The notes below the pieces were generated by a model. That model did no database searches. It saw nothing but the letters and a program-made list of their open reading frames with translations, and was not told the origin of the DNA. Below are positions 1 through 64,000 of a stretch of 64,000 nucleotides of DNA, in pieces (within the stretch, counting starts at the first letter, position 1; every line of letters begins with the position of its first letter). The translations under genes and the position numbers were made by a program. The stretch lies in the NCBI GenBank assembly GCA_046349595.1, contig JAXMCA010000001.1, positions 1,186,522 to 1,250,521 of the forward strand, written 5' to 3'. The DNA comes from Planctomycetota bacterium. GTDB lineage: Bacteria; Planctomycetota; UBA1135; UBA2386.

Positions 1-368
1 GCGCCCATCTCGCAGATCAGCGCCAGGAAGTCGCCCTTGCCGCAGCCGATCTCGAGAACCGTCTTCGGCGCGTAGCGCTGCAGGTAGTCGGCGGCGAGTT
101 CGCGGGCGAAGCGGTTGAAGGTCCCCGAGAAGGCCTGGCTCTCCTCGCAGCGTGGCGAGTACTCGTGCACCTCGGGGCGGAACAGCCGGTTCTGGACGAA
201 GCCGCAGGCGTGGCAGACCGCCAGCGTCAGGTCACCGCGCGGATAGCCGATCGCCTCCGCGCGCGTGCGCATCAGCAGCACGCAGTGCGTGGGGATGTCC
301 GCGATCTCGTAGAAGTCGTGGACGTCGTGCGAACCGCACGCGAAGCAGGGCTGGTCAACTCGCGTCAT
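1..368 (-). CDS. SAM-dependent methyltransferase with Cys-rich N-terminus, 3' end cut by window edge
   Basis: Absent from the ORF track because it runs off the window. My translation from the ATG at 368..366 (minus) gives [32 protein letters not shown]...CHACGFVQN...VLEIGCGKGDF (GxGxG SAM motif). It overlaps the stop of the upstream gene by 14 nt. Confidence 0.6.
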   Translation of the reverse strand, partial: MTRVDQPCFACGSHDVHDFYEIADIPTHCVLLMRTRAEAIGYPRGDLTLAVCHACGFVQNRLFRPEVHEYSPRCEESQAFSGTFNRFARELAADYLQRYAPKTVLEIGCGKGDFLALICEMG

Positions 369-1593
369 GGAGTCCGACGATCCGCGGCTTGGGGATGGGG
401 ATGACGAAGCGTCCCCCGGCTTCCAGGTAGGCGCGTTGCTGGCCGACGATCTCGCGTTCGAGGTTCCAGGGCAGCAGCAGCGTGTAGTCGGGGCGGCGGC
501 GCAGCAACTCGGCGGGGTCGAGGATCTCCACGTCGACACCCGGCAGGAAGCGACCCTGCTTGTGCACGTTGCGGTCGACGCAGAAGTCGATCACGTGGTG
601 GTCGAGTTCGGCGTAGTTGACGAGGATCGCGCCCTTCGCCGCCGCGCCGTACGCCGCGATGCTGTGGCCCTTCGCCTTCAGGCCGAGGACCAGCTCGCGC
701 AGCTCCTCGCGCAGCGCCCGCACCCGTTCACCGAAGTCGGCATAGAACTCGAAGCGGTCGACCCCTGCCGCGCGTTCCTGCGCGAGCATCGCCTCGACCG
801 AGCCGTCCGGCTCGGAACGGTGTCCGGCGTGGTAGCGCAGCGATCCGCCATGGATCGGCAGCTTCACCACGCGATTGAGGTGCAGTCCGTGACTCGAGAA
901 CAGCCGCTGCACGGCCGTGACCGAGAAGTAGCACAGGTGTTCGTGATAGATCGTGTCGAACTCGCAGTGCTCGATCAGATCGCGCACGTAGGGCGCCTCG
1001 ATCGACGTCGTGCCACCTTCGCCGAGCAGTTGCGCGACGCCGGCGACGAAACCGCGGAGGTCGGGGACGTGCGCCATCACGTTGTTCGCGACGATCACGT
1101 CGGCCTTCGGCCCCGCTGCGGCGAGCTCCGCGGCGAGCGTCTTGCCGAAGAAGGCATGACGCGTCGGGATGCCGCGCGCGCGCGCCGCCTCGACCGGCCC
1201 CTTGGCCGGGTCGATGCCGAGCACCGGGATGCCCTTCTGCTTGAAGTACTGCAGCAGATAGCCGTCGTTGCTGGCGATCTCGACCACGAAGCTGTTCTGG
1301 CCGAGTCGGCGATCACGGACCAGCGCCTCGACGTTGGCGGCGCTGTGTCGCAACAGCGAGTCGCTGAACGAGGAGAAGTACGGGTAGTCGTCGCCGAACA
1401 ATTCGGTGGGAGGGACCTCTTCGCTGATCTGCGCCAGCGTGCAGTCCTCGCAGAACGCCACGTCGAGCGGGTAGCGCTTCTCGGGTCGGCCGATCTGGTC
1501 GCGGCGCCGCAGACCGTCGGAGAGCGGCATGCGACCGAGGTCGAGGAAGGGACGCAGGCGGCTGCTCCCGCAACTGCGGCAGCCGTGCGTCAC
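355..1593 (-). CDS. NDP-hexose C-methyltransferase-like protein (TylCIII-type: Zn-binding N-domain, SAM domain, C-methyltransferase C-domain)
   Basis: This is the C-terminal 412 aa of track ORF 355..2286. It starts [27 protein letters not shown] and contains [12 protein letters not shown] and [12 protein letters not shown]. Its GTG start overlaps the TGA of the upstream gene (GTGA). The upstream part of the ORF is Arg/Pro junk. Confidence 0.8.
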
Positions 1594-2636
1594 GTTCCGC
1601 CACCCTTCAGGTCGAGACGGCGCAGGTCCGCACCGAGCTGTCCGCGCTTCTGCGCCGAGAGCACGTGCTTGATGCGGAACCAGCGGTCGCCGAGGAAGGT
1701 CTCGGCGTCGAGGTTCATGCGGCGATAGGCATCGCGCAGCTCCACGATGCCCTGCCGCACGGTCCACTCCGCGCGATAGCCGAGCACGTCGCGGATCTTG
1801 TCGCAGTTGACGTTGTAGTTGCGCACGTCGGGGCTCGCGCCGGCTTCGAAGGCGACCGTGCTGCCGGGGACCTCGGCGGCGACCAGCTCGGCGACGTCGC
1901 GGATGCGGTAGTTCTCGGCGGTGGCGCCGACGTTGAAGGCCTCGTCGTGGACCTTCGCGCGCGGGGCCTCGATCGCAGCGAGGTAGGCGCGCGCGATGTC
2001 GGCGACGTGCACGAGCGGACGCCAGGACGTGCCCATGCTCTTGAGCAGCACACGTCCGGTGGTGCAGGCGTAGCCGGTCAGGTTGTTGACCACGAGGTCG
2101 CCACGCAGGCGTGGCGAGACGCCGTATGCGGTCGAGGCGCGGAGATAGGTCGGCGAGAAGGAGTCGTCGGCGAGGGCGTGCAGATCCTGCTCGACGCGCA
2201 CCTTGGAGATGCCGTAGGGCGTGACCGGGTTGAAGGGCGAGTCCTCGTACAGCACGTCGTCGCCCGCCGCACCGTAGTTGCTGCACGACGACGCGAACAC
2301 GAAACGCGGCACGCCGGCGGCCTTCGCGAGCTTCGCCAACCGCACCGAGGCGAGGTGATTGATGTCGTAGGTGATCTGCGGCGCCAGATCGCCGAGGGGA
2401 TCGTTCGAGATGCCGGCGAGGTGGAGCACCGCGTCGAAGCCGCGCAGGAAGTCGCCCTGCGCGTCGCGCACGTCCATCACGCGCGTCGGGCAGGCCGAGC
2501 GGTCGTCCTGCACCGGGAAGGCGCAGGCGTGGAACATCTGGTTGTCGAGCCCGACCACCTCGTGGCCTCGCGCGCGGGCCATCGGCACGAGCACGCAGCC
2601 GATGTAGCCGTCGTTGCCGGTGATGAGCAGCTTCAT
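1590..2636 (-). CDS. NAD-dependent epimerase/dehydratase (extended SDR)
   Basis: [16 protein letters not shown] is a Rossmann GxxGxxG motif and YGISK is the YxxxK catalytic motif. The ATG overlaps the rfbF stop (ATGA). The longer ORF start at 2810 lies inside rfbF. Confidence 0.85.
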
Positions 2637-3424
2637 GCCTTTCGTGCGTCCTTCTGCGTGCGGCGCAACCAGGGGGCGTCGCCCGACTCCCACAGCTTCT
2701 CGAGGATCTTCTTCTCGCGCAGCGTGTCCATGCACTGCCAGAAGCCGTGGTGCTGATAGGCCATGAGCTGGCCGTCGCGCGCGAGATGCTCGAGGGGATC
2801 CGTTTCCCACATCACGTCGTCGCCCTCGATGTAGTCGAAGACCTTCGGCTCGAGGACGAAGAAGGCGCCGTTGATCCAGCCTTCACCGAGCTGCGGCTTC
2901 TCCGTGAAGGACTCGACCTTGCCGTCGACGATCGACAGGTGCCCGTAGCGCGCCGGAGGCCGCACCGCCGTGATGGTGGCGAGCTTGCCGTGGCTGCGGT
3001 GGAAGGCGAGCAGGCGGTCGAGGTCGATGTCGGAGACGCCGTCGCCCCAGGTCACCATGAAGGTGCTGTCGCCGAGGTACGGGGCGAGGCGCTTGATCCG
3101 GCCGCCGGTCAGGGTCTGCGCGCCGGTCTCGACCAGATCGATCTGCCAGGGCCGGGTGCGACGACTGTGGTTGCGGACGGTGCCCTGGCCGAGGTCGACC
3201 GACACGCTGCCGGAGAGTTGGCAGAGGTCGGCGAAGTAGCGCTTGATGTAGTCGCCCTTGTAGCCGAGCGCGACCGCGAACTCGGTGAAGCCGAAGGCCG
3301 CGTAGATCTCCATGATGTGGACCAGGATCGGCGTGCCGCCGATCTCCACCATGGGCTTGGGGCGGATCTCTGTCTCTTCGGCGAGCCGGGAGCCGAAGCC
3401 GCCGGCGAGGATTCCGACTTTCAT
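2633..3424 (-). CDS. rfbF: glucose-1-phosphate cytidylyltransferase
   Basis: [45 protein letters not shown] and a length of 263 aa are typical of RfbF. Confidence 0.9.
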
Positions 3425-3763
3425 GGGGCGGGCTCCAGCAGGGGGTCAGGATTCGAGGTGGGACGGAGTTTCATACCGTGGCCGTATCCCGGGATGCTAG
3501 ACGGCACCGGGGCACCCGCCGAGGGTGCGGGTGAGGCACGGGGTGGCCGGGTGATCCCGTCGTCGCCCCTGGCACCGCGCGCCGTGCACATGCGAGGGTT
3601 CGTCGCGGTCGAGCGGTTTGCAGGATTCGAATCCCGTGCAGTACCTGCTTCGACCTCGAAGTGTTCGGCCGGATCCGACATGCGCCTCCAAGGCGGATTC
3701 GAAGGGGCTTCGCGGGAGGGAGCAGCCCACACCTTCGACGCGATCGGCGTTGCTCCGCAGCGG

Positions 3764-4198
3764 TCAGTGGTCCCGGGACGTCGCGTCGTTCGACGACGCT
3801 CGCCTGCGGGCGTCTGCGCCGGTCGCGGGATGCGGCCGACGCGATGCGCGGAACAGTTCGGCAGGGACCACACCGCGCAGCGAATCGGCGAGTTCTGCGC
3901 GCGCGCGATCGATCTCGCGCGATTTCCATCGGAGCAACTCGCCGACCACCTCGCCGAACGACGTGAGGTAGGAGACGAACTGCTGTGCGGTCAGGACGCC
4001 GAGTTGCCTCAACACGCGATCGAGGGCGAGCGGCACGCGAAGGCCATCCTCGCTGATGCGGACACCGAAATGCCCGGGCCGGAGCTCGAGCGCCGGGTCC
4101 TCGACGAGTGGTAGGTCCTCCATTTCCACGACTGGATCGGCACCGTTGGGCAACTCCCTTGAGCCCATGCCATGGGCGTGCCTGGTGACTTGCTCCAC
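3764..4198 (-). CDS. hypothetical small protein with HhH-like motif (LRQLGVLTAQQFVSYLTS), downstream of the C1 peptidase
   Basis: Strong G/C third-position bias. It starts 37 nt after the peptidase stop on the same strand. The start is uncertain (GTG at 4198, or an internal ATG at MEDLP). Confidence 0.45.
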   Translation of the reverse strand: MEQVTRHAHGMGSRELPNGADPVVEMEDLPLVEDPALELRPGHFGVRISEDGLRVPLALDRVLRQLGVLTAQQFVSYLTSFGEVVGELLRWKSREIDRARAELADSLRGVVPAELFRASRRPHPATGADARRRASSNDATSRDH

Positions 4199-4235
4199 TT
4201 TCTAGGTGCGGCTGTCCCGCCGCAACCGGAAGGGT

Positions 4236-5033
4236 TCAGCGAATCTCCGCCAACTCGATCAGCCAGCGATCCACGAAGGAGGCCGAAACGCGTCCGTAGC
4301 CAGGGATCTGCTGCGGATATGCCGGATCGGGCAGATCCCATGCCCAGCGGGGACCCCAGGAGTTCCGGAACACGAAGTAGCCGCCGCAGGGTTCGACCGG
4401 ATCGGCGACGAACCCGGTCACGCAGACCGCGTGCGCCGACCGCACCACGGCCGGCATCCTCGAGGGGGGTGGGTCGGTCACATGTCCCTTCTTCAGGGAC
4501 AAGGGGGTGGTCCAGTTGCTGACGGCGCGGCTCCTGCTTCCGAGTTGGACCACCGGCAACGAGACGACGGCGAGGCCACCACCCGCCAGGATCGACCAGA
4601 CCTGCTGCGCTGCCGTGGTGTAGGGGTGGATCCGGTGCTGCCTACGAAACGCGAGAGCATCCCTTTGCGCCGTCGAGCTGGGTTGGGGCGGAGGCGGTGA
4701 CGTCGTGGCATGGGTCACATTGCCACGGATCACGCGGCCGTCGTAGATCCACTTCGGTTCCAGACAGACGCCACGTGTCGCCACGGAATCCACGGCGTAC
4801 TCGATCCGCGTTCCGTCCGAAGCCGGTCGTGGATCGATGCCGCCCGTCTTGGTGGCCCAGAACAGGAACTGCGGCGAGAACTCGAACCCGGATCCACCCG
4901 AGACGCTCTGGTGGGCGGCGGCCATCGCGAAGGCGACGCAGGTGCCGCGCTTACCCTGATCGCGCACGGGCCACGAGGCGAAACGCGAGACGGTCTGCGG
5001 AGTGCTGATCGCATGGGCCGCGGGCAGATTCAC
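4236..5033 (-). CDS. papain-like cysteine peptidase (C1 family), with no signal peptide or prodomain
   Basis: A catalytic triad context is recognisable: RDQGKRGTCVAFA (Gln/Cys), SAHAVCVTGF (His) and FRNSWGPRWAW (Asn-Ser-Trp). The start is GTG. Confidence 0.75.
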   Translation of the reverse strand: MNLPAAHAISTPQTVSRFASWPVRDQGKRGTCVAFAMAAAHQSVSGGSGFEFSPQFLFWATKTGGIDPRPASDGTRIEYAVDSVATRGVCLEPKWIYDGRVIRGNVTHATTSPPPPQPSSTAQRDALAFRRQHRIHPYTTAAQQVWSILAGGGLAVVSLPVVQLGSRSRAVSNWTTPLSLKKGHVTDPPPSRMPAVVRSAHAVCVTGFVADPVEPCGGYFVFRNSWGPRWAWDLPDPAYPQQIPGYGRVSASFVDRWLIELAEIR

Positions 5034-5078
5034 GATCTGCGCATTGGAGATCGACGGCAGCTGGATCCGTTGGAGGCG

Positions 5079-5456
5079 CTACCTGGGCGAAGGGCTGCCC
5101 GCGACGCCGGAGGGCGCAGCGCGGAGCAGAGCGGCGCCGATGATCGGAGTCCGATAGGGGTCGGCCCCGAGACCCGGATGTCGCGCGGGCGGATCGAATC
5201 CGTCTCCTATCCCTGCCATCGCGAGCACCTCCGGATCGTGGCGCACGGCATCCCGGACCAGACGTGGCGCATCGATCATCTCCGCGAGTTCCTCCGCACT
5301 GGTCAGCAGCGAGACGAGCTCGGTCGCGTTGTGTACTCCGCAGGCGTCGAGCAGCGCGACCTCGAAGCTGCTCAGTCGGAGTCGGCTCCTCAACTCTCTC
5401 AAGAACGCCGACCCCTGGGGTGCGGAGTCGGATTCGAATTCCATTCCCTCTTCCAC
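5079..5456 (-). CDS. hypothetical small acidic protein with HhH-like motif (LLDACGVHNATELVSLLTS), upstream of the C1 peptidase
   Basis: The GTG start is preceded by GGAGGA with a 7-nt spacer. Coding-type codon bias. The motif resembles that of ORF 3764..4198. Confidence 0.5.
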   Translation of the reverse strand: MEEGMEFESDSAPQGSAFLRELRSRLRLSSFEVALLDACGVHNATELVSLLTSAEELAEMIDAPRLVRDAVRHDPEVLAMAGIGDGFDPPARHPGLGADPYRTPIIGAALLRAAPSGVAGSPSPR

Positions 5457-5699
5457 GCGGTCGTCCTCCTCTTGGACGTGGCTTGCGCGGGGATGCTAGG
5501 CGTCAACGCCGCGGGACGCTAGGCCGCCCAGCACGCACCCCGCGTCCCGGAGCTCACCGACTCGCCGGTTCCGGTGTGTCCACCTGCAGCAGGCGGTTCA
5601 TGCGCCGTCGACCGGAGCGCCCGACCGGCTGGTGCTCGAGGTGGAGGATTCATCTGCGATTCGACTCGAGTGGCGGGGTGAAGTAGGAATGGGCGAAGC

Positions 5700-6149
5700 A
5701 TGGCCACCTACCTCGCGAAGATCACCACCGACATGAAGGCCGCGATGAAGAGCGGCGACAAGCCGCGTCTCGAGGTCCTGCGCATGCTGATCAGCGAGCT
5801 CAAGCGCAAGGCGATCGACCAGCAGGTCGACGACCTGCCCGACGACGAGGAGGTCGCCGTGCTGCAGAAGGCGGTCAAGTCGCGCGCCGACACCGTCGCG
5901 CAGGCGCAGGCCGCGGGACGCACCGAGATCGCGCAGAAGGAACAGCACGAGATCGAGGTGATCACCGGCTACCTGCCCAAGCAGATGTCTGCCGACGAAG
6001 TCCTCGCCAAGGTCCGCGCGCTCGCGTCCGAGATCGGCTACGCCGGCGGCAAGGACACCGGCCGCTTCATGAAGGAATGGATGGCGCGTCACAAGGGACT
6101 CGCCGACGGCAAGGCGGTGCAGGACGCCCTGCGGTCCCTGGGCGGTTGA
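5700..6149 (+). CDS. yqeY: GatB/YqeY domain-containing protein
   Basis: ITTDMKAAMKSGDKPRLEVLRMLISELKRKAID...VITGYLPKQMS is a typical YqeY sequence, and the length is 149 aa. Confidence 0.9.
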   Translation: MATYLAKITTDMKAAMKSGDKPRLEVLRMLISELKRKAIDQQVDDLPDDEEVAVLQKAVKSRADTVAQAQAAGRTEIAQKEQHEIEVITGYLPKQMSADEVLAKVRALASEIGYAGGKDTGRFMKEWMARHKGLADGKAVQDALRSLGG

Positions 6150-6179
6150 TCCCGACCCGCCGTGCCGCTGCGCGGGGAC

Positions 6180-8471
6180 TCAGCGCAGTCCCATGCGGAG
6201 CGCGAGTCCCGCGCTCAGTGCGAGACCGAAGGGATTCGCCGCCGGATCGAGCGCGACACCCTGCGCGAAGAGTTCCGCCCCGGCGAGCGACGCGCTCGCG
6301 GGCAGGAAGACGGACCACGCGCGCGTCGTGGCGCCCAGCGGCGGCGTGAGCAGGAGGATCGGTTCGGCGAGGACCGTGCATCCCGGCGCACCCGCGGCGT
6401 CGAGCGCGAAGGGCAGTCCGACGCTTCCCCAGCGACGATCGGAAGCACCGACGAAGACCGCAGCCGCGGCGAGGTTCGGCACCGGAGTGATCTCGCCGTG
6501 GAGCGTGTCGCCGAGCCATGGGCGATCCGCGACCGTGAGTGCGAGCGGACCGAGACTCGTCGCGCAGGCGACGCCGTAGGCGGTGACTCGCGCCGGCTGC
6601 GGAGTCCTCCAGACCCACAGACCGCGATCGAACCACGCGAGCACCTGCTCCGAGAGCGGGTCGTGGATCATGCGGAGCGTGAGCGGGCCGACGCTGCCCG
6701 AGCGCGGGTCACCGAGCGCCATCCGCGTCCAGGTCGTGCCGTCCCACTCGAGAGTTTCGCGGTCGAGGGAACTCGAGTTCGATCGTCCCGCCAGCACGAG
6801 GCGCGCGCGCACGACGTCGTCGCACAGCGATTGTTCGAACAGCGGTGCGCCGGTCGGTGCGATGCCCGGCGTCCAGTCGACGCCGTCGAACTCCCACAGA
6901 TCGCCGAGGGTCCCATTGCCGTTGCCGCCGTAGAGCACCATGCGACCGCGCCGCGCGTCGAAGGTCAGCGCCGCATCGCGACGCGGCGACGGCGCGTGCG
7001 CGGTGACGATGTGCGTCCATCGGCTGCCGTCCCACTCCCAGGTGTCGTCGAGAGGCACGGAGCCGCCGAAGGGTCCGGCGCCGTAGCCGCCGAACAGCAC
7101 GAGCACGCCACGCGACGGATCCGCCGCGAGACTGCCGCCATAGCGCGGTGTCGGACGTACCGCAGGTTGCAGGTCGGTCCAGGTCGAGCCGTCCCACGAC
7201 CAGGTCTCGTTGCCGTAGAGCGACGCGGTCGTGCTGCCCAGGGCGATGGCGCGCTGGCTCGCTGCGTGCCACGCGAGTACGACGAAGCGGGTGATGCCGA
7301 GGGAGGACGGCCCCGCGAGTTCCTGGAAGCGATGGCCGTCCGAAGTCCAGGTGCGGAAGCCGCTGCCAGGGACACCGACCGATTCCAAGCCGAGCATCAC
7401 CGCGCGCGCACCGTCCCAGGTCACCGCTTCGAAGGACTGCGGTGCGCCGGCGCCGGGGCGACGCCACTGGTCGGTAACGTCGCGCAGCCAGGTGGCGTCG
7501 GCGGGTTCGATCAACCAGTCGCCGCCGAACACCACGAGTTCACGGCGCAGGGTGTCGAACGCGGCTCCGAGTCCGATCGCCGGAGACGGCAGCGATCCGC
7601 GCGGCGCCCAGTCGGTCCCGGTCCACTCGAGGATCGCCGGGTAGGGCGTCGGATAGGGCGAGAGAGGGTCGGGGCCCCCGTAGCCGATGTCGCTGCCGCC
7701 GAGGATCTGCAGGTGATTCCGCATCGGGTCGAAGACCAGGGTCGCCGCGGAACGTCCGCCGGGGGTCACGCTGGGGATGCGACGGGTCCAGCGCGTGGCG
7801 CCGGCGGAGAGCGTCCAGGTCTCGTCGAAGGACCAGGGCATCGGGTTGGGATAGCCGACGACCGCGTGCCCACCGCACAGCACGAGGTCGTAGCTGACGG
7901 GATCGGCTCCGAGCGCGGGTGCGATCCGGCCCTCGCTGAGCCCGGGAAGTCGCGACCAGGAGGTCCCATCCCACGCCCAGATGTCCGCGAGCGCGGTGCC
8001 CCAGGGCGAGTTCGCGGTCGACGTTCCGCAGGCCAGGACCACCGCGCTGCGCGTCGCGTCCCAGGTCATCGGGAACAGGCAGCGCGCACTCGGACCGCTC
8101 TGTGTGGTGAGCTGCCAGCTCGTGCCGTCGAACAACCAGGTGTCGTGGAACACCTGCGTGTGCGCGAGATCGCGACCCCCGAACAACACCAGCCGATCGC
8201 GCAGGGGATCGAAGGCGAGTCCGTGGGCTTCGCGCGGCGAGGGACCGCCGGTGGCGATCAGCTGCCAGCGCTGCCCGTCCCAGGCCGAGGTCTCGAGCAC
8301 GCCGTCTCGCGCAGCGACCGACCATGCCAAGCCATGGTTTGCATCCCACGCCAGGGGACCCGACACGAAGCGCGCAGCCACCACCTCACTCCACGTCGCC
8401 TGCGCGACGAGTTCCCATTCCAGGGACAGGAGCACCAGCGCGACCGACACGATCGAGGGAGCACGGGCCAT
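6180..8471 (-). CDS. secreted Kelch-repeat beta-propeller protein with C-terminal G-x-x-C module
   Basis: MARAPSIVSVALVLLSL looks like a signal peptide. There are more than 10 repeats of the type DTWEWDGSRWT, DLWEFDGVDWT and ETWSWDGSTWT. A GGAGG lies upstream of the ATG. The longer ORF (to 9422) is antisense to the ATPase gene. Confidence 0.8.
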   Translation of the reverse strand: MARAPSIVSVALVLLSLEWELVAQATWSEVVAARFVSGPLAWDANHGLAWSVAARDGVLETSAWDGQRWQLIATGGPSPREAHGLAFDPLRDRLVLFGGRDLAHTQVFHDTWLFDGTSWQLTTQSGPSARCLFPMTWDATRSAVVLACGTSTANSPWGTALADIWAWDGTSWSRLPGLSEGRIAPALGADPVSYDLVLCGGHAVVGYPNPMPWSFDETWTLSAGATRWTRRIPSVTPGGRSAATLVFDPMRNHLQILGGSDIGYGGPDPLSPYPTPYPAILEWTGTDWAPRGSLPSPAIGLGAAFDTLRRELVVFGGDWLIEPADATWLRDVTDQWRRPGAGAPQSFEAVTWDGARAVMLGLESVGVPGSGFRTWTSDGHRFQELAGPSSLGITRFVVLAWHAASQRAIALGSTTASLYGNETWSWDGSTWTDLQPAVRPTPRYGGSLAADPSRGVLVLFGGYGAGPFGGSVPLDDTWEWDGSRWTHIVTAHAPSPRRDAALTFDARRGRMVLYGGNGNGTLGDLWEFDGVDWTPGIAPTGAPLFEQSLCDDVVRARLVLAGRSNSSSLDRETLEWDGTTWTRMALGDPRSGSVGPLTLRMIHDPLSEQVLAWFDRGLWVWRTPQPARVTAYGVACATSLGPLALTVADRPWLGDTLHGEITPVPNLAAAAVFVGASDRRWGSVGLPFALDAAGAPGCTVLAEPILLLTPPLGATTRAWSVFLPASASLAGAELFAQGVALDPAANPFGLALSAGLALRMGLR

Positions 8472-8687
8472 CTCGAAACCTCCGGATCGCGCATTGTACA
8501 GCGGCGATGCCTTGCTTCCGGGACGCTGCAGAAGGCTTCTCCTCGTTCCGAGTTCGACGCCCGAAATGGGACGGAGGTCCCGACCATCGAGTCGTGTGGC
8601 TCGGGCCCCCGCGTGCTGACACTGCGTGTGGTTCGGGAGCCTCCGACCCCTGGAGCGCGCGGTCGAGCTCTGAGACGATGCGCTGCC

Positions 8688-9938
8688 ATGGCCAGACGCG
8701 GAGACCGCATCACCTCTGTCCGGATCCGCGGGTTCCGTTCGCTCGCGGACGTGAATCTGGACCTGCAGGGTCTCTCCGTGCTGATCGGCGCGAACGGAGC
8801 GGGGAAGAGCGCAGTGATCGAGGCTTTCGAGTCCTTGCGGTACTTCGCGGGAGCGGGCGCGACCGTCCCGGAGTACTTCCGCGAGCACACTCGCCCGATC
8901 CGGTCGGGCTCCGGCTCGTTCGCATTCGAAGTCGAGATCGAGGGTGAGGCCCAGGCCCCGCGCTTGCGGTACGAACTCGAGGTCTATCAATCGGGCGACG
9001 GCAGCGTCGGGGTCGAGAAGGAGACGCTCGATGTGGGGCCGATCGGCGATGCGAAGGAGCCGCGGCGGTTGATCGACCGCACCCGCGGTCACGGCCGGGT
9101 GCTCGATCGAGCCAAAGGCAGGCTCGTCGAGGTCAATCGGGATTCGTCGTCGCTTCTCCTCGGACGTCTGGGTCACGCACCCGCTCCGGCCTCGGAAACC
9201 GCGGTCGAACAAGTCGCCTTCCGTCGCGCTGCAGAGGCGCTGCGCAACATCGAAGTGCACGTCCCCTTCGAGGTCATGTCCGCCTGGGCGGCGCGGCGCA
9301 CCGGACGGCGGTCGGCGAGTCGCGAGTCGAACATGCTGCAGCCCGCGTCGCGTCTCGAACTCCTCGCGGCCAATCTGGGCAACGTCTATCACGGCCTCAA
9401 GAACGACCACGGGGCCGCGCACTGGGCCGAGACCATGGAATACGTGCGCCAGGGCCTCGGTGGGGATGTCGACGACGTCGCCGCGAGTGCCGATGCATCA
9501 GGAGGCCAGCACGCGATCTCGGTGCGCTACCGGTCCTCGGGTGCGATTCCCGCAGCCGCGCTCTCCGACGGCACTCTGGCCTATCTCGCGTTCGTCGCTC
9601 TGCTCAGACTTCCCACCGAGAGGACCGTGCTCGCCTTCGACGAACCCGAACTGCACCTGCATCCAGCATTGCTGCTGCGGGTCATGAGCATGTTCGAATC
9701 GATCTCGCGCGACAGCCCGGTGGTGCTCGCGACCCACTCCGATCGCCTGCTCGACGCGCTGCTCGACCCTGCGGCCTCCGCAGTCCTCTGCGAGCTCGAC
9801 GAATCGCGAGCCACGCGTCTGCTGCGTCCCGACCGCCAACTGCTCGGCAAATGGCTCACGGACTTCCGCGATCTCGGCGATTTGCGATCCGCCGGGCTGC
9901 AATCGGCGGTGATGGAACCTCCCGGGCCGAAGGAATGA
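8688..9938 (+). CDS. ABC/SMC-like AAA_21-type ATPase (OLD/PARIS/AbiL-like ATPase component)
   Basis: Walker A GANGAGKS, signature-like LSDGTLAYL, Walker B VLAFDEPELHLHP and H-loop LATHSD are all present. This is the last 416 aa of track ORF 6162..9938. Confidence 0.85.
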   Translation: MARRGDRITSVRIRGFRSLADVNLDLQGLSVLIGANGAGKSAVIEAFESLRYFAGAGATVPEYFREHTRPIRSGSGSFAFEVEIEGEAQAPRLRYELEVYQSGDGSVGVEKETLDVGPIGDAKEPRRLIDRTRGHGRVLDRAKGRLVEVNRDSSSLLLGRLGHAPAPASETAVEQVAFRRAAEALRNIEVHVPFEVMSAWAARRTGRRSASRESNMLQPASRLELLAANLGNVYHGLKNDHGAAHWAETMEYVRQGLGGDVDDVAASADASGGQHAISVRYRSSGAIPAAALSDGTLAYLAFVALLRLPTERTVLAFDEPELHLHPALLLRVMSMFESISRDSPVVLATHSDRLLDALLDPAASAVLCELDESRATRLLRPDRQLLGKWLTDFRDLGDLRSAGLQSAVMEPPGPKE

Positions 9939-10267
9939 CGAAGATCCTCGTGATCTACGAGGACGCGCGCGCCGCGGCGGGGGAGTTCGGGCCGCACGAA
10001 CTGATCCTCGGCTGTGTCGGCGATGAGGTGGGCAAGCGCGTGCACGAACTCCGGCAGCACGTTCGCGGGATTCCCATGAATGGTGTGCCCAAGGTGCTGG
10101 CCGCGCTGACCGACGCCGACCGTCTGCGCGGGCTCGCGCCCGGCGGGATCCCCATCCTCGCGCTGATCGACGCGGACCGGATCCGGAATCACATCCCTCA
10201 GGGGCTGCGTCGCGCCGCCGACCTCGAGGCGGCGTCAGGTCGCGCTTCTCGGAGCCCGAGCGGCTGA
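9935..10267 (+). CDS. Toprim-like small protein, N-terminal fragment (DUF4276-like by architecture)
   Basis: MTKILVIYEDARAAAG supplies a conserved Glu and ILALIDADRI a DxD motif. The ATG overlaps the ATPase stop (ATGA). Confidence 0.5.
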   Translation: MTKILVIYEDARAAAGEFGPHELILGCVGDEVGKRVHELRQHVRGIPMNGVPKVLAALTDADRLRGLAPGGIPILALIDADRIRNHIPQGLRRAADLEAASGRASRSPSG

Positions 10268-10269
10268 CC

Positions 10270-10503
10270 GTGGTTCTCCTGGATCGCAATCTCGAGACAG
10301 TGATCGTCGCAATCGGTGACTGTGACGAGCGAGAGCGAGAGCTCGTCGAAGAAGCTCTCCGCAAGGACATCAACGCACGCGATCGGCTCCTCGGCAAGCT
10401 GGGCAACGACCCGGTTCGGCGACCCATCCGCGATTGCGTGCGCAAGGCGGTTCCGTCCTTCGATCGCGCTGTCGGAGTGGTGCGCGACGCACTTCGCTCG
10501 TGA
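10270..10503 (+). CDS. C-terminal fragment of the same Toprim-like protein (different frame)
   Basis: This frame stays open upstream to about 10222 and reads ...RFSEPERLTVVLLDRNLETVIVAIGDCDERE. The two pieces sum to roughly 195 aa. Confidence 0.4.
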   Translation: MVLLDRNLETVIVAIGDCDERERELVEEALRKDINARDRLLGKLGNDPVRRPIRDCVRKAVPSFDRAVGVVRDALRS

Positions 10504-10527
10504 CGCGCGCCGCGGCGATCCCGGCGC

Positions 10528-10545
10528 GGGTCGAGACCTCGACCC
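10528..10545. terminator. GC hairpin between convergent genes
   Basis: GGGTCGAG-AC-CTCGACCC inverted repeat. No T-tract. Confidence 0.3.
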
Positions 10546-10550
10546 ACCGC

Positions 10551-11807
10551 TCAGCGCGCGCTGCTCGGGCGGATCAGTCCCTGGGCGAACGCGATCTCCG
10601 CGATCTCACGTCCGATCTCGAGCGAGGCCGTCGCCGCCGGTGAGGGCGCGTTGAGCACATGCAGACGGCGCTCGCCCTCGATCACCAGGAAGTCGTCGAC
10701 GAGCGAGCCGTCGCGTTGCAGCGCCTGTGCGCGCACGCCGGCACCGGCGGGCAGCAAGTCGCCGGCGCTCACCGCGGGTCCCAGGCGTGCCAACGCGCGC
10801 GCGAAGGCCGCGCGGCTGAGCGAGCGCCACATCTCGCCGACGCCGGTGATGAAGTGACGACGCGCGAGGCGCCAGAAGCCGGGGAAGGTCGCCGTCGCCA
10901 GCGTGTCGCGCAGCGAGAAGGAACTGCGGCGGTAGCCGTCGCGGCGGAAGGCGAGCACCGCGTTCGGTCCGCATTCGACGCCGCCGCCGACCATGCGCGT
11001 GAAGTGCACGCCGAGGAAGGGGAAGCGTGGGTCGGGCACCGGGTAGATCAGGCCGCGCACGAGGTGTTCGCGGTCGTCCCGCAGGCGGTGGTACTCGCCG
11101 CGGAAGGGCACGATGCGCACCGCGGGCCGCACGCCGTCGACGCGATGCGCAACGCGGTCGGACCACAGACCGGCACAGGTCACGAGGCTGCGCGCGCGGA
11201 GTCGCCCCTTCGTGGTGTCGAGCGACCAGCAGTCGCCGTCGTCGAGGGCGGCGCGCAGCGCAGTGCCGAGCATCAGTTCGCCACCGCGCTCCCGCACGTC
11301 GCCGGCGAGGGATTCCGCCACCTTGCCGTAGTCGACGATCGCCGCGCCCGGCACGTGGAGTGCCGCGACGCCGCGCGCATGCGGTTCGATGGCGCGCAGT
11401 CGATCGGGATCGAGGCGTGCGAGGCCGGCGACACCGTTCGCCGTTCCGCGTCGCTCCAGTTCCTGCAGGCGCGGTAGCTCCGTCTCGTCGACGGCGACGA
11501 CCACCTTGCCGACCACCTGCAGCGGCAGATCGCGCTCGCGGCAGTAGGCCATCATCCGTGCGGCGCCGGCGACGCAGGTGCGCGCCTTGCGTGAACCCGG
11601 CTTGTAGTAGAGACCCGAGTGCACGACGCCGCTGTTGTGTCCGGTCTGGTGCCGTGCGACGCCGTCCTCCTTCTCGAGGACTAGCAGGCGGATGCCGGGT
11701 GCCGCGGTCTGCAGCGCGGTCGCGGTCGCCAGGCCGACGATCCCGCCGCCGACGATCGCCAGGTCGAAGGTCGAGTCGGCGCGGGCGCCGCTGCGCGCGT
11801 TCGTCAT
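10551..11807 (-). CDS. lhgO: L-2-hydroxyglutarate oxidase (FAD-dependent)
   Basis: FDLAIVGGGIVGLATA is an FAD fold motif. HQTGHNSGVVHSGLYYKPGS and VLNAPSPAATASL are typical of LhgO. I chose the start MTNARSG. Confidence 0.85.
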   Translation of the reverse strand: MTNARSGARADSTFDLAIVGGGIVGLATATALQTAAPGIRLLVLEKEDGVARHQTGHNSGVVHSGLYYKPGSRKARTCVAGAARMMAYCRERDLPLQVVGKVVVAVDETELPRLQELERRGTANGVAGLARLDPDRLRAIEPHARGVAALHVPGAAIVDYGKVAESLAGDVRERGGELMLGTALRAALDDGDCWSLDTTKGRLRARSLVTCAGLWSDRVAHRVDGVRPAVRIVPFRGEYHRLRDDREHLVRGLIYPVPDPRFPFLGVHFTRMVGGGVECGPNAVLAFRRDGYRRSSFSLRDTLATATFPGFWRLARRHFITGVGEMWRSLSRAAFARALARLGPAVSAGDLLPAGAGVRAQALQRDGSLVDDFLVIEGERRLHVLNAPSPAATASLEIGREIAEIAFAQGLIRPSSAR

Positions 11808-11970
11808 CCGCGGGGATTCTGGTCGACATCCAAGGTCGCGTCGAGAAGTGCTTTCCTGCGCTGCCTCCGCTCGCTTCACTCATCGCCCACGGCCTGGGCC
11901 TCTTGGCCTCCCGAGCCGTCGCGTGATGCGACGCGTCTTCGGCCCACGGCCCATTCGAAGAAGCGACGGC

Positions 11971-12621
11971 ATGGGTGAGATCCTCTTGGCGTGTGCGGAT
12001 CCGCGTGAAGGCGGCGCGATGGAGACCTTGTGCGGGCGCAGGCCCTTCGTGCTCGGCGTGGGGAAGGCGGCCGCTGCCTGCAGCGTCACGAGCCGGCTCG
12101 CGCGCCACGACGTCGGCGCCGTGCTGCTGTTCGGCGTCGCCGGCGCCTACCCGGCGGTCGATGGTCCGCCGCTGCAGGTGCTCGACCTCGCGCTGGTCGC
12201 CGAGCAGGTGTTCGGCGACGAAGGCGTGGCGACTCCCTCGGGCTTCCTCGGTGTGGGAGAGCTCGGGCTCGCCAGTGAACTGCCGCTGCGCAACGACCCG
12301 GCGCTTCTCGATCGCGCCGCAGCGGGCCTCTCCTCCACGCGTCGAGTCCGCTGCGCGACGGTCAGCACCTGCAGCGGCATCGACGCTCTCGCGCTCGAAC
12401 GCGCGAAGCGCACCGAAGCCGCGATCGAGACCATGGAGAGCGCTGCGGTCGCCCTCGCCTGCCGACGCTACGCTGTCCCGCTCCTCGAGGTGCGCTGCAT
12501 CTCCAACCGCACCGGCGACCGCGACCGCGCCGGTTTCGAGTTGATGCGGGCCTGCCTGCGTGCGCAGGAGGCCGCCGCGCAGCTCTTCGCCGCACTCCCG
12601 GAATGGCTCACGCCACGCTGA
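11971..12621 (+). CDS. mqnB: futalosine hydrolase (nucleosidase family)
   Basis: MGEILLACAD...LLFGVAGAY...ETMESAAVA is a PNP/MTAN-type fold. It overlaps mqnD by 19 nt. Confidence 0.7.
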   Translation: MGEILLACADPREGGAMETLCGRRPFVLGVGKAAAACSVTSRLARHDVGAVLLFGVAGAYPAVDGPPLQVLDLALVAEQVFGDEGVATPSGFLGVGELGLASELPLRNDPALLDRAAAGLSSTRRVRCATVSTCSGIDALALERAKRTEAAIETMESAAVALACRRYAVPLLEVRCISNRTGDRDRAGFELMRACLRAQEAAAQLFAALPEWLTPR

Positions 12622-13460
12622 AGCTCGGCTTCTCGCCCTGCCCGAACGACACCTTCATGTTCCACGCGCTCGTGCACGGGCTCGTGACGGTGCCGGGCGT
12701 GTCCTTCGAGCCGGTGCTGTGTGACATCGAGGAGCTCAATCGACGCGCGTTGTCGGAGGACGGCGCCACGCGCCTGCCCCTGACCAAGATGAGTGCAGCG
12801 ACCTTGGCGCTGTGCGCCGACCGTTACGTCGCGCTGTCCAGCGGCGCCGCGCTGGGTCGTGGGGTCGGGCCGCTGGTGGTGGTCCGCGCCGGGGATCGCC
12901 GTCGAGGTCTCGAGGATCTCGCCGGTGCGCGGGTTGCGATCCCCGGACGGCACACCACGGCGAACCTGCTGCTCTCGGTGCTCGTGCCGCGCGCTCCGAC
13001 CACCGTCGAGATGCGCTTCGACCTCGTGATGGAGGCCGTCGCGAGCGGAGCCGTCGACGCGGGCGTGGTGATCCACGAGAGCCGCTTCACCTACACCGCG
13101 CACGGCCTGGCGTGTCTCGCCGATCTCGGCGTCCTGTGGGAGCAGCGCAGCGGCCTGCCGCTCGCGCTCGGCGTGATCGCGGCCGACCGTGGGCTGCCCT
13201 CGGAACTGCGACGGAACCTCGCGCGCGGCATCGCGGACTCGGTTCGCCATGCCTTCGCGCAGCCGTCGGCCTCGCGCGACTACGTGCGCGCGCACGCGCA
13301 GGAGATGGCGGAGGACGTCTGCGCGCGCCACATCGCGCTCTACGTCAACGAGTTCAGCGTCGGACTCGGCGACGAGGGCCGCCGCGCGCTGCGCGAACTG
13401 GTCGCGCGCGCGCGGGAGCGTGGCTTCGCGCCCCTCGGTCCCGATCCGCTCGGCGACTGA
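12603..13460 (+). CDS. mqnD: 1,4-dihydroxy-6-naphthoate synthase
   Basis: LKLGFSPCPNDTFMFHALVHG is the characteristic MqnD N-terminus. Confidence 0.85.
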   Translation: MAHATLKLGFSPCPNDTFMFHALVHGLVTVPGVSFEPVLCDIEELNRRALSEDGATRLPLTKMSAATLALCADRYVALSSGAALGRGVGPLVVVRAGDRRRGLEDLAGARVAIPGRHTTANLLLSVLVPRAPTTVEMRFDLVMEAVASGAVDAGVVIHESRFTYTAHGLACLADLGVLWEQRSGLPLALGVIAADRGLPSELRRNLARGIADSVRHAFAQPSASRDYVRAHAQEMAEDVCARHIALYVNEFSVGLGDEGRRALRELVARARERGFAPLGPDPLGD

Positions 13461-13472
13461 GGCCCGCGCCGC

Positions 13473-14810
13473 TCACTTCTTCGGCAGTCCGAGCTTCGCG
13501 CGGAAGGAGTCCGGGTCGGCGTCGAACTTGGCCTTGCACTTGGTGCAGCAGAAGGCGACGCGCTTGCCGTCGATCTCGGAGAACACCGCGGCGTCGACGT
13601 CCTTGTCGGAGACCGGGCACTTGGCGTTGATCGCGGCGACCGCGGCCTGACCGAGTCCGAGCTTCTCGCGGAAGGCGTTGGGGTCGGCGTCGAACTTCGC
13701 CTTGCACTTCTCGCAGCAGAAGGCGACGGTCTTGCCGTCGAGAAGCGAGGTGAACTTCGGATCGACGTCCTTGTCGGACACCGGGCACTTGGTGTTGATC
13801 ACCGCCTTCGCGGCCTCGGCCTCCGCCTTGGCCTGTGCCGCGGCGGCGAGCATCTGCTCCGCCTCCTTGCCGAGATCGATGCGCGTGCCGGGGAGCTGCT
13901 GGGCGAGCTGCGTCGCGCCGGCTTCGGTCGCCGCGCTCTGCCAGAGGAAGAGCTTCTCGATGCGCTTCAGGCCGGCGAGCGACGGCAGGCCCGCGTCGCT
14001 GACCTTGGTGCCGTAGAGGTTGAGATACTCGAGGTCCGACAGCCCGGAGAGCGCTGCGAGGCCCGCGTCACCGACCGCGGTGTTGGCGAGGTTGAGACGG
14101 CGCAGGTGCGGGAAGCGCTTCAGGCGTGCGAGACCGGCGTCGGTCACCTTGGTGCGCGACAGGTTCAGCCAGACCAGGGTCGGCTCGAGACCGTCGAGCG
14201 CGGCCAGGGCGGCATCGTCGATCTTGTCGCCCTGCAGCGAGAAGTTGACGTCGACCGCCAGGGTGTTCGCCGCGATGCGCTGGGCCAGCGCGCCGGTGGC
14301 ACGAACCGCTTCGAGAGCCTTGCCCTCGGCGACCTTCTGCGCGTCGTCGAGCGCCGGCAGTTCGATGTTCTCCCGCGAACGACGGTGCGCCTCGCGCTCC
14401 TCGATCGCCTTGTCGCCGGCATCGGGCCAGTCGGCGCCCTCCTCGATCCAGCGCTGCAGCAGCGCGATCTGCTCGGCGTTGAGCTTCTCGCCCTCGTTGG
14501 GCATCACGTCCGGGTCGTCGGCGGGCAGCTTGACGCGGACCAGCGCCTCGCTGTCGTCGGGCTTGCCGGGGACGAACGAGCCCTTGTCCTCGTCGAAGGC
14601 GAAGCGCCGCAGGTCGAGGCGCAGCTTGCCCTTCTGCTTGTCCGGCCCGTGGCACTTCACGCAGTGGTCGCGCAGCAGGGGTCGGATCTGCTTCTCGAAG
14701 TCGACCTTCTGCGCGGCCGTGCCCGGATCCTGGGGGGCGGGGGAGGCGGACAGGAGCGCGCCCAGCGCGAGCAGTGCGGAGAGTGCCATGGCGGGGAGGG
14801 ATGATCCCAT
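13473..14810 (-). CDS. secreted PSCyt1 (planctomycete-type cytochrome c) / leucine-rich repeat protein with two C-terminal Cys-rich YHS/TRASH-like repeats
   Basis: Signal peptide MGSSLPAMALSALLALGALL. Heme motif IRPLLRDHCVKCHGPDKQKGKLRLD. LRRs such as LNLSRTKVTDAGLARL. The block CPVSDKDVD...AFCC.KCKAKFDADP occurs twice. Confidence 0.8.
   Translation of the reverse strand: MGSSLPAMALSALLALGALLSASPAPQDPGTAAQKVDFEKQIRPLLRDHCVKCHGPDKQKGKLRLDLRRFAFDEDKGSFVPGKPDDSEALVRVKLPADDPDVMPNEGEKLNAEQIALLQRWIEEGADWPDAGDKAIEEREAHRRSRENIELPALDDAQKVAEGKALEAVRATGALAQRIAANTLAVDVNFSLQGDKIDDAALAALDGLEPTLVWLNLSRTKVTDAGLARLKRFPHLRRLNLANTAVGDAGLAALSGLSDLEYLNLYGTKVSDAGLPSLAGLKRIEKLFLWQSAATEAGATQLAQQLPGTRIDLGKEAEQMLAAAAQAKAEAEAAKAVINTKCPVSDKDVDPKFTSLLDGKTVAFCCEKCKAKFDADPNAFREKLGLGQAAVAAINAKCPVSDKDVDAAVFSEIDGKRVAFCCTKCKAKFDADPDSFRAKLGLPKK
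13476..13805 (-). repeat. tandem ~168-bp (56-aa) intragenic duplication encoding the Cys-rich C-terminal domain
   Basis: GTCGAACTTGGCCTTGCACTTGGTGCAGCAGAAGGCGAC (near 13521) and GTCGAACTTCGCCTTGCACTTCTCGCAGCAGAAGGCGAC (near 13689). Confidence 0.7.
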
Positions 14811-14853
14811 GCCGGCGCGATGGCGTCCATCGCGCGCCCCGACCGGATCGCGA

Positions 14854-16371
14854 TCAGCGCGCGCCGAACACGCGCACCGTGAAGCCCAGCTCCTGCGACA
14901 GCGCGACCATCTCGCCGAAGACGTCGCCGTACGCCACGGCGACATGATTCGACATGTAGTGCGCCATCAGCGTGTCGCGGGAGACACCCATGTCGGCGGC
15001 CATGAAGGGCCACTCGCGCGTGGTGCCGTTCCACCAGGCGTCGCGGACCGCGGGCGGCAGCTTCACGACCTCGCCGCGTCCGACGTCCATCCACAGGCGG
15101 TCGCCGCTGCTCCAGGCGCGCGCCCAGGTCATCGCGCCGGGCAGGCTCTCGCCGGCGAGCGACCCGCCCGGGGTCGGGAAGTACAGCTTCGGCTGGCGGT
15201 AGCTGTGTGCGCCGTTCAGCGTCGACGGGTCGTGATTGAAGGCGTACGCGCCGCAGGAGCCGGAGTTGAGCAGCACCCAGAGGAAGCGGCCCTCGTGCTC
15301 CGCACCCCAGCGCACGTCGTGGAACATCACCGCCTGGTGGAGGCCCTTGTCCTTCAGCAGGCGCTTGAGCATCTCCATCGGCACGGCGTTGCCCTGGTCG
15401 GCCTCGGTCGCGCAGGCGATGGTGTCGCCGTTGCTCTCCGGTCGACAGGCCGAATTGAACAGGCCCTCGCTGAGATCCGACGGCGGTCGCAGCGGGATCA
15501 TCCCGAGCTGGTACTGCCAGCCCAGGCAGTCGGCCTTGAACTCGTCGACCATGTCCTTCACGACCAGGTAGTCGCGCAGCTGCTCGCGCGAGCTGTCGGG
15601 GGTGAAGTCGTCCGCACCGTTCTCGCCCCAGTGGAAGCGGATGCCCTTCTGCTTCACGAAGTCGAAGGCGGCATCGATGCGCCTGGCGGCGACATCACGT
15701 CCGCGTGCGACGATCCAGCACTGGTCGATCTTGTGCTCGGCGAAGCCGTGGCGCGCGAGCAGGCGCGGACCGAAGTAGCCGTTGATCATCCCCATCGAGG
15801 TGTCGCCGAGCATCAGCAGCAGGGCTCGGCGGTCCTTGAACTGCTTCGCGATGCGGCGTGCACGCGCGGCGGCGTCGGAGGAGATGGTGGCGTGGGACGA
15901 GATCTCTCCGTCGTCCCAGGCGATGCGTCCGGTGCGGCAGAAGGACTCCAGGCGCTGCATGAAGGCGTCGTCCCGGGTCCAGTCGGCGGCGTCGGTCCAC
16001 ACGCGCGAATGCGCGCGGTCGAGCATGCGCAGGCAGGCGCCGGTGTTGAGCAGTCCGACCAGCCCCGGCCAGCGGCCGGAGAAGTTGCTCGCCAGCAGCA
16101 GGGGGTTGTCCTTGCCGACCACGCCGTCGGTGGTGTGCGGGCCGTAGAACCAGTGCACGCAGATGCCGACCATCGGGTCCTGCACGGGTCCGAGCTTCTC
16201 GATTGCCTCGTGCGGCTTGCTCAGGAAACCGGGCACGCGGTACGGCGCGCAGCCCAGCGCGCGCAGCGCCGCTTCCATCTGCTGCGTCGCCTGCTCCATG
16301 TTGGGCTCGGCGAGTTGGTTCGGAATCGCCCGCGCGTCGCCGGGCCAGAACAACGCGATCTTCTGCGCCAT
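14854..16371 (-). CDS. FucI/AraA-like sugar isomerase family protein (assignment uncertain)
   Basis: MAQKIALFWPGD...LLMLGDTSMGMINGYFGP...GSCGAYAF. The protein is 505 aa and lies 43 nt upstream of the PSCyt1 gene on the same strand. Confidence 0.55.
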   Translation of the reverse strand: MAQKIALFWPGDARAIPNQLAEPNMEQATQQMEAALRALGCAPYRVPGFLSKPHEAIEKLGPVQDPMVGICVHWFYGPHTTDGVVGKDNPLLLASNFSGRWPGLVGLLNTGACLRMLDRAHSRVWTDAADWTRDDAFMQRLESFCRTGRIAWDDGEISSHATISSDAAARARRIAKQFKDRRALLLMLGDTSMGMINGYFGPRLLARHGFAEHKIDQCWIVARGRDVAARRIDAAFDFVKQKGIRFHWGENGADDFTPDSSREQLRDYLVVKDMVDEFKADCLGWQYQLGMIPLRPPSDLSEGLFNSACRPESNGDTIACATEADQGNAVPMEMLKRLLKDKGLHQAVMFHDVRWGAEHEGRFLWVLLNSGSCGAYAFNHDPSTLNGAHSYRQPKLYFPTPGGSLAGESLPGAMTWARAWSSGDRLWMDVGRGEVVKLPPAVRDAWWNGTTREWPFMAADMGVSRDTLMAHYMSNHVAVAYGDVFGEMVALSQELGFTVRVFGAR

Positions 16372-16431
16372 GGACGCGATCAGACGGCGCGGGCGGCCGC
16401 CGTGCAACGGCAGCCGCTACGCTGCGCGCCG

Positions 16432-16929
16432 ATGGTGTTCCGCAAGTCCTACCGCTACCGCTTCGGCGACATCGACGACGCCGGTATCGCCTACTACCCA
16501 CGCCTGCTGCACTACTTCCACTGCGCGATGGAGGACTGGTGGGCCGACGGGCTCGGCAAGAGCTACCGCGACGTGATGTACGAGGAGCACTTCGGACTGC
16601 CCGCGGTGAAGCTCGAAGCCGAGTTCTACGAGCCGATCCGCTACGGCGACGAGCCGGTGGTGCACATCGGCGTACTGCGGATCGGCACCACCTCGGTCGA
16701 ACTCGGCTTCTGGATGACCCGCGGCGACGACCCGCGCCGCGCGGCCTGCCGGGCGCGGATCGTGACCGCCGGCGTCGACATGCGCAGCTTCGCGCCGAAG
16801 CCCGTGCCCGAGCACTGGCGCGCCGCATTGGCACGCTATGCCCTGGCCGAGGCCGACTTCCCCGGCCGTCCCGGCAAGGAGGAGAGGCCCGATCCGGGAC
16901 CGTCGCGGCCGGCCGGAATGCAGCCCTGA
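16432..16929 (+). CDS. acyl-CoA thioesterase (hotdog fold, 4HBT/YbgC-like)
   Basis: YRYRFGDIDDAGIAYYPRLLHYFHCAMEDWW is typical of the 4HBT family. Confidence 0.7.
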   Translation: MVFRKSYRYRFGDIDDAGIAYYPRLLHYFHCAMEDWWADGLGKSYRDVMYEEHFGLPAVKLEAEFYEPIRYGDEPVVHIGVLRIGTTSVELGFWMTRGDDPRRAACRARIVTAGVDMRSFAPKPVPEHWRAALARYALAEADFPGRPGKEERPDPGPSRPAGMQP

Positions 16930-16972
16930 CCGGCGTGGCGCCGCGAGGTATGCTTCCGCGCCCGGTGGCGCA

Positions 16973-18184
16973 ATGACATTGCGGTTCCTCGTCTCGCTCG
17001 CGGTCGTCACTGCCGCATCCCTGTCCGCGCAGGAAGGCGCCGACAGCGGCCTCGGCTTCCTCGACGCCCAGCGGTCCATCGCCCTGCAGTTCGGTGTCGA
17101 GCACAGCGGCTTGCTCGGGCTGGCCGTCGATGGTGCCGGCCACTTCTGGGTCTCGGCGCGCCGCCCGACCAGCGCCGATCCGCACCGCATCTTCGAACTC
17201 GACCGCCAGGGCAATCTGCTCGGCACTTTCGCGGCGCCGTCCGCGACCGCCGGGTCCGCCTTCGGGTTGCGCGACGGAACCTACGACCCGGCGACCAACC
17301 GCATCTACTGGGGCATCGACCCCGCCGGCGCGCCGCAGTCGAACGTCTACGCCTTCGACGTCGCGACCCGCCAGTTCACCGCCGCGCACGACATCCACGC
17401 GCAGGTGCTGACCACGACGATCCGCGGCCTCGCCTTCGACGGTTCCCGATTCTGGACCGCCGACTTCGCCGGTCCGATCACCGCCTTCGACGGCAGCGGC
17501 ACCCAGGTCGCAGCATTCGCGTCACCCTCCGACACGGTCTACGGCCTCGCCTTCCATCCGCAGCGCGGCACGCTGTGGCTCGCGTCGCAGACCGGGTTGG
17601 GCGACGCGACCACGCAGGGTGGGCCCAATGCTCCGGGTGTGCATCTGCTGGAGATGGATCCGCTCACCGGCGCGCTGACCGGCAACCGCTTCCGCGCCGA
17701 CTACCTGCTGCCCTTCGGCACCACCGGCGTGAGCGGGGGAGCGGCGATCCAGAGCCGCGGCAACGGTTTCGTCATCGACGTGCTCGTGCAGGGCGCACCC
17801 CACGACGGCATCGTCGAACTGATCGTCGACTCCGAGATCGGCGTCGGCTGCGGCGGCCTGCACCTCGCCTACGCCGGCGGCAATGCCTTCGCCGGCAACA
17901 ACAACTTCACGCTCACCCTCGCCGGCGCCAATCCGCAGGCGAGCTGCGCGATGCTGATCGGCTTCGACACCCTGACCAGCACGATCCCCGGCATCACCTC
18001 CTGCCCGCTGATGACCAACTTCGCCGGGGCCTACGGGATGGCGGGCTCCGGCAGCTCGCGCTCCCTCGCACTGCCGGTCCCCGTGGACGTGCCGCCGATC
18101 GGCATCGGCTTCCAGGTCCTGCAGTTCAACGGCGCCTTCCCGCTCGACCTCTCGCAGCTGCTCTGGATCTCGCTGGTGCCGTGA
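16973..18184 (+). CDS. secreted hypothetical protein (probable beta-propeller) with C-terminal G-x-G-C module
   Basis: Signal peptide MTLRFLVSLAVVTAASLSAQ. The C-terminus reads GVGCGGLHLAYAGGNAFAGNNNFTLTL...QVLQFNG. Confidence 0.6.
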   Translation: MTLRFLVSLAVVTAASLSAQEGADSGLGFLDAQRSIALQFGVEHSGLLGLAVDGAGHFWVSARRPTSADPHRIFELDRQGNLLGTFAAPSATAGSAFGLRDGTYDPATNRIYWGIDPAGAPQSNVYAFDVATRQFTAAHDIHAQVLTTTIRGLAFDGSRFWTADFAGPITAFDGSGTQVAAFASPSDTVYGLAFHPQRGTLWLASQTGLGDATTQGGPNAPGVHLLEMDPLTGALTGNRFRADYLLPFGTTGVSGGAAIQSRGNGFVIDVLVQGAPHDGIVELIVDSEIGVGCGGLHLAYAGGNAFAGNNNFTLTLAGANPQASCAMLIGFDTLTSTIPGITSCPLMTNFAGAYGMAGSGSSRSLALPVPVDVPPIGIGFQVLQFNGAFPLDLSQLLWISLVP

Positions 18185-18235
18185 GGGTGTTCCTCGCGGT
18201 TGGACGCGCAGCGATGCGCGAACTCCGCGCGCGCG

Positions 18236-19438
18236 TCAGGGCTGCAGGCAGGTCGGCGTGAAACGCGGCAGGTCGACGGCCAGCGCCTCGACGTACTTGA
18301 AGGCCGAGCCGGTGTTGAACAGCACCACGTCGTCGTGCGCACGCAGGCGACCGCTGCGCAGCGCGGCGGGAATCACACCGAGACAGGCCGCGGCCTCCGG
18401 ACACAGCGCGACGCCCTCCTCGCGCAGGACCAGATCGCAGAGCGCGATCAGCTCGCCCTCGTCCGCCGCGAGCGCGGCGCCACCGGTCTCGCGCACGGCG
18501 CGCAGCACGAGGAAGTCGCCCAGCGCCTTCGGCACGCGGATGCCGGCGGCGAGGGTGTGGGCATCGGGCACGTCGGCGCCCGCAGCAAGACCCTGATCGA
18601 AGGCCTGCGCGAGCGGCGCGCAACCGGTCGACTGGCAGGAGAACAGGCGCGGTCGCACCGGCGAGTCGAGCCAGCCGAGCTCGCCGAGTTGCTGGAACGC
18701 GAGGTGCATGCCGATCAGGCCGGTACCTCCGCCAGTCGGGTAGAGGATCGCGTCGGGCAGCGTGAAGTCGCACTGCGCGGCCAGCTCGAGGCCCATCGTC
18801 TTCTTGCCCTCGATGCGGTACGGCTCGCGCAGCGTGCTCATGTCGAACCAGCCCATGCGCTCCTGGTTCTCGCGCACGATGCGCCCGCAGTCGTGGATCA
18901 GCCCGTCGACGAGGATGGTCTTCGCGCCGTGGCGTGCGGCTTCGATGCGATTCACCAGCGGCGTGTCGGAAGGCATGAACACGAAGCACTCCATCCCGGC
19001 GCGCGCCGCGTAGGCTGCGAGCGCACCACCCGCGTTGCCGGCGGTCGGGACCGCGACACGCTTCACGCCGAAGCCCTTGGCCATCGACACCGCCATCGCC
19101 ATGCCGCGGGCCTTGAACGAGCCGCCGGGCAGACGCGACTCGTCCTTGATGCGCAGGCGACGCAGACCGAAGCGAGCTGCGATGCGCGGGCAGTCGAGCA
19201 GCGGCGTCTCGGTCTCGCCGAGCGAGACCCGGTGCGCCTGGTCGCGCAGCGGCAGCAATTCCTTCCAGCGCCACAGGTCGGCGGGGCGCGCGAGCACGGC
19301 GTCGCGCGTGACCGCGCGGCGCACCGCGTCGAGGTCGTAGCGGACCAGCAACGGCTTGTTGCCGTGGGTGGTCTGCAGGCGATCGGCGGGCAGACGGGAA
19401 CCGTCCGACGTGGACTCCAGGTGGGTGACGAAGCTCAT
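18236..19438 (-). CDS. thrC: threonine synthase
   Basis: The PLP lysine motif GGSFKARG, plus AVPTAGNAGGALAAYAA and TGGGTGLIG. Confidence 0.9.
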   Translation of the reverse strand: MSFVTHLESTSDGSRLPADRLQTTHGNKPLLVRYDLDAVRRAVTRDAVLARPADLWRWKELLPLRDQAHRVSLGETETPLLDCPRIAARFGLRRLRIKDESRLPGGSFKARGMAMAVSMAKGFGVKRVAVPTAGNAGGALAAYAARAGMECFVFMPSDTPLVNRIEAARHGAKTILVDGLIHDCGRIVRENQERMGWFDMSTLREPYRIEGKKTMGLELAAQCDFTLPDAILYPTGGGTGLIGMHLAFQQLGELGWLDSPVRPRLFSCQSTGCAPLAQAFDQGLAAGADVPDAHTLAAGIRVPKALGDFLVLRAVRETGGAALAADEGELIALCDLVLREEGVALCPEAAACLGVIPAALRSGRLRAHDDVVLFNTGSAFKYVEALAVDLPRFTPTCLQP

Positions 19439-19545
19439 GGCGGGAACTGCAGCGCGAGCATCTTCGAGTCCGGTGGGCGCCGCGTCGATGGAGCGGCACT
19501 TTGGCGTGTCGCCGTCCGGGGCCTTGGGGTACTCCTGCGTTCCGC

Positions 19546-20475
19546 GTGAACCCCGCGCCGAGATCCGCTCCGAACCCGGGCGCCACCGCCACCCGCGCGG
19601 CGTGGACGAGCCTCTGTGTGGGCGCCAGCGTGCTGGGGCTGAAGTTCGTCGCCTGGTGGCTGACGGGATCGGTCGCGCTCTACTCCGACGCCCTCGAGTC
19701 GATCGTCAACGTGATGGCGGCCACGGTGGCGTTGTTCGCGGTGCGCATCGCCGCGCGACCGGCCGACGACGATCATCCCTACGGCCACAGCAAGGCCGAG
19801 TACTTCTCGTCGGTGCTCGAGGGTGCCCTGATCGCGGTCGCCGCCGTCTCGATCGTGATCGCCGCCTCGGAGCGGCTCCATGCCCCGACGGCCCTCGAGA
19901 GTCTCGGTGCCGGTGCGACGGTGTCGATCCTGGCCTCGCTCGTCAATGCGATCCTCGCGGCCTGGCTGGTGCGCGTCGGTCGTCGTCTGCGCTCGCCCGC
20001 GGTCGAGGCCGACGGCCTGCACGTGTTCACCGACGTCGCGACCTCGGTCGGCGTGCTGGTCGGCATCGCGGTCGCGGCCTCGACCGGCTGGTGGATCCTC
20101 GATCCGCTGATCGCGATCGCCGTCGCCCTCAACATCCTGCGCGTCGGGTGGCGGCTGGTGCGCGACTCGCTCCGCGGCCTGATGGACGCCGCGTTGCCTG
20201 TCGACGAGCAAGCGCGCATCAAGGCGATCCTCGCGCCCCGCATGGGGGCGGCCCTGCAGGCGCATCATTTCCTGTCGCGTCGCGCGGGTCATCGCGTGTT
20301 CCTGCAGTTCCACCTCGTCGTTCCCGCGTCGATGACGGTCGGCGCCGCACACGAGATCTGCGAGGCACTCGAGCGGGCGCTGGAGGAGGAACTCGGCGAG
20401 GTCGACGTCTCGATCCACGTGGAACCAGAGGACGAGGCGGTCGCGCGTCCCTTCGTGGTCGGCGAGCGGTCGTGA
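19546..20475 (+). CDS. cation diffusion facilitator family transporter
   Basis: LKFVAWWLTGSVALYSDALESIVN...DDDHPYGHSKAEYFSS. I preferred the GTG at 19546. The track start, TTG at 19501, is also possible. Confidence 0.8.
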   Translation: MNPAPRSAPNPGATATRAAWTSLCVGASVLGLKFVAWWLTGSVALYSDALESIVNVMAATVALFAVRIAARPADDDHPYGHSKAEYFSSVLEGALIAVAAVSIVIAASERLHAPTALESLGAGATVSILASLVNAILAAWLVRVGRRLRSPAVEADGLHVFTDVATSVGVLVGIAVAASTGWWILDPLIAIAVALNILRVGWRLVRDSLRGLMDAALPVDEQARIKAILAPRMGAALQAHHFLSRRAGHRVFLQFHLVVPASMTVGAAHEICEALERALEEELGEVDVSIHVEPEDEAVARPFVVGERS

Positions 20476-20591
20476 TCGCGGGAAGCCTGGTCGGCAACAC
20501 GGTGATTCTGCGGATGGTCGACACCGGTCCGACGCGCCGCGTGACGATCCGCTGGTGAGATCCTCGCGGCGCACTACGCTCTCGGCCCCGC

Positions 20592-21401
20592 ATGTCCGAC
20601 CCCGCGTCCCGCGCTCGCAGCCATGGCCCTCGGACCTCGGCAGGTCGGGGATCCCGCGGCTGGTCCGCGGTCATCGCGATCCTGCTCGCATGCGCGAGCA
20701 CCGCCTGCGAACGAACGGAACGACGGGCCCACGCTGCGGTGGTCTTCGCCGCCGCGTCGCTGAGCGGTGCCTTCGAGGAACTCGCGCGTGCCTTCGAGGC
20801 GGCGCATCCCGACCGCCACATCGAGCTGCACTGCGCCGGCACGCCGCAGCTCGTGGTACAGCTGCGCGAGGGTGCGCCGGCCGACCTCTTCGCGTCGGCG
20901 GACGAGGCGAACATGCAGCGGCTGACGGCCGCGCGGTCGACGCTCGGTGCGCCGCGCACCTTCGCGCGCAATCACCTCTGCATCGTGGTGGCGCACGGCA
21001 ACCCGCAGGCCGTGGCTGGACTCGCCGATCTGCGTCGCGAGGGACTGAGGGTGGTGCTGTGCGGACCCGAGGTGCCCGCCGGTCGCTATGCGCGGCAAGC
21101 CCTCGGCAAGGCCGGTGTCGCGGTGCACTCGCTGTCCGACGAACCGAGCGTGAAGGCGGTGGTCGCGAAGGTCGAACTCGGCGAGGCCGACGCCGGCATC
21201 GTCTACGTCACCGATGCGCGCGCCGCGCACGAGCGCCTCGACCTCGTGGCGATCCCGCCGGAACACGACGTGGAAGCGCGCTATCCGCTGGTCGTGCTCG
21301 ACGGCAGCCCCGGTCGCGACCTCGCGCAGGACTTCGCCGCCTTCGTGCTGGCCGACGACGGTCAGGCCATCCTCGAGCGCTGGGGATTCACGCGCGGATG
21401 A
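20592..21401 (+). CDS. modA: molybdate ABC transporter substrate-binding protein
   Basis: VFAAASLSGAFEEL...DLFASADEANM...ADAGIVYVTDA. A lipobox-like LLAC is present. Confidence 0.85.
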   Translation: MSDPASRARSHGPRTSAGRGSRGWSAVIAILLACASTACERTERRAHAAVVFAAASLSGAFEELARAFEAAHPDRHIELHCAGTPQLVVQLREGAPADLFASADEANMQRLTAARSTLGAPRTFARNHLCIVVAHGNPQAVAGLADLRREGLRVVLCGPEVPAGRYARQALGKAGVAVHSLSDEPSVKAVVAKVELGEADAGIVYVTDARAAHERLDLVAIPPEHDVEARYPLVVLDGSPGRDLAQDFAAFVLADDGQAILERWGFTRG

Positions 21402-22162
21402 ATGCGCCGCGTCGTCTGCCCGCCGCCCTGAGGGTGTTGGTTCTTCTCGCGGTGGCCTTCTTCCTGTTGCCGCTGGTCGGACTGTGCTGGCGCGTGCCCT
21501 GGTCGCAATTGCTGACGCACCTCTGCAGCGCGGGCGCGGTCCAAGCGCTCGGCCTCTCGCTGCAGTGCTCGCTGTGCGCGGCACTGCTCTCCGTGTTGCT
21601 CGGTCTCCCGCTCGCAGCATGGCTCGCCGAGGGCAACTCGCGGCTGCGCACGCTGGTGCGGGTGCTCGTCACCCTGCCGATGGTGCTGCCGCCGGTGGTC
21701 GCCGGCGTCGCGCTGCTGCTCGCCTTCGGTCATCGCGGCATCCTCGGCACCAGCCTGCCCTTCACCGCGCTCGGCGTGATCGTCGCCGAGACCTACGTGG
21801 CGATGCCCTTCTTCGTGCTGACACTCGAAGGCGGTTTGCGTGGTCTCGATCGCCGCTACGCAGACGCGGCCGCCACGCTCGGCGCCGGTCCCTGGCGGAT
21901 CTTCCGCGCCGTCACGCTGCCGATGCTCGCGCCGAGCCTGCGTGCGGGTCTGCTCGTCGCCTGGGCGCGCGCGCTCGGCGAGTTCGGCGCGACCATCACC
22001 TTCGCCGGCAACCTCGCCGGACACACGCGCACCATGCCGCTGATGGTCTACGTCGCGCTCGAGACGGAGCCCGACGCCGCGATCGCGCTGAGCCTCTTGC
22101 TCGTGCTGCTCTCCGGCACCGTGCTCTTCACCCTGCGCCGTCAATGGTTCCCGGTGCGATGA
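21398..22162 (+). CDS. modB: molybdate ABC transporter permease
   Basis: AATLGAGPWRIFRAVTLPMLAPSL is an EAA loop. ATGA overlap with modA. Confidence 0.9.
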   Translation: MNAPRRLPAALRVLVLLAVAFFLLPLVGLCWRVPWSQLLTHLCSAGAVQALGLSLQCSLCAALLSVLLGLPLAAWLAEGNSRLRTLVRVLVTLPMVLPPVVAGVALLLAFGHRGILGTSLPFTALGVIVAETYVAMPFFVLTLEGGLRGLDRRYADAAATLGAGPWRIFRAVTLPMLAPSLRAGLLVAWARALGEFGATITFAGNLAGHTRTMPLMVYVALETEPDAAIALSLLLVLLSGTVLFTLRRQWFPVR

Positions 22163-23211
22163 AGCTCTGCGCCGATCTCGTGCTGACGCGCGGTGCGCTG
22201 CGGATCGCCGCCTCCTTCGAGGTCGACGCGGGACAGACCCTCGCGCTGGTCGGTCCGAACGGCGCGGGCAAGTCGAGCTGTCTGTCGGCGCTCGCCGGAC
22301 TGCTGCGCCTGTCGGGCGGCAGCATCCGTCTCGGCGAGCGCGTGCTCGACGGCGGACAGCCCGGGAGCTTCGTGCCGCCCGAACGCCGCGCCGTCGGCAT
22401 GGTGTTCCAGGATGCGCTGCTGTTCCCGCGCACGAGCGTGCTCGACAACGTCGCCTTCGGTCCGCGTAGCCGCGGTGTGGGTCGCAGCGCTGCCCGCGGG
22501 ACCGCCGCGGCGTGGCTCGCGCGTGTCGGCATCGCGCCGGCCTTGCACGCGTTCCTGCCGGCGGCGCTCTCCGGTGGTCAGGCGCAGCGCGTCGCGCTCG
22601 CACGCGCACTCGCGAGTGCGCCGGACCTGCTGCTCCTCGACGAGCCGCTGTCGGCGGTCGACGCCTCGGGTCGTCTCGAGCTGCGCCGCACACTGCGCGA
22701 GCACCTGCTCGGCTTCGCGGGACCGCGCGTGATCGTGGTCCACGACATCGCCGATGCGCTCGCGCTCGCCGACCGCATCCTGGTGCTCGAGGACGGCCGT
22801 CAGGTGCAGAGCGGCACGATCGGCGAACTGCTGCGCCAGCCGCGCTCGCGCTACGTCGCCGACCTGATCGGGCTGAACTGCTTCGTCGGAGTGTGTCGGG
22901 ATCGCGAGGTCGCGATCGGCGATGCACGGCTCACGGTCGCCACGCCGCAGGAAGGCGAGGTGCTGCTCACCCTGCACCCGCGCGCCGTCGCGCTGTTCCT
23001 GCAGCGGCCGGACGGCTCGCCGCGCAACCTGTGGCGCGCGCCGGTCGTCGCGCTCGAGACGCAGCTCGACCGCGTGCGCGTGCAGCTCGGCGGCGCGCTG
23101 CCGATCGTCGCGGAGGTGACTCCGGCCGCGGTCGCGGCGCTCGATCTGAAACCCGGCCGCGAGGTCTGGGTCGCGGTCAAGGCGACGGAGATCGCTGTGG
23201 TCGCGCGTTGA
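22159..23211 (+). CDS. modC: molybdate ABC transporter ATP-binding protein with C-terminal TOBE-like domain
   Basis: GPNGAGKS, LSGGQAQRVALARAL and LLLDEPLSAVD. ATGA overlap with modB. Confidence 0.85.
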   Translation: MKLCADLVLTRGALRIAASFEVDAGQTLALVGPNGAGKSSCLSALAGLLRLSGGSIRLGERVLDGGQPGSFVPPERRAVGMVFQDALLFPRTSVLDNVAFGPRSRGVGRSAARGTAAAWLARVGIAPALHAFLPAALSGGQAQRVALARALASAPDLLLLDEPLSAVDASGRLELRRTLREHLLGFAGPRVIVVHDIADALALADRILVLEDGRQVQSGTIGELLRQPRSRYVADLIGLNCFVGVCRDREVAIGDARLTVATPQEGEVLLTLHPRAVALFLQRPDGSPRNLWRAPVVALETQLDRVRVQLGGALPIVAEVTPAAVAALDLKPGREVWVAVKATEIAVVAR

Positions 23212-23310
23212 GCGCGGCTCGGCGTGGGGGATCCCTGCGCCGCGAGGGAGTAGGCTTCCCGCGCAGAGCGCCGCGTGTGTGGCGCCCGCCGTCCGCTCCG
23301 GAGGATCCCG

Positions 23311-23943
23311 ATGTTCCCGCTGTTCTCGCTGTTCCAGTCGATCGTCGCGTTGCTGGCCCTCTCCTTCCCGCATCCCCACGTGCCCAAGGCCATCGTGATG
23401 CAGGGTGCCGGCGGCAAGACCACGCTGATGTACTTCACCGTCCCCTACAACCCCGAGCAGGTGAAGAACCTGCCGAACGGCACCGAGTGGCACCTCGGCT
23501 ACGCGGCTCTCGAAGTCGGCATGCCGATGATGGCCGGCACCACGCGCATCCCGGTCGGCACCTACAAGTTCAACGTGCTGCACGACGCCGAGGGCGGCTT
23601 CACCAAGTTCGTGCTCGTCCCCGCCGACCTGCTCGCCGCGAGCCGTGCGCCGCGCGGCCAGCAGCCCGACGCCCAGAAGCTCGCCGCGGTCAAGGCGGAC
23701 CTCGCCGCGAAGGGCATCCCCGAGCGCATCGAGTTCGCGTGCGAGACCGTCCCCGGCAAGGACGCCGAACACTTCGGCTTCGCGATGATGACCGAGGGCT
23801 ACGAGGCGACCAAGCGCGGCAGCGCCGAGCCGAAGGGCGGTGCATCCTTCACCCTGTTCGCGAACTTCGGCAACCTGCACCGCTCCGCGGAGCTGGTCGA
23901 GGAGTTCCCGGTCAAGGAGACGGCGAAGGACGGCGGGCGCTGA
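23311..23943 (+). CDS. secreted hypothetical protein (DUF2911-like impression only)
   Basis: MFPLFSLFQSIVALLAL looks like a signal peptide. A GGAGGA lies 6 nt upstream. Confidence 0.5.
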   Translation: MFPLFSLFQSIVALLALSFPHPHVPKAIVMQGAGGKTTLMYFTVPYNPEQVKNLPNGTEWHLGYAALEVGMPMMAGTTRIPVGTYKFNVLHDAEGGFTKFVLVPADLLAASRAPRGQQPDAQKLAAVKADLAAKGIPERIEFACETVPGKDAEHFGFAMMTEGYEATKRGSAEPKGGASFTLFANFGNLHRSAELVEEFPVKETAKDGGR

Positions 23944-23961
23944 AGCACGCCCGCGCGCCGT

Positions 23962-24707
23962 TCACGCCTCCGTCGCGGTGAGCCCGTCGCCCGCCGTGAA
24001 GATCGACGGATCGATCGCAACCCCGTCGCTCGGCGGGATGCGCACCAGACACGCGCGCAGGTCCTCGGGCAGCGGATCGACCAGCTCCATCCACTCCCCG
24101 CTGCGCGGATGACGGATGCGCAGCCGGAAGGCGTGCAGGAACAGCCGCGGCAAGCCGAAGCTCTCGCGGAACCAGGCGTTGATGCGGCCCTTGCCGTAGT
24201 TCGAGTCGCCGAGCACGTGGTGGGCGAGATGGGCGAGGTGGCGGCGGATCTGGTGCATGCGGCCGGTGCACAGGCGTGCGACGCACAGGCTGCTGCGCGA
24301 CAGGTGCGCCAGCGTGCGGAACTCGGTGCGGGCCGGTTGCGGGTTGTCGTTCTCGTCGGTCAGCGGGCGGTCGCTGACGAACTCGGGCGGGGTCGTGCCG
24401 CGCACCAGCACCAGGTACTCCTTGCGCGCGTCCTCGGCGTGGAGGTTGACCTGCAGACGGGCGGCCATCTCGCTGCTGAGGCCGTAGGCGACGATGCCGG
24501 AGGTCGGGCGGTCGAGGCGGTGCACCGGGTAGAGGTGCTTGCCGATCTGGTCGCGCAGCGTCTGCAGCAGGACCGGTTCGTCCTTGCCGATGTTGCCGCC
24601 GCGGTGGACGGCCATGTGCGGCGGCTTGCTCACCACGACGAGGTCGTCGTCGAGGTGCAGGATGCGCAGCGGCACCGGAGGCGGTGCGTCCGGTGCCGTC
24701 GCCTCGC

Positions 24708-24711
<4 letters not shown>
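23962..24711 (-). CDS. RluA-family pseudouridine synthase (TruC/RluA-like)
   Basis: [11 protein letters not shown] contains the catalytic Asp motif, and [13 protein letters not shown] is present. The GTG start overlaps the gcvP stop (GTGA). Confidence 0.85.
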
Positions 24712-27590
<2,879 letters not shown>

Positions 27591-27670
27591 CGAGGGGCCG
27601 AGGGAATGCGGGCGACCCTTATAGGGCGGGGGTCGATCCGGCGCGAAGACACCCGGCGACGGGCGGTCTT

Positions 27671-29094
27671 TCAGCGGCCGGCCGCACGGAAGAAGGCGAA
27701 GACCTCGGGCAGCGCCGCCTGCACCACCAGCATGTGCTCGGCCCGGGGCAGGTCGAGGAAGGTGACGCGATCGATGCCGGCGCTCCGCAAGCCGCGGCGC
27801 AGGGCAAGGGCGCCGGAGCGGGCGAAGTCGCGCTCCGCAGTGCCGATCAGCAGCGGCAGATCGCGGAACACCTCGGCCTTGGTCAAGGCACCGCCGCCGC
27901 CGAGCAGCGCGACCTTGGCGAAGCGCGCGGGGGAGCGTTGGGCCGCGGCCAGCGCGGCCGCGGCGCCCATCGAGTGGCCGACCAGGAAGACCTGCTGAGG
28001 GTCGAAGTCCCAGCGCTCGCGCAGGGCGTCGAGCAGGGCCGGAGCGTCGGCGGGATTCAGGCTGCGCGGCGCGCACAGGATCCAGCCGGACTCCGCGCAG
28101 AGCTTCTGCGCGAGGCCGTCGCCGTAGCCGTCGAAGAACAGGTTCTCGCTGCCGCCCGCACCGTGCAGGGCGAGGACCAGCGCGCGCCGGCGCCCCTCGA
28201 GCGGGGCCGGCACGAACAGGCGGACGATCGTGCTGCGCGGACCGGTCGGCACGCACAGCCAGGTCTCGCCCGGCTTCGCGTCGCCGAAGAAGGGGCGGCC
28301 GGCGTCGAGCGCGGCGGCGACCTGCTCGGCTTCGGCGAGGAGTCGGGCGACGGGGAGATCGGTCTCGGCGCTGCGGCCGTCGACGAGGGTCGCGAGGTCG
28401 CGCAGCCGTCGCGCAGGGTCAGTCGTTCGAGCGCGGGCGCGGTGCCGTCGCGCGTCGCGATCGGCTGCAGGGCCTGCACGCGTGCGCCCGCGTCGTGCAC
28501 GCGCGAGACAGTCAGCTCGGGGAACGCCACCGCGTCGTCGCCGCAGGTGAAGCGCGCGCGCACCTCCAGATCGGCGTCGGGTCCTTCCGGGACGAGCCAG
28601 TCGATGTGGAAGGGCTGCGTCTGCGGTGCGGCGAAGTCGAAGCCGCGCCGCGTTCCGGCGATGTCGAGATCGAGGTGGAAGCGCGTCGCGGTGTCCGTGT
28701 CGTCGTCGGCTTCGAACCCGTCGTCGACCACGACGTCGAAACCTGCGGTCGCACCCGGTGCCACCACGTGCGACGCGGCGCGCGGGGTGAGCGCGAGCAG
28801 CCCGCGCTGCACTCCGCGGTCCCGACCCGGCTGCATCGCGAGCACGCCTTCGTCGAGCGCCCGTCCGACGCCGGCCAGGTTCATCGAGAAGAAGCCGGCC
28901 ACCGCGCGCTGCATCGCCTCGACCGCAGCTGCGCGCGCAGGCGCATCCGCAGGCAGCGCCGCGAAGTCGCGCTCGAAGCGCCGCAGCCGCTTGCCGAGCT
29001 CGTAGCGGACGGTGGATGCGTCCTGCGCGATCAGCGCGGCCGACGACATCAGGGTGGCGAACAGGGTGATCGTCGTGGTGCGGCCGGTCGGCAT
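27671..29094 (-). pseudogene. secreted alpha/beta-hydrolase (esterase) gene interrupted by a frameshift near 28397..28418
   Basis: The N-terminal piece (track ORF 28057..29280, real start MPTGRTTTITLFATLMSSAALIAQ at 29094) reads sensibly up to ...[12 protein letters not shown] and then becomes Ser/Pro/Arg junk. The other frame reads [23 protein letters not shown]...[30 protein letters not shown] and continues into track ORF 27671..28252, which carries HGAGGSE and the GHSMG nucleophile elbow. Confidence 0.7.
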
Positions 29095-29138
29095 CGGGTG
29101 CGCGAGAATAGCCGCCCGCGCACCGGACTTCGCTTCGG

Positions 29139-32100
29139 TCAGTGGACCGTGACGATCACCGGATTCGAGGTGTTCCCGGCCAGCGCCACGCTGCTGAAGC
29201 CGGCGGCCTGGAAGGCGAGCTCGAGTCCGAGCGGGATGCCGGTCGGCAGCAGCAGGTCGACGTTGCCGTTGGCCGGCCACTCGACCGACACGAAGGGCAG
29301 GGCGAGCTCGACGAAGACCTCGCCGAACTCGAGCACCGGGATGCTCGACGGCGCCGGCATCCCGATCAGCAGCAGGGCCGGACCGACCGCCGCGCTCGAC
29401 GCGGTGTGGACCGTGATCACGTTGCCCGGTCGCGCGTCGCCGGTCACGAGCAGCTCGATGTTGTCGAACTCGTGGGCGCCGATGTCGACGACCCGCATGC
29501 CTGCGAAGCGCCCGTCGAGGAACCGCGGGAAGCCGTACGGATCGCGGCCGGCGACGTGATCGCCCGGATCGCCGGCGTCGATGCAGGGCGAGGTTGCGCG
29601 GAGCCGCAGGTCGCCTGCACCGGGGTTGAGGAACTGCGGATCGACGTCGCGGTTGCCGAGGCCGCCGACGATGCCCGAACCGTCGCAGAAGTTCAGCTCA
29701 CCGGCCGCGAAGCCGGCGAAGCCGCTCTGCAGGTTGCCCCACGCGAGACTGCTTCGCACCCGACCGGTGAACGCGCCGGTCTTGCGGATGCCGTTGCCAC
29801 TGTCGTAGGCCGCGGTGCAGCGCAGCAGGTCGAAGCTGCCGCCGGCGAGCTGGATGCCGTCGCCGCCGACCAGGAAGGTGACGAGGTCGGTCGCCGCCTG
29901 CGCCGCCGAGAGCACGAAGCCGCCGTGACCACCGAGTTCGGCGCGGCAGCCGTGGAGGATGATCTGCGGCGAGTCGCAGGTGAAGGCGGGGATGAAGGCG
30001 TAGCCGCTGCAGCGGACCAGCGCCCGTTCGAGTGTGCCGGTCGATCCCGAGTGCAGCGCGATGCCCATCCACTGATCGAATCCCGGTCCGGTCAGCGTGC
30101 CGTCGCCGTTGGTGTCGCCGCCGTGCTCGTCGTCGGAGAAGGACGTGAACACGGTCGGTCCGTCGACCTCGAGTCGACCGTCGACGACCACGATCAGACC
30201 GCCGGCCGCCTTCACGACGACACCCGGACCGAAGCGCAGTGTCGAGCCGACCGGAACCACGAGGTGCACGACCGCGACCATCACGCCGTCCGGGCAGTTG
30301 CGCGCCTCGATCGAGACCGGCACCGACGCGAGGCCGTCGTCGACGCGCAGGAAGCCGAAGCCGGGCGACTGCTCGACGGTGTTGTCGAGGAAACCCGGCA
30401 CTGCCGCGATCGCGCCGCCGTGGATCGCCGGGTTGCCGGCGATGCGCACGAAGCGGCACGACTCGATGCGCGGGCGTGCGGCGCCGTCGAGGAACACGCC
30501 GCCGTAGCCGCAGTCACGCCAGGTGCAGTGGTCGAGCAGCACGTCGGCGGAGAGCACGCGCGTCGCGGCCCAGTAGGCATAGCCGGTGTAGCGCAGCTCG
30601 CAGCGGTGCAGCGCGCTCGCGTCCGCGGTCGCGCCGAACTGGATGCCGTACCAATCCACCGGTGCCGGGGTGGTCGCCGCACCGTCGCCGTTGGTGTCGC
30701 CCGCGACGGTGTCGTCGCGGAAGCTCGTGAACACCACCGGGTTCGCCTCGGTGCCGTTGCAGGTCAGGGTCCCGTCGACGAGAACGGCGACACCACCGAC
30801 CGGCTTGAACACGACGCCCTCGCCCACCGTGAGCGAGGTGCCCTGCGGGACGCTGAGGTGACCCGGGTGGACCAGCACGCCTCCCGGCAGGTTGTCGACG
30901 ACGACCGTCGCGTCGGTGTGCACCAGCCCGTCGTCGACACGGAAGTAGTTGCCGCCGCTGCAGTCCGTCGCGGTGTTGGCGTGGAAGGCCGACAGGGCGT
31001 CGATCGAGATGCCGTGCGCAGCCGGTGCTCCGCTGAAGCGCGCGAAGGAACAGCCTCGGATCGTCGGTCGTGCGGCGGAGCTCAGACGGACACCTCCGGA
31101 CGAACCGTCGGACAGCCGGCACGCGTCGAGCAGGACGTTGGCATCGACCAGGTCGATCGCCGGCCAGTAGGCATAGCCGGTGAAGCGGACCTCGCAGTGC
31201 GTCAGGCTGGATGCCGCCGCGGTCGCGCCGAAGTGCACGCCGTACCACTGCGCCACGGCGCCGCTCGTCGCGTTGCCGTCGCCGTTGGTGTCACCGCCGG
31301 CCGTGTCGTCCTGGAACGAGGTGAAGACCACGGGCGATGTCGAGGTGCCCGCGGCGATCAGGGTGCCGTCGACCACCACCGCGGTGGGTGTCACTGGCTT
31401 GACGACCAGCCCCGCGTCGAGACGCAGCGTGGTGCCCTGCAAGACACCGAGGTGCGCGTTCACGACCAGCACGCCGCCGGGGCAGTTGCGCGGTGCGATG
31501 GTGCGCGAACCCGAGGTGTTGGCGTGGTCGACGCGCAGGTAGTTGCCGCCGGTGCAGGCCGTCGTCGTGTTGTCGAGGAAGCCCGGCACCGCATCGATCG
31601 CCGCGCCGGAGATCGCCGCGTTGCCCGCCACGCGTTCGAAGGCGCAACGCTGCACGACCGGCCGCGCGGTGCCGTCGAGCGACATGCCGCCGTTGCCGCA
31701 GTCGGTGATCGCACAGTCCGTCGCGTGGATGTTCGCGCCGCTGACGATCAGCGCTGGCCAGTAGGCGTAGCCGGTGCAGCGGATCGCCGCGTGCGCGAGC
31801 GTGCTGGCACCCGCGGTCGCGCTGAACTGCACGCCGTACCACTGGTTCGGTCCCGGCAGTGTCGCGTTGCCGTTGCCGTTGGTGTCGCCGCCGGCGGTGT
31901 CGTCGTCGATCGAGGTGAACACCACGGGATTCGCCGTGGTGCCGTTGCACAGCAGGGTGCCGTCGACGAGCAGCGCGGTGCCGCTGAACTTGACGATCGC
32001 CCCGGGTTGCGCCGTCAGCGTCCGCCCCGCGGGCACGCTGACGTGACCCGTGGCGTGGTAGACGACGCCGGAGAGGAGGGGCCCGCCGGAGCCGTCGTAG

Positions 32101-32180
32101 ATCGAGCCGCCGATGGGGGTCTGGGCGCCGGCGAACGCGCCGAACAGAAGCGCCGCGGCGCAGAGTCGTGTGTGAAGCAT
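29139..32180 (-). CDS. large secreted right-handed beta-helix repeat protein
   Basis: Signal peptide MLHTRLCAAALLFGAFAGAQ. There are four copies of a ~198-aa unit (VVFTS..DDT.GGDTNGDG...WYG..F.ATA...TGYAYW...ARP...C.F). The C-terminal part contains DPQFLNPGAGDLRLRATSPCIDAGD. Confidence 0.8.
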   Translation of the reverse strand: MLHTRLCAAALLFGAFAGAQTPIGGSIYDGSGGPLLSGVVYHATGHVSVPAGRTLTAQPGAIVKFSGTALLVDGTLLCNGTTANPVVFTSIDDDTAGGDTNGNGNATLPGPNQWYGVQFSATAGASTLAHAAIRCTGYAYWPALIVSGANIHATDCAITDCGNGGMSLDGTARPVVQRCAFERVAGNAAISGAAIDAVPGFLDNTTTACTGGNYLRVDHANTSGSRTIAPRNCPGGVLVVNAHLGVLQGTTLRLDAGLVVKPVTPTAVVVDGTLIAAGTSTSPVVFTSFQDDTAGGDTNGDGNATSGAVAQWYGVHFGATAAASSLTHCEVRFTGYAYWPAIDLVDANVLLDACRLSDGSSGGVRLSSAARPTIRGCSFARFSGAPAAHGISIDALSAFHANTATDCSGGNYFRVDDGLVHTDATVVVDNLPGGVLVHPGHLSVPQGTSLTVGEGVVFKPVGGVAVLVDGTLTCNGTEANPVVFTSFRDDTVAGDTNGDGAATTPAPVDWYGIQFGATADASALHRCELRYTGYAYWAATRVLSADVLLDHCTWRDCGYGGVFLDGAARPRIESCRFVRIAGNPAIHGGAIAAVPGFLDNTVEQSPGFGFLRVDDGLASVPVSIEARNCPDGVMVAVVHLVVPVGSTLRFGPGVVVKAAGGLIVVVDGRLEVDGPTVFTSFSDDEHGGDTNGDGTLTGPGFDQWMGIALHSGSTGTLERALVRCSGYAFIPAFTCDSPQIILHGCRAELGGHGGFVLSAAQAATDLVTFLVGGDGIQLAGGSFDLLRCTAAYDSGNGIRKTGAFTGRVRSSLAWGNLQSGFAGFAAGELNFCDGSGIVGGLGNRDVDPQFLNPGAGDLRLRATSPCIDAGDPGDHVAGRDPYGFPRFLDGRFAGMRVVDIGAHEFDNIELLVTGDARPGNVITVHTASSAAVGPALLLIGMPAPSSIPVLEFGEVFVELALPFVSVEWPANGNVDLLLPTGIPLGLELAFQAAGFSSVALAGNTSNPVIVTVH
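29960..32048 (-). repeat. ~594-bp intragenic tandem repeats (3.5-4 units) within the beta-helix gene
   Basis: VVFTS/TVFTS occurs at residues 86, 284, 482 and 676, giving periods of 198, 198 and 194 aa. Confidence 0.7.
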
Positions 32181-33581
32181 GGATCGCTCCCTGGACGTGC
32201 CGGAGACGGCGATCGCCGCTACACCGTGCGATCCACCGTTCGCGGTGGAAACAGCTCGTCGATCGGCGCCGTCGCGTGCGAGGGCATCACGCGGTCGTGT
32301 CCCGGCCGCGCTCGCTCCACCCTGGTGTGCTGGTCGGGGATGCGGTCTCGGCTCTCGCGAGCGCGCGAGGATCGACGAGCGAAGAGGGAAACGCCTGGCG
32401 GCCGGGCTCATTTCGGTGCCGGGTCCGCACGCGGCCGCGGAGTGGCAAAGCGATGCGCGTCGCGCCAAGCTTCGCGCTCCTCGGAATGAGCGCCGCCGAC
32501 CACAACGACGAATCCGACGCGAAGCAGGGCCGTGAGCGCGGTCGCCGCGTGCGACGTTCGTCGCGTCCCCCGCGGCGCCGCACGCGCCCCGGCCAGTCTC
32601 CCGGTGTGCCGGTGGTGGATCCAACGGCGTCGCCGCCGCGCGTCCGCGCCGTCGCCTACGGTCCCGCGGGCACCGCCGAGATCGATCCCGAGGCCGTCCT
32701 CCGGGAGGGCGGGGTGTCGCCGGACTTCCCCGTCACTTGGGTGCACGTGCAGGGTCTCGGTGATCGCGAGCTGCTCGCGCGCATCGCGGCCGCCGTGCAG
32801 ATGCACCCGCTGGCGCTGGAGGACGTGGTTCACGCGCACCAGCGCCCCAAGCTCGAGGCCTACGACGAGCACATGTTCATGGTGGTGCGGGCGCCGGGCA
32901 GCGATGGTCTGCACGAGTCACGTCAGGTCGCGGTCTACGCCAGCGGCAGTTCGCTGGTGTCCTTCGAGGAACGGCCGAGTTCGCTGTTCGACCCGATCTT
33001 CGAGCGGATCCGGCGCGGCACCGGTCGCATCCGCCGCGACGGCACCGACTACCTCGCCTATGCGATCCTCGATGCGGTGATCGACGCCTACTTCCCGGTG
33101 GTCGAACAGGCCGGCGACCTGCTCGACGAACTGGAGGCCGACACCACGCAGGCGGCCAAGGAGAGCACGCTGGCGCGCGTCTACGAGCTCAAGCGCGACG
33201 TGGCCATCCTGCGCCGCGTCGTCGCGCCGCACCGCGACGTCGCCAATCGCCTCGCCCGCGGCGAGTTCGAGGTCGTCGACGAGGAGACGCGCGTGTTCTT
33301 CCGCGACTGCCACGACCACGCGGTGCAGTTGCTCGACCAGTTCGAGCAGCTGCGTGAGGTCGCGATCGGCCTGATGGAGCTGCACGTCTCCCTGGTCGGC
33401 AACCGCATGAACGACGTGATGCGCGTGCTGACGGTGATCGCGACGATCTTCATCCCGCTGACCTTCGTGGTCGGTCTCTACGGGATGAACTTCGATCCCA
33501 ACTCCTCGCCCTTCAACATGCCGGAGCTGCGCTGGCGCTACGGCTATCCGACCGTGCTCGGAATGATGGTGACGCTCGGCG

Positions 33582-35264
<1,683 letters not shown>

Positions 35265-35390
35265 GGAGATCAGAACTTATCGCAAAAGATAAGATCGGGC
35301 CATGTCGGGCTCCGGTCCTGGATCTACGCCGCGGATCCAAAGTCCTGTTGCACAAGAGGTTGAGGGTGAAGGCCCAGAATCCCGAGCCGA

Positions 35391-35406
35391 CGGCACACGT
35401 CGTGCT
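35391..35406 (+). promoter_or_regulatory. candidate sigma-54 (-24/-12) promoter of the rsr operon
   Basis: CGGCACACGTCGTGCT has GG (35392-93) and GC (35404-05) separated by 10 nt. GGCAC and TGC match TGGCAC-N5-TTGC. It lies 48 nt upstream of the rsr ATG and next to rtcR. Confidence 0.55.
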
Positions 35407-35453
35407 CTCGTCGCGCAACCCGCGGTCGACCGGCCGCCACCCAGGGCCGAGCC

Positions 35454-37037
35454 ATGATCTTCCGACGCCTGTTCCCGACCCGTGAGAGTCAGCGGCTGCC
35501 GATCACCGACGCGCGCAACGCCGAGGGTGCGCCGGCCTACCTCCGCTCGCCACAGGCGGCACTCGCGCAGTACGCGGCGACCGGCTGTCTCGGCGGAACC
35601 TTCTACGCGACCGCCGCGGAACAACTCGACCGGTCCCTGGCCCTTGCCAGGGAGGTCGCACAGGAGGATCCCGAACTGTGCGCGAAGGTCGCCCTGTGGG
35701 CGCGCCGGCGCGGCCACATGAAGGACCTGCCGGCGCTGCTGGTCGCGTTCCTGCTCGTCGACCACGGCGAACTCGCGGCGCGCATCTTCGACCGCGTCAT
35801 CGACGACGGGCGGATGCTCCGCAAGTTCGTGCAGATCGTCCGCTCGGGAGCCGTCGGCCGGCGTTGCTTCGGCACTCGTCCGCGTCGCCTGATCCGGCAG
35901 TGGCTCGCCCGGCGCAGCGATCGTGAACTGCTCTTCGCGTCGATCGGCGAGCAGCCGTCTCTCGGGGACATCGTGAAGCTGGTCCACCCGAAGCCGGAAT
36001 CGGCGTCGCGACGCGCGCTGTTCGGATGGTTGACCGGTCGTGACTTCGTGCTCGACGACGCACCGCTCGAACTGCGCGACTTCCTGGCCTTCCTGACCGT
36101 TCCGGGAGCCGAGCTTCCCGACGTCCCCTTCCTCATGTTGTCCGGTCGACCGCTGTGCACGGAGCACTGGCGCGCGCTCGCACGCCGCTGCACCTGGCAA
36201 CAGCTCCGGATGAACCTCAACAGCTTCCTGCGCCACGGCGTCTTCGACGACGCCGACACGCTGGATCTCTGCGTCGAGCGTCTGCGTGATCCGGCGGAGA
36301 TCGCGGCGACTCGCACCTTCCCGTACCAGTTCATGACAGCTCTCGACAACCTCGACGACGGCATGCCGGAAGCGATCCGCGTCGCGCTGATGGAGGCGAT
36401 CGAACGGGCGACGCTCAACGTCCCCGCTCTGGATGGTCGCGTACTCGTCGCGGTCGACGTGTCGGGCTCGATGCAGTCACCGATCAGCGGCCGCCGCGGC
36501 AGCGCGACCAGCAAGGTGCGGTGCGTCGACGTCGCGGCCCTGTTCGCGGCGACGATCCTGCGCCGCAACCAGGCGGCCCAGGTCCTGCCGTTCACCTCGG
36601 AGGTGATCCCCTTCTCTCACGACCCGGAATGGACGGTGGCACAGCTCAGCACGGCTCTCGCGGCCCTGCCCTCCGGCGGCACCAACTGCAGCGCACCGCT
36701 GCGCGAATGGAACCGCCGGCGCGCCGGCGCGGAGCTGATCGTCCTGATCTCCGACAACGAGTCGTGGGTCGACGCCGGCGACGGCGGTCGGGGCACGGCG
36801 ACGCTGGCGGAGTGGCGGGTGTTCCGCGCCCGCAATCGCGGCAGCAAGCTGGTCTGTCTCGACCTCCAGCCATCCTCCACCACCCAGGCCCGCAACGAGG
36901 ACGCCGTCCTCAACGTCGGCGGCTTCTCGGATGCGGTGTTCGACCTGATCGACGGCTTTGCGCGCGACGGCCACCGTGGCGCGACCTGGCTCGATCGCAT
37001 CCGTGCGCTGTCGCTCGACGCGACCTCCGTCCCCTGA
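35454..37037 (+). CDS. rsr: Ro60-related protein Rsr (TROVE domain plus vWA domain)
   Basis: NAEGAPAYL...YAATGCLGGTFYATA...DVSGSM (vWA MIDAS). 527 aa, in the context rtcR / rtcB / rtcA. Confidence 0.9.
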   Translation: MIFRRLFPTRESQRLPITDARNAEGAPAYLRSPQAALAQYAATGCLGGTFYATAAEQLDRSLALAREVAQEDPELCAKVALWARRRGHMKDLPALLVAFLLVDHGELAARIFDRVIDDGRMLRKFVQIVRSGAVGRRCFGTRPRRLIRQWLARRSDRELLFASIGEQPSLGDIVKLVHPKPESASRRALFGWLTGRDFVLDDAPLELRDFLAFLTVPGAELPDVPFLMLSGRPLCTEHWRALARRCTWQQLRMNLNSFLRHGVFDDADTLDLCVERLRDPAEIAATRTFPYQFMTALDNLDDGMPEAIRVALMEAIERATLNVPALDGRVLVAVDVSGSMQSPISGRRGSATSKVRCVDVAALFAATILRRNQAAQVLPFTSEVIPFSHDPEWTVAQLSTALAALPSGGTNCSAPLREWNRRRAGAELIVLISDNESWVDAGDGGRGTATLAEWRVFRARNRGSKLVCLDLQPSSTTQARNEDAVLNVGGFSDAVFDLIDGFARDGHRGATWLDRIRALSLDATSVP

Positions 37038-37094
37038 TGGGGTCGCCGCTTCCCACCATCCCTCCAGGTTCCTCTTCCCCGGTCCCGTTCCCAT

Positions 37095-37214
37095 GCGCTT
37101 GACGAATGCACGCGGAGCTCCTCGGTCGCGGGTTCGAATCCCGCCGGCGCCGATCGCGGTCGGCGCCGTAGCTCAGCAGGTAGAGCAGGCTCCGCAGCTC
37201 TCGTCGTCACGCGT
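37095..37214 (+). ncRNA. Y-RNA-like RNA with permuted tRNA-like domain (YrlA-like), module 1
   Basis: Elements, 5' to 3':
- Basal helix GCGCTTGACGA / TCGTCACGCGT.
- Closing helix GCGGAGC (37112-18) / GCTCCGC (37189-95).
- T-arm GCGGG-TTCGAAT-CCCGC.
- Loop-closed acceptor-like stem CGGCGCCGA / TCGGCGCCG.
- D-arm GCTC-AGCAGGTA-GAGC. Confidence 0.65.
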
Positions 37215-37274
37215 GTGCTTCCTCGGCCGCGGATCGCCGTCCCGGCCATCCGGCCAGCCGATCCTCTCCTTCCA

Positions 37275-37336
37275 GGGGCGAATGCCGCGCGCGACTCCAT
37301 CCGAATGTTCCGTCGCCCGCACTTCCTCGTCGCCCC
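37275..37336 (+). ncRNA. short Y-RNA-like hairpin (YrlB-like), module 2
   Basis: Basal helix GGGGCGA / TCGCCCC and the same ATGCC internal loop as modules 1 and 3. The upper stem GCGCGCGAC / GTCGCCCGC pairs at 8 of 9 positions. Confidence 0.4.
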
Positions 37337-37351
37337 GTTCCTTCATCCCCC

Positions 37352-37473
37352 CGCGGCGAATGCCGTCCGGGCTCCTGGTCTTCGCGGGTTCGAATCCCGC
37401 CGGCGCCGACCATCGGTCGGTGCCGTGGCCCGGACCGGGGGAGCGTCTACGCTCCGCACCGCTCGTCGTCGCG
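37352..37473 (+). ncRNA. Y-RNA-like RNA with tRNA top-half-like domain, module 3
   Basis: The basal helix is GCGGCGA / TCGTCGC and the closing helix GTCCGGG (37365-71) / CCCGGAC (37429-35). The T-arm and acceptor-like stem are nearly identical to module 1 (28-nt exact repeat at 37382-37409). An extra hairpin GGAGCG-TCTA-CGCTCC is present. Confidence 0.6.
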
Positions 37474-37508
37474 CCTTCTCTCCGTCTTCTGCAACCGAAC
37501 GAGTGATC

Positions 37509-38732
37509 ATGTCCGGCTACGAACGCATCAAGACAGACCACGTCCCGATCAAGGCGTGGGTGCGCGGCGTCCAGGTCGAGGACGAGGCGTTGAAGCAGCT
37601 CCGCAACGTCGCGCAGCTGCCGATCGTCGGCCCCTGGATCGCGGCGATGCCCGACGTCCACTGGGGCATCGGCGCCACCGTCGGCAGTGTGATCCCGACG
37701 CGGTCCGCGATCATCCCCGCCGCGGTCGGTGTCGACATCGGCTGCGGGATGATGGCGGTGCGCACCTCGCTGCGCGCGGAGCATCTTCCCGACGACCTCG
37801 GCGCACTGCGCAGCGCGATCGAGGCGGCGGTGCCGCACGGCCGCACCGACAACGGCGGGCGCAACGACCGCGGCGCCTGGAGCGACCGCATTCCGACGCG
37901 CAACGAGACGGCGTGGGAGCGGTTGCGCGGCGGCTACGAGGCGATCGTCGCACGTCACCCGAAGCTCGACCGCGGTCGCCACGTCGGCCAGCTCGGCACG
38001 CTCGGCACCGGCAACCACTTCATCGAGATCTGCATCGACGAACAGTTGCAGGTCTGGCTGATGCTGCACTCCGGCTCGCGCGGCGTGGGCAACCGCATCG
38101 GGACGTTCTTCATCGAGCTGGCGAAGCGCGACATGCGCCGGCACATCGCCGATCTGCCGGACAAGGATCTCGCCTGGTTCGAGGAGGGTGCGCAGCACTT
38201 CGACGAGTACGTGTTCGCCGTCGGCTGGGCGCAGGACTTCGCCCGCACCAACCGCGATCTGATGATGGCGCAGATCCTCGAGGCGCTGCGCGCGACCGCC
38301 CTGCTGCCGCCCTTCTCGGCCGACGCGATGGTCGTCAACTGCCACCACAACTACGTGCAGCGCGAGACGCACCAGGGCGAGGAGTTCTGGGTCACGCGCA
38401 AGGGTGCGGTGCGCGCCGGCCTCGGCGAGCTCGGGATCATCCCGGGCTCGATGGGGGCGCGCAGCTACATCGTGCGCGGCAAGGGCAATGCCGAGAGCTA
38501 CGAGTCGTGCAGCCATGGCGCCGGCCGCGCGATGTCGCGCGGCGAGGCGAAGCGCCGCTTCTCGCTCGACGACCACGCGCGCGCGACGGCCGGTGTCGAG
38601 TGCCGCAAGGACGCCGACGTGATCGACGAGACGCCGATGGCCTACAAGGACATCGACATGGTGATGGACGCGCAGCGCGATCTCGTCGAGGTCGTCGCCA
38701 CGCTCAAGCAGGTCGTCTGCGTGAAGGGCTGA
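37509..38732 (+). CDS. rtcB: RNA-splicing ligase RtcB
   Basis: MPDVHWGIGATVGSV, GVDIGCGM, GTGNHFIE and SCSHGAGR. 407 aa. Confidence 0.95.
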   Translation: MSGYERIKTDHVPIKAWVRGVQVEDEALKQLRNVAQLPIVGPWIAAMPDVHWGIGATVGSVIPTRSAIIPAAVGVDIGCGMMAVRTSLRAEHLPDDLGALRSAIEAAVPHGRTDNGGRNDRGAWSDRIPTRNETAWERLRGGYEAIVARHPKLDRGRHVGQLGTLGTGNHFIEICIDEQLQVWLMLHSGSRGVGNRIGTFFIELAKRDMRRHIADLPDKDLAWFEEGAQHFDEYVFAVGWAQDFARTNRDLMMAQILEALRATALLPPFSADAMVVNCHHNYVQRETHQGEEFWVTRKGAVRAGLGELGIIPGSMGARSYIVRGKGNAESYESCSHGAGRAMSRGEAKRRFSLDDHARATAGVECRKDADVIDETPMAYKDIDMVMDAQRDLVEVVATLKQVVCVKG

Positions 38733-38735
38733 GCC

Positions 38736-39785
38736 GTGCACGCACCACTCCCGGAACAGGCACGGACGCCGGTCGAGATCGACGGCAGCTTCGGCGAGGG
38801 TGGGGGTCAGGTGCTGCGCAGCGCGCTCGCGCTGTCGCTGTGCACCGGACGACCGCTGCGCATCCATTCGATCCGCGCGGGGCGCAGCAAGCCCGGCCTG
38901 ATGCGCCAGCACCTGACCGCGGTCGAACTCGCGACCGAGGTCGGTGATGCGGAGGTGAGCGGTGCGGAGGTCGGGTCGAAGGAGATCCGCTTCACGCCGC
39001 GCAGCCCGGCCCGCGCCGGGTGCTATCGGCGCGCGATCGGCACCGCGGGCAGCACGACCCTGGTCGCACAGACCGTGTTGCCCGCCCTGCTGTGCGCCGA
39101 TGCGCCGAGCGAGCTCGTGCTGTCCGGCGGAACCCACAATCCGCTCGCGCCGCCCGCCGACTTCGTCGAGCGCAGCTTCCTGCCCGCGTTGCGGCGCCTC
39201 GGCGCCGATGTCGACTTCGAGCTGCGTCGACACGGGTTCCACCCTGCGGGCGGCGGCGAGATCGTCCTGCGGGTGCGACCGAGCGCTCTGCGCCCGGCGG
39301 AGTGGTCGAGGCGCGGCGCCGTGAAGGCGATCCGCGTCTGTGCGCTCGTCGCCGGACTCGCGGAGCACGTCGGGCGGCGCGAGGTCGACGTCGTGCGCGA
39401 CAGGCTCGGACTGGCCGCGGACCGCGTGCAGGTGCGAAGCCTGCCGAATGGCCCCGGCAATGCGCTGCTCGTCGATGTCGAGTGCGAGAGCGGCACCGAG
39501 GTGTTCTGTGCCTTCGGACGCCTCGGTCTGCCCGCGGAGCGCGTCGGCGCCGAAGCGGTGCGTGCGGTGAAGGCCCATCTCCGCCACGACGCGCCGATCG
39601 GCGAACACCTCGCCGACCAGTTGCTGCTGCCGCTCGCGCTGGCGGGAGGCGGTTCGTTCCGCACCGCACGGCCGAGCATGCACACCACGACCAACGCGCG
39701 CGTGATCGAGGCCTTCCTGTCGATCGCGGTGACGATGCGCGAGGACGGCGACGGAACCTGGCGCGTCGACGTCGCGCCGCGCTGA
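38736..39785 (+). CDS. rtcA: RNA 3'-terminal phosphate cyclase
   Basis: IDGSFGEGGGQVLRSALALS...GGTHNPLAPP...HLADQLLLPLALA. GTG start 3 nt after the rtcB stop. Confidence 0.9.
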   Translation: MHAPLPEQARTPVEIDGSFGEGGGQVLRSALALSLCTGRPLRIHSIRAGRSKPGLMRQHLTAVELATEVGDAEVSGAEVGSKEIRFTPRSPARAGCYRRAIGTAGSTTLVAQTVLPALLCADAPSELVLSGGTHNPLAPPADFVERSFLPALRRLGADVDFELRRHGFHPAGGGEIVLRVRPSALRPAEWSRRGAVKAIRVCALVAGLAEHVGRREVDVVRDRLGLAADRVQVRSLPNGPGNALLVDVECESGTEVFCAFGRLGLPAERVGAEAVRAVKAHLRHDAPIGEHLADQLLLPLALAGGGSFRTARPSMHTTTNARVIEAFLSIAVTMREDGDGTWRVDVAPR

Positions 39786-42700
39786 TCACTCGGCGTGATG
39801 GGTCGGGATCTGCCCGGGCAGTCCCTCGATGCTGCGGACGTGCACGTCGCGCTGCGGGAAGGCGATCTCGATGCCTTCGGCCCGGAACGCGGCGTCGATC
39901 GCCTCGTGCAGCGCGGTGATGGTGACCGACCAGTCGTCCATGGCGTGGAACACGCGTACCTCCAGATCGAGCGTGCTGTCGCCGAAGCCGCGGAACACCG
40001 CGTCGGGCGTCGGATCGGGGAGGATCGTGCGCACGCTGCGCGCAGCCTCGAGGAGCAGCTCGCGTGCGCGATGGGTGTCGGTTCCGTAGGCGACGCCGAC
40101 CTTGACCACCAGGCGCACCACCGGACTGCTCAGGCTCCAGTTCACGAAGTGTCCGGTGATGAACTCGCGGTTGGGCACGATCAGCTCCTTGCGGTCGAAG
40201 TCCATGATCGTGGTCGCTCGCATGCGGATGCGCGTGACGCGACCGTCCACGCCGCTGACGGTCACGAGATCGCCGACGCGCAGCGGTCGTTCGAACAGCA
40301 GGATCAGGCCCGAGACGAAGTTGGCGAAGATCTCCTGCAGGCCGAAGCCGAGGCCGACCGAGACCGCAGCCGCCATCCACTGCAACTTGGACCAGCCGAC
40401 GCCGATGCCGGTGAAGGCGATGATCGAGCCGATCAGCACGATCACGTAGCGCATCACGGTGGTGATCGCGTAGCGCTCGCCGGCGCTGACGCCGAGGTGG
40501 CGCAGCACGAGCAGCTCGAACAGGCCCCCGGCGTTGCGCGACAGCACCCAGGTCGCCCCGAGCACGACCAGGGCGAGCAGCAGATTGGCGAGCGTGACCG
40601 GCACCTCGGTGACCTGCACCGCGGTGTGCGTGCCGGCGACGTCGGTGGTGGTCACGGTGGACTGGACCGTCTCGGTCCACAGCGAGACTTCGCGCAGGAT
40701 GCCGAGCGCCGGCAGCACGTCGACCCAGATCGCCCAGGCGCCGAGTGCCAGGGCCAGCAGAGTGGTCAGCCCGAGCAGGCTGCGCGTCTGCTGGTCGAGG
40801 CTGACCAGGTCGACGACCGGTGCCTCGGGCTCCTCCGGACGCGTCTCGGCGCCGAGGGCTTCGCTCTCGGCCCCGCTCTCCGCGGCACGGCGTCGACGTT
40901 CGCGCGCCTGCTGGATCGCGATCGCGCGCCGCGACAGCAAGAGCCAGCGCTGCACCAGGGCGACCACCAACGACACACCGAGGACCAGCACGGCGGTGCG
41001 CTCGAGCCGCACCGACAACTCGCTCGCGGTGAACACCCAGCCGAGCAGCGTGAGCAGCGCCAGTCCGAGCGGCACCCCGATGCCGGCGAGGTAGGTCAGG
41101 ACGCGCAGCTTCTTGCGCGTCGCGAACGACGGCGACGTCGCCAGCGCGCCGCGGGTCGGGTGCAGGATGCCGCGGAACAACCACAGATAGGTGAACAGCG
41201 CGACGAGCAGCGCCAGTCGACCGAGTGTCGCCGACAGCTCGTCGTCCTCGGCGTTGAGCGTCGCCTCTGCGGCGCGCGCCGCGACCAGCAGGGGTGCTGC
41301 GATGCGCAGGTCGCGGCGCACCACGCGCACCGCGCGCTCCTCCCAGCCGAAGTGCACGAGCGCGAGGCCGTCGCTGCGCAGGGCGGCGTCGACCACCGCG
41401 AGCGTGGTCGCCAGTGGGACGATCGCACGCAGCGCGACCTCGACCGAAGGCGCCTCGCCGGCCGCGGCGGACAGGCGGGCCAGGGCGAGCGGCAGCACCA
41501 GCGCCGGTGCGGCGAGCAGCGCCGTGTCGACGACGGCGAGCAGCGTGGGGGCGAAACGCGTGGCGGCTCGCTGGCGGGCGTCGCGCGCGTGCACGGCGAG
41601 ACGCCGCAGGAACAGCGGGCGCATGCCGAGCAGGGCGACGAGCAGCAGCGCGAAGGCGATCGCCGTCGCCGGCGCGGCGACGACCTGGTGGAGCACGCTG
41701 CGGGTCGCGTCGACCCACAGCGTCGCGACCCGTGTCGCGGCGTCGGGCACGGTCCTGAACGGCTGGCTCCACACCGGTTGACCGCTCGGGATCCACAGCA
41801 CGCGTTCGTCGACGAACTTCGCGGTGCGTTCGGCCGTGGCGAGCAGGGTCTGCTGCTGTGCGTCCGCACTGCCGTAGTCGCGGGTCAGTGCGCTGTAGCC
41901 CTCGGCGAGCTTGCGGAGGAGCTTGCGGCGGGAGTCGAGGAGATTGCGGACCTCGCCGCGCAGCGTGGGGTCGGCGACGTCGAGCTTGAGCGAGCCGAGC
42001 GTTGCATCGACGACCCCGGCCGGATCCTCGAGACGCCGCAACTCGTTCTCGAACTCGTAGCGGGTGGTGTAGGCCGCGATCTGGTCGGCGTGGAGCGCGC
42101 GGTTGGCGCGCCGCACCGTCTCGAGGTCCGCGAGCTGGCTGCGCCGCAGTTCGCGCAGCTCCAGACCGATCGCCTCGGTCAGGCCGATCTGCTTCTCGCG
42201 CGACTGCGAGGTGGCGAGATCGCGCTCCAGGCTCTCCTGACGGCGCTTCGCCGCTTCGATGGTGACGTCCAGATCGCTGCGCTGCTTGGCGAGTCGCCGC
42301 AGCTTCTCGACGAGTGCGACGTTGCTCTCCGCGAGACTGCGCAGGCGGGGATCGGCTTCGGCCACCGCCGTGTTCGCGGCGCGCTCGGCGGAGTCGATCT
42401 CCTGACGCCGCTGATCGGCGGTCAGCTTCTGCACGTTCTGCACGCGTGTGGCGGCGGCGTCGCGTTCCAGCGTCGCTCCGTCGCGACGCGCCGCGTACAG
42501 CGCACCGAGCTTCTCCAGCGAGGACTGCTCGAGCTCGAGTTCGGCGATCTGCGCCTCCACCCGCATCATGCGCGCGCGCTGGCGCATGCGCCGCGCGTTG
42601 ACCATCGCGGGGTTCTCGTCGGGGGCGGGAGCGGCGGCGAGCAGACCCTGCACCTCGGTGCGCTCGGCCCGTGCCGTCGCCATCGCGCCGGGCAGCTCGG

Positions 42701-43205
42701 TGCGTCGGGTCTCGAGATCGTTGATCGCCTGAGTCGCCTTCGCGAGCTCCTCCGCCGCGGTCCGACGATCCTGCTCGGCCTTGCTCTGCGCGGCTTCGAG
42801 ATCGGCGAGACGGGTGCCGATGTCGAAGGCGCCGGTCGGCTCGACGCTCGGGAAATCGATGTCGTGGTGGATGCGGGCGATCTCGGCGTCGGCGCCGTCC
42901 AGCGTCGCCTGCAGTGCCGTGCGTCGTGCGCTCCACTCGTCGCGGCGCGAAAGGTGCGAGCGGGCCTCGTCGAGCATCGCCAACGCCTGCTTGCGCAGGT
43001 CGTCGCCGAGCGCAGCGTCGGCTTCGATCGACTTGCGCAGCGCGTCGATGCGGTCCGCATCGACGGGGTCGCCCTGAAGGCTGGGTGGCGGACTCTGGTC
43101 CTGGCACGGGGCCGGCGCGGTCGCGAGCAGCGCGAGTACCAGGGCGAACAGCAGCGCGAAGGTGTTGCGCCTCGCGCGTCGGCCCCGGGATCGGTCGTCC
43201 GCCAT
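39786..43205 (-). CDS. MscK/KefA-like mechanosensitive channel with long periplasmic coiled-coil N-domain
   Basis: A signal/TM segment FALLFALVLALLA is followed by about 450 aa of coiled coil and multiple TM helices. The MscS core reads FGLQEIFANFVSGLILLFERPLRVGDLVTV. Confidence 0.85.
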   Translation of the reverse strand: MADDRSRGRRARRNTFALLFALVLALLATAPAPCQDQSPPPSLQGDPVDADRIDALRKSIEADAALGDDLRKQALAMLDEARSHLSRRDEWSARRTALQATLDGADAEIARIHHDIDFPSVEPTGAFDIGTRLADLEAAQSKAEQDRRTAAEELAKATQAINDLETRRTELPGAMATARAERTEVQGLLAAAPAPDENPAMVNARRMRQRARMMRVEAQIAELELEQSSLEKLGALYAARRDGATLERDAAATRVQNVQKLTADQRRQEIDSAERAANTAVAEADPRLRSLAESNVALVEKLRRLAKQRSDLDVTIEAAKRRQESLERDLATSQSREKQIGLTEAIGLELRELRRSQLADLETVRRANRALHADQIAAYTTRYEFENELRRLEDPAGVVDATLGSLKLDVADPTLRGEVRNLLDSRRKLLRKLAEGYSALTRDYGSADAQQQTLLATAERTAKFVDERVLWIPSGQPVWSQPFRTVPDAATRVATLWVDATRSVLHQVVAAPATAIAFALLLVALLGMRPLFLRRLAVHARDARQRAATRFAPTLLAVVDTALLAAPALVLPLALARLSAAAGEAPSVEVALRAIVPLATTLAVVDAALRSDGLALVHFGWEERAVRVVRRDLRIAAPLLVAARAAEATLNAEDDELSATLGRLALLVALFTYLWLFRGILHPTRGALATSPSFATRKKLRVLTYLAGIGVPLGLALLTLLGWVFTASELSVRLERTAVLVLGVSLVVALVQRWLLLSRRAIAIQQARERRRRAAESGAESEALGAETRPEEPEAPVVDLVSLDQQTRSLLGLTTLLALALGAWAIWVDVLPALGILREVSLWTETVQSTVTTTDVAGTHTAVQVTEVPVTLANLLLALVVLGATWVLSRNAGGLFELLVLRHLGVSAGERYAITTVMRYVIVLIGSIIAFTGIGVGWSKLQWMAAAVSVGLGFGLQEIFANFVSGLILLFERPLRVGDLVTVSGVDGRVTRIRMRATTIMDFDRKELIVPNREFITGHFVNWSLSSPVVRLVVKVGVAYGTDTHRARELLLEAARSVRTILPDPTPDAVFRGFGDSTLDLEVRVFHAMDDWSVTITALHEAIDAAFRAEGIEIAFPQRDVHVRSIEGLPGQIPTHHAE

Positions 43206-43216
43206 CGCGGGCGATG

Positions 43217-43960
43217 CTAACCGCGCGCCTTCATCCGACGCAGCACGTCGAGTTGCGCGAACAACGCGGTCACCGCGGTCTCGACGCGCAGCGGGTGCGG
43301 CCCGGCGTGGACCGGAGCGAAGCGGTGCGCCTCGAGCAGGCGGCACTCGAAGTCGTTGAAGCCGCGCTCGGGTCCGATGGCGAGTGCGATCGGCTTCCCG
43401 GCGACCGGCGGCACCTCGAGCAGATCGCGTGGGGCGCGCGGATCGGCGAGGTAGCACCGGGCGTCGCCGCACAGCGCATCGAGGCGGTCCTCGACGAAGG
43501 GGCGGAACAGGGCTTCGACGCGGATCTCCGGCCGCATGGTGCGTCGTGCTTGTTCCAGGCCGGCGAGCACGCGCGTCTCGAGATCCGCCTCGCTCAGGGC
43601 CGTGCTCGACAGGTGGCTCTTGTCGGTGAACCAGCTCCGCACCAGCACGATCGATCCGAAGCCGAGCGCCGTGGCGTGCTCGATGCAGCGACCGAGCACC
43701 TTCGGCCGCGGCACCGCGAGCAGCAGCAGGTCGGCGCTGCGTGGCGGCGCGGGTTCGTCGAAACGGCAGCGCAGCCTCACCTCCTCACCGCGGATCGCGA
43801 GCACCTCGGCGTGGCCGAGCGCGCCGTCCAGCAGGCCGGCGCGCAACATGCGCCCTTCGGCGACGCCGAGGACCTCGCGCAGATGGCGCGCGCGACGATC
43901 GGAGAGCGTCGCGCAGTCGTCGGCACCGACTTCGTCCTGCCGCAGCAGGAGCAGATTCAT
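43217..43960 (-). CDS. rsmE: 16S rRNA (uracil1498-N3)-methyltransferase
   Basis: MNLLLLRQDEV...RHLREVL...IGPERGF...LRVETA. ATGA overlap with the upstream gene. Confidence 0.85.
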   Translation of the reverse strand: MNLLLLRQDEVGADDCATLSDRRARHLREVLGVAEGRMLRAGLLDGALGHAEVLAIRGEEVRLRCRFDEPAPPRSADLLLLAVPRPKVLGRCIEHATALGFGSIVLVRSWFTDKSHLSSTALSEADLETRVLAGLEQARRTMRPEIRVEALFRPFVEDRLDALCGDARCYLADPRAPRDLLEVPPVAGKPIALAIGPERGFNDFECRLLEAHRFAPVHAGPHPLRVETAVTALFAQLDVLRRMKARG

Positions 43961-44955
43961 CGCTTCTTCGGTGGCGGGGGAGCCGGGTCGTCCGGCGTGT
44001 ACAGCCAGCACTGGTTCTTGCCGCGCCGCTTCGCCTGGTGCAACGCCTTGTTCGCGCGGGTGCGCAGGTCGATCGGATCGCCCTCGCCGCGGCCCTCGAA
44101 GGTGTCGATGCCGATCGAGACGGTGACCCGCTGCGCGTAGCCGCGTGCCTGCACGGTGGTCTCGGCGATGCGCTTCTTGATGCGCGTCGCGGTCTGCACC
44201 GCCTCGGCCGAGGTGGTGTGGGGCAGCAGGAGCACGAACTCGTCGCCGCCGAAACGCGCCGCGTAGTCGGTTTCTCGGATGTTGCGCTTGAGGGTCTCCG
44301 CGACCTGCCGCAGCACCACGTCACCGAAGGCGTACTCGGTGGTGTCGTTGATCGACTTGAAGTCGTCGACGTCGATCAGCAGCAACGACAGCGGCTGCAG
44401 GTGGCGCTGCGCGCGCTTGAACTCGATGTGCAGCGCGTTCTTGAAGTGCCGCTCGCTCGACAGGCCGGTCTTGAAGTCGATGGTGACCTGGTCCTCGAGT
44501 TCGGAGGCCCGGCGGCGCAGCAGCGCGAAGGCTTCGCGACGGCGCAGGGCGAGGTCGATGCGGTGCAGGCACTCGTCGACCGACGGCGGCTTGAGCAGGA
44601 AGTCGGCGAGGGGCAGTTCGATGCGCCGCGCCTGCTCGACACCGCGCAGCGCGTCGACCAGCAGGATGACGGGCACCGGGAGGCCGTCGTGCTGCAGTGC
44701 CTCGACCAGCTCGAGTTCGACGCCGCCGGGCTTGATCACCAGCGGGTTGAGCAGGACGACGTCGGGCTGGACCCTCTGCAGCAGGGCCTGGGTCTCCGCG
44801 AGGGAATCGGCCTGGGCCACCTCGTGCCCGCGCCGCACCAGGGCGGAGATCAGCTCACCCAGCGCATCGCGGTGGTGGTTGAGCAGCAGGACGCGGGCCG
44901 CGCGCGGGCTTTGGGCCGCCGGGGTCGCGGCTTCGATTTCGTCCGGTTCTTGCAT
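43957..44955 (-). CDS. diguanylate cyclase (GGDEF) with degenerate N-terminal receiver domain
   Basis: RFGGDEFVLLL with an RETD I-site 5 residues upstream. The REC-like region carries LLLNHH and VVLLNPLV instead of DD and D. Confidence 0.85.
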   Translation of the reverse strand: MQEPDEIEAATPAAQSPRAARVLLLNHHRDALGELISALVRRGHEVAQADSLAETQALLQRVQPDVVLLNPLVIKPGGVELELVEALQHDGLPVPVILLVDALRGVEQARRIELPLADFLLKPPSVDECLHRIDLALRRREAFALLRRRASELEDQVTIDFKTGLSSERHFKNALHIEFKRAQRHLQPLSLLLIDVDDFKSINDTTEYAFGDVVLRQVAETLKRNIRETDYAARFGGDEFVLLLPHTTSAEAVQTATRIKKRIAETTVQARGYAQRVTVSIGIDTFEGRGEGDPIDLRTRANKALHQAKRRGKNQCWLYTPDDPAPPPPKKR

Positions 44956-45246
44956 GGCGCGCGCGGCGTCCTCCCGGGCCGCCGATCCGTGGCGAACGGA
45001 GTCTGCGCGGGGGTGCAGCCGGTTCAAGGCTACCTCAGGCGGGAGGGTCGGCGGGCTGGATGCGGGGCGGCGCAACGGAGGAGTCCGGGGATTGGACGAC
45101 GCGTGCAGGACTGCGGCGGATGCTAGCCAACACGCCAGCCTCACGCCCGCCGCGATCGGCGCATCGCGGGACCGCGGAGGTGCGTCGCGCGCCCGCTTCG
45201 CGCGTGGTGCGGGGGGGGTCGCGGCGCGTGTCGTTCCGACGGGCGC

Positions 45247-45274
45247 TTGAACCGCGCGGACGCGTCCCTAGAAT
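45247..45274 (+). promoter_or_regulatory. candidate sigma-70 promoter of rpsB
   Basis: TTGAAC (45247-52), 16 nt, TAGAAT (45269-74). It lies 65 nt upstream of the rpsB GTG. Confidence 0.5.
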
Positions 45275-45339
45275 CCCCGGCCCTCTTCTGGGCCCGTCAG
45301 GCCCATCCCCGCGATTCGATTCGAAGGTTCGGAGTCCAC

Positions 45340-46368
45340 GTGACCGTCGTCACCGTCCAGGAGCTCATCGACGCCGGTGTCCATTTCGGACACCAGGCGC
45401 GCCGCTGGAACCCCAAGATGAAGCCATTCATCCATGGGAGGCGGCACAACGTCCATCTCATCGACCTCAAGGCGACGATCCGCGGATTGATCCAGGCGCA
45501 GCACTTCGTGCGCGCCCTGGCGTCCACCGGCGGGCAGGTCCTGTTCGTCGGCACGAAGAAGCAGATCCGGTCGGTGGTCGAGGCCGAGGCCAAGCGTGGC
45601 GGCATGCCGGCCATCACCGAGCGCTGGATCGGCGGCACGCTGACCAACTTCGCCACCGTCCGCGAGCGCCTCGCGCGTCTCAACGACCTCGAGGCGATGG
45701 AGGCCGATGGCACGATGGAGCGCCACAAGAAGAAGGCCCAGTCGATGCTGCGCCGCGAGATGCGCAAGATCCAGCGCAACCTCGAGGGCGTCCGCGAACT
45801 GTTCGGCATGCCGGCCGCGATCATCGTGGTCGACCCGCGCCGTGAGGACAACGCGATGAAGGAAGCCGCGCGCATGAACGTGCCGGTGATCGCGATCCTC
45901 GACACCGACTGCGATCCCGATCTCGCCGACATCCCGGTCCCGGGCAATGACGACGCGGTCGCCTCGGTGCAGCTCCTGCTCGGCAAGCTGACCGACGCCC
46001 TGCTCGAGGGGCGCGCGAGCGCCGATGACGCTTCCCTCCACGAGGCCAAGCGCCTCGCGGCGGAAGATCCCCGCACCCGAGAGGTCTCCGGACGTCGCGG
46101 GAGCTCGGGTCCTGCTGCGGCCAGCGCGGGCGGCGGACGCGACGGTGGAGGACGTGAGGGCGGCGGCGGTCGCGGCGGCGGCGGCGGCGGGGGTCGCGGC
46201 GGTCCGCGTCGCAACGACGGCGGTGGCCGTCTCGGCCGTCGTGCGTCCGGGCGCTTCGCCGACCGTGCCGGTGGACACTCCAGCAGCGTGTCGGTCGGCG
46301 GTGGCTCCGAGCAGCCCGAGGGCAGTGCCGGTGGAGCGGGCTCCGGGGACGCACCCGCGAGCGAGTGA
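45340..46368 (+). CDS. rpsB: 30S ribosomal protein S2 with long Gly/Arg-rich C-terminal extension
   Basis: VTVVTVQELIDAGVHFGHQARRWNPKM. GGAG lies 5 nt upstream of the GTG. The tail reads GGGRDGGGREGGGGRGGGGGGGRGG. Confidence 0.9.
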   Translation: MTVVTVQELIDAGVHFGHQARRWNPKMKPFIHGRRHNVHLIDLKATIRGLIQAQHFVRALASTGGQVLFVGTKKQIRSVVEAEAKRGGMPAITERWIGGTLTNFATVRERLARLNDLEAMEADGTMERHKKKAQSMLRREMRKIQRNLEGVRELFGMPAAIIVVDPRREDNAMKEAARMNVPVIAILDTDCDPDLADIPVPGNDDAVASVQLLLGKLTDALLEGRASADDASLHEAKRLAAEDPRTREVSGRRGSSGPAAASAGGGRDGGGREGGGGRGGGGGGGRGGPRRNDGGGRLGRRASGRFADRAGGHSSSVSVGGGSEQPEGSAGGAGSGDAPASE

Positions 46369-46456
46369 GTCACGAGGCGCGCGGCACGGTGCTGCGCGCG
46401 GGACCGGTCCACCCGACGATCGCGCGGCGCGCGAGGGTTCGACCGGATCCGACGAG

Positions 46457-46476
46457 GTCACGCCGTGTGGCGTGAC
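46457..46476 (+). terminator. hairpin in the rpsB-tsf spacer (possible attenuator)
   Basis: GTCACGCC-GTGT-GGCGTGAC. A TTTT run begins 9 nt downstream, so this is not a textbook intrinsic terminator. Confidence 0.3.
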
Positions 46477-46605
46477 TTCGCGCGTTTTCCGGCGCGTCCG
46501 GTCGACGGACCGTGATGCGCGCTGCCTGGGCGCGAGAACGCGCCCTTGGAACCCCGAGAAACCAACACCACACCGGTCCGAAGGTGGCCGGAGCAGGAGA
46601 TCGAG

Positions 46606-47208
46606 ATGGCGGAGATCGATGCCAAGATGGTCGGCGCGCTGCGCAAGCGCACCGGCGCACCGATGATGGACTGCAAGGAGGCCCTGATCGAGTCCGGCGG
46701 CGACATGGAGAAGGCCGTCGACATCCTTCGCAAGAAGGGGCTCAAGGCCGCCGACGCGCGCGGTGAGCGCGAGGCCACCGAGGGTCGCGTGTTCAGCTAC
46801 GTCCACCACAACGGCAAGCTCGGTGTGCTGGTCGAACTCGGTTGCGAGACCGACTTCGTCGCCCGCAACGAGGAGTTCAACGCCTTCGGCCGCGACCTCT
46901 GCCTGCACGTGGCCGCCTTCCGCCCGCGCTACCTCGACGCCTCGGCCGTACCGGCGCAGGAAGTCGAGCGCGAGCGCGCGATCGTGCTCGAGCAGACCCG
47001 CACCCAGATGGCGGGCCGCCCTGACGACGTGATCCAGAAGGCCGTCGACGGGCGCATGCAGAAGTTCTTCGCCGAGCAGTGCCTCGTCGATCAGCCTTGG
47101 GTGCACGACGACAAGAAGTCGGTCGGCACGGTGGTGAAGGAGTTCGCCGGCAAGATCGGCGAGAACATCCGCCTGCGCCGCTTCTCGCGTATGGAACTCG
47201 GAGGCTGA
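46606..47208 (+). CDS. tsf: translation elongation factor Ts (short form)
   Basis: [39 protein letters not shown] lies upstream. Confidence 0.9.
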
Positions 47209-47210
47209 GC

Positions 47211-47939
47211 TTGGCCGTCGGCGTCCCGACCCGCATCCACCGCGTGCTTCTCAAGCTCAGCGGGGAGAGCCTGGCTCGCCCCGGCGAGGTCGGCGTCGAT
47301 CCCGCCGTGCTGAGCACGCTCGCCGACCAGATCGGCGGCGTGAAGCGTCTCGGCGTGCAGGTCGCGGTGGTGGTGGGCGGCGGCAACCTGATCCGCGGAG
47401 CGGCCTTCGCGGAGTACGGCACCAGCCGCGCGACCGCGGACCAGATGGGCATGTTGGCGACCGCGATCAACTCGCTGGCGCTGCAGGACGCGCTCGAACG
47501 CGCCGGAGTCGAGACGCGTGCCCTGTCCGCGATCCCGATGAACATGGTGATGGAGCCTTTCATCCGGCGCCGCGCCGTGCGTCACCTCGAGAAGGGCCGT
47601 GTCGTGATCCTCGCCGCGGGGACCGGCAATCCCTACTTCACCACCGACACCGCGGCTGCGCTGCGCGCCACCGAGCTCGGCGTCGACGCGATTCTCAAGG
47701 CGACCAAGGTCGACGGCATCTACACCGCGGACCCCAAGCGCGATCCCGCGGCCAAGCGCATCGATCGCACGACCTTCCGCGAGGCCCTGGCGCTGGATCT
47801 GCGGGTCATGGACCGCACCGCGTTCACGCTGTGCATGGAGAACGACATGCCGATCATGGTCTTCGACATGTTCGTGCCGGGGAACATGGAGCGGGCGGTG
47901 AAGGGCGAGCCGATCGGCACCTGGGTGGTCTCCGGCTGA
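47211..47939 (+). CDS. pyrH: UMP kinase
   Basis: [11 protein letters not shown]...[11 protein letters not shown]...[17 protein letters not shown]. The TTG start has a GGAGG 7 nt upstream. Confidence 0.9.
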
Positions 47940-48005
47940 CTCCCGGATGCGGCGCGGAGTGGCGCCGGACCACGCCGTGCGCCTATCGTGGAGGCCAGAC
48001 ACGCC

Positions 48006-48572
48006 ATGGACGGAAAGACCCATTCGATCGTCGCGCAGTTCGACGACCGCGCCGAGAAGACGATCCATCACCTCGCCGACCTGCTCGCGGGCATTCGCAC
48101 CGGTCGCGCTTCGCCGGCCCTGGTCGACCACATCCGGGTCGAGGCCTACGGATCGATGTCGCAGCTCGCGCACGTCGCCCACATCCAGGTTCCCGAGGCG
48201 CGCCAGCTGGTCATCAAGCCCTTCGACGTCTCGATCCTCAAGGCGATCGAGAAGGCGATCCAGACCTCGGACCTCGGGGTGAATCCCTCGGTCGAGGGCA
48301 AAGCCATCCGGCTGAGCCTTCCGCCACTCTCCCAGGAGCAGCGCAAGAAGCTCGGGGCTCGGGTCAAGGATCTCGCCGAGCAGTCGCGCGTCGCGCTGCG
48401 CAACGAGCGTCGCGACGCCAACAAGGCTGCCGAGCACGCGATGGCGGCACACGAGATCAGCGAGGATCTGCTCGAGGAGGCGAAGACCGAGATCCAGGAG
48501 CGCCTCAAGCACTTCGAGAAGCAGATCGACGAGATCCTGCAGAAGAAGACCCACGAGATCATGACCGACTGA
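48006..48572 (+). CDS. frr: ribosome recycling factor
   Basis: LAGIRTGRASPALVDHIRVEAYGS...PLSQEQRKKL. I preferred the ATG at 48006. The GTG at 47988 is also possible. Confidence 0.9.
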   Translation: MDGKTHSIVAQFDDRAEKTIHHLADLLAGIRTGRASPALVDHIRVEAYGSMSQLAHVAHIQVPEARQLVIKPFDVSILKAIEKAIQTSDLGVNPSVEGKAIRLSLPPLSQEQRKKLGARVKDLAEQSRVALRNERRDANKAAEHAMAAHEISEDLLEEAKTEIQERLKHFEKQIDEILQKKTHEIMTD

Positions 48573-48625
48573 CGGGACGGGTCCTCGCCGCAATTCCTGC
48601 GGTGCGGATCCGCCGCCGGCTTTCC

Positions 48626-48698
48626 GGGGGCGTAGCTCAGTCGGCAGAGCAACGGATTTTTAATCCGTCGGTCGCAGGTTCGATTCCTGCCGCCCTCA
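48626..48698 (+). tRNA. tRNA-Lys (anticodon TTT), CCA not encoded
   Basis: Cloverleaf elements:
- Acceptor GGGGGCG / CGCCCTC (one G-U pair).
- D-arm GCTC-AGTCGGCA-GAGC.
- Anticodon arm ACGGA-TTTTTAA-TCCGT.
- T-arm GCAGG-TTCGATT-CCTGC. Confidence 0.9.
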
Positions 48699-48786
48699 CT
48701 CGAGCAGATGACGATGGAAGCACGCGGACGCGGTGCGGCGCACCGCGCCATCCGCGCCCGCAGACCCGACGACCCGCGAGAACCCG

Positions 48787-49047
48787 ATGCCCCTCGACGC
48801 CTCCTTCCTGGCGAAGCTCCGCGCTCCGCGGACCCTGCATCCCCTGCGTCTCGCGACCGCGGTCGAGATCGAGGCCCTCAACGCGGCGGTGCGGAGCGGT
48901 GGGCTGTGCGACAAGGGCGGAACGAAACGGACGCAGCCGCTGATCGAGGCCCTGGTCGACGACGTGGATCGGGTCGCCTTTCCGGTCGACGACGGCATCC
49001 CGGACCTCCTCTCGACCAGCGCCCTGCCTCTTTCCGGGACGCGCTGA
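48787..49047 (+). CDS. Trm112/UPF0434-like small protein (Cys knuckle lost)
   Basis: MPLDASFLAKLRAP...VAFPVDDGIPDLL resembles the YcaR/Trm112 C-terminal motif. Confidence 0.45.
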   Translation: MPLDASFLAKLRAPRTLHPLRLATAVEIEALNAAVRSGGLCDKGGTKRTQPLIEALVDDVDRVAFPVDDGIPDLLSTSALPLSGTR

Positions 49048-49299
49048 GTCGCTCCGCGCGCCCTCGCCAGGGAGGTGCGCCCGCCTCTGTAGTGGTTGCG
49101 GGGTGAGAGCGCCGCGCCAGACCGTGAGTTCGCTTGCGCTTCACCGCCCCGCCTCGCCCAGGCGCTGACGAGGATCTGCCGGCGCGGGCTTCGAATGACC
49201 GGTGTCGCGCGCTAACCTGCTGCGCTCTTTCGACCTGGGTCCGATCCGTCGCATCGACCTCCCGTCCGGAGGCGTGCGCCGCCGCACCGTCGTTCCACG

Positions 49300-51555
49300 A
49301 TGGACTTCTTCCGCAAGTATCAGCGCATCATCCTCTACACGGCCGGCATCTTCGCGCTGGTGAGCTTCTCGATCAGCGGGCCGATCCTGACCTTCTTCGC
49401 GAGCCTGACGCAGCGCAGCCAGCCGATGGCGTCGATGAAGGTCGAGGGCCGCGACGTCGCCGTCACGGTGGACGACATCGCCACCGCCCAACGCCTCGTC
49501 CAACGCGGCGAGCGAGGGCGTTCGGATCTCGTCGTCGTGTTGCCGACCCTGTTCGGTGCGGAAAGCACCGACTCGAAGGTCGACGTCTATGCCGCACTGC
49601 GTCGCCTCGCGATCGAGTACGGCCTCGAGTACTCGGACGACGAGGTGGACCGCGCGATCGACAACGCGCTGCGTATCGGCAACGCCGCGGGCCTCACCTC
49701 CGTGAACGACCTGTGGCGCGGCCGCTACGAGTCCCTGTCGGAGTTCCGGCACATCATCGGCGAGAGTCTGCGCATCAGCACCTTCGTCCGGTTGCAGGCC
49801 ATGGCGATCGACACCTCCCTGGCTTCGGTCGCCGATTCGCTGAGCCGCGACCTCGAGCGAGTCACGCTGGATGCCGCCGTGCTCGACGAGAAGGCGCTCC
49901 AGACCGCGATCGAGCAGAAGGACGTCAGCGACGAGGACCTCGGCGCCTGGATCGCCTCGCTGACCAAGGCCGAGCAGAACAGCCACGGCTTCCTCGATCA
50001 GAACCGCTACAAGATCGACGTCGCGTCGCTCGCGAACGCCGATTTCGATCCCGCGAACTTCGCCGAGGAACTCGCCGGCAAGACCTTCTCGGACGACGAG
50101 GTGAGCTCCTACTACGAGCTCAACAAGTTCCGGCTGTGGCAGAAGCCCAAGGCCCCGGATGCCGCGGCCGACGCTCCGCCCGAATACGACCCGCTCGACG
50201 ACGCGCTGAAGGTGACCATCCGCCAGCGCCTCGGCGCCGAGGCCGTGCTGAAGGCGATCTGGGACAAGGTCACCGAACGGCTCAACGAGTCCATCAAGGC
50301 CGAGGTGGCCGTGCGTGACGCCGCGATCGCCAAGGTCGACGAGGCGCAGAAGGGCGTCGAGACGGCCTCGGTGAGGGGCAATGCCGCCGATGCGACCGAG
50401 GCCGAGAAGAAGGCACTCACCGACGCGATGGCGGCAGTCACCGCGGCGAAGGAATCGGTGACCTCTGCCGACAAGGCCGTGGCGGACAAGCTCGCCTCCT
50501 TCGACAGCAAGGCCGCGTTCGAGGAACTGGCGAAGGGTCGCAAGGGCCTCGCCTACGCCTCGGCGCCGGAGCAGTCGATGACGATCACCCAGCTCGAGTC
50601 GATCGAGCCGGTGAAGCCCTGGACGGGCTCCGCCGCGGTCGCTGCCCTGACCCTCGCGCAGCCCCTGACCACACAGGTCCAGCGTTCCGCCGGCTTCTCC
50701 TTCCACGTGCGACTGCGCGCGATCGAGGAGACGCCGCTGAAGCCGCTCGCCGACATCCGCGACAAGGCCCGGACCGACTGGTTCACCATGAAGGCCGGTG
50801 ATGCCGCCAAGGAGCGCACGACCGGCTTCGAAGACGATCTGAAGGCCCTTTCGCGCGCCAAGATCCCCGAGCGGATCGCGGAACTCGAGAAGGAGCGCGA
50901 CACCAAGCTCGAGACCAAGGTCGCCGACTGGAAGGCCGACATCGAGAAGCGTCTCGCCGAGGAGAAGACGCAGCGCGACTTCCACCAGAAGCGCGATCCG
51001 GACAGCCAGGCCTTCCACGGTCACCAGGCGCAGGTCGACAAGCTCGAGGCGGAGCTCGCCAAGCTCGAGGATCAGCGCAAGCTCTTCCTCGAAGGGCTCC
51101 AGAAGGAGTGCGACGACGCGATCGCGAAGGCCGCCAAGGCGCACTATGGCGAGGTGCTCGCCGAGGCTGCGGCCAAGCACGAGTTCACCGTCTCCTCCTT
51201 CGGCCCCTACCCGCGGGAGCTGTTCGTCGCCGGCCGTTCGCGCGATGCCTATCCGGAGGCCGTCCAGTTCCTGTTCGGCAATCCGACCGTGCGTGGACTC
51301 GAGCAGGGTGACGCGACGGACGTCCTCCCCGACGCGGCGCATCGCAAGCGCTACCTCGCCGTCTGCACCAAGGTCGAGAAGGGCGGCCTCGCCGACATCA
51401 CGCGGCGGCAGTTGCTCGATGGCCGCGAATCGGCGGAATACACCCGGATGTCGGATGGCGTCGAGCAGAGCTTCAGCATCGAAGCGCTGACGGCGCGCTG
51501 GGACTGGCACCAGCCCAATCGCGTGGAAGTCCGCGAGGGCAAGGGCGACAAGTGA
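49300..51555 (+). CDS. membrane-anchored PpiD/SurA-N-like periplasmic chaperone (uncertain)
   Basis: MDFFRKYQRIILYTAGIFALVSF is an N-terminal anchor typical of PpiD-type proteins, followed by a long Ala/Glu/Lys-rich body. 751 aa. Confidence 0.55.
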   Translation: MDFFRKYQRIILYTAGIFALVSFSISGPILTFFASLTQRSQPMASMKVEGRDVAVTVDDIATAQRLVQRGERGRSDLVVVLPTLFGAESTDSKVDVYAALRRLAIEYGLEYSDDEVDRAIDNALRIGNAAGLTSVNDLWRGRYESLSEFRHIIGESLRISTFVRLQAMAIDTSLASVADSLSRDLERVTLDAAVLDEKALQTAIEQKDVSDEDLGAWIASLTKAEQNSHGFLDQNRYKIDVASLANADFDPANFAEELAGKTFSDDEVSSYYELNKFRLWQKPKAPDAAADAPPEYDPLDDALKVTIRQRLGAEAVLKAIWDKVTERLNESIKAEVAVRDAAIAKVDEAQKGVETASVRGNAADATEAEKKALTDAMAAVTAAKESVTSADKAVADKLASFDSKAAFEELAKGRKGLAYASAPEQSMTITQLESIEPVKPWTGSAAVAALTLAQPLTTQVQRSAGFSFHVRLRAIEETPLKPLADIRDKARTDWFTMKAGDAAKERTTGFEDDLKALSRAKIPERIAELEKERDTKLETKVADWKADIEKRLAEEKTQRDFHQKRDPDSQAFHGHQAQVDKLEAELAKLEDQRKLFLEGLQKECDDAIAKAAKAHYGEVLAEAAAKHEFTVSSFGPYPRELFVAGRSRDAYPEAVQFLFGNPTVRGLEQGDATDVLPDAAHRKRYLAVCTKVEKGGLADITRRQLLDGRESAEYTRMSDGVEQSFSIEALTARWDWHQPNRVEVREGKGDK

Positions 51556-51561
51556 TCGCCA

Positions 51562-51586
51562 GGGCGTGGCAGCGCTTGCCACGCCC
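51562..51586. terminator. bidirectional GC hairpin between convergent genes
   Basis: GGGCGTGGCA-GCGCT-TGCCACGCCC is a perfect 10-bp stem. No T-tract. Confidence 0.4.
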
Positions 51587-51640
51587 GCAGTGAGCGATCG
51601 GCCCGTCCCTCGCGCTCTCGCTCGAGGTGGGCCGGGGCGA

Positions 51641-52225
51641 TCAGGCGAAGTTCTTCGCCGCGTAGGCCCAGTTCACGAGCTGCCAGAAGTGCTCGACGTA
51701 GCTCGGGCGCGCGTTGCGGTAGTCGACGTAGTAGGCGTGCTCCCACACGTCGCAGGTCAACAGCGGCTTCTTGCCGGCCGAGGTCAACGGGCAGCCGGCG
51801 TTCGAGGTCGATTCGATCGCCAGCGAGCCGTCGGCGTTCTTCACGAGCCAGGCCCAGCCGCTGCCGAAGGTGCCGATCGCGCAGGCCGTGAACTCCTCCT
51901 TGAACTTCGCGAAGGAGCCCCACTTGGCCGTGATGGCCTGGGCCAGGGCACCGCTCGGCTCGCCACCGGCCTTCGGCGCGAGGCAGTTCCAGTAGAAGGT
52001 GTGGTTCCACACCTGGGCCGCGTTGTTGAACAGGCCGCCGGCGGGGGCCTTGCGGATGATGTCCTCGAGCGACATCCGCTCGTAGTCGGTGCCGGCGATC
52101 AGCTTGTTGAGGTTGTTGACGTAGGCCGCGTGATGCTTGCCGTGATGGAACTCGAGGGTCTCGGGCGAGATGTGGGGCGCGAGCGCGTCCTTCGAGTAGG
52201 GGAGTTCGGGGAGAGTGAATGCCAT
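51641..52225 (-). CDS. sodB: Fe/Mn superoxide dismutase
   Basis: [32 protein letters not shown]...[13 protein letters not shown]. Confidence 0.95.
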
Positions 52226-52339
52226 GGGCGGGGTCTCGTCGTGGTCTGACGCGAACGCGACGGGCGAGCCGATCGCGCATCTCCCCCTAACATGGGCCGA
52301 GGAGGGGCTCGGTGCAAAGGCGCGTTCGGACGATCGCCC

Positions 52340-53086
52340 TCAGCTCCGGGCGATCGCGATCAGCGAGTGTCCGAAGGGGAACTCCATGTGGCGGAGCAGC
52401 CACCTCTCGGCGCTCATGAACCAGGCGAACAGGCCGTTGACCGGCCGGCTGAACTCGTGGCTCAGGTTGGTCTGCCCGTCCGGCAGCCCCAACAGGCGTT
52501 CCTTGAGCTTCAGCACCATGACCGCCGGCAGGATCAGCGGGAACAGGAAGGTGTTGAAGTAGGTCAGCTTGCGTGGTGCGAAGCGCTCGGCGGACAACAA
52601 CTTCGCGAGCTGACCGCGGGTGTAGCGACGCTGGTGATGCACCAGCCGGTCGTTCTGCGAGAACAGGAACTGGTAGGCGGGGACCGAGATGAACACGAGT
52701 CCGCCCGGCTTGAGGATCCGCTTCACCTCGGCCAGCGCCTGACGGTCGTCGGGGATGTGCTCGATCGCATCGAACAGGGCGACGACGTCGAAGCTGCCGT
52801 CGGCGAAGGGCAGCTCGGTGCCCGAGCCGGTGACGACGTCCGGGAACCCCCGGTGACGACAGTAGGCGAGAGCGTCGTGTGCGATGTCGAGTCCGTGCAC
52901 GTGCCCGAATCGCGCGAGTGGCGACAACATGCCGCCGGGTCCGCAGCCGATCTCGAGGATCTCGAGGTCGTGGCCGCGGCCGCTGAGTTCGCGCGCGATG
53001 AGGTCGAAGAAGATCGCGCGCCGTCCGCGGAACCAGAAGTGACGCTGCTCGAGCTCTGCGAACTGATCGTAGATGCGGGCATCCAT
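52340..53086 (-). CDS. class I SAM-dependent methyltransferase
   Basis: ILEIGCGPGGM...FDVVALFDAIEHIPD...LKPGGLVFISVP. Confidence 0.8.
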   Translation of the reverse strand: MDARIYDQFAELEQRHFWFRGRRAIFFDLIARELSGRGHDLEILEIGCGPGGMLSPLARFGHVHGLDIAHDALAYCRHRGFPDVVTGSGTELPFADGSFDVVALFDAIEHIPDDRQALAEVKRILKPGGLVFISVPAYQFLFSQNDRLVHHQRRYTRGQLAKLLSAERFAPRKLTYFNTFLFPLILPAVMVLKLKERLLGLPDGQTNLSHEFSRPVNGLFAWFMSAERWLLRHMEFPFGHSLIAIARS

Positions 53087-53089
53087 CGC

Positions 53090-54010
53090 TCAGGCCGCTC
53101 CGGCACCGGGTCTCGGCTTCGCCACGACGACGAGTTCGTCGTGGAAGTTGAGGTAGACGTTCGCACGCCGCAGCAAGGCCAACGGCTTGAGGAGGAAGCT
53201 CACCACCTTGTTCAGTCGCGATGCGCGTTCGGCGATGAACGAGAAGGACACGTACTTGCCCGCGTACGACGAGGTCATCGACTCGATCTCGAAGCCGGAG
53301 TCCTCCAGCACGCGACGGATGGTGCCCGCGTTGAAGTGGTAGATGTGCTCCTCGTGCTTGAAGTGGTGCCAGCGTCGACCGAGCAGCCGCGCGAAGCGGC
53401 TGTCGATGTTCTGCGTCTCCACGATCAGCCTGCCGTCCGGTCGCAACATGCGCCGCGCCTCGCGCAGGAGGTCCTGCGGATCGGGCACGTGCTCGATCAC
53501 GTCCCACATGGTGAGGAGGTCGAAGCTGCCGCGGGCGCAGCCCGGCCGCTGCTCCGGCAGAGACTGCAACGTGCCGACCCACACGCGGTCCGCACCGAGG
53601 GCGCGGATGGCCTCCTTGCTGATCGCAGTCGACACCTCGACGCCCTGCACGTCGTGTCCGTACTCCTGGGCGATGCGGAGGAAGTAGCCCGCGGCGCAGC
53701 CGACGTCGAGGATGCGACCACCCTTCGGCACGTGCCTCTCGATGAAGCGCATGCGCCTGCGGAAGGTCTTCAGGTAGAGCGCCGATTCCTCGGCGTAGTT
53801 GGCGTAGCCCTTGGTCTTCGGGCTGCCGCTCTTCCAGTACTCCTCCTCGTACACGGCGTGGATCGCGTCGTCGCTCCAGCGCGGCGACACCCACACCATC
53901 TTGCAGGACGGGCAGCGCAGCACGCGGTACGGCGCCTCTTCGAACTCCAGGGTCGGGTTGGCGCCGCCGCAAACCTGGCAGCGCGTGACCTCGACGAAAC
54001 CCTGCGTCAC
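53090..54010 (-). CDS. class I SAM-dependent methyltransferase with N-terminal Cys4 motif
   Basis: CQVCGG...CPSCKMVW and ILDVGCAAGYF...FDLLTMWDVIEHVPD. Confidence 0.8.
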   Translation of the reverse strand: MTQGFVEVTRCQVCGGANPTLEFEEAPYRVLRCPSCKMVWVSPRWSDDAIHAVYEEEYWKSGSPKTKGYANYAEESALYLKTFRRRMRFIERHVPKGGRILDVGCAAGYFLRIAQEYGHDVQGVEVSTAISKEAIRALGADRVWVGTLQSLPEQRPGCARGSFDLLTMWDVIEHVPDPQDLLREARRMLRPDGRLIVETQNIDSRFARLLGRRWHHFKHEEHIYHFNAGTIRRVLEDSGFEIESMTSSYAGKYVSFSFIAERASRLNKVVSFLLKPLALLRRANVYLNFHDELVVVAKPRPGAGAA

Positions 54011-55434
54011 CCGAAGTACTCCTTGCCGGTGGCGACGCGCATGTGGTCGGTGAGTTCGCCGGTGGCGAGCTCGAGACCGAGCTTCCGCCCCATCTCCACG
54101 GACTGGTCCATGTTGTTGTAGCGAAAGTTGCCCTGGCGGCCGGTGGTGTGGATGCCCGAGAGCTTGCCGACGAAGTCCATCACCGGCTGCAAGTGGGTGC
54201 GGTACTTGAGGTCGTACACCGGGTAGGCGAAGGGGATTTTGCGCACCGAGGCGCCGAGCACCTCACCCGGCTTGATCAGCCCGACGCTGACCAGGTCCTT
54301 CTCCGCGATCTTCTGCAACTCCTCGGCACTGGCGCGCCAGATCTCGTCGCCGCGCCGGCAGGTGATCTCGGCGCAGATCAGCGTCTTGTCCTTCGGCGCG
54401 CAGTGCGGGCTGAAGTTCTTGAACTCCGAGATGCGGTGCACGGTGAGGTGCTTCTCGGGCAGGTAGACCCAGGAGTCCGGGCTCACGCTCGGTCGGTTGA
54501 GCTTGAGGTACACGAACACGATCGACACGTAGTCGAGCGAGTCGGCGGCTGCGAGCACCTCGGGCGGGGACTTCGGCGACAGGCACTTGGCGAGCGAGGT
54601 GACCGGGATGGTCGAGACGTACTCGTCACCCTCGATGACGTGGCGCGAGTGCTTGCCGTACTCGATGCCGACCACGCGCATGTCGTCGCGCAGCACGCGC
54701 ACCGCGGGTGCGTTGGTCAGCACGACCGACTCGGTGCCGGACTGCTCGATGCGCCGCGCGTAGCCGCGTGCCAGCTCGCCGATACCGCCGAACTTCGGGT
54801 AGATGAAACTGCGCACCAGGGTGCGCGGCGTGTCGCCGGCCTTGGGGCGAGCGAGCGTCTTCTTGATCGTGTCCCACAGGCTCAGCAGCGTGATGCGCTG
54901 GCTGGCCCAGTCGGCGGAGATCTGACTGGGCGGCATGCCCCAGGCCTTCTCGGTGTACTGGCCGAAGAAGACGCGGTAGAGCGTGCGGCCGAAGCGGCGC
55001 GTCACCCAGCTCTCGAAGTCGAGGTCGGAGAAGCGGCGCAGGCGGGTGGCGTCGAGGAAGCGCACCCACATGTAGTCGAGCATCGCGCGCACCAGCAGCA
55101 GGCGCGGCATGTTCTTGAGCACGTTCTTCGCGACCAGCGGGTAGTCGAAGAACTTGTTGAACAGCACGATGCGCGAGAGGCGCTGCGCGGTGACCACGTT
55201 GTCGCCGAGGATCTCGCGCACGTGCTCGATCAGGTTCTTGTCCTGACTGTGGAAGCGGTGCGGACCGAAGTCCTCGGTCCAGTACTCGTCGCCGTCCTCG
55301 ATGAAGGAGGAGGCCATGCCGCCGACGTGCGGCTCGCGTTCGAGCACGGTGACGCGGTGCCCGCGTTGGACCAGTTCGTAGCCGCAGGACAGCCCTGCCA
55401 GGCCACCGCCCAGGATGACGACGTGCTTCTTCAT
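54007..55434 (-). CDS. FAD/NAD(P)-binding oxidoreductase (amine oxidase / UDP-galactopyranose-mutase-like)
   Basis: MKKHVVILGGGLAGLSCGYEL...VLEREPHVGGM, and the C-terminal TTGRQGNFRYNNMD. Confidence 0.8.
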   Translation of the reverse strand: MKKHVVILGGGLAGLSCGYELVQRGHRVTVLEREPHVGGMASSFIEDGDEYWTEDFGPHRFHSQDKNLIEHVREILGDNVVTAQRLSRIVLFNKFFDYPLVAKNVLKNMPRLLLVRAMLDYMWVRFLDATRLRRFSDLDFESWVTRRFGRTLYRVFFGQYTEKAWGMPPSQISADWASQRITLLSLWDTIKKTLARPKAGDTPRTLVRSFIYPKFGGIGELARGYARRIEQSGTESVVLTNAPAVRVLRDDMRVVGIEYGKHSRHVIEGDEYVSTIPVTSLAKCLSPKSPPEVLAAADSLDYVSIVFVYLKLNRPSVSPDSWVYLPEKHLTVHRISEFKNFSPHCAPKDKTLICAEITCRRGDEIWRASAEELQKIAEKDLVSVGLIKPGEVLGASVRKIPFAYPVYDLKYRTHLQPVMDFVGKLSGIHTTGRQGNFRYNNMDQSVEMGRKLGLELATGELTDHMRVATGKEYFG

Positions 55435-55553
55435 GACGGGGGTGCGGATCCGAGGTGTGCCGTCCGCCGGGCCGCTGCAGCTCCGATCGATCCCTTCGGA
55501 TCGACCGATCGCCGGTCTTTTGGCGTCCTGACGGACATGTGTCGTGGGGGAGT

Positions 55554-56321
55554 CTAATCGCCCGTCGCAGGGCGCGGTTCGCCGGTCACCTTGGGTGACG
55601 GACGGGGCCCGAGGAAGCGCATCCGGCAGATGGTGCGGAACATCTTCCACGCGGTCTTGGCCTGCCGGCCCAGGGTGTCCGAGTGCTTGGAGTCGCCACC
55701 CGCCCTCTGGCGGTAGGTGATCGGGATCTCGATGACACGCCGCCGTGCGCGCAGCGCGGCGCACATCATCTCGGGGGAGAAGGCGGGACCGGCTTCGCGG
55801 AGCATGCCGCGGATGGCCTCGAAGGTCTGGCGCGTCAGCGCGCGGTAGGTGCAGCCGACGTCCGTGAAGCGCGGCTCGGCGGGACGCATCCAGAGCAACT
55901 GGAGGTACTTCGCCATGAACACGTTGCCCCAGCGCAGCAGGAAGCGCATGTTGGCGCCCTGCTCGACCATCTGCCGCGTGGTGCGCGTGCCCATCACCAT
56001 GTCGGCGTCGTCGAGGTAGACCAGCAGCTTGTCCACGTCGCGCGCGGCGAAGGAACCGTCGGCCTCGGTGAGCACCAGCACGTCGCCGCGCGCCTCGCTC
56101 ATGCCGCGCATCAGGGCCGAGCCGTAGCCGGGCTTGCTCTCCTGCACCACGCGCGCGCCCGCTTCGCGCGCGATCTCCGCCGTGCGGTCCTTGCAGTTGT
56201 TGTCGACGACGAGGATCTCGTCGATCTGCGGAGCCTTCTTGAACTCCTCGACGACGGCACCGATCGTCGCCTCCTCGTTGTAGGCGGGGATCACCAGGGA
56301 GACCGTGCGGTCGCGATACAT
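55554..56321 (-). CDS. family 2 glycosyltransferase
   Basis: VSLVIPAYNEEATIG...VVDNNCKDRT...LTEADGSF. Confidence 0.85.
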   Translation of the reverse strand: MYRDRTVSLVIPAYNEEATIGAVVEEFKKAPQIDEILVVDNNCKDRTAEIAREAGARVVQESKPGYGSALMRGMSEARGDVLVLTEADGSFAARDVDKLLVYLDDADMVMGTRTTRQMVEQGANMRFLLRWGNVFMAKYLQLLWMRPAEPRFTDVGCTYRALTRQTFEAIRGMLREAGPAFSPEMMCAALRARRRVIEIPITYRQRAGGDSKHSDTLGRQAKTAWKMFRTICRMRFLGPRPSPKVTGEPRPATGD

Positions 56322-56435
56322 GGATGTGCGGTCCGGACGAGGTGTGACGAGATCGACGGCGGGGAGACGAGAGGCGCGCAGAGCAGCGAGGGCGGGGAAG
56401 GATACCGTCCGTTCGGCCGAGAGTATGCTGCGCCG

Positions 56436-57425
56436 ATGCCCGAGCTGCTGCCGTGGTTGCGAAGCGCCGTCGCCGTCGCGCTGATCTCCGTCCTGCCTTC
56501 CGCACAATCTCCATCCGGGACCGTGCCTAGGCGTGCGGAGGCCGGACACGCCGCGACCGAGGCCGCGGCAAGACCGATCGTGGCGGTTCTCGGCGCCAGT
56601 GTCAGCGCGGGGTTCATCGATCCCATGCGACGTCCCGACGGAGAGCCGAACTCGACCGTCAAGCTCGCGCAGGCGATCCAGGTCCTCTGGCCCGAAGACG
56701 CGATCGAACTGCGCGACCAGAGCGACGCCATGCTGTTCCTCGATCCGATGACCGCGGGTGGCCGGCAGATCGAGCGCACGGTGCAGATGAAGCCCGCCCT
56801 GGTCGTCGCGCTCGACTTCCCCTTCTGGTTCGGCTACGGCCAATTCTCCGCGGCGACTGCGGACAAGCGCACGGCGGCGCGGCTCGAGCGTCAGGATCAG
56901 TGCTTCGGGTTCTTGGAGCAGGTGCTCGCAGGTGGTCCGGTGCCGATCCTGATCGGCGACTATCCGGACATGCACGGCGCGGATCCGCAGATGCTGCCGC
57001 CGGGGCTGATCCCGAGCGTCGAAGAGCTGCGCACGCTCAATGGGCGCCTGCGCGATTGGGTGGCGAAGCACCCGACGGTCACCCTGTTCCCGCTCGCCAA
57101 CTTCGTCGAGGAGGCCCGCGGTGCCGGCATCGCGATGGACTTCGAGAAGGCGGAGCATCGCTTCACACCGGAACTCCTGATGCAGAGCGATCGCCTGCAC
57201 GCGTCGCGCACCGGAGTCGCGGTGCTCGCGCTGCGGCTCACCGCCGCGTTGCGGCGAGTGCTCGACGCGAAGAACCCGCTGCGTCCGCGCGATGTGACCT
57301 TCGCCGAACTCGTCGAGCGCTGCGGCGCGACCTTCGAGATCGAGGACTGGATCGACGCGCAGGCCAAGGCGCCGAAGAAGGAAGACGGCGCCGCCGAGCG
57401 CAAGAAGCAGCTCGTGCCGCGGTGA
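56436..57425 (+). CDS. secreted hypothetical protein, weak SGNH/GDSL-hydrolase-like features
   Basis: Signal peptide MPELLPWLRSAVAVALISVLPSAQS. VAVLGASVSAGF resembles SGNH block I but has Ala in place of Asp. Confidence 0.4.
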   Translation: MPELLPWLRSAVAVALISVLPSAQSPSGTVPRRAEAGHAATEAAARPIVAVLGASVSAGFIDPMRRPDGEPNSTVKLAQAIQVLWPEDAIELRDQSDAMLFLDPMTAGGRQIERTVQMKPALVVALDFPFWFGYGQFSAATADKRTAARLERQDQCFGFLEQVLAGGPVPILIGDYPDMHGADPQMLPPGLIPSVEELRTLNGRLRDWVAKHPTVTLFPLANFVEEARGAGIAMDFEKAEHRFTPELLMQSDRLHASRTGVAVLALRLTAALRRVLDAKNPLRPRDVTFAELVERCGATFEIEDWIDAQAKAPKKEDGAAERKKQLVPR

Positions 57426-57428
57426 GGA

Positions 57429-59456
57429 TCAGTTGCCGGTGCCGGCGAGGGCGTCGCGCCAAGCCGGCAGTGCCGTGAGTCCCTGCGTGACCGGTGCGAG
57501 GAGGCGTCGCGCGGAGGAGGACAGCGCTGCGTACGAGGTCGCCAGAGCCTCGGCCTCGCCGCGCCTGCCGTCGGCCATCGCCTCGTGAGCACGCAGGACC
57601 TGCGCGCGTGCATCGTCGGTGCGGGTCAGAGCGGTGAAGGCGTGGATCGCATCGCGGGTCGCGGCACCGGTCGGGTCCTTCGCGCAGGCGTCGATCGCCC
57701 GGACGAAGGCGGCCTCGCGGGCATAGAGAGCCCGCGCAGCGGTGTCGTCCTTGACCTCCGGAGCCGTGCCGAGCGCGGTGAGCGTGTCGGCGAGCCTCTG
57801 CCGCAGGCGCGGGTGGGGGTCGGCGTAGAGCCTGTCGATCGCCTCGGCGTGCTTGCCCTCCTGGAACAGCAGCACCGCGGCGAGCATCTGCGCGCGCGGC
57901 TCGCGGGGATCGAGGCGCAGGATGCGGGTCAGCGCTTCGCGTGCGACGTCGCGCAGACCCGCGCCCTGCGCGAGCTGAGCGGTGAGGAACAGCGCGTTGG
58001 TGTTGTCGGGATCGAGGACGGCGAGGGCGGCGAGGTCGTCGCGGCAGGCGGCGTACTCGGCAGCGGTTCGCTTGCGCAGCGTGCCGTCCGACTCGAGCCC
58101 GCCACAGCGTGCCTCGATGCGCAGGCTGCGGTAGCGCGGCTCGCTCGGGTGGAGTGCGATCGCCGAATCGAGAGACGAATCGACGGCGCCGTCGAGCCAC
58201 CAGGCAGCGTTCTGCGCGGCGTACAGTGGCTGCCAGCACAGCCAGATCAGCGCGCAGCCCAGCACCACCAGGGCGGGGTGTCGCCGCGCGCGCGGCTCGA
58301 TCGGTTGCCGTCGAGCGGCCAGCGCGCCGAGCCACAACGCTGCGAGCAGCGCGGCGGGCGCATTGCCGAGCGGCGAGCGGAACAGCGACGGCACCGCGAA
58401 GGCGAGCAGCACCGCGCAGGACGCGAGATCCGCACCCCGCAATGCACGACCCAGGAACCAGACGATCAGCGCAACCCCGACCAGCCCCAGTTCGGCGGCG
58501 ATCTCCAGCGGATCGTCGTGCGCCGACTCGACCACGGTGGGGAACTGCCGCCCGAAGCTGCTCGCCTCGATCTCCTCCTGCCTGCGGTAGCGGGGATAGA
58601 CGAAGCGGAGCTGTCCGGTGCCGTGACCGAACATCGGCGCGTCGGCGACCATCGCACCCACGCCGCGCCAGAGGGCGAGGCGCACGGCGATGGTGGAGGG
58701 GGTGAAGGCGACGGGGTCGGCGCTGATCTCGGTCCGCGTCGGCGCTTCCGTCGCGGGACTCGTCCGGTTCCAGCGCGGAACCAGGGTCGCGACGATGCAG
58801 ACCGACGCCGCGAGCAGGAGGCCGTACCGATCCCGCCTGCCGAGCACCAACCGGATGGCGATGGCGACCAGGAGCGCGCCGAGCATCGCGGCCCGCGTGC
58901 CGTTGGCGGTGAACACCAAGGCGAGCGCGAACAAGGCGACGGCATTCCAGCGTGGCGCTCCTACGCCGTGCAGCCAGGCGCTGAAGGCGAAGGCGATCGC
59001 GAGCACCTCGCCGGAAGCGTTGCGATTGCCGAGGGTGCCGACCGGATCGAGCGGACTCCCGCCACACCAGCCGACGAGACCGAGCGACTGCGCCACTGTC
59101 ACGCCGGCAAGCAGCAAGCCGGTCGGCAACGCCGCCTGCGCGATCGAACGCCGATCGAACTGCGCGCCCGCGAACACGGTGATCGCCAGCGTGATCCACC
59201 ACGCCGCACGCAGGATCGCCTCGCCGACGTTCACCGCATCGATGCAGCGCAGCGCGGCCCAGCCGCAGAGCAGCAGCAGCGGCAGTCCGCCGCGGATGCC
59301 CTGCACGCGACCCGGCCGCCAGGTCAGCAGCAATCCGATCCCGACCACCACACCCGCCAGCGCACGCCGCGTCGCCTCCGCGTCGATCCAACGGGTCTCG
59401 AAGAGCAGCGTGATCGCGGCGATGCCGAGGGCCAGTGCGATCGTGGCGCCGCGCAT
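57429..59456 (-). CDS. O-antigen ligase (Wzy_C)-like polytopic membrane protein with C-terminal TPR region
   Basis: At least 10 TM helices, then SAHDDPLEIAAELGLVG and a TPR-like tail. Confidence 0.7.
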   Translation of the reverse strand: MRGATIALALGIAAITLLFETRWIDAEATRRALAGVVVGIGLLLTWRPGRVQGIRGGLPLLLLCGWAALRCIDAVNVGEAILRAAWWITLAITVFAGAQFDRRSIAQAALPTGLLLAGVTVAQSLGLVGWCGGSPLDPVGTLGNRNASGEVLAIAFAFSAWLHGVGAPRWNAVALFALALVFTANGTRAAMLGALLVAIAIRLVLGRRDRYGLLLAASVCIVATLVPRWNRTSPATEAPTRTEISADPVAFTPSTIAVRLALWRGVGAMVADAPMFGHGTGQLRFVYPRYRRQEEIEASSFGRQFPTVVESAHDDPLEIAAELGLVGVALIVWFLGRALRGADLASCAVLLAFAVPSLFRSPLGNAPAALLAALWLGALAARRQPIEPRARRHPALVVLGCALIWLCWQPLYAAQNAAWWLDGAVDSSLDSAIALHPSEPRYRSLRIEARCGGLESDGTLRKRTAAEYAACRDDLAALAVLDPDNTNALFLTAQLAQGAGLRDVAREALTRILRLDPREPRAQMLAAVLLFQEGKHAEAIDRLYADPHPRLRQRLADTLTALGTAPEVKDDTAARALYAREAAFVRAIDACAKDPTGAATRDAIHAFTALTRTDDARAQVLRAHEAMADGRRGEAEALATSYAALSSSARRLLAPVTQGLTALPAWRDALAGTGN

Positions 59457-59464
59457 CGCGAGCC

Positions 59465-60397
59465 TCAGACTTCCGCGCGCGAGCCCTTGTCGAACTGCAG
59501 GATCGCGTCGACGAAGCCGGTCGCGTCGAAGGGTTCGAGGTCTTCGATGCCTTCGCCGACGCCGATGAACTTGACCGGCAGCGGCACCTCCTCGCGGATG
59601 CCGAAGACGGCGCCACCCTTCGCGGTGCCGTCCATCTTGGCGAGGATCAGGCCGGTCACACCGGCGACCATTCCGAACTCCTTGGCCTGGCGGATCGCGT
59701 TCTGGCCGGTGGTGCCGTCCAGCACCTGCAGCACCTCGTGCGGCGCGCCGGGGATCTGCTTGCTCACGACGCGCACCACCTTGCCGAGCTCGTCCATCAG
59801 GTTCTTCTGCGTGTGCAGGCGACCCGCGGTGTCGAGCACCAGGTAGTCCACGCCGCGCGCCTTGGCCGCGGCGCAGGCGTCGAAGGCGACGGCCGCCGGG
59901 TCCGCGCCGGGACCCTGCTTGACGATGCCGATGCCGAGCCGCTCCGACCACAGCGTGAGCTGCTCGACGGCCGCCGCGCGGAAGGTGTCACCCGCGCCGA
60001 GCAGGACCTTCTTGCCGTCCTTCTGCAGGCGTCGCGCCAGCTTGGCGATCGAGGTGGTCTTGCCCGAGCCGTTGACGCCGACGACGACGATCACCGTCGG
60101 TCCCGACGCCGCGCGCGCCAGTGTGCCCTCGCAGCCCTGCAGCCGCGCGAGCAGCTTCTCGCGCAGGAAGGCCGGCACCTGCGCGGTCTCCTGGACCTCG
60201 CGCTTCTTCCAGGACTGCTTCAGCTCCTCGACGATCTTCGTGCCGGTCGGGCCGAGGTCGCTGGTGTAGAGCACCTCCTCGAGTTCATCGAGGAAGTCCT
60301 GGTCGAGCTTGCGTCCGCCGCCGAACAGGCGTGCCAGTCCGGCCGCGAGTTTCTCACGCGTCTTGCGAAGGCCCGCGAAGAGCTTGCCGAACACCAT
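59465..60397 (-). CDS. ftsY: signal recognition particle receptor FtsY (short NG-type)
   Basis: GVNGSGKTTSIAKLA, DTAGRLH, TKMDGTAKGG-type (AKMDGTAKGG) and FIGVGEGIEDL. Confidence 0.95.
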   Translation of the reverse strand: MVFGKLFAGLRKTREKLAAGLARLFGGGRKLDQDFLDELEEVLYTSDLGPTGTKIVEELKQSWKKREVQETAQVPAFLREKLLARLQGCEGTLARAASGPTVIVVVGVNGSGKTTSIAKLARRLQKDGKKVLLGAGDTFRAAAVEQLTLWSERLGIGIVKQGPGADPAAVAFDACAAAKARGVDYLVLDTAGRLHTQKNLMDELGKVVRVVSKQIPGAPHEVLQVLDGTTGQNAIRQAKEFGMVAGVTGLILAKMDGTAKGGAVFGIREEVPLPVKFIGVGEGIEDLEPFDATGFVDAILQFDKGSRAEV

Positions 60398-60444
60398 GGC
60401 GGAAGGACTTCACCCCGCGTGCGCGCGGGTGTCAACGACGGCGC

Positions 60445-60996
60445 TCATCCCTGCGCCGGATTGCTCGCGCCACCGTTGTCCTTGCTGACGCCGTTGTCCT
60501 TGCTGACACCGTTGTCCTTGTCCCCGCTGCCGCCCTTGTCGCTCTTGCCGCCCCTGCCACCCCGGTCACCGCTCTCGCCGAGCTTGTCGATGCGGATGCG
60601 GTCGAGGATGCCGTTGATGAAGGCGCCCGAGTTGGCCGTCGAGAAGCGCTTGCCGAGCTCGATCGCCTCGTTGATCACGACCTTCGGCGGCACGTCGGTG
60701 CAGTGCAGCATCTCGAAGGTCGACATGCGGAGGATGTTGCGGTCGACGGCCGCCATGCGGCGCAGGTCCCAGTTGCGCGCCACGGCGCGCAGGATCGTGT
60801 CGATCTCCTCCTTGTGGCGACGCGTGCCGAGCGCGAGGCGCTTGCAGAACTCCTTCGCGTCGGGATCGCCCAGCACGCCGTCCTCCACCGCCTGCTCGAG
60901 GAACTTGTCGAACTGCTCCCAGGTCTCCTCACCACGCTGGTCGACCTGGTAGAGGAACTGCATCGCGGTCTCGCGAGCCTTGGTGCGGCGGCGCAT
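60445..60996 (-). CDS. nusB: transcription antitermination factor NusB with repetitive C-terminal tail
   Basis: ARETAMQFLYQVD...AAVDRNILRMSTFEML...NEAIELGKRFS...FINGILD. It lies downstream of ribH. Confidence 0.9.
   Translation of the reverse strand: MRRRTKARETAMQFLYQVDQRGEETWEQFDKFLEQAVEDGVLGDPDAKEFCKRLALGTRRHKEEIDTILRAVARNWDLRRMAAVDRNILRMSTFEMLHCTDVPPKVVINEAIELGKRFSTANSGAFINGILDRIRIDKLGESGDRGGRGGKSDKGGSGDKDNGVSKDNGVSKDNGGASNPAQG
60472..60520. repeat. 18-bp tandem repeat (about 2.7 copies) in the nusB 3' tail
   Basis: ACCGTTGTCCTTGCTGAC, GCCGTTGTCCTTGCTGAC, ACCGTTGTCCTTG, which encode DKDNGVSKDNGVSKDNGG. Confidence 0.85.
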
Positions 60997-61073
60997 GGCG
61001 GAATCGGGGCGTGCGGCAAAGAGCGGGGCGGGAAGCGTAGCGTCCGTCGGCGTGCAGACAATCGCCCCGGGCC

Positions 61074-61553
61074 TCAGGCCCGGTGCAGGCTGCGGCGCAG
61101 CGCGCACATCTGCAGCGCCGCGAGAGCGGCGTCCTCTCCCTTGTTGCCGGCCGAGCCGCCTGCCCGGGCGAAGGCCTGCTCCGCAGTGTCACAGGTCAGC
61201 AGTCCGAAGCCGATCGGCACGCCGGTCTTGAGCTGCACCCTCGCCACGCCCCGCGAGGCCTCGCCGCAGACATAGACGTAGTGGTCGGTGTCGCCCCGGA
61301 TCACCGCCCCCAAGGCGACCACGGCGTCGAAGCGCCCGGTTCCGATCACCATGCTGCAGGCGAGCGGCAACTCGAAGGCGCCGGGGATGGCGAAGGACTC
61401 GATCGCGTCGGGCGCCACACCGCTGGCCAGTAGGGTGCGACGGGCTCCCTCGCACAGCTTGTCGGTCGCCTCGTGGTTGAAGCGGGCGGTGACGATCGCG
61501 ACGCGGAGACCCTTGCCGTCGACGGGCGCGGACTGGTCCTGGGACAGGCGCAT
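61074..61553 (-). CDS. ribH: 6,7-dimethyl-8-ribityllumazine synthase
   Basis: RVAIVTARFNHEATDKL...IPGAFELP...GAVIRGDTDHYVYVC. Confidence 0.95.
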   Translation of the reverse strand: MRLSQDQSAPVDGKGLRVAIVTARFNHEATDKLCEGARRTLLASGVAPDAIESFAIPGAFELPLACSMVIGTGRFDAVVALGAVIRGDTDHYVYVCGEASRGVARVQLKTGVPIGFGLLTCDTAEQAFARAGGSAGNKGEDAALAALQMCALRRSLHRA

Positions 61554-61643
61554 GCCCCGCTTGTAGCGGTCGCGGGCCGTCTCCGGAACGCAGGCTTGTC
61601 GTGCTTGTGGAGGCCGTTCCTTGGCTCATGATGCCGCCCACGC

Positions 61644-62021
61644 ATGGTCGGCCTGTTCTGGATCTGCTTCGCCGCGACCCTCTTGCTGCTCGGCCTGACC
61701 CTGCGGACCGGATTCGCGGGTCGGCGTCGACCGCATGTCGCCCTCGCCCTCGCGACGGTCGCGATGCTCACCGTCACCGTGCTGCTCACCGAGGCTCTGC
61801 TCCGGGCCGTGGTGTTCCCCGAGAAGGAGATGGGCATCCATCTGGTCTTCGCGAAGAGCGGAGCCCTCCTCGTCCTGCCGGTTGCGCTGACCGGCATCGC
61901 GACCTGGAAGCGGCGCGCCTTCCTGCGCTGGCACCTGATCGCCGTCCTGCTGTTCCTGGTCGCGGCCGTGACGGCGACCGGGACGGGGATCTGGGTCTAC
62001 TCGCTGTCGACCCCGCGCTGA
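61644..62021 (+). CDS. hypothetical membrane protein (about 4 TM helices)
   Basis: MVGLFWICFAATLLLLGLTL and three more hydrophobic segments. Confidence 0.5.
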   Translation: MVGLFWICFAATLLLLGLTLRTGFAGRRRPHVALALATVAMLTVTVLLTEALLRAVVFPEKEMGIHLVFAKSGALLVLPVALTGIATWKRRAFLRWHLIAVLLFLVAAVTATGTGIWVYSLSTPR

Positions 62022-62075
62022 GGACCGCCGTGGTCCGACTGCAGCCCGGCGCGGCGCGCGGCCGATAGCCCCTGG

Positions 62076-62702
62076 GTGCAGACGCTGACGCCGCCCTCGC
62101 GGCCGCAGCTCGGGGAACCGCGCACGGCGCCGCTCCCCGCCCCGCGGCCGGAAGCTCGCCTGGAGTCCGGAGCGCCGTTCGTGTCTGCCGCGCAGCCGCC
62201 GGCCCGGCGCCGGCGCTCGTTCTGGCGCGACGCCCTCTCCGGCTTCCTCCTGGTCGCGATGCTGCACGCCTTCGTCGTGCAGGTCTCGGTGGTGCGCGGT
62301 CATTCGATGGAGCCCTGCCTCCACGACGGCGACCGCCTCGTCGTCGACCGCGTCGGCGCCGACCTCGTCGGTCTGTCGCGCTTCGACGTGGTGGTGCTCG
62401 GCAATCCGCGCGACCCCTCGGTCGACTACGTCAAGCGCATCGCCGGCCTGCCCGGCGAGCGCGTCGCGTTGCACGACGGCCATCTGTGGGTCGACGGCAG
62501 GGCGATCGACGAGCGCTTCGGACCGATCGCCGACCACGCGGAGTTCCCGACCCTCCTCGTGCCGCAGGGCCACGTCTTCGTGCTCGGCGACAACCGGCCG
62601 ATCTCCTGCGACTCGCGCGAGTTCGGCCTGGTGCCCGTCGCCCTGCTGCGCGGGACGGTGCGCGCACGCTTCTGGCCGATCGATCGGATCGCGGTGTTCT
62701 GA
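62076..62702 (+). CDS. lepB: signal peptidase I
   Basis: RGHSMEPCL (catalytic Ser), YVKRIAGLPGE (Lys) and GDNRPISCDSREFG. Confidence 0.85.
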   Translation: MQTLTPPSRPQLGEPRTAPLPAPRPEARLESGAPFVSAAQPPARRRRSFWRDALSGFLLVAMLHAFVVQVSVVRGHSMEPCLHDGDRLVVDRVGADLVGLSRFDVVVLGNPRDPSVDYVKRIAGLPGERVALHDGHLWVDGRAIDERFGPIADHAEFPTLLVPQGHVFVLGDNRPISCDSREFGLVPVALLRGTVRARFWPIDRIAVF

Positions 62703-62733
62703 TCGCTCGCGCAGGCACGCTACGCTGCCGCGC

Positions 62734-63399
62734 GTGGACGGCGATCGCATCCTGGTGACCGGTGGACTGAGCGGCATCGCGCAGGGCGTGGTGGCGCGCC
62801 ATCCGCAGCGCTGCGTGGTGTGGTCGCGTCGCGCGAACGGTGTCGATGTCACCGATGCGTCGAGCGTGCAGCGCGCCGCCGAGGGATTCCTGCGCGAGCA
62901 CGGTGCGCCCTTCGCGATCGTGCACGGGGTGGGGGACTTCGAGGAGCGTCCGCTGCTGCAGACCGACGACGCGCTGTGGCGACAGATGCTGGACGGCAAC
63001 CTCACCAGCGCCTTCCTGGTCGCTCGCGCGCTGGTGCCGGCCATGTGCACGGCGCGGCGCGGTCGCGTGATCTTCTTCAGCGCCGCCGGCGCCGAGGATC
63101 GCACCGCGAAGACGCGCGCGCCGGCCTACTTCGCCGCGAAGGCGGGCCTGACCTCGCTCGCGCGCTCGCTCGCCAAGGAGGTGGCGCCGCACGGCGTGAC
63201 CGTCAACGTCATCGCGCCGGGCATCATCCGCCACGACCACAGCCACGCGGCGAGCCAGGATCGCATGCAATCGCGGGTGCCGCTCGGCCGTGCGGGCGAG
63301 GTGCGTGATCTGCTGGGCGCGATCGACCTGCTGCTCTCGGACGCAGGTAGCTATGTCACCGGCGACGTGTGGACCGTGGACGGTGGGCTCTCCCTGTAG
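62734..63399 (+). CDS. short-chain dehydrogenase/reductase family oxidoreductase
   Basis: ILVTGGLSGIA, YFAAK (YxxxK) and NVIAPGII...VTGDVWTVDGG. Confidence 0.8.
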   Translation: MDGDRILVTGGLSGIAQGVVARHPQRCVVWSRRANGVDVTDASSVQRAAEGFLREHGAPFAIVHGVGDFEERPLLQTDDALWRQMLDGNLTSAFLVARALVPAMCTARRGRVIFFSAAGAEDRTAKTRAPAYFAAKAGLTSLARSLAKEVAPHGVTVNVIAPGIIRHDHSHAASQDRMQSRVPLGRAGEVRDLLGAIDLLLSDAGSYVTGDVWTVDGGLSL

Positions 63400-63405
63400 C
63401 CGCAG

Positions 63406-64000
63406 TCAGTTCGCCGGCTCGATCTCCCGCACCACCCGATTGCGCAGCAGGCCCACGCCTTCCAGCGTGCAGGTCATCACGTCGCCGTGCGCGATCGGGC
63501 CGACGCCCTCGGGTGTGCCCATCGCGATCAGGTCGCCGGGGCGCAGCGTGGTGTGGCGGCTGAGGTATTCGATCGCCTCCGCGACGCCGACGACCATCAG
63601 GCTGGTGCGGCTGGATTGGCGATGCGTGTCGTTCACCCAGCAGTCGAGCGCGAGGTCGGGTCGGTCGCCCAGAGCTTCGCGCGGCACCACGAAGGGGCCG
63701 AGCGGACAGAAGGTGTCGAAGGACTTGCAGCGCAGCCAGGGGCGTTGATTGCCGCGGTCGTCGCCCTGCATCTTGCGGGCGGTGACGTCGTTGAGCAGCG
63801 TGTAGCCCGCGACCAGCGCCATCGCGTCCTGCGCGCGCACGTACTTGCGCCCGCGACGGTCCGGGTCGGAGAAGCCGAGCACCACGCCGAGTTCGACCTC
63901 GTGGTCGATGCGCGTGTCGACCCAGTGCGGCAGCACAACCTCGCCTTCGTGGGGCAGCAGCGTGTCGGGCAGCTTGGTGAAGAAGATCGGCTCCTCGGGG
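63406..64000 (-). CDS. fumarylacetoacetate hydrolase (FAH) family protein, 5' end beyond the window
   Basis: HEVELGVVLG...NDVTAR...KSFDTFCPLGP...PGDLIAMGTPEGVG. The reading frame stays open to position 64000. Confidence 0.85.
   Translation of the reverse strand, partial: PEEPIFFTKLPDTLLPHEGEVVLPHWVDTRIDHEVELGVVLGFSDPDRRGRKYVRAQDAMALVAGYTLLNDVTARKMQGDDRGNQRPWLRCKSFDTFCPLGPFVVPREALGDRPDLALDCWVNDTHRQSSRTSLMVVGVAEAIEYLSRHTTLRPGDLIAMGTPEGVGPIAHGDVMTCTLEGVGLLRNRVVREIEPAN

Follow-up and report, generated by a model that had tools for sequence, protein, structure and literature searches.

The 471-nt spacer between rsr and rtcB very likely harbours three tandem Y RNA genes (modules 1 to 3, Table 1), whose products are non-coding partners of Rsr. 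Both the Y RNA family and the operon type have been described before, and the spacer is an ordinary further example of them. A Y RNA architecture suited to docking on Rsr had been proposed in the preliminary description of this DNA; the match of module 1 to the Rfam family YrlA, the match of module 2 to a model built in the present analysis (R1) and the identities of the flanking genes argue for this proposal. With regard to annotation, three ncRNA genes would take the place of an otherwise empty 471-nt gap, in which the Rfam default threshold catches one.

The locus shows the textbook layout of an RtcR-regulated rsr-yrl-rtcBA RNA repair operon. The divergently encoded rtcR is followed by rsr, the Y RNAs, rtcB and rtcA, and all genes from rsr to rtcA are co-oriented. 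Gene content and arrangement, including the divergent rtcR, are the same as in the rsr-yrlBA-rtcBA RNA-repair operon of Salmonella. For this type of operon, induction by an RtcR that has bound fragments of tRNA has been described (PMC7790460), and the N-terminal domain of the RtcR encoded here is an RtcR (CARF-like) domain. The gene product of rsr, an orthologue of Ro60, matches the Rsr of Deinococcus radiodurans (PDB 2NVO, 2e-20) and Xenopus Ro60 (1YVP, 1e-8). The candidate sigma54 promoter upstream of rsr deviates from TGGCAC-N5-TTGCW by two mismatches and is not significant by itself; it is consistent with the operon layout but weak. Elements resembling TGGCAC-N5-xTGCT are located 45 to 130 nt 5' of rsr in at least eight related loci. 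Scans for sigma70 promoters and intrinsic terminators between positions 35100 and 37700, spacer included, found none. All three modules are located on the + strand, 62 to 436 nt 3' of the rsr stop codon, and thereby on the same strand as the Ro60 orthologue and less than 4 kb away from it, which is a Y RNA criterion of Chen et al. 2014 (PMC4201824).

Table 1. Features of the rsr-rtcB locus. Positions refer to the window, i.e. the whole 64-kb stretch of DNA that was analysed.
Feature	Position	Strand	Evidence and details
rtcR, sigma54-dependent activator	33582..35264	(-), divergent	Pfam RtcR 1.3e-78, Sigma54_activat 9.7e-46; GC3 0.906
Candidate sigma54 -24/-12 promoter	35391..35406	(+)	CGGCACacgtcGTGCT; inferred; 63 nt 5' of rsr ATG
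rsr, Ro60 orthologue (TROVE ring + vWA)	35454..37037	(+)	Pfam vWA_Ro60 5e-21; TROVE match weak
Module 1, canonical YrlA-type Y RNA	37099..37213	(+)	Rfam RF02553, MFE fold, YrlA alignment
Module 1, motif	37101-08		GACGAAUG
Module 1, basal helix	37100-05/37204-09		
Module 1, closing stem	37112-19/37188-95		GCGGAGCU/GGCUCCGC
Module 1, V-like linker	37120-27		
Module 1, T-arm	37128-44		GCGGG-UUCGAAU-CCCGC
Module 1, acceptor-like stem-loop	37145-68		10 bp, closed; then UA 37169-70
Module 1, D-arm	37171-86		GCUC-AGCAGGUA-GAGC
Linker between modules 1 and 2	37215..37274	(+)	Local hairpin GGAUCG...CGAUCC around GGCC-AUCC-GGCC; MFE -21.3 kcal/mol, z -2.0
Module 2, predicted short YrlB-like hairpin (62 nt)	37275..37336	(+)	Model R1
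Module 2, motif	37277-84		GGCGAAUG
Module 2, basal helix	37275-81/37330-36		7 bp
Module 2, inner stem	37287-95/37312-20		16-nt loop 37296-311
Module 3, D-arm-less YrlA paralogue	37352..37473	(+)	Rfam YrlA (sub-threshold), fold, exact 28-mer in common with module 1
Module 3, motif	37355-62		GGCGAAUG
Module 3, basal helix	37352-59/37466-73		8 bp
Module 3, closing stem	37365-73/37427-35		GUCCGGGCU/GGCCCGGAC, 9 bp
Module 3, V-like linker	37374-83		
Module 3, T-arm	37384-400		
Module 3, acceptor-like stem-loop	37401-25		11 bp
Module 3, extra 3' hairpin	37436-61		
rtcB, RNA 3'-phosphate/2',3'-cyclic-phosphate ligase	37509..38732	(+)	Pfam RtcB 5.2e-129; GC3 0.946
rtcA, RNA 3'-terminal phosphate cyclase	38736..39785	(+)	Pfam RTC 1.1e-76, RTC_insert 5e-14

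Several sequence elements recur within the spacer. The 28-mer TCGCGGGTTCGAATCCCGCCGGCGCCGA, reported earlier as an identical repeat, is present in exactly two copies in the window (37126-37153 in module 1 and 37382-37409 in module 3), while no match is expected by chance (100 shuffles, up to 3 mismatches). GRCGAATGC, which is too short to be significant by itself, occurs three times in the window, always within the spacer (at 37101, 37277 and 37355), and GAATGC[A/C]...CTCGTCG with a distance of 20 to 140 nt is found at the three modules only. A looser pattern (GNCGAANG and a complementary TCGNC within 200 nt at most) gave approximately 290 matches, is non-specific in this window of 70% G+C and becomes useful only once the 3' YUYG context is required. 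Bacterial Y RNAs carry the motif GNCGAAN0-1G near the 5' end, within the helix in which the two RNA ends, 5' and 3', are paired (PMC4201824). This motif is present in all three modules, as GACGAAUG in module 1 and as GGCGAAUG in the other two. The basal helices of modules 1, 2 and 3 comprise 6, 7 and 8 bp, respectively, the RNA ends being taken from helix ends only, and the second base pair is A-U, G-C and G-U in this order, a compensatory variation that had already been pointed out. MFE folding of the single modules returned the helices proposed earlier (z-scores of -2.99, -1.88 and -3.49 for modules 1 to 3); in the MFE structure of the entire 471-nt spacer, module 3 is partly broken up by long-range pairings. 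All matches of R1, of a second model for D-arm-less modules (R2) and of Rfam YrlA in the window at E ≤ 0.01 are located inside the spacer, on the strand of rsr.

One forward frame of the spacer (frame 0) is free of stop codons, and a 182-aa ORF in another frame (36958-37506) covers nearly the whole spacer. It is nevertheless barely conceivable that the spacer is protein-coding, be it through this ORF or through an rtcB reading frame extended at its N-terminus to start at 37215. GC3 is 0.65 to 0.75 in all three frames, compared to 0.87 to 0.95 in rsr, rtcB and rtcA, and since the spacer is without the GC bias by codon position that the flanking genes show, the 182-aa ORF is regarded as spurious; the spacer contains no credible ORF, as the preliminary description had held. 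Moreover, a G+C content of 70% is expected to give rise to long ORFs that are spurious, and in the 407-aa product starting at 37509, the RtcB Pfam domain begins at residue 30.

Module 1 is a genuine YrlA. It was matched by RF02553 with 70.2 bits over model positions 1-114 and is the only module to reach the gathering score of 69. It fits an alignment of 16 YrlA sequences, in which 14 out of 22 pairs show compensatory changes. In this as in the other two modules, the motif GNCGAAUG, the proposed Rsr-site, lies in the 5'/3' helix beside an asymmetric internal loop. In the distal part of module 1, the tRNA elements follow each other in the order T-arm, acceptor-like stem (closed), U8-A9-like UA and D-arm; the T-loop is UUCGAAU, the D-loop contains GG, and C37127 ahead of the T-stem (C48) and G15 in the D-loop form a Levitt-compatible pair. 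All parts by which YrlA's tRNA-like domain is defined (T-arm with UUCRANY loop, closed acceptor-like stem, UA linker, D-arm with GG, pyrimidine 48/purine 15) are found in module 1, and its D-arm and closing helix, both described previously, were reproduced in the MFE fold. Further criteria for this domain are tRNA-type modifications (Psi55 by TruB, D by DusA) and an L-shaped tertiary fold. The UA and the Levitt pair are conserved features of YrlA, of which a crystal structure is available (bioRxiv 10.1101/312249). A survey listed 355 YrlAs in 254 bacteria and 22 phages and distinguished T, D, AS and V arms (PMC4201824).

The YrlA of Salmonella Typhimurium (RF02553; tRNA-like domain crystallized, Wang et al. 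2018) belongs to the family whose model covers module 1 over its whole length with a score exceeding the gathering threshold. Both RNAs have the GNCGAAUG motif in the 5'/3' helix, an asymmetric internal loop and an "anticodon-like" closing stem, and they also share the T-arm, an acceptor-like stem that is closed, UA as linker, the GG of the D-arm and the Levitt-compatible G15/C48; the genes of both are flanked by rsr and rtcB in the same orientation, and rtcR is divergent. There are also differences. The opening of the V-region, conserved as CUAC (YUAY) in YrlA, is CUCC in each of the three modules here, and the acceptor-like stem of module 1, unlike that of Salmonella YrlA, is G+C-rich and 10 bp long. 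The gene order is rsr, YrlA, YrlB-like, YrlA-variant here, but rsr, yrlB, yrlA in Salmonella.

A tRNA-type T-arm (GCGGG-UUCGAAU-CCCGC) without any deviation, accompanied by a D-arm in module 1, could also be expected if the T-arm segments had descended from tRNA genes, as pseudogenes or remnants, with no tie to Rsr, and artificially permuted constructs of modules 1 and 3 were called tRNA by ARAGORN. The chance that this is the case is minute. In the native spacer, neither ARAGORN nor the Rfam tRNA model (RF00005) called anything, so that the mis-annotation as tRNA pseudogenes feared in the preliminary description did not occur; the only tRNA in the 64-kb window is a tRNA-Lys (48626-48699). The order of the elements is T, acceptor, D, the acceptor is closed by a loop and an anticodon loop is absent. 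The whole module, with the basal part not found in tRNA, aligns with YrlA, and the pseudogene reading is contradicted by this covariance-model alignment. As ARAGORN also called 140 of 200 control constructs with a shuffled D-arm, the construct test is uninformative on the D-arm.

Module 2 is a predicted short YrlB-like RNA, belonging to a class that is conserved beside rsr in several phyla. This assignment rests on the cross-phylum model R1, which was built in the present analysis from seven short rsr-adjacent modules of other phyla with the window excluded; the short module of one further locus (L035) was dropped, since it was misaligned by MAFFT owing to an extra hairpin. R1 matched module 2 over its full length (56.2 bits, E 3.7e-12), the only significant match in 64 kb, and detected a short module just 3' of rsr, always on the rsr strand, in approximately 30 of 35 related loci. 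In the short class, 93.5 to 95.6% of the cells are paired, and compensatory changes are found in 7 of 14 and 11 of 16 pairs. None of 500 shuffles reached such values, and slid controls were paired to 38 to 64%. Covariation in related rsr loci thus supports the proposed helices, both in the short class and in the YrlA alignment. No Rfam match was obtained for module 2, and the YrlB model (RF02565), the gathering score of which is 97 and was not reached, remained silent even at E ≤ 10. The short modules of loci L005 and L032 gave weak matches to this model (29 bits), and members of the short class resemble the Rfam YrlB consensus by eye. So far, reported members of RF02565 are restricted to Salmonella enterica serovars (PMC4201824). 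The YrlB of Salmonella Typhimurium has in common with module 2 the 5' GNCGAAUGC, an inner stem ending in GAC, a C/U-rich apical loop starting with CU(A/C)CAU and the 3' CUYG-UCG. It is located right after rsr, whereas module 2 follows a YrlA.

Module 3 is best called a YrlA-derived variant. It matched YrlA over the full length (37353-37475) with 28.9 bits (E 3.9e-4, local search in 651 nt), below the gathering score of 69, and is by this curated criterion not a member of the family. The covariance search recommended earlier hence placed module 1 above the threshold and module 3 beneath it, and gave no Rfam match for module 2. Apart from the 28 nt of exact identity, module 3 is 75 to 88% identical to module 1, and its sequence clearly marks it as a recent, lineage-specific paralogue of the latter. 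The MFE is -73.4 kcal/mol with helix pair probabilities of 0.8 to 1.0. According to this folding model, the D-arm and the closing stem are replaced by a new helix of 9 bp, and a 3' hairpin is gained. The closing helix of different sequence as well as the T-arm and acceptor-like stem of modules 1 and 3 had been recognized before and reappeared in the MFE folds. Of the two permuted tRNA-like domains claimed, that of module 1 is complete and that of module 3 is partial: a forced D-like pairing costs 18.5 kcal/mol and, as there is no D-arm, tRNA likeness does not extend beyond T-arm and acceptor-like stem.

Y RNAs that possess a T-arm and no full D-arm are known from Mycobacterium smegmatis (YrlB) and D. 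radiodurans (Yrn1) (Chen et al. 2014, PMC4201824). They combine an Rsr-site helix with the same partial tRNA mimicry as module 3. No sequence relationship beyond the common motifs is detectable, and module 3 differs from them in its closed acceptor-like stem of 11 bp, in the additional hairpin of the 3' strand and in being clearly a recent paralogue of the YrlA next to it. D-arm-less modules with a T-arm recur in related loci (approximately 90 nt long in about 20 verrucomicrobial loci; L034, 5870-5961; L009; L010). The model for this class, R2 (effective N 1.2, mostly Verrucomicrobia), matched, at E ≤ 0.01, the three modules and nothing else in the window; it scored module 1 above module 3 and aligned the latter in truncated form (37353-37426, 20.1 bits). 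Because of the low diversity, the truncated alignment and the higher score of module 1, R2 is unusable as a membership test for module 3.

The lack of a D-arm and the low score of module 3 (28.9 bits, where 69 is the gathering score) might also indicate that module 1 is the sole working Y RNA, and that module 3, perhaps together with module 2, is a decaying duplicate without a function of its own. This would fit the assembly of a sister strain (Logan contig, SRR14932632; 99.8% identical, with 6 SNPs over 3.7 kb), where 256 bp are deleted between the two copies of the 28-mer (junction GGTCGCGGGTTCGAATCCCGCCGGCGCCGACC), by which module 2 is removed and the 5' half of module 1 is joined to the 3' half of module 3. 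The resulting hybrid is more YrlA-like than module 3 (46.7 bits). Since this closely related strain is devoid of module 2 and of one half each of modules 1 and 3, the full array is not essential, and the deletion in the assembly, apparently mediated by the 28-nt repeat, suggests that the array is recombinationally plastic. Decay is unlikely all the same. Module 3 retains a perfect 8-bp basal helix with GGCGAAUG, a perfect T-arm and the 11-bp acceptor-like stem, and its D-arm region and 5' strand changed together to form the new G+C-rich 9-bp helix (pair probability 0.8 to 0.96), a joint change that is not the product of neutral decay. The recurrence of D-arm-less, T-arm-bearing modules in relatives and the conservation of the module 2 class with covariation across phyla also speak against it.

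In most of the 35 related loci, which span Planctomycetota, Verrucomicrobiota, Myxococcota, Nitrospirota and Spirochaetota, two to four tandem modules are located 3' of rsr in the same synteny. The occurrence of several YrlA-like genes per locus and of at least two Y RNAs per species was reported in 2014 (PMC4201824). In the collections searched, the near-identical Logan contig was the only close counterpart of the locus, and the best Rsr proteins otherwise are 59% and 56% identical. The position of the modules between two co-oriented genes, the spacer without sigma70-like promoter or intrinsic terminator and the pyrimidine-rich linkers would be in line with structures acting in cis on the polycistronic mRNA, either as processing or stability elements or as a leader controlling rtcB translation. 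Such a role as the explanation of the spacer is very improbable. L034 and L035, which are the closest relatives, have the modules 3' of rsr without any rtcB after them, so that rsr and not rtcB is the conserved partner. In Sandaracinaceae, the modules are found within tRNA arrays 5' of rsr, and the homologous RNAs of Salmonella and Mycobacterium are released and bound to Rsr (PMC4201824). A role in cis and a role as free Rsr ligand are not mutually exclusive.

For three Y RNAs serving as Rsr partners, published work suggests the following mechanism. The RNAs would be co-transcribed with rsr and rtcBA from an RtcR/sigma54 promoter 5' of rsr as soon as damaged tRNA fragments build up, and cleavage at the pyrimidine-rich linkers would release them from the polycistronic transcript. 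In functional terms, a bacterial Y RNA is defined as a discrete small RNA that Rsr binds and stabilises in vivo. Each RNA would dock on the Rsr ring via its basal helix, with GNCGAAUG as the proposed Rsr contact, and the distal domains might act as alternative adaptors or gates. Yrn1 of D. radiodurans, which has no full D-arm, tethers Rsr to PNPase for the degradation of structured RNA, and Y RNA-Rsr-PNPase complexes have been reported in S. Typhimurium, too. Metazoan Y RNAs are likewise small RNAs with a helix of paired 5' and 3' ends, which bears a conserved 5'-strand motif and is contacted by the Ro60 ring, and with a variable distal module for effector binding, but they have no tRNA-like module and are encoded by separate Pol III genes rather than in arrays embedded in an operon.

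It is possible, albeit doubtful, that the array represents three functionally distinct Rsr adaptors (a YrlB-like hairpin, a YrlA that mimics tRNA in full and a "T-arm plus acceptor minihelix" RNA devoid of the D-arm) in an ancient design conserved across Planctomycetota, Verrucomicrobiota, Myxococcota and Nitrospirota. If so, YrlB would turn from a Salmonella-only into a wide family, having the first ~25 nt in common with YrlA. Beyond one more rsr-Y RNA-rtcBA operon, the locus adds little, and the comparative work provides three modest leads: putative YrlB-type short Y RNAs outside Salmonella, right after rsr in many phyla and with clear covariation; the recurrence of D-arm-less T-arm modules as a separate array position; and the plasticity suggested by the sister-strain deletion. 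These leads could aid better covariance models of bacterial Y RNAs and studies on why Rsr needs several RNA partners.

The YrlA of M. smegmatis is a cleaved, two-piece RNA with a CCA end. The apex of the acceptor-like stem in module 3 reads CGGCGCCG-A-CCA, and by analogy, module 3 could be cut into a two-piece, CCA-ended Y RNA as well. The linker between modules 1 and 2 gave no covariance-model match. It contains a 13-nt stretch with 92% identity to the sequence 5' of the T-arm of module 1, and its hairpin may be the relic of a decayed T-arm.

The 471-nt spacer between rsr, a bacterial Ro60-like gene, and rtcB is non-coding: its GC3 lies between 0.65 and 0.75 whichever of the three frames is read, compared to 0.87-0.95 in three neighbouring genes (window G+C, 69.9%), and the RtcB domain of the product beginning at 37509 starts at residue 30. 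A preliminary description had recognised three tandem Y-RNA-like modules here (M1 to M3, see table). The observation was confirmed, and the interpretation as Y RNAs is supported. The 28-mer described as duplicated occurs exactly twice (37126 and 37382; 0 copies expected by chance), all three copies of GRCGAATGC in the window fall within the spacer, and the combination GAATGC(A/C)...CTCGTCG was found in the window at the three modules only. Single-sequence folding of each module recovered all helices proposed, with a mean probability of MFE pairs of about 0.9 in M1, M2 and M3 each. When the whole spacer was folded, M1 and M2 kept their folds and M3 was partly disrupted by long-range alternatives. 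Readings of the spacer as a cis-element, a tRNA pseudogene or a coding region are each contradicted by specific results.

Features of the rtcR-rsr-rtcBA region, with best matches or folding values
Feature	Position	Strand	Matches or values
rtcR	33582-35264	-	Pfam RtcR 1e-78, Sigma54_activat 1e-45
Inverted repeat	35276-35293		CTTATC-GCAAAA-GATAAG
rsr	35454-37037	+	vWA_Ro60 5e-21, weak TROVE
Spacer (471 nt)	37038-37508	+	no gene
Linker before M1	37038-37094		
M1 (YrlA-type)	37099-37213		MFE -64.1 kcal/mol, z -2.99
M1-M2 linker	37215-37274		-21.3 kcal/mol, z -2.0
M2 (short, YrlB-like)	37275-37336		MFE -23.2 kcal/mol, z -1.88
M2-M3 linker	37337-37351		
M3 (diverged M1 paralogue)	37352-37473		MFE -73.4 kcal/mol, z -3.49
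Extra M3 hairpin	37436-37461		
Linker after M3	37474-37508		
rtcB	37509-38732	+	Pfam RtcB 5e-129
rtcA	38736-39785	+	Pfam RTC 1e-76
MscK/MscM-type mechanosensitive channel gene (1228 aa)	39786-43472	-	Pfam MscS_TM 1e-62

Across the window, only two Rfam matches passed their gathering thresholds, a tRNA-Lys at 48626 and YrlA (RF02553) at M1, the latter with 70.2 bits (cut-off 69) over model positions 1-114. M1 is in register with the YrlA consensus, comprising GACGAAUGC, the closing stem, the T-arm, the acceptor-like stem, UA, the D-arm GCUC-AGCAGGUA-GAGC and the 3' CUCG-UCGUC. The nucleotides conserved in the tRNA-like fold according to the crystal structure (bioRxiv 10.1101/312249), namely D and T loops, the V-loop-final pyrimidine, the UA linker and the Levitt pair, have their counterparts in M1 (UUCGAAU, D-loop GG, UA 37169-70, and C37127 with D-loop G15). 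Covariation, which the preliminary description had named as a check, was assessed with M1 and 15 YrlA hits from related loci (MAFFT/RNAalifold). Compensatory changes were found in 14 of the 22 consensus pairs, all of which M1 satisfies.

M2 was not matched in the Rfam search. Short modules with M2-like ends adjoin rsr in ten other places and align with M2 over GNCGAAUGC, a stem ending GGGAC, a loop starting CUACAU, GUCYC and CUYG-UCGNC. In the alignment of these 11 sequences, 93.5% of cells are paired (33-60% in slid controls), seven of 14 pairs are changed on both sides, and none of 500 shuffles reached the observed covariation score. A covariance model built from seven short modules with the window left out (R1) detected M2 with 56.2 bits (E 3.7e-12) as the sole significant match across the 64-kb window. 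In about 30 of 35 related loci, the same model located a short module 20-130 nt past the stop codon of rsr, on the rsr strand every time; the alignment of 28 sequences, itself fitted to the model, has 95.6% paired cells and compensatory changes in 11 of 16 pairs. Since the Rfam YrlB consensus, compared against one of these loci (L005), has the same layout (GAAUGC...GGGAUUACAU...UUGUCG), the short class is best read as broadly distributed YrlB homologues. By BLAST, YrlB had been found in Salmonella serovars only (Chen et al. 2014, PMC4201824).

The YrlA model aligns end to end with 37353-37475, albeit with only 28.9 bits (E 3.9e-4 in a 651-nt search). M3 retains the GGCGAAUG motif and the same T-arm as M1, together with a basal helix of 8 bp and an acceptor-like stem of 11 bp, which is followed by a single U and then directly by the 3' strand of the closing helix. 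This helix was correctly described as differing from that of M1; it comprises 9 bp (GUCCGGGCU/GGCCCGGAC) with pair probabilities of 0.78-0.96. The tRNA-like domain assigned to M3 holds for the T-arm and the acceptor-like stem, and the D-arm is absent: with the D-like pairing of the Rfam alignment enforced, the energy is -54.9 instead of -73.4 kcal/mol. M1 and M3 share 100% identity over the 28-mer and 75-88% in other segments, GCUCCGC (the partner of GCGGAGC in M1) is still present in M3, and both are, judged by these identities, paralogues. An extra hairpin lies in the 3' strand of M3 between closing stem and basal helix; in the close relative L035, the short module has a hairpin at the equivalent position. 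T-arm-bearing modules without a D-arm are common in relatives (approximately 90 nt long in roughly 20 Verrucomicrobial loci; L034 5870-5961, L009 4703-4813, L010 3932-4043). M3 is placed in this class by architecture and not by score, because the model of the class (R2), too dominated by Verrucomicrobia, fails to align M3 properly. The apex of the M3 acceptor-like stem (37401-37416) reads CGGCGCCG-A-CCA-UC, in which an 8-nt strand precedes a discriminator-like A and CCA; M1 has AUCG there. The CCA recalls the RNase P-cut, CCA-ended YrlA of M. smegmatis and could be coincidence; an apical CCA is not consistently present in relatives.

The reading of M3 (and M2) as a decaying paralogue finds some support in a near-identical strain. 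In Logan contig SRR14932632_347117 (L037), exactly the 256 nt between the two 28-mers are missing (L037 3696-3723 compared to 37126-37409), leaving one hybrid of the M1 5' half and the M3 3' half (YrlA, 46.7 bits) and no M2. Up to and including the shared 28-mer, the contig differs from the window at six of 3,723 nt; from the 28-mer on, 295 nt match without a difference. Its junction requires two 31-mers absent from the window, so that it probably represents a real molecule, formed by repeat-mediated deletion rather than by assembly collapse at k=31. However, the changed strands of M3 are still complementary and the M2 class is conserved, both of which argue against decay.

Apart from one 100%-identical Logan entry, no close relatives of the Rsr were found in the databases searched; the next-best matches share 59% (Planctomycetota MAG GCA_016716265.1) and 56% identity. 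Full-length PDB matches include D. radiodurans Rsr (2NVO, 2e-20) and Xenopus Ro60 (1YVP, 1e-8). Two recent "TROVE domain-containing protein" entries, 9l5y and 9kop (E 9e-24), rank ahead of the former as the best matches among solved structures. The order rtcR, rsr, Y RNAs, rtcB(A) is widespread among related loci, and Y RNA arrays are the rule: YrlB-like, YrlA, D-less module and second YrlA in Verrucomicrobial loci, short, YrlA and D-less modules in L034, YrlA and a short module in L035, and two or three YrlA-like copies in L010, L001 and L026. Since, in addition, 355 YrlA-like sequences were already reported in 254 bacteria and 22 phages (Chen et al., PMC4201824), the three-module array is a new instance and not a new design. 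It is a known RNA family correctly recognised in its canonical genomic position, useful for annotation and of little surprise; particular to this genome are only the module order, with YrlA ahead of the YrlB-like module, and the specifics of M3. The loci of the closest Rsr relatives, L034 (5570-5965) and L035 (5573-5810), keep rtcR, rsr and the Y modules and lack downstream rtcB/rtcA. In Sandaracinaceae MAGs (L004 500-1550, L006 940-1530), YrlA-like and short modules lie among several tRNA genes upstream of rsr (L006: tRNA 943-1013, YrlA 1016-1144, tRNA 1251-1323, short module 1325-1371, tRNA 1456-1527), an arrangement reminiscent of the D. radiodurans precursor Yrn2-tRNAAsp-Yrn1.

The present results cover the genes of the locus and the motifs and structures of the RNAs, as well as conservation and covariation; functional steps can be proposed from the literature on homologues. 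RtcR is activated by tRNA fragments with a 2',3'-cyclic phosphate end (PMC7790460), and such fragments would switch the operon on, with transcription starting ahead of rsr at an RtcR/sigma54 promoter. A candidate for this promoter (CGGCACacgtcGTGCT) is located at -63 of rsr and has better-matching counterparts in at least eight relatives. The spacer scan revealed neither sigma70-like promoters nor intrinsic terminators; the sigma54 pattern matched once within the spacer, at 37438 (GGGGAGCGTCTACGCT), inside the extra M3 hairpin. The Y RNAs would be cut out of the polycistronic transcript, like those of M. smegmatis and D. radiodurans, and each might be bound by Rsr via the helix bearing GNCGAAUG, with the distal domains as putative adaptors. 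The decay of structured RNA in D. radiodurans involves PNPase to which Rsr is tethered by Y RNA; the tRNA-like domain was also suggested to compete with an anticodon nuclease (Hughes et al., PMC7790460).

Pyrimidines make up 66-87% of the linkers before, between (37337-37351) and after the modules, with runs (UUCCUCUUCCCC and UUCCUUCAUCCCCCC, for instance) that are candidates for processing or for the binding of proteins. The M1-M2 linker folds into its own hairpin. It opens with UCCUCGGCCGCGG, 92% identical to the stretch ahead of the M1 T-arm; a degenerate T-arm-like sequence, GCGG-AUCGCCGU-CCCGGC, comes next. The linker may be a relic of a fourth module; it contains neither a basal helix nor a GNCGAA motif. 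All three modules have CUCC (37116-37119, 37296-37299, 37371-37374) in place of the conserved family CUAC ("YUAY" opening the V region), as do the L034 D-less and L035 short modules, which may result from concerted evolution or from co-variation with the protein partner. The RtcB (407 aa) shares only 26-30% identity with those following rsr in the other loci, so that a different RtcB lineage is joined to the rsr module here. The rtcA stop codon (39785) abuts that of the convergent channel gene, leaving no room for a terminator. Between rtcR and rsr, 12 nt from the rtcR start codon, a perfect, A+T-rich inverted repeat in this genome of 70% G+C is a candidate operator or activator-binding site.
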